From an uncultured archaeon (GTDB lineage: Archaea > Altiarchaeota > Altiarchaeia > JAFGQM01), in contig CAZQBY010000020.1 in NCBI GenBank assembly GCA_964592405.1, positions 1-10,284 on the forward strand: DNA of 10,284 nt. The letters run 5' to 3'. The notes under the pieces were generated by a model. The model searched no databases. It was given only the letters and a program-made list of their open reading frames with translations, and was not told the DNA's origin. Both the position numbers and the translations under genes were made by a program. Positions 1 through 10,284 of the stretch are shown one piece after another. The stretch's first letter is position 1. Every line of letters starts with the position of its first letter.

Positions 1-11
1 TGGATGGAATG

Positions 12-27
12 CGAAAAGTATAAAAAG
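12..27. promoter_or_regulatory. TATA-like element at the window edge
   Basis: CGAAAAGTATAAAAAG reads as BRE-like + TATAAAA on +, and as CTTTTTATAC on -, which could drive a divergent gene outside the window. Confidence 0.35.
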
Positions 28-146
28 GGTGGTGGATGGAATTGGATAATGGCGCATATTTATGGTGGATATGGGGGGGCAGGGGGTTCCTGAATTATGG
101 TTTTTCTAGCTTATGATAGAAAATAGGGCAGACGGAAATAGAGAGG

Positions 147-1163
147 ATGGAAATCTACAAGACTCCTATCGGAGTTTTGGTCATGGAAGACGGCAAGGTT
201 GTGGACAAGGCCCTTTTCCCCAGAGATGCGAAAGCGATAGCCAAGAAGCTCTCGGGCGAATGCCCAGAGGAGGCTGAGCTTAGGTCCAAACATCCAAAGG
301 CCAGAAAGGGAACAGGGAGGCTTGACCTCCCCTCACTAGCCGAGAAGCTGGGCTTCTGCACGAGGGGCGAGCTTCCGGAGATAATCTCAAAGGTCAATGA
401 AGAGCTCGCGAAGATTGGGGTCAGCGAGGGCTTTGGCAGGGACAGACTCGTGGTCAACGCAGTGCGCGCGCAGAGGGCACTGGAGGACAGTGTCAACACC
501 CAATGTGAGACACTGAGGGAGTGGTACTCCATCCACTTTCCGGAGCTCAACGATCTGCTGAAGGATAACAAAGACTACTTGACAGTAGTTGCGCAGATAG
601 GCGGGCGCAACAATATGGTAGAATCCGAACTGGCCAAGATTCTGGATGACAGAAGATACGTCAGGGCCATCCCGCCGATAGCACAGGAGTCAGTAGGTTC
701 TGAGGTGAGCACCAGGGATTTGATGGTTATTCAGAATTATGCTGAGGCCATACTGTCCTCAGCACAAGAGGAGGCGGACCTGCGCGCCTACATAAACAAG
801 ACTATGAAGGAGATAGCTCCCAACCTCTCGGAGGTGGCCACACCCTATGTCGGCGCACTGCTGATTGAACAGGCAGGTTCACTGGAAAAGCTGGCCCGAC
901 TGCCCGCCTCTACCGTCCAGGTTCTGGGTGCGCAGAAGGCGATGTTCAGGTTTTTGAAAACAGGCAAAAAACCTCCCAAGCACGGAGTTCTCTACCTCCA
1001 CCCGCTGGTCAGTCAGGCCCCAAAGAACAACAAGGGCAGGATAGCGCGCATGCTGGCCGGCAAGATTTCCATAGCCGCGAAGGTTGACTTCTACGGCGGC
1101 AGGCCTATAGGCGGGAAGCTCAAGGAAGAGAGCGAGGAGAGGGTGGAGAGCCTGAGAGAGTAG
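147..1163 (+). CDS. nop5: Box C/D sRNP scaffold protein Nop5 (archaeal Nop56/58 homolog)
   Basis: 338 aa with Nop-family motifs LREWYSIHFPEL, IAPNLSEVA, AGSLEKLARLPASTVQVLGAQKAMFRFLK, PPKHGVLY and GRIARMLAGKISIAAKVDFY. Purine-rich GAGAGG lies immediately before the ATG. Confidence 0.96.
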   Translation: MEIYKTPIGVLVMEDGKVVDKALFPRDAKAIAKKLSGECPEEAELRSKHPKARKGTGRLDLPSLAEKLGFCTRGELPEIISKVNEELAKIGVSEGFGRDRLVVNAVRAQRALEDSVNTQCETLREWYSIHFPELNDLLKDNKDYLTVVAQIGGRNNMVESELAKILDDRRYVRAIPPIAQESVGSEVSTRDLMVIQNYAEAILSSAQEEADLRAYINKTMKEIAPNLSEVATPYVGALLIEQAGSLEKLARLPASTVQVLGAQKAMFRFLKTGKKPPKHGVLYLHPLVSQAPKNNKGRIARMLAGKISIAAKVDFYGGRPIGGKLKEESEERVESLRE

Positions 1164-1219
1164 CTTGGCACCTATATCCCTAAAGCAACCGTTGTTTATG
1201 CCCATGCACGAGCGCCTAT

Positions 1220-1387
1220 CTACTTCTTCCTTCTCTTCCTGCCGAACTGTTCGTGATAGAGCCTTCTCTGCCTTTCCTTCCGCGCCCTGTTGCTCTCCGG
1301 GTCCGGGGGGGTTCTCTGGCCGTGCGGTATCCTCTTTTTTACCCCCTCTCTTGGCTTCACCGGTCTTTTTTGCGGTCTTCGCGGCAT
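1220..1387 (-). CDS. Small, highly basic hypothetical protein (55 aa), not in the ORF track
   Basis: Manual translation: MPRRPQKRPVKPREGVKKRIPHGQRTPPDPESNRARKERQRRLYHEQFGRKRRKK* (22 of 55 residues K/R). SD-like GAGGT at 1399-1395 is 7 nt before the ATG, and TTTATA sits at 1429-1424. The ORF fills the nop5-idsA gap without overlap and has the purine-rich coding-strand bias of the real genes here. Confidence 0.7.
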   Translation of the reverse strand: MPRRPQKRPVKPREGVKKRIPHGQRTPPDPESNRARKERQRRLYHEQFGRKRRKK

Positions 1388-1394
1388 TTTTGTT

Positions 1395-1433
1395 ACCTCA
1401 GTTTAGTTTTTAGTAGGTGAGTGTATAAAGGCT
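1395..1433 (-). promoter_or_regulatory. Putative TATA box (AGCCTTTATAC) and SD (GAGGT) for the 55-aa ORF
   Basis: The minus strand reads agccTTTATAcac...actGAGGTaacaaaaATG. Archaeal TATA spacing predicts a transcription start near 1400, just upstream of the SD. Confidence 0.45.
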
Positions 1434-1456
1434 GGTGGAGGATACACCAAATTAGG

Positions 1457-2455
1457 TCACTCGTACCAGTCCAGCGATTCGGTTATGTAATTGATGAAAC
1501 CCAGATAGAAGCCCTTGGCCTTCTCGGACATTGCCGTGGATTTTATGTACTTCACCGCCTCTTCAGCGTGTTTTTTTGAATCCTCCTTTGCAGCGTTGAG
1601 AGCTCCGGATTGTCTTACTTTCTTACGTATCTCCTCGATGTTGCCTCTTTCATACACCCTCCCGAAATCCTTATCGAGCTGGTAGGCATAGCAGATATGT
1701 AAGGGTTTCTTACTTCTCTCCACGTCATTGTTCGTCTGCTCGTACAGGCCTATGATGTCGTCCTGTATGTCAAAAGCAGTTCCTATGTGGAAGGCTGCCT
1801 TCTCAAGCTTTTTGAGTTCGCTTTCCGGCGCCCCGGCAAGTATGGCACCTGTCAGCATGGTCGCGCGAAATACACTCGCTGCACGCTTTGAGGCCATAAC
1901 CGCCCATTCCCCCAATGTTGGGATACGCTTCTCAAAATCATAGTCAAGTATCTGGGACTCGTTGACGTATTGGTAGTCCTGCAGCAGGGACCGGGCCGCG
2001 CGCGGCTCCAGCTCGGAGATGAGCTCGAAGGCCAAGGCGTTGAGTATATTGCCGGCAAACAGGGCTATGTTCTCATCAAAGAGCTTGTGCATCGCCGGCC
2101 CTCCGCGTCTTGTCTCGTCCTTGTCCACTATGTCGTCGTGAACCAGTATGCCGTGGCGGTAGAGCTCGATGGCGACACAGGCACGCAACGCACGCTTGTC
2201 CACCCTGCCAGTATATCCCTCATAGGTCAGAAGCGTGCTCACTGACATCAGCCGCTTACCCCTGCGCATGATGTATGCACGCAGCTGGGAGTAGATCTCG
2301 CCGATGAAGGGATGGTAATCCAGCGCAGCCTTTATCCTGTCTCTGAAGTAGGCATCTATTGCAGAGTCTATCTGCTTCTGGTAGCTCTCCAAGACTGTAT
2401 TGAAGTTTGTTCCAACAATAGATTTTCCTGCCGGCATCTCCCAAATTGCGGACAT
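1457..2455 (-). CDS. Trans-isoprenyl diphosphate synthase (polyprenyl synthetase, GGPP synthase/IdsA family), divergent
   Basis: GKR motif (RRGKRL), first Asp-rich motif HDDIVDKDETRRG, SQILD (GQxxD equivalent) and second Asp-rich motif FDIQDDIIG. AGGAG lies upstream of the ATG; the exact start (Met1 or Met7) is uncertain. Confidence 0.92.
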   Translation of the reverse strand: MSAIWEMPAGKSIVGTNFNTVLESYQKQIDSAIDAYFRDRIKAALDYHPFIGEIYSQLRAYIMRRGKRLMSVSTLLTYEGYTGRVDKRALRACVAIELYRHGILVHDDIVDKDETRRGGPAMHKLFDENIALFAGNILNALAFELISELEPRAARSLLQDYQYVNESQILDYDFEKRIPTLGEWAVMASKRAASVFRATMLTGAILAGAPESELKKLEKAAFHIGTAFDIQDDIIGLYEQTNNDVERSKKPLHICYAYQLDKDFGRVYERGNIEEIRKKVRQSGALNAAKEDSKKHAEEAVKYIKSTAMSEKAKGFYLGFINYITESLDWYE

Positions 2456-2538
2456 CCGCTCCTGTTTGTCCGTTTCTGTTTGCTGTTTCTGATTTTTATT
2501 GATATTATCTTAAAAAACAGAAACTCCGGACCCCGGCT

Positions 2539-2551
2539 AAGCTTTTTATAT
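2539..2551. promoter_or_regulatory. Putative TATA element in the divergent prenyltransferase/smc intergenic region
   Basis: AAGCTTTTTATAT reads TTTTTATA on + and TATAAAAA on -, inside an AT-rich gap between divergent genes. The same AGCTTTT(T)A core occurs at 8269 and 8691. Confidence 0.45.
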
Positions 2552-2637
2552 CTTCTTCCATAGTATAAATTGGGAAAACCCAACCGTGAGAGTAAATACA
2601 AATTTGCCTCTTGCGGCCAATCCGGATATCTATAGAT

Positions 2638-5600
2638 ATGAAGCTGAGAAGGGTGGAGATAAGGGGATTCAAGTCCTTTGGCAAGCCAACGCTGCTGGAG
2701 TTCCCTGAAGGCATAAGCGCAATAGTCGGGCCAAACGGCAGCGGCAAGAGCAATATAATAGATGCCATCTGTTTTGCTCTGGGATATCCAAGCCGTAACC
2801 TGCGCGCAACCAAGGCACAGGAATTGATACACACTGGCAAGCTAAACGTCCCACACGCCAAGGTGTCACTGGTCTTTCAGGCAGACGACCGCGTCATGGA
2901 GGTCAAGCGGAAGGTGGACCGGAAGGGGAGGAGCGTCTACAAGATCAACTCCATTGTTACCAATCTGGAGAATCTGCATGATGTTCTGAGTAAGTATTCT
3001 ATACCAAAAGATGGTTTCAATATAGTGATGCAGAACGACATAACAAAATTTATTGAAATCAAACCGCATGAGCGGAGGCGTGTCTTGGATGAGATGTCTG
3101 GCATAGCCGGCTATGAAGAGAAGAAGAAAAAGGCTCTTGAGGAGCTCGCTGTGGTGGAGAGGAGGATATCGGACACCAACCTCATACTCTCCGAGAAAAA
3201 GGGTTATCTGGAGGAGATAGGCAGGGACCGTGAAATAGCCATAAGATACAGGGATATGCAGGAGGAACTCAGGACCAGCAGGGCTGTGTATCTCTACTCT
3301 ACCCTCTATGACCTAGAAAACCGGGCTGGTGAGCTGGAGGCCCGAATGGAGGAGGTCGCCAAGGAAAAGGACATAAAAATAATTGAGCTGGCACGCATAG
3401 AGGAGGAGATAGATGATATTGAAAAGCACCTTGAGGAGATAACCGGTAACATAATAAGGACCGGTGGTGTGGAGTCAGGAGAGATAAAGGGGGAGATCGG
3501 CGCTCTAAAATCCGCAATAGAGAAAAAGCAGGAGGAAATACAGTTCCTGAAGGATGAGATAGCATCAAAGGAGGAGCGACAGAGGGAGAATGCCAAGCAG
3601 CAGAGGGAGCTGAGAGCCCGGATAAAAGAGCATGAGGAAAGCCTCAAAAGACTTCGGGAGGAGATTAGCGGTGTTGAAAAAGCGCTCATGGCAGAGGAGA
3701 AGGAGCGCGAGAAGAAGACTCAGGAGTATGACAATTCCGAACTTATCGCCCTTGAAAAGGAAAGAAAGGTGGCGTTGGAGAGTCTGTTTGAGACCAAAAA
3801 ATCATTAATGCTCATTGAAAAAGAGCTGGACATCATAGCCAAGAGGAGGGATGAGATTACCGAGTCTCTGGGGGACAGGAGAAAGAGGTTAAAGGGATTA
3901 AAGGGCGAACTGGCAGATATGGATGCCAGGATATCCAAGCTTGGCATAGAGGTGGAAAGGATCGAAAAGGCAGGGCGTAGTCTAGAGGAGACAAAATCCA
4001 AGCTCTCCAAGCTCTTCCAAGAATTTGCGCGCCTAGAAAGTGAGATAAAGACCATCGAGCGGATGGAAGCCAGAGTGGGGGAGAGCGAATCCCTCAGATT
4101 TGTCCTCAAGCACAAGGATAAGGGATATATAGGTCAGGTGAGCGAGCTAGGCAGGTCTCCGGAAAAATATAGGGTAGCCCTTGAGGCCGCTGCCGGAAAT
4201 AAATCCGGCTGTCTGGTTGTAAAGGACGACAAAGCGGCAGAGTTCTACATAGAGGGCCTGAGGAAAAACAAGATTGGGAGAGCTACCTTCCTGCCGCTCA
4301 ACAGGATACATGGGCCGAAACTCCGGCAGATAAAGGGCAAGGGTGTCATAGGCTATGCCAAGGATCTGATAAAATGTGAGAGAAAATACCAAAAGGTCTT
4401 TGACCTTGTATTTGGTGACACGCTGGTGGTTGAGGATATTGAGGCAGCGCGCAGGGTCGGCATAGGCAAGATTCGGATGGTAACGCTCAACGGTGATCTG
4501 ATATCGGCCGGGGGAGCTATGACCGGCGGATATTACAAAAAGTCAGTTATTACCTTCTCAAGTATTTCTGAAAGGAAAAAAAGGCTTGAAGAGGTAAAGA
4601 GGGAGATCGCCAGCCTGAAGGAAAGGAAGGAAAGGCTCGAAAGACAGTTAGAGGGGAAGGGTACAAGCAGTCTTGATGTCATGAGAGAAAGAAGGGCAAA
4701 CATCCTTGAGAAGATAGAAACCGTGGAATCAGAGATTGCAGAATTTGAGAAGGAGCTATCGGAGCTGTCATCGCAGGAGAAGGAGCTGGATGAGAAAAAA
4801 GTCAGAAGCGAGAAGGATATAGCAAGGAAGGAGAAGGAGCTCAGGGGGATTGAGGGAAAGATGGATGTGGGAGCGCTTGACAAGATGAAGGGCATCCTGC
4901 AGGAGATAGATAACAAAATCCACGATTTGAGAGATCACAAATTCGAATTACAAAGCCGGGAAAACGCCATAATCGGTGAGATCCGGTCCCTGGAGTCAAA
5001 GATAAAGGATCTGGAAGTCCAAACAGATGAAATAAACACATCAATATCCAAGTTCAGGGATAAGATACGGGAGGGAATAAACCAGATAACGCAGTCTGGG
5101 AAAAAACTGAAAGAATTGGAGGAGAAACACTCCATCATAACCGCAGAATCTCAGGGATTGTTCAAGGAACAGGAAAGGCTAAACCAGCTGCTGAAAGAAC
5201 TTGGCGAGAAAAAGGGCATAATAGAGGCATCTGTGGAGCGTTTGAAGAATGAATACAATGAGCTGGAGGTGAAAAAAGCCAAAACAGATGCCAAGCTCGA
5301 AGAGATCCGGGCAGGTCTTGAGGGTATAGAGCCGCCTCCCAAGGAGCAGATGGAGGGGGCAAACATCCCAGAGCTCAGGCGGAGGATCAGGCAGCTTGAG
5401 AGTGAGCTTGGCTCTATTGACGGCGTCAATCTGCGCGCGGTGGATATGTATGAGGAGCTGGAGAAGCAGTATAACGAGATAAAGGAAAAGAACCAGATGT
5501 TATACATTGAAAAAGAGAAGATATACGATCTGATTGAAACCATTGAGGAAAAGAAAAGGGCAGTTTTCTATGATGTTTTCAACAAGGTCAGGGAGAACTT

Positions 5601-6015
5601 CACCCGTATAATATCTGAATTATATCCAACCAGCGAGGGCAGTCTCCGGCTGGAGAATGAAGCAGACCCGTTCAACTCCGGTCTTCTTATTGAGATCAAG
5701 CCAAGAGGCCGGGAAGGCATAGGCATCGATTCCTTGTCAGGCGGGGAGAAGACGCTGACGGCTCTGGCCTTTCTGATGGCGATGCAGAGCGTAACACCAA
5801 GTCCATTCTACATACTGGATGAGGTGGACGCGTCTTTGGACCAGGAGAATGTCTTGCGCCTGACCAGATTCCTCAAGAACCGCAAGCAGTCGCAGTTTAT
5901 ATTGATAAGCCATAACCCGGAGACTGTCAAACATATGGATTCGGTAATAGGTGTCCACATGCAGGATGGACTCTCGCGGGTTGTTGGTGTGAGGATGCAG
6001 GAGGCGGAGGCATGA
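2638..6015 (+). CDS. smc: Chromosome segregation/condensin ATPase Smc (1125 aa from ATG 2638)
   Basis: Typical N-terminus MKLRRVEIRGFKSF, Walker A GPNGSGKSNI, long coiled coils, hinge motifs GRATFLPL and VTLNGDLISAGGAMTGG, signature LSGGEK, Walker B/D-loop ILDEVDASLD and H-loop ISH. ATG 2638 is preferred over TTG 2611. Confidence 0.98.
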   Translation: MKLRRVEIRGFKSFGKPTLLEFPEGISAIVGPNGSGKSNIIDAICFALGYPSRNLRATKAQELIHTGKLNVPHAKVSLVFQADDRVMEVKRKVDRKGRSVYKINSIVTNLENLHDVLSKYSIPKDGFNIVMQNDITKFIEIKPHERRRVLDEMSGIAGYEEKKKKALEELAVVERRISDTNLILSEKKGYLEEIGRDREIAIRYRDMQEELRTSRAVYLYSTLYDLENRAGELEARMEEVAKEKDIKIIELARIEEEIDDIEKHLEEITGNIIRTGGVESGEIKGEIGALKSAIEKKQEEIQFLKDEIASKEERQRENAKQQRELRARIKEHEESLKRLREEISGVEKALMAEEKEREKKTQEYDNSELIALEKERKVALESLFETKKSLMLIEKELDIIAKRRDEITESLGDRRKRLKGLKGELADMDARISKLGIEVERIEKAGRSLEETKSKLSKLFQEFARLESEIKTIERMEARVGESESLRFVLKHKDKGYIGQVSELGRSPEKYRVALEAAAGNKSGCLVVKDDKAAEFYIEGLRKNKIGRATFLPLNRIHGPKLRQIKGKGVIGYAKDLIKCERKYQKVFDLVFGDTLVVEDIEAARRVGIGKIRMVTLNGDLISAGGAMTGGYYKKSVITFSSISERKKRLEEVKREIASLKERKERLERQLEGKGTSSLDVMRERRANILEKIETVESEIAEFEKELSELSSQEKELDEKKVRSEKDIARKEKELRGIEGKMDVGALDKMKGILQEIDNKIHDLRDHKFELQSRENAIIGEIRSLESKIKDLEVQTDEINTSISKFRDKIREGINQITQSGKKLKELEEKHSIITAESQGLFKEQERLNQLLKELGEKKGIIEASVERLKNEYNELEVKKAKTDAKLEEIRAGLEGIEPPPKEQMEGANIPELRRRIRQLESELGSIDGVNLRAVDMYEELEKQYNEIKEKNQMLYIEKEKIYDLIETIEEKKRAVFYDVFNKVRENFTRIISELYPTSEGSLRLENEADPFNSGLLIEIKPRGREGIGIDSLSGGEKTLTALAFLMAMQSVTPSPFYILDEVDASLDQENVLRLTRFLKNRKQSQFILISHNPETVKHMDSVIGVHMQDGLSRVVGVRMQEAEA

Positions 6016-6049
6016 TGCAGGGGAAACACACGGCTTGGAAGAAAACAAA

Positions 6050-6772
6050 ATGAACATACTTGAGAGCGCAGAGAGGGGGGTCTACTGGAAGAGTATAATA
6101 TATGATATTATTGCCAAGGAAGGGTTTGATCCATGGGATATTGACGTCGGCATGCTTGCGGATTCATATATCCAAAAGGTGCGCGAGATAAGGATGATAA
6201 ACTTTGAGGTCCCGGGAACTGTGATCCTTGTCGGCTCTGTCCTTCTTAAGATGAAAAGCGATGTGGTTTCCGGTCAGACATTTATGTTTGAGGAGAGTCT
6301 TGTCTCTACAGGGGATGCGGAAAGTCCTGAAGGACCTGTTGCAGATTTTGAATCAGATTTTGAATCCCCTCTGGAGGTCGGGGAAGAGGAACTTCCCCCC
6401 TCCCTGATAGAACCAAGGCTCTATGTCCGCAGGATACCCAAGAGGAAGGTCACGTTGCCGGAGCTGATAACCTTCCTGAAGAGGGTAGTGGGGCAGGTAG
6501 AGAAGAAGGAGCGGCTGAGGCGCGAAATGAAAGAACATCAGCTGGAGGTACAGATAGCCAAGAAGAATGTTGAGAGGATAATGCGCGAGGTTTACAGGGA
6601 GATACGGCGCCTCTCTGCAGGTGGCAGGACAACCTTCAGGGAACTTGTGGAGGAATGGAAAAGAGAGAGTATAATCGCTTACCTGATACCCGTTCTCCAT
6701 TTGGCTCATAAGGAGAAGATAAATGTTGAGCAGGAGGAACTCTTTGGAGAGATATTTATCTCTCCCAGATAG
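6050..6772 (+). CDS. scpA: Kleisin subunit ScpA
   Basis: N-terminal FDPWDIDV and LLKMKS motifs, an acidic linker, RKVTLPELITFL and a C-terminal winged-helix end LHLAHKEKINVEQEELFGEIFI. It lies directly after smc. The start could be TTG 6035, ATG 6050 or, with a frameshift, ATG 6012. Confidence 0.95.
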   Translation: MNILESAERGVYWKSIIYDIIAKEGFDPWDIDVGMLADSYIQKVREIRMINFEVPGTVILVGSVLLKMKSDVVSGQTFMFEESLVSTGDAESPEGPVADFESDFESPLEVGEEELPPSLIEPRLYVRRIPKRKVTLPELITFLKRVVGQVEKKERLRREMKEHQLEVQIAKKNVERIMREVYREIRRLSAGGRTTFRELVEEWKRESIIAYLIPVLHLAHKEKINVEQEELFGEIFISPR

Positions 6773-6781
6773 CCAAGGTAA

Positions 6782-7372
6782 ATGGACAGAATTAAAAAGA
6801 TTATAGAGGGTGCGCTATTCATATCGGGGCGCTGGATGACCGCAGAAGACCTTTCCAGAGTGGCATGCAGCGGCTCTGTTGGGAATGTGAGAGAAGCCCT
6901 CAGGAAGCTAAAAGATGAATATGAACGGAGGGATGGCGGTATAATCCTCAATGAGGTCAACGGGAGATTCAGGCTTGAGGTATCCCCAGATATCCGCGAC
7001 AGGGTATACTATCTTGCACCCGAGCCGGAACTTAGTCCTGCCCTTATAAAGACCCTGGCGCTTATAGCCTACAAGCAGCCCATAAGCCAGAGCAAAGTTG
7101 TCAGAATAATTGGCAACCGGGCCTATGATTATATCAGGGAGCTTCGCAAAAAGGAGTTTATAACGGTAAGGAAGAAGGGCCGAACAAAGATACTCTCCAC
7201 CACAGGTCATTTCCGGAAATACTTTGCCCTTCCAGAAGGGGTCAAATGGGAGCCGGAACTTGGATCAAAGATACTGGAAGAAAGGCAAAAACGGCTGGAT
7301 GAGATGCCCGAGGGACCGGATGCCGGGGATGATGGCCCGGAGGAAGGCCGGGATGAGATGACGGGGGGATGA
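6782..7372 (+). CDS. scpB: KITE subunit ScpB
   Basis: IIEGALFISG, ELSPALIKTLALIAYKQPI and TTGHFRKYF are ScpB hallmarks, followed by an acidic disordered tail. It follows scpA after 9 nt, with AAGGT upstream. Confidence 0.96.
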   Translation: MDRIKKIIEGALFISGRWMTAEDLSRVACSGSVGNVREALRKLKDEYERRDGGIILNEVNGRFRLEVSPDIRDRVYYLAPEPELSPALIKTLALIAYKQPISQSKVVRIIGNRAYDYIRELRKKEFITVRKKGRTKILSTTGHFRKYFALPEGVKWEPELGSKILEERQKRLDEMPEGPDAGDDGPEEGRDEMTGG

Positions 7373-8265
7373 AGAAGATGGTAAGGCTGAGACTCAAAAA
7401 GCACAGGGACATCCTCTATAACAAGATAGTGGAGGCCCTTGGAGGACAAATCAGGGATCCGTGGGAGAGGAGGATGTTCAGGACTATGGTAAGGCAGACG
7501 CGCTTCAGACCCGTAGATGAGCTTGGAGGCGGAAGAGGCTGGAAGATCAGGGGTGAGAATGTTCATCATATCATCATAGATGCCAGAGGCCACAAATACA
7601 TAGGACCTGCAACCGTATATGTGCCCGCAGAGACTATGAAAAAGCTCAGGTGGCTTGAATCAAAGAATCCTGAGAGGAGGAGACTGGCAGAAGAAGCACT
7701 CCATACAATCTCCCACGAACTGGCCCACGATTATTTCAAGGCCATCAATTATGAAGCCCGTCTGACCAGATACCTAAGGGACAATCCCAAGATAGTCGAG
7801 AGATATCTGAGGAGGTTTCTGGGAGGAGCCACTGGATTCAGGAATCCGGCTGTTGGGGAAAAAGCAAGGATGCTGGTCAAGAAAAACCCGTTATACTGGG
7901 CACGTTATGTGGCACATACCGCGCATGAAGCCGGAGCCGATATGATGGCTGCAGAAGCAGTTGTCAGGATAGCCGAAGGCAGGCATGCACGGGCACGCGA
8001 TCTGGACCGGCTCACTGAGTTCCGTCCGTTCACCGTCAGGGAATTTATCAGACTCCAAAGGGGTGAAAGGCTGGCTGGAGTGAAGAAACCCAGGAAGCCT
8101 CCCCGGCTGGCAGAGCTCGCAAAGGGTATTGAGTATACCTCCATGCGGATAATGGAGAACCTTGGTAATCTCTACAGGATTAGCCATCCGTCAAAGGCCA
8201 GAATCCCGCCAAGGTCCTTCACAGCCAAAGCAGTGCATGGGAAAGTGAGGAGGCGTGTGGCCTAA
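7369..8265 (+). CDS. Hypothetical basic protein with HExxH + ExxxD motifs (putative gluzincin-type metallopeptidase)
   Basis: 298 aa with HELAH (aa 116-120, nt 7714-7728) in a helical context, followed by HEAGADMMAAE (E187, D191). About 67 of 298 residues are K/R, and no TM or signal segment is evident. The start overlaps the scpB stop (ATGA). Confidence 0.75.
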   Translation: MKKMVRLRLKKHRDILYNKIVEALGGQIRDPWERRMFRTMVRQTRFRPVDELGGGRGWKIRGENVHHIIIDARGHKYIGPATVYVPAETMKKLRWLESKNPERRRLAEEALHTISHELAHDYFKAINYEARLTRYLRDNPKIVERYLRRFLGGATGFRNPAVGEKARMLVKKNPLYWARYVAHTAHEAGADMMAAEAVVRIAEGRHARARDLDRLTEFRPFTVREFIRLQRGERLAGVKKPRKPPRLAELAKGIEYTSMRIMENLGNLYRISHPSKARIPPRSFTAKAVHGKVRRRVA

Positions 8266-8277
8266 AAAAGCTTTTTA
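8264..8277 (+). promoter_or_regulatory. BRE/TATA-like element (AAAAAAGCTTTTTA), possibly also the T-rich terminator of the smc operon
   Basis: An A-run followed by TTTTTA starts 29 nt before ATG 8301, which matches leaderless archaeal spacing. It sits immediately after the upstream stop codon. Confidence 0.5.
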
Positions 8278-8300
8278 CTCTTTCGCCATTATAGATGTCA

Positions 8301-8621
8301 ATGGTCATACATCTCACCCAGAAGGAAATAGAGTTCCTCCAAGCGGCCGGAGTAAATAGAATCAGGGAGGCTGCCTATCATTTCGTCCGGACCAAACTGG
8401 TAAATGGTGGTAACATACCGGACAGAGGGCACCCGGTGTTCAAGGCCATGCGCGCGATAGGAGTACAGGACAGGGAGGGCCTAGAGCGTGAGTTTTCCAT
8501 ACCCAAGGACAAGAAGCTGACTGAGAGCCAGGTGGATGTAATTGTCGAGAACATTATGGGCTGGCTCAGGGGTGAGATGCGCAGCTCGGGCAAGGTGCAG
8601 GCGAAGATAGGCGAATTCTAG
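8301..8621 (+). CDS. Hypothetical protein (~106 aa) with a C-terminal PIP-box-like motif
   Basis: The ORF fills the gap and has its own TATA-like element. ATG 8301 is preferred over 8295 on spacing. It ends ...KVQAKIGEF* (QxxIxxF). Confidence 0.75.
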   Translation: MVIHLTQKEIEFLQAAGVNRIREAAYHFVRTKLVNGGNIPDRGHPVFKAMRAIGVQDREGLEREFSIPKDKKLTESQVDVIVENIMGWLRGEMRSSGKVQAKIGEF

Positions 8622-8665
8622 AGGCTCAATTCCGGAACTTCTAACAGCTTTAGCTGCTGTAACCC

Positions 8666-8695
8666 GTAGCAGTATAGCTTGTAGCAGTATAGCTT
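8666..8695 (+). repeat. Perfect 15-bp tandem direct repeat GTAGCAGTATAGCTT x2
   Basis: Copies at 8666-8680 and 8681-8695, read directly from the sequence. Confidence 0.95.
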
Positions 8696-8701
8696 TTATG
8701 C
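8691..8701 (+). promoter_or_regulatory. Putative TATA box of the fibrillarin gene (AGCTTTTATGC)
   Basis: TTTTAT starts 31 nt before ATG 8725, and there is no SD before that ATG. This is consistent with a leaderless transcript. Confidence 0.5.
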
Positions 8702-8724
8702 CTACTGCCGGAATAATTGTCGGC

Positions 8725-9363
8725 ATGGATGAAATCTTCCCGGGGGTTTACAAGTCAGGCAGGGCACTGTATACAAAGGCGCTTGTCCCGGGCAGTATCT
8801 ATGGTGAGGAAATCAGGAATGGCTACCGTGTATGGAACCCTTACCGCAGCAAGCTGGCAGCAGCCATATTGAACGGCATGAAAAAGTTTCCCTTCAACAA
8901 AGATTCAAACGTTCTCTATCTGGGTGCATCCACCGGGACTACCGTCAGCCATATTTCTGATATTGTCGCAGATGGATGTGTGTATGCTCTGGAGTTCTCC
9001 GGAATCTCCATGCGGAAGCTTCTTGAGTTGGCAAAAAAGAGGAGAAATGTTATCCCACTCCTTCAGGACGCGCGCAGACCGGAGGATTATCAGTATCTCG
9101 TGGGAAATGTTGATGTCATCTATCAGGATATCGCCCAGCCAAACCAGTCAGAGATTCTGATCAGGAATGCACAACTGTTTTTGAAGAAGGGCAATTATTG
9201 TATCATATGTATAAAGGCGCGCAGCATAGATGCAATAGAAAACCCGATGAGAATCTTTGAGAAGGAGGAGAAGAGACTGAAGACGGAGTTTCAGTTACTG
9301 GAAAAGACGGACCTCAGGCCGTACGACAAGGATCATTGCCTGTTTCTCCTCAGGAAATCCTGA
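8725..9363 (+). CDS. flpA: Fibrillarin-like rRNA/tRNA 2'-O-methyltransferase
   Basis: YRVWNPYRSKLAAAI, SAM-binding VLYLGASTGTTVSHISDIV, DVIYQDIAQPNQ, IKARSID and LRPYDKDH. ATG 8725 (MDEIFPGVY) is preferred over 8698, which lies in the TATA-like element. Confidence 0.98.
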   Translation: MDEIFPGVYKSGRALYTKALVPGSIYGEEIRNGYRVWNPYRSKLAAAILNGMKKFPFNKDSNVLYLGASTGTTVSHISDIVADGCVYALEFSGISMRKLLELAKKRRNVIPLLQDARRPEDYQYLVGNVDVIYQDIAQPNQSEILIRNAQLFLKKGNYCIICIKARSIDAIENPMRIFEKEEKRLKTEFQLLEKTDLRPYDKDHCLFLLRKS

Positions 9364-10267
9364 AGACAGGATTGCGGTGCAGTTCTGAAACTGCAAACAT
9401 GGTAATCACCACTATTATCCCAGCGGCTATATAAAATGTATTTATTCCAAAAAGATCTTGAGGAAAAAAGGCATAAAAAAGTGCAGCACCGGCCAAGGCT
9501 AGTGAAAATATGGCCATCCCTACAGAGACTGACTTGGCCCTCACCATTTGATCCCACATAAAAGACATAAGATTATTTATATGCTCGTCGATTATCTCTG
9601 AAAAGCTGTCGGCACCTGTTGTGAGGATGCCCATCTTGGCATACAGGAAAGCCGCATTTTGAGGATTCTGGATGCCCTTTATCTCCACGGCTTTTAGCAC
9701 TATATCACCCAGTTGCGATTTTGTAGCATAGAACACGCGGACCATGTCCTTGGCATCATGGTTTAGCCGGAAGAGGTGAAATGGTTCCGTAAGCCCGGTC
9801 TTCATCTCCATGGTTACACTTCTAAGAGATTTCTGGAGTTCGCGCAGATGTAGCTCGTGATGTTCGATGAGTGAAACCATAAGACCCTGAAATATCATCT
9901 CGGAATTGAAGTTGGCAGAGACCAGCATCTCATTCAGTGAGGCCATGGTTTCGTTACAGACTATGTCCTCACCCCGGTGCACGGTTATGACAAACTTCTC
10001 GGACATGAGAATCTGGAGCTCTTTTTTGGTGAGATTATGAAAATAATTTACAAGAATCAGGTCATATTCCCCATGTTGGACTATTGTAGGAAATCCGAAT
10101 TCGTCGAGCGACTTGATGCCATAAAGCTTCTTGAGAACCATGGCAGTCTTGGAATCTATCCTGTCAACGTCTATCCAGGCAAAATCAGCCTTCAGCTCCT
10201 CAAGTTTCTCAGGTTTTATATCCTCCAGTATCTTGACCTCACCGCTGAACATACCGATGAATCTCAT
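9350..10267 (-). CDS. CorA/ZntB-family divalent cation transporter, divergent
   Basis: 305 aa with N-terminal alpha/beta motifs AWIDV and LQILMSEKFVITVH, long helices and two C-terminal hydrophobic segments flanking FGIN. AGGA lies upstream of the ATG, and the 3' end overlaps the fibrillarin 3' end by 14 nt. Confidence 0.8.
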   Translation of the reverse strand: MRFIGMFSGEVKILEDIKPEKLEELKADFAWIDVDRIDSKTAMVLKKLYGIKSLDEFGFPTIVQHGEYDLILVNYFHNLTKKELQILMSEKFVITVHRGEDIVCNETMASLNEMLVSANFNSEMIFQGLMVSLIEHHELHLRELQKSLRSVTMEMKTGLTEPFHLFRLNHDAKDMVRVFYATKSQLGDIVLKAVEIKGIQNPQNAAFLYAKMGILTTGADSFSEIIDEHINNLMSFMWDQMVRAKSVSVGMAIFSLALAGAALFYAFFPQDLFGINTFYIAAGIIVVITMFAVSELHRNPVFRIS

Positions 10268-10284
10268 CTTTTAGTTGTCCTTTC

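Follow-up and report, generated by a model that had tools for sequence, protein, structure and literature searches.

The window analysed here, a stretch of 10,284 nt (contig CAZQBY010000020.1, positions 1-10,284) from an uncultured archaeon of the Altiarchaeota (GCA_964592405.1), encodes an Smc-ScpAB condensin set made up of Smc, the kleisin ScpA and the KITE subunit ScpB (Table 1). Profile matches to TIGR02169, PF02616 and TIGR00281/PF04079 bear out the smc-scpA-scpB operon proposed in an earlier sequence-only reading of this DNA. In an alignment of 17 sequences, ScpB shows the C-terminal helix typical of its family, followed by an acidic tail that varies. The operon is followed by a basic gluzincin-like ORF, here called gene X, and the gene row is flanked by nop5 and fibrillarin genes.

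Table 1. Genes and promoter-like sites of the smc-X region (positions in the window)
Feature	Position	Strand	Remarks
TATA-like site CTAAGCTTTTTATA	2536..2549	+	score 15.7; upstream of smc
smc	2638..6015	+	TIGR02169, 753 bits (cut-off 729); only match in the genome
scpA (kleisin)	6050..6772	+	PF02616, E-value: 1e-12; homologues begin at the Met at 6050; TTG at 6035 also a possible start
scpB (KITE subunit)	6782..7372	+	TIGR00281 (over cut-off) and PF04079
gene X (basic gluzincin-like ORF)	7369..8265	+	298 aa; probable start at 7378
TATA-like site	8266..8279	+	score 7.7; directly after the X stop codon
DUF4186-like gene	8295..8621	+	PF13811, E-value: 2e-14; conserved downstream side of the exchangeable slot

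The description of gene X given in the sequence-only reading was accurate. The ORF of 298 aa begins with an ATG that overlaps the scpB stop codon as ATGA, and its product contains an HELAH motif (H116-E117-L-A-H120) and a glutamate-helix motif (E187-A-G-A-D191). The protein is strongly basic (K+R = 67/298, 22.5%; pI 11.1) and has a maximal 19-residue hydropathy of 0.58, which indicates that it has no membrane segment. The scpB-X junction is bridged by contigs from another run, one of which covers bp 7273-7821 with one difference. Contigs of two further runs do not extend over X, which carries no weight either way. The true start of X may be Met4: the gene as called in the database encodes 295 aa, the ESM Atlas record begins at residue 4 and three close homologues begin at the equivalent position. 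With this start, X begins 5 nt past the scpB stop codon and the overlap is lost. Tight junctions are common in this genome, with gaps of ≤30 nt at 419 of the 759 same-strand junctions and -4 overlaps at 103 (a count that is too high because the gene caller takes the longest start), and this is a caveat on the coupling of X to scpB.

The X protein consists of a catalytic domain (residues ~10-232), a basic Pro/Lys linker, a helix (residues ~246-270) and an RRxx tail. The helix is amphipathic and, in an alignment judged by eye, conserved across the three allele classes of X. The tail is not a genome-wide tag, as only 6 of 990 proteins end in this way, and is instead a trait of the X family. Neither a signal peptide nor a prodomain was found in X, and no paralogues were found in the genome.

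H116, E117, H120, E187, D191, R219 and P220 are invariant in 21/21 homologues, down to 19% identity, while one homologue (from G006) has an HExxxH variant in place of HExxH. The combination HExxH...ExxAD arises in 0.045% of 20,000 shuffles, which, with the invariance of the five ligand/base positions, puts the motif pair beyond chance. In the predicted structure, a three-strand sheet is followed by the HExxH helix (residues 101-125), a helical insert, a helix carrying E187 and D191 (residues 174-203, pLDDT ~90) and R219-P220; the insert between H120 and E187 is 61-68 residues long. This helix layout, together with residue invariance, suggests that H116, H120 and E187 meet at one zinc site. D191, four residues past the third ligand, and the later invariant Arg recall D170 and R203 of thermolysin, a parallel for which a literature search gave no confirmation. 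The predicted fold matches M1, M4, M13 and M48 zincins, the best match being 1z1w (Z 8.9, rmsd 3.7, 147 residues aligned). Of the 50 matches listed, 49 have a zincin fold, judging by their titles and families (the Z scores alone are middling), and the top of the list is taken by gluzincins of M1, M13 and M4 rather than by SprT types. Lower scores were obtained for the minigluzincins proabylysin (4jiu), projannalysin (4jix) and selecase (4qhf) (Z 5.5-5.7), for YbeY chains (Z 5.4 and 5.0) and for SPRTN (6mdx; Z 4.8, rank 49), and IrrE is absent from the 50 matches listed. Motif conservation and predicted fold thus agree with the gluzincin-type protease originally proposed, and X is best described as a soluble basic gluzincin without a Pfam or NCBIfam family and as a predicted protease.

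Library searches did not place X in a known family. No real match was found in Pfam, NCBIfam, PHROGs (none below E 0.06) or PADLOC (none for window X, single weak matches among the 21 family members and no LmuA match). Foldseek searches against the PDB and BFVD gave nothing at E 0.001, a profile search of PDB sequences gave one match at chance level, and leads from the ESM Atlas reached only 0.88-0.91, mostly in zincin-like clusters. X relatives were not found in viral contigs. We rejected a derived M48 HtpX: X has no PF01435 match and no hydrophobic segment while HtpX is a membrane protease, hhalign gave the relationship a probability of 0.8%, and htpX is kept elsewhere in 7/8 genomes of the family. 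Neither window X nor 14 aligned family members match M78 (PF06114); only the G001 version does so, at motif level (E-value: 0.026), along with a motif-level PADLOC match to capP (E-value: 0.008). A SprT/WLM domain was not found in X with Pfam. The homologue set comprises 21 sequences from searches that covered forms of near length. Genomic context covers all of these but 13 (P0004-P0006, P0008, P0009, P0011-P0013, P0015 and P0018-P0021) and, for P0002 (L048), the downstream side of the locus only.

Several characterized groups resemble X in part. It shares its predicted sheet, HExxH helix and glutamate helix with the gluzincins of clan MA(E), such as tricorn factor F3 and other M1 members, neprilysin/ECE (M13), thermolysin (M4), BepA (M48), BlaR1 (M56) and the minigluzincins, but has no sequence match to them and combines a single soluble domain with the 61-68 residue insert and a basic tail. 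IrrE/PprI, ImmA and CapP (M78) and Wss1/SPRTN are likewise soluble HExxH metallopeptidases, and the ExxAD third-ligand helix of X is as in M78 and M48. X differs from M78 in that its matches are limited to the G001 version and in that no HTH repressor gene lies beside it in any of 7 loci. DNA damage or ssDNA is reported to elicit a response from IrrE, PprI and CapP. The zincin-like MPTase domains of polyvalent proteins and other conflict systems (PMC5512222) have a three-stranded sheet, an N-terminal helix, HEXXH and glutamate helices, variable inserts and an HEXXXH variant as in the G006 homologue. In contrast to these domains of phage or plasmid polyproteins, X is encoded on its own in the chromosome, and its slot is fixed.

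As anticipated, X homologues are linked to the condensin genes: they lie directly behind scpB in 7/8 genomes of one archaeal family. X was not found in 53 genomes of the phylum outside this family, where Smc is present in 46/53, ScpA in 49/53 and ScpB in 31/33 genomes, and among the genomes searched smc, scpA and scpB are contiguous only in the X-bearing family. In G004, smc-scpA-scpB is present and X is missing, with the DUF4186 gene directly after scpB; this gene follows X or, in G004, scpB in 8/8 genomes. The whole row from smc to hxlB is syntenic across the family, and the X-scpB linkage is one inherited event inside this row.

Promoter-like sites were scored with a TATA matrix trained on intergenic DNA of the window's genome. 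The site upstream of smc scores higher than all 298 coding windows, and similar sites precede smc in G002, G003, G005 and G007; it is likely the promoter of smc-scpA-scpB-X. A TATA-like site also precedes the DUF4186 gene in 8/8 family genomes (scores 7.3-15.5). In the window it directly follows X and is a candidate promoter of the DUF4186 gene that would close the smc unit, and X lies outside the DUF4186-fibrillarin unit. The suggestion that X belongs to the condensin operon holds in part. In 5/7 genomes no promoter-like site precedes X, which, judging from these sites, probably ends the smc transcript there, but in G005 X is uncoupled from scpB by a hairpin-U terminator and a TATA-like site that lie between the two genes.

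Gene X is exchanged between relatives while its neighbours stay in place. G001 and G002 are sisters (100% bootstrap) whose Smc, ScpA, ScpB and DUF4186 proteins are 76%, 84%, 85% and 90% identical, respectively, yet their X proteins are only 21% identical. The G002 version is instead 65% identical to window X and 55% identical to that of G007, which belongs to another genus. AU tests reject both a clade of the G001 and G002 X proteins (p 5e-5) and one of those from G003 and G006, which are of the same genus (p 7e-5). At the DNA level, G001 and G002 are 80% identical up to the start of X, show no match within the gene, and are again similar (83% identical) over its last 20 nt and beyond. Tree topologies and DNA identity show that the exchange is located almost exactly at the gene ends. 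Versions that are 20-25% identical have been swapped next to a ScpA, acidic linker included, and a ScpB that stayed in place. Rapid evolution was rejected as the source of this divergence, since X is constrained within one allele class: between the window and L048 its dN is 0.14 (neighbours 0.13-0.21) and its dN/dS ~0.08, with dS near saturation. On these values, each version is apparently under purifying selection. The G001 and G003 versions form long branches for which tree artefacts are possible, and the exchange in G001, whose assembly is 63% complete, rests on its contig. Taken together, these comparisons indicate that the slot flanked by scpB and the DUF4186 gene works as an exchange cassette.

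X is not the only basic protein of its kind in this genome. An Arg-rich/basic filter passes 64 other genes, and 30/64 have no Pfam match, although a class so defined is one of composition only and takes in ribosomal proteins, and some of its members may be spurious gene calls. Of the 30 orphans, 13 lie ≤30 nt behind a same-strand gene, for example fen1, polB and thyX. X occupies its slot in 7/8 genomes, compared with 2/6 for a fen1 control and 1/5 for a polB control; in the same type of single-protein search, control orphans were recovered in 0, 2 and 1 of the 7 other family genomes and X in 4/7. No export route for X was found: besides the lack of a signal peptide, searches of this 87%-complete genome detected neither TatC nor a TraG/VirB4-type ATPase. 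No target or immunity gene for X was identified. Literature searches, which covered few subscription papers, turned up no arginine-rich effector class in DPANN.

We give a probability of about 50% to the reading that X is an exchangeable conflict-type protease that rides on the smc promoter and has its target outside condensin. X would be a zinc endopeptidase with H116, H120 and E187 as metal ligands and E117 as general base, made as the last cistron of an smc-scpA-scpB transcript, as the promoter-like sites suggest. It may belong to a lineage-wide group of arginine-rich, enzyme-fold orphans at the tails of housekeeping operons. The conserved flanks would let relatives trade whole, deeply diverged versions by recombination, and the simplest reason for keeping several old versions would be a target that varies from lineage to lineage, for example proteins of hosts, prey or viruses. 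Zincins of similar build are common in conflict systems (PMC5512222). Counting against this reading are the steadiness of the X slot relative to the control slots, the lack of an export route, and the negative results for a target, an immunity gene and viral relatives. The functional tie to the condensin ring suggested in the sequence-only reading was not supported, given the syntenic row, the loss of X in G004, its uncoupling in G005 and its exchange beside stable ScpA and ScpB; the substrate of X is probably not condensin.

Two readings that do tie X to condensin were kept because its slot is far steadier than those of the two control orphans. A housekeeping chromosome protease, as put forward in the sequence-only reading, which would open or trim the ring via ScpA or ScpB or clear roadblocks in the manner of Wss1/SPRTN via a basic DNA-binding surface, would suit the inferred co-transcription with smc, the pI of 11, the dN near that of the neighbours in the common allele class and the presence of SPRTN among the fold matches. 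In other families, htpX, another zinc protease gene, lies within 250 nt after scpB in 9/31 genomes and within 1.6 kb in 14/31, but HtpX shows no detectable relation to X. A role in cutting ScpA is doubted because X is exchanged, for a version only 21% identical, while the ScpA linker (nearly unchanged) and ScpB stay put. With X not found in the 53 genomes outside the family, which mostly have condensin, and missing in G004, fold matches that favour M1, M13 and M4 over SprT types, and basicity that is common to dozens of unrelated orphans, we consider this role unlikely. It is also unlikely that X acts as an exchangeable effector in the place held by JetD in Wadjet or LmuA in Lamassu, with Smc-ScpAB sensing foreign DNA, docking X via its C-terminal helix and switching on proteolysis, and with the catalytic domain swapped as enemies change. 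The position of X after the kleisin and KITE genes and, in 5/7 genomes, inside the smc unit, the contiguity of these genes only in the X family, the kept helix and the allele swapping, which suits defence, all agree with this idea, as does Lamassu, in which the effectors coupled to an SMC-like sensor vary and include peptidases (PMC10586767). Against it, the Smc is the only one in the genome and a canonical SMC_prok_A, and the swap also replaces the putative docking helix. The likeness to Wadjet (JetABCD) and Lamassu (LmuABC) is that an enzyme gene is placed with SMC-complex genes; ScpA, ScpB and window X have no PADLOC match, LmuB matches are partial only, and X is a zincin rather than a Toprim nuclease or trypsin-type domain. 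Smc, ScpA and ScpB of G004 and G005 are also as alike as elsewhere. When residues 4-298 of X, with the alignment of 21 sequences, were co-folded with ScpA and two ScpB chains, both runs scored 0.00, and the outcome was not counted either way.

An RNA or other non-protein substrate, as in YbeY, with X tied to the nop5/fibrillarin neighbourhood, is very unlikely. YbeY chains occur among the fold matches, X is very basic and nop5 and fibrillarin flank the row, but X retains the Glu that acts as general base in peptidases, and its third ligand is also a Glu. The zinc site of YbeY consists of three His. X also lies outside the DUF4186-fibrillarin unit, and allele swapping would be unexpected for rRNA maturation.

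X defines a new gluzincin family, in which the catalytic set is intact and for which the libraries gave no match. With 21 sequences, all from uncultured organisms, the family is small, and this limits its reach. Its fixed chromosomal slot, where genera trade alleles that are 20-25% identical, is a mark of conflict genes. If Smc-ScpAB were shown to activate X or to be cut by it, no protease would have been linked to a prokaryotic condensin before, and the finding would be relevant to the origins of SMC defence, but the evidence leans away from this; literature searches, which covered few subscription papers, found neither a protease partner of Smc-ScpAB nor an account of the X family. As an effector, X would make this condensin a surviving transitional form, partway from the Smc-ScpAB that segregates chromosomes to the SMC systems that serve in defence. 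X also hints that these small archaeal genomes hold a broader group of arginine-rich orphan enzymes, and that some of these have folds directed at bacteria (GGDEF, lytic transglycosylase, L,D-transpeptidase). The genes that pass the filter and do match Pfam include three ankyrin proteins, a GGDEF cyclase, an SLT transglycosylase and a YkuD transpeptidase. The fen1 slot in G003 holds a distant relative of the fen1-slot orphan (E-value: 0.005).

Gene X, the 298-aa ORF directly behind scpB, matched nothing in Pfam, NCBIfam, PHROGs and PADLOC. Word-based searches, a full phmmer search and genome searches gave 21 distinct homologous sequences (19-78% identity to X), in whose alignment only H116, E117, H120, E187, D191, R219 and P220 are invariant. 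The sequence-only reading had proposed a gluzincin motif from HELAH (116-120) and EAGAD (187-191); both are present, and the catalytic residues are conserved. Also as described there, X starts in an ATGA overlap with scpB, is basic (K+R 22.5%, pI 11.1) and lacks a hydrophobic segment. An AlphaFold2 model built on 14 sequences had a mean pLDDT of 68, with values of 80-93 across most of residues 81-230 and below 50 beyond 233; an earlier model built on nine sequences was poor. Foldseek returned no match to the X model. A wide VIA fold search gave a list made up almost wholly of zincins, with middling individual Z values. Among them are tricorn factor F3 (Z 8.9) and further M1 enzymes, neprilysin, thermolysin, BepA, BlaR1 and archaeal minigluzincins; SPRTN scored Z 4.8. 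Because this list agrees with the invariant residues, the assignment of X as a gluzincin is safe, with zinc binding and catalysis predicted. Judged on the features tested, X falls outside M48, M78, Wadjet and Lamassu, and it represents a real, new gluzincin family occupying an exchangeable slot.

The window carries nop5, polyprenyl synthase, smc, scpA, scpB, X, a DUF4186-like gene, fibrillarin and corA, and belongs to a genome of 1.13 Mb (87% complete) in which tight spacing is common (419 of 759 junctions are ≤30 nt). A profile search identified X in seven of the eight genomes in the window's family, and in none of the 53 searched elsewhere in the phylum. The in-family matches are partly circular as the profile itself contained family members; in a left-out control against a 14-sequence profile, the X proteins of relatives G001 and G006 scored E-values of 2e-32 and 0.001. 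In all seven X-bearing genomes, X lies directly behind scpB and before the DUF4186 gene. As synteny covers the whole row from smc through fibrillarin to corA, this linkage is one inherited arrangement rather than seven events. In G004, scpB is followed directly by DUF4186. Outside the family, Smc, ScpA and ScpB were found in 46/53, 49/53 and 31/33 genomes, and at 22 inspected scpB loci neither smc, scpA nor X was adjacent. The link of X to condensin is positional and unproven. Among the genomes searched, contiguous smc, scpA and scpB occur only in this family.

Using a TATA matrix trained on intergenic DNA of the window's genome (background 95th percentile 3.4, from shorter windows), scores were 12-16 upstream of smc in 5/5 genomes and 7-16 upstream of DUF4186 in 8/8. 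Upstream of X, they were below 0 in five of seven genomes, 3.1 in G002 and 15.5 in G005, where a hairpin and U run also follow scpB. From these results, the smc unit probably has X as its final cistron in most genomes, the window's included, and X appears to have been uncoupled at least once, in G005.

The main new result is allele exchange in the X slot. There are at least three deep classes of X: A (the window, G002, G007 and, more distantly, G005), B-like (G001, homologues P0012 and P0013 and, loosely, G003) and C (G006 and five others). These disagree with the host tree. The sisters G001 and G002 share 84%, 85% and 90% identity in ScpA, ScpB and DUF4186, whereas their X proteins share only 21%; the two genomes' DNA matches at 80% as far as the X start, and again at 83% from the last 20 nt of the gene onward. 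AU tests rejected an X clade of G001+G002 (p 5e-5) and one of G003+G006 (p 7e-5). The X tree has long branches, which is a caveat, although a helix deletion is common to G001, P0012, P0013 and G003. Class A is not fast-evolving (dN 0.14, compared with 0.13-0.21 for three neighbours) and is under purifying selection (dN/dS ~0.08). Together, the class disagreement, the edges of DNA identity and the low class A dN indicate that old, constrained versions of X are traded as whole genes. The ScpA linker and ScpB extension are unchanged across the exchange, and also in X-less G004.

Sixty-four other genes of the window's genome passed a filter selecting Arg-rich proteins with a net basic character, which also catches ribosomal and other housekeeping proteins. 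The Pfam-positive ones include three ankyrin proteins and several GNATs. Also among them are a GGDEF cyclase, an SLT transglycosylase and a YkuD transpeptidase, whose folds are bacteria-directed although the host is an archaeon. Thirty are Pfam-negative orphans, 13 of which lie ≤30 nt behind a same-strand gene. By eye, the one behind polB carries what we take to be a Cys-His-Asp triad and the one behind fen1 presumably a Cys-Gly loop. The smc rows of relatives hold additional basic orphans, one methyltransferase-like and one with a presumably JAB-like HTH-P-S..SxxD pattern. A "partner" story could be made for each of these orphans.

We favour, at roughly even odds (about 0.5), a conflict-type protease that would be transcribed from the smc promoter and cut an outside target, its alleles exchanged by recombination and kept circulating by changing targets. 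X may be likened to the stand-alone version of conflict-system zincins (PMC5512222). Against this reading, no export machinery (TatC, TraG/VirB4-type ATPase) was found in the 87%-complete genome, and X is nearly fixed whereas control orphans are patchy (found in 0, 2 and 1 of 7 genomes, their slots filled in 2/6 and 1/5).

An alternative, suggested in the sequence-only reading, is that X may be a housekeeping protease regulating the Smc-ScpAB ring or clearing roadblocks. Exchange, loss in G004 and narrow range disfavour this, and we consider it unlikely; that htpX often lies next to scpB in other families (within 250 nt in 9/31 genomes) is an unexplained echo. A further possibility, that X is a defence effector switched on by Smc-ScpAB, has a precedent in Lamassu, whose SMC-like sensors pair with variable effectors, peptidases included (PMC10586767); it is about as unlikely here, and an RNA-directed zincin is very improbable. 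The literature searched yielded no protease partner of Smc-ScpAB and no account of the X family.

Features of the window, its genome (G000) and related genomes
Feature	Location	Observation
X	window 7369-8265 (+)	start may instead be Met4 at 7378
DUF4186-like gene	window 8295-8621 (+)	kept in 8/8 family genomes immediately upstream of fibrillarin; own promoter-like site
Orphan, polB slot	G000:C5:49792-50544 (L086:1498-2250, minus)	Arg-rich, apparent triad; tandem relatives elsewhere in G005
Weak paralogue of polB-slot orphan	C21:4747-5187	
Orphan, fen1 slot (second variable slot)	G000:C11:32639-33115 (L091:1501-1977)	basic, Cys-loop; PIN-like gene in G002, empty in G001 and G007
Distant fen1-slot relative	G003, L094:2480-3418	double length
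Basic orphans, smc row	G002, L006:15711-16499 and 8926-9597	
Basic orphans, smc row	G005, L008:3336-3986 and 4072-4758	
GGDEF cyclase	G000:C2:2838-3596 (L057:1-756)	Arg-rich, GGDEF intact
SLT lytic transglycosylase	G000:C14:20322-21566 (L078:4-1245, minus)	Arg-rich, twin-arginine-like start; TatC not found
YkuD L,D-transpeptidase	G000:C15:12585-13034 (L079:12445-12891)	Arg-rich, no hydrophobic signal peptide
scpB then htpX (M48), outside family	e.g. L019, L020, L021, L023, L027, L030-L032, L034, L038	directly or after lemA; ≤1.6 kb in 14/31 genomes
Short repeat between DUF4186 and fibrillarin genes	window 8645-8695	TAGCAGTATAGCTT x2; one contig of sequencing run X5 is missing 15 nt at this point
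Open stretch between nop5 and polyprenyl synthase	window 1165-1413 (minus)	Lys/Ala-rich; may encode a small basic protein
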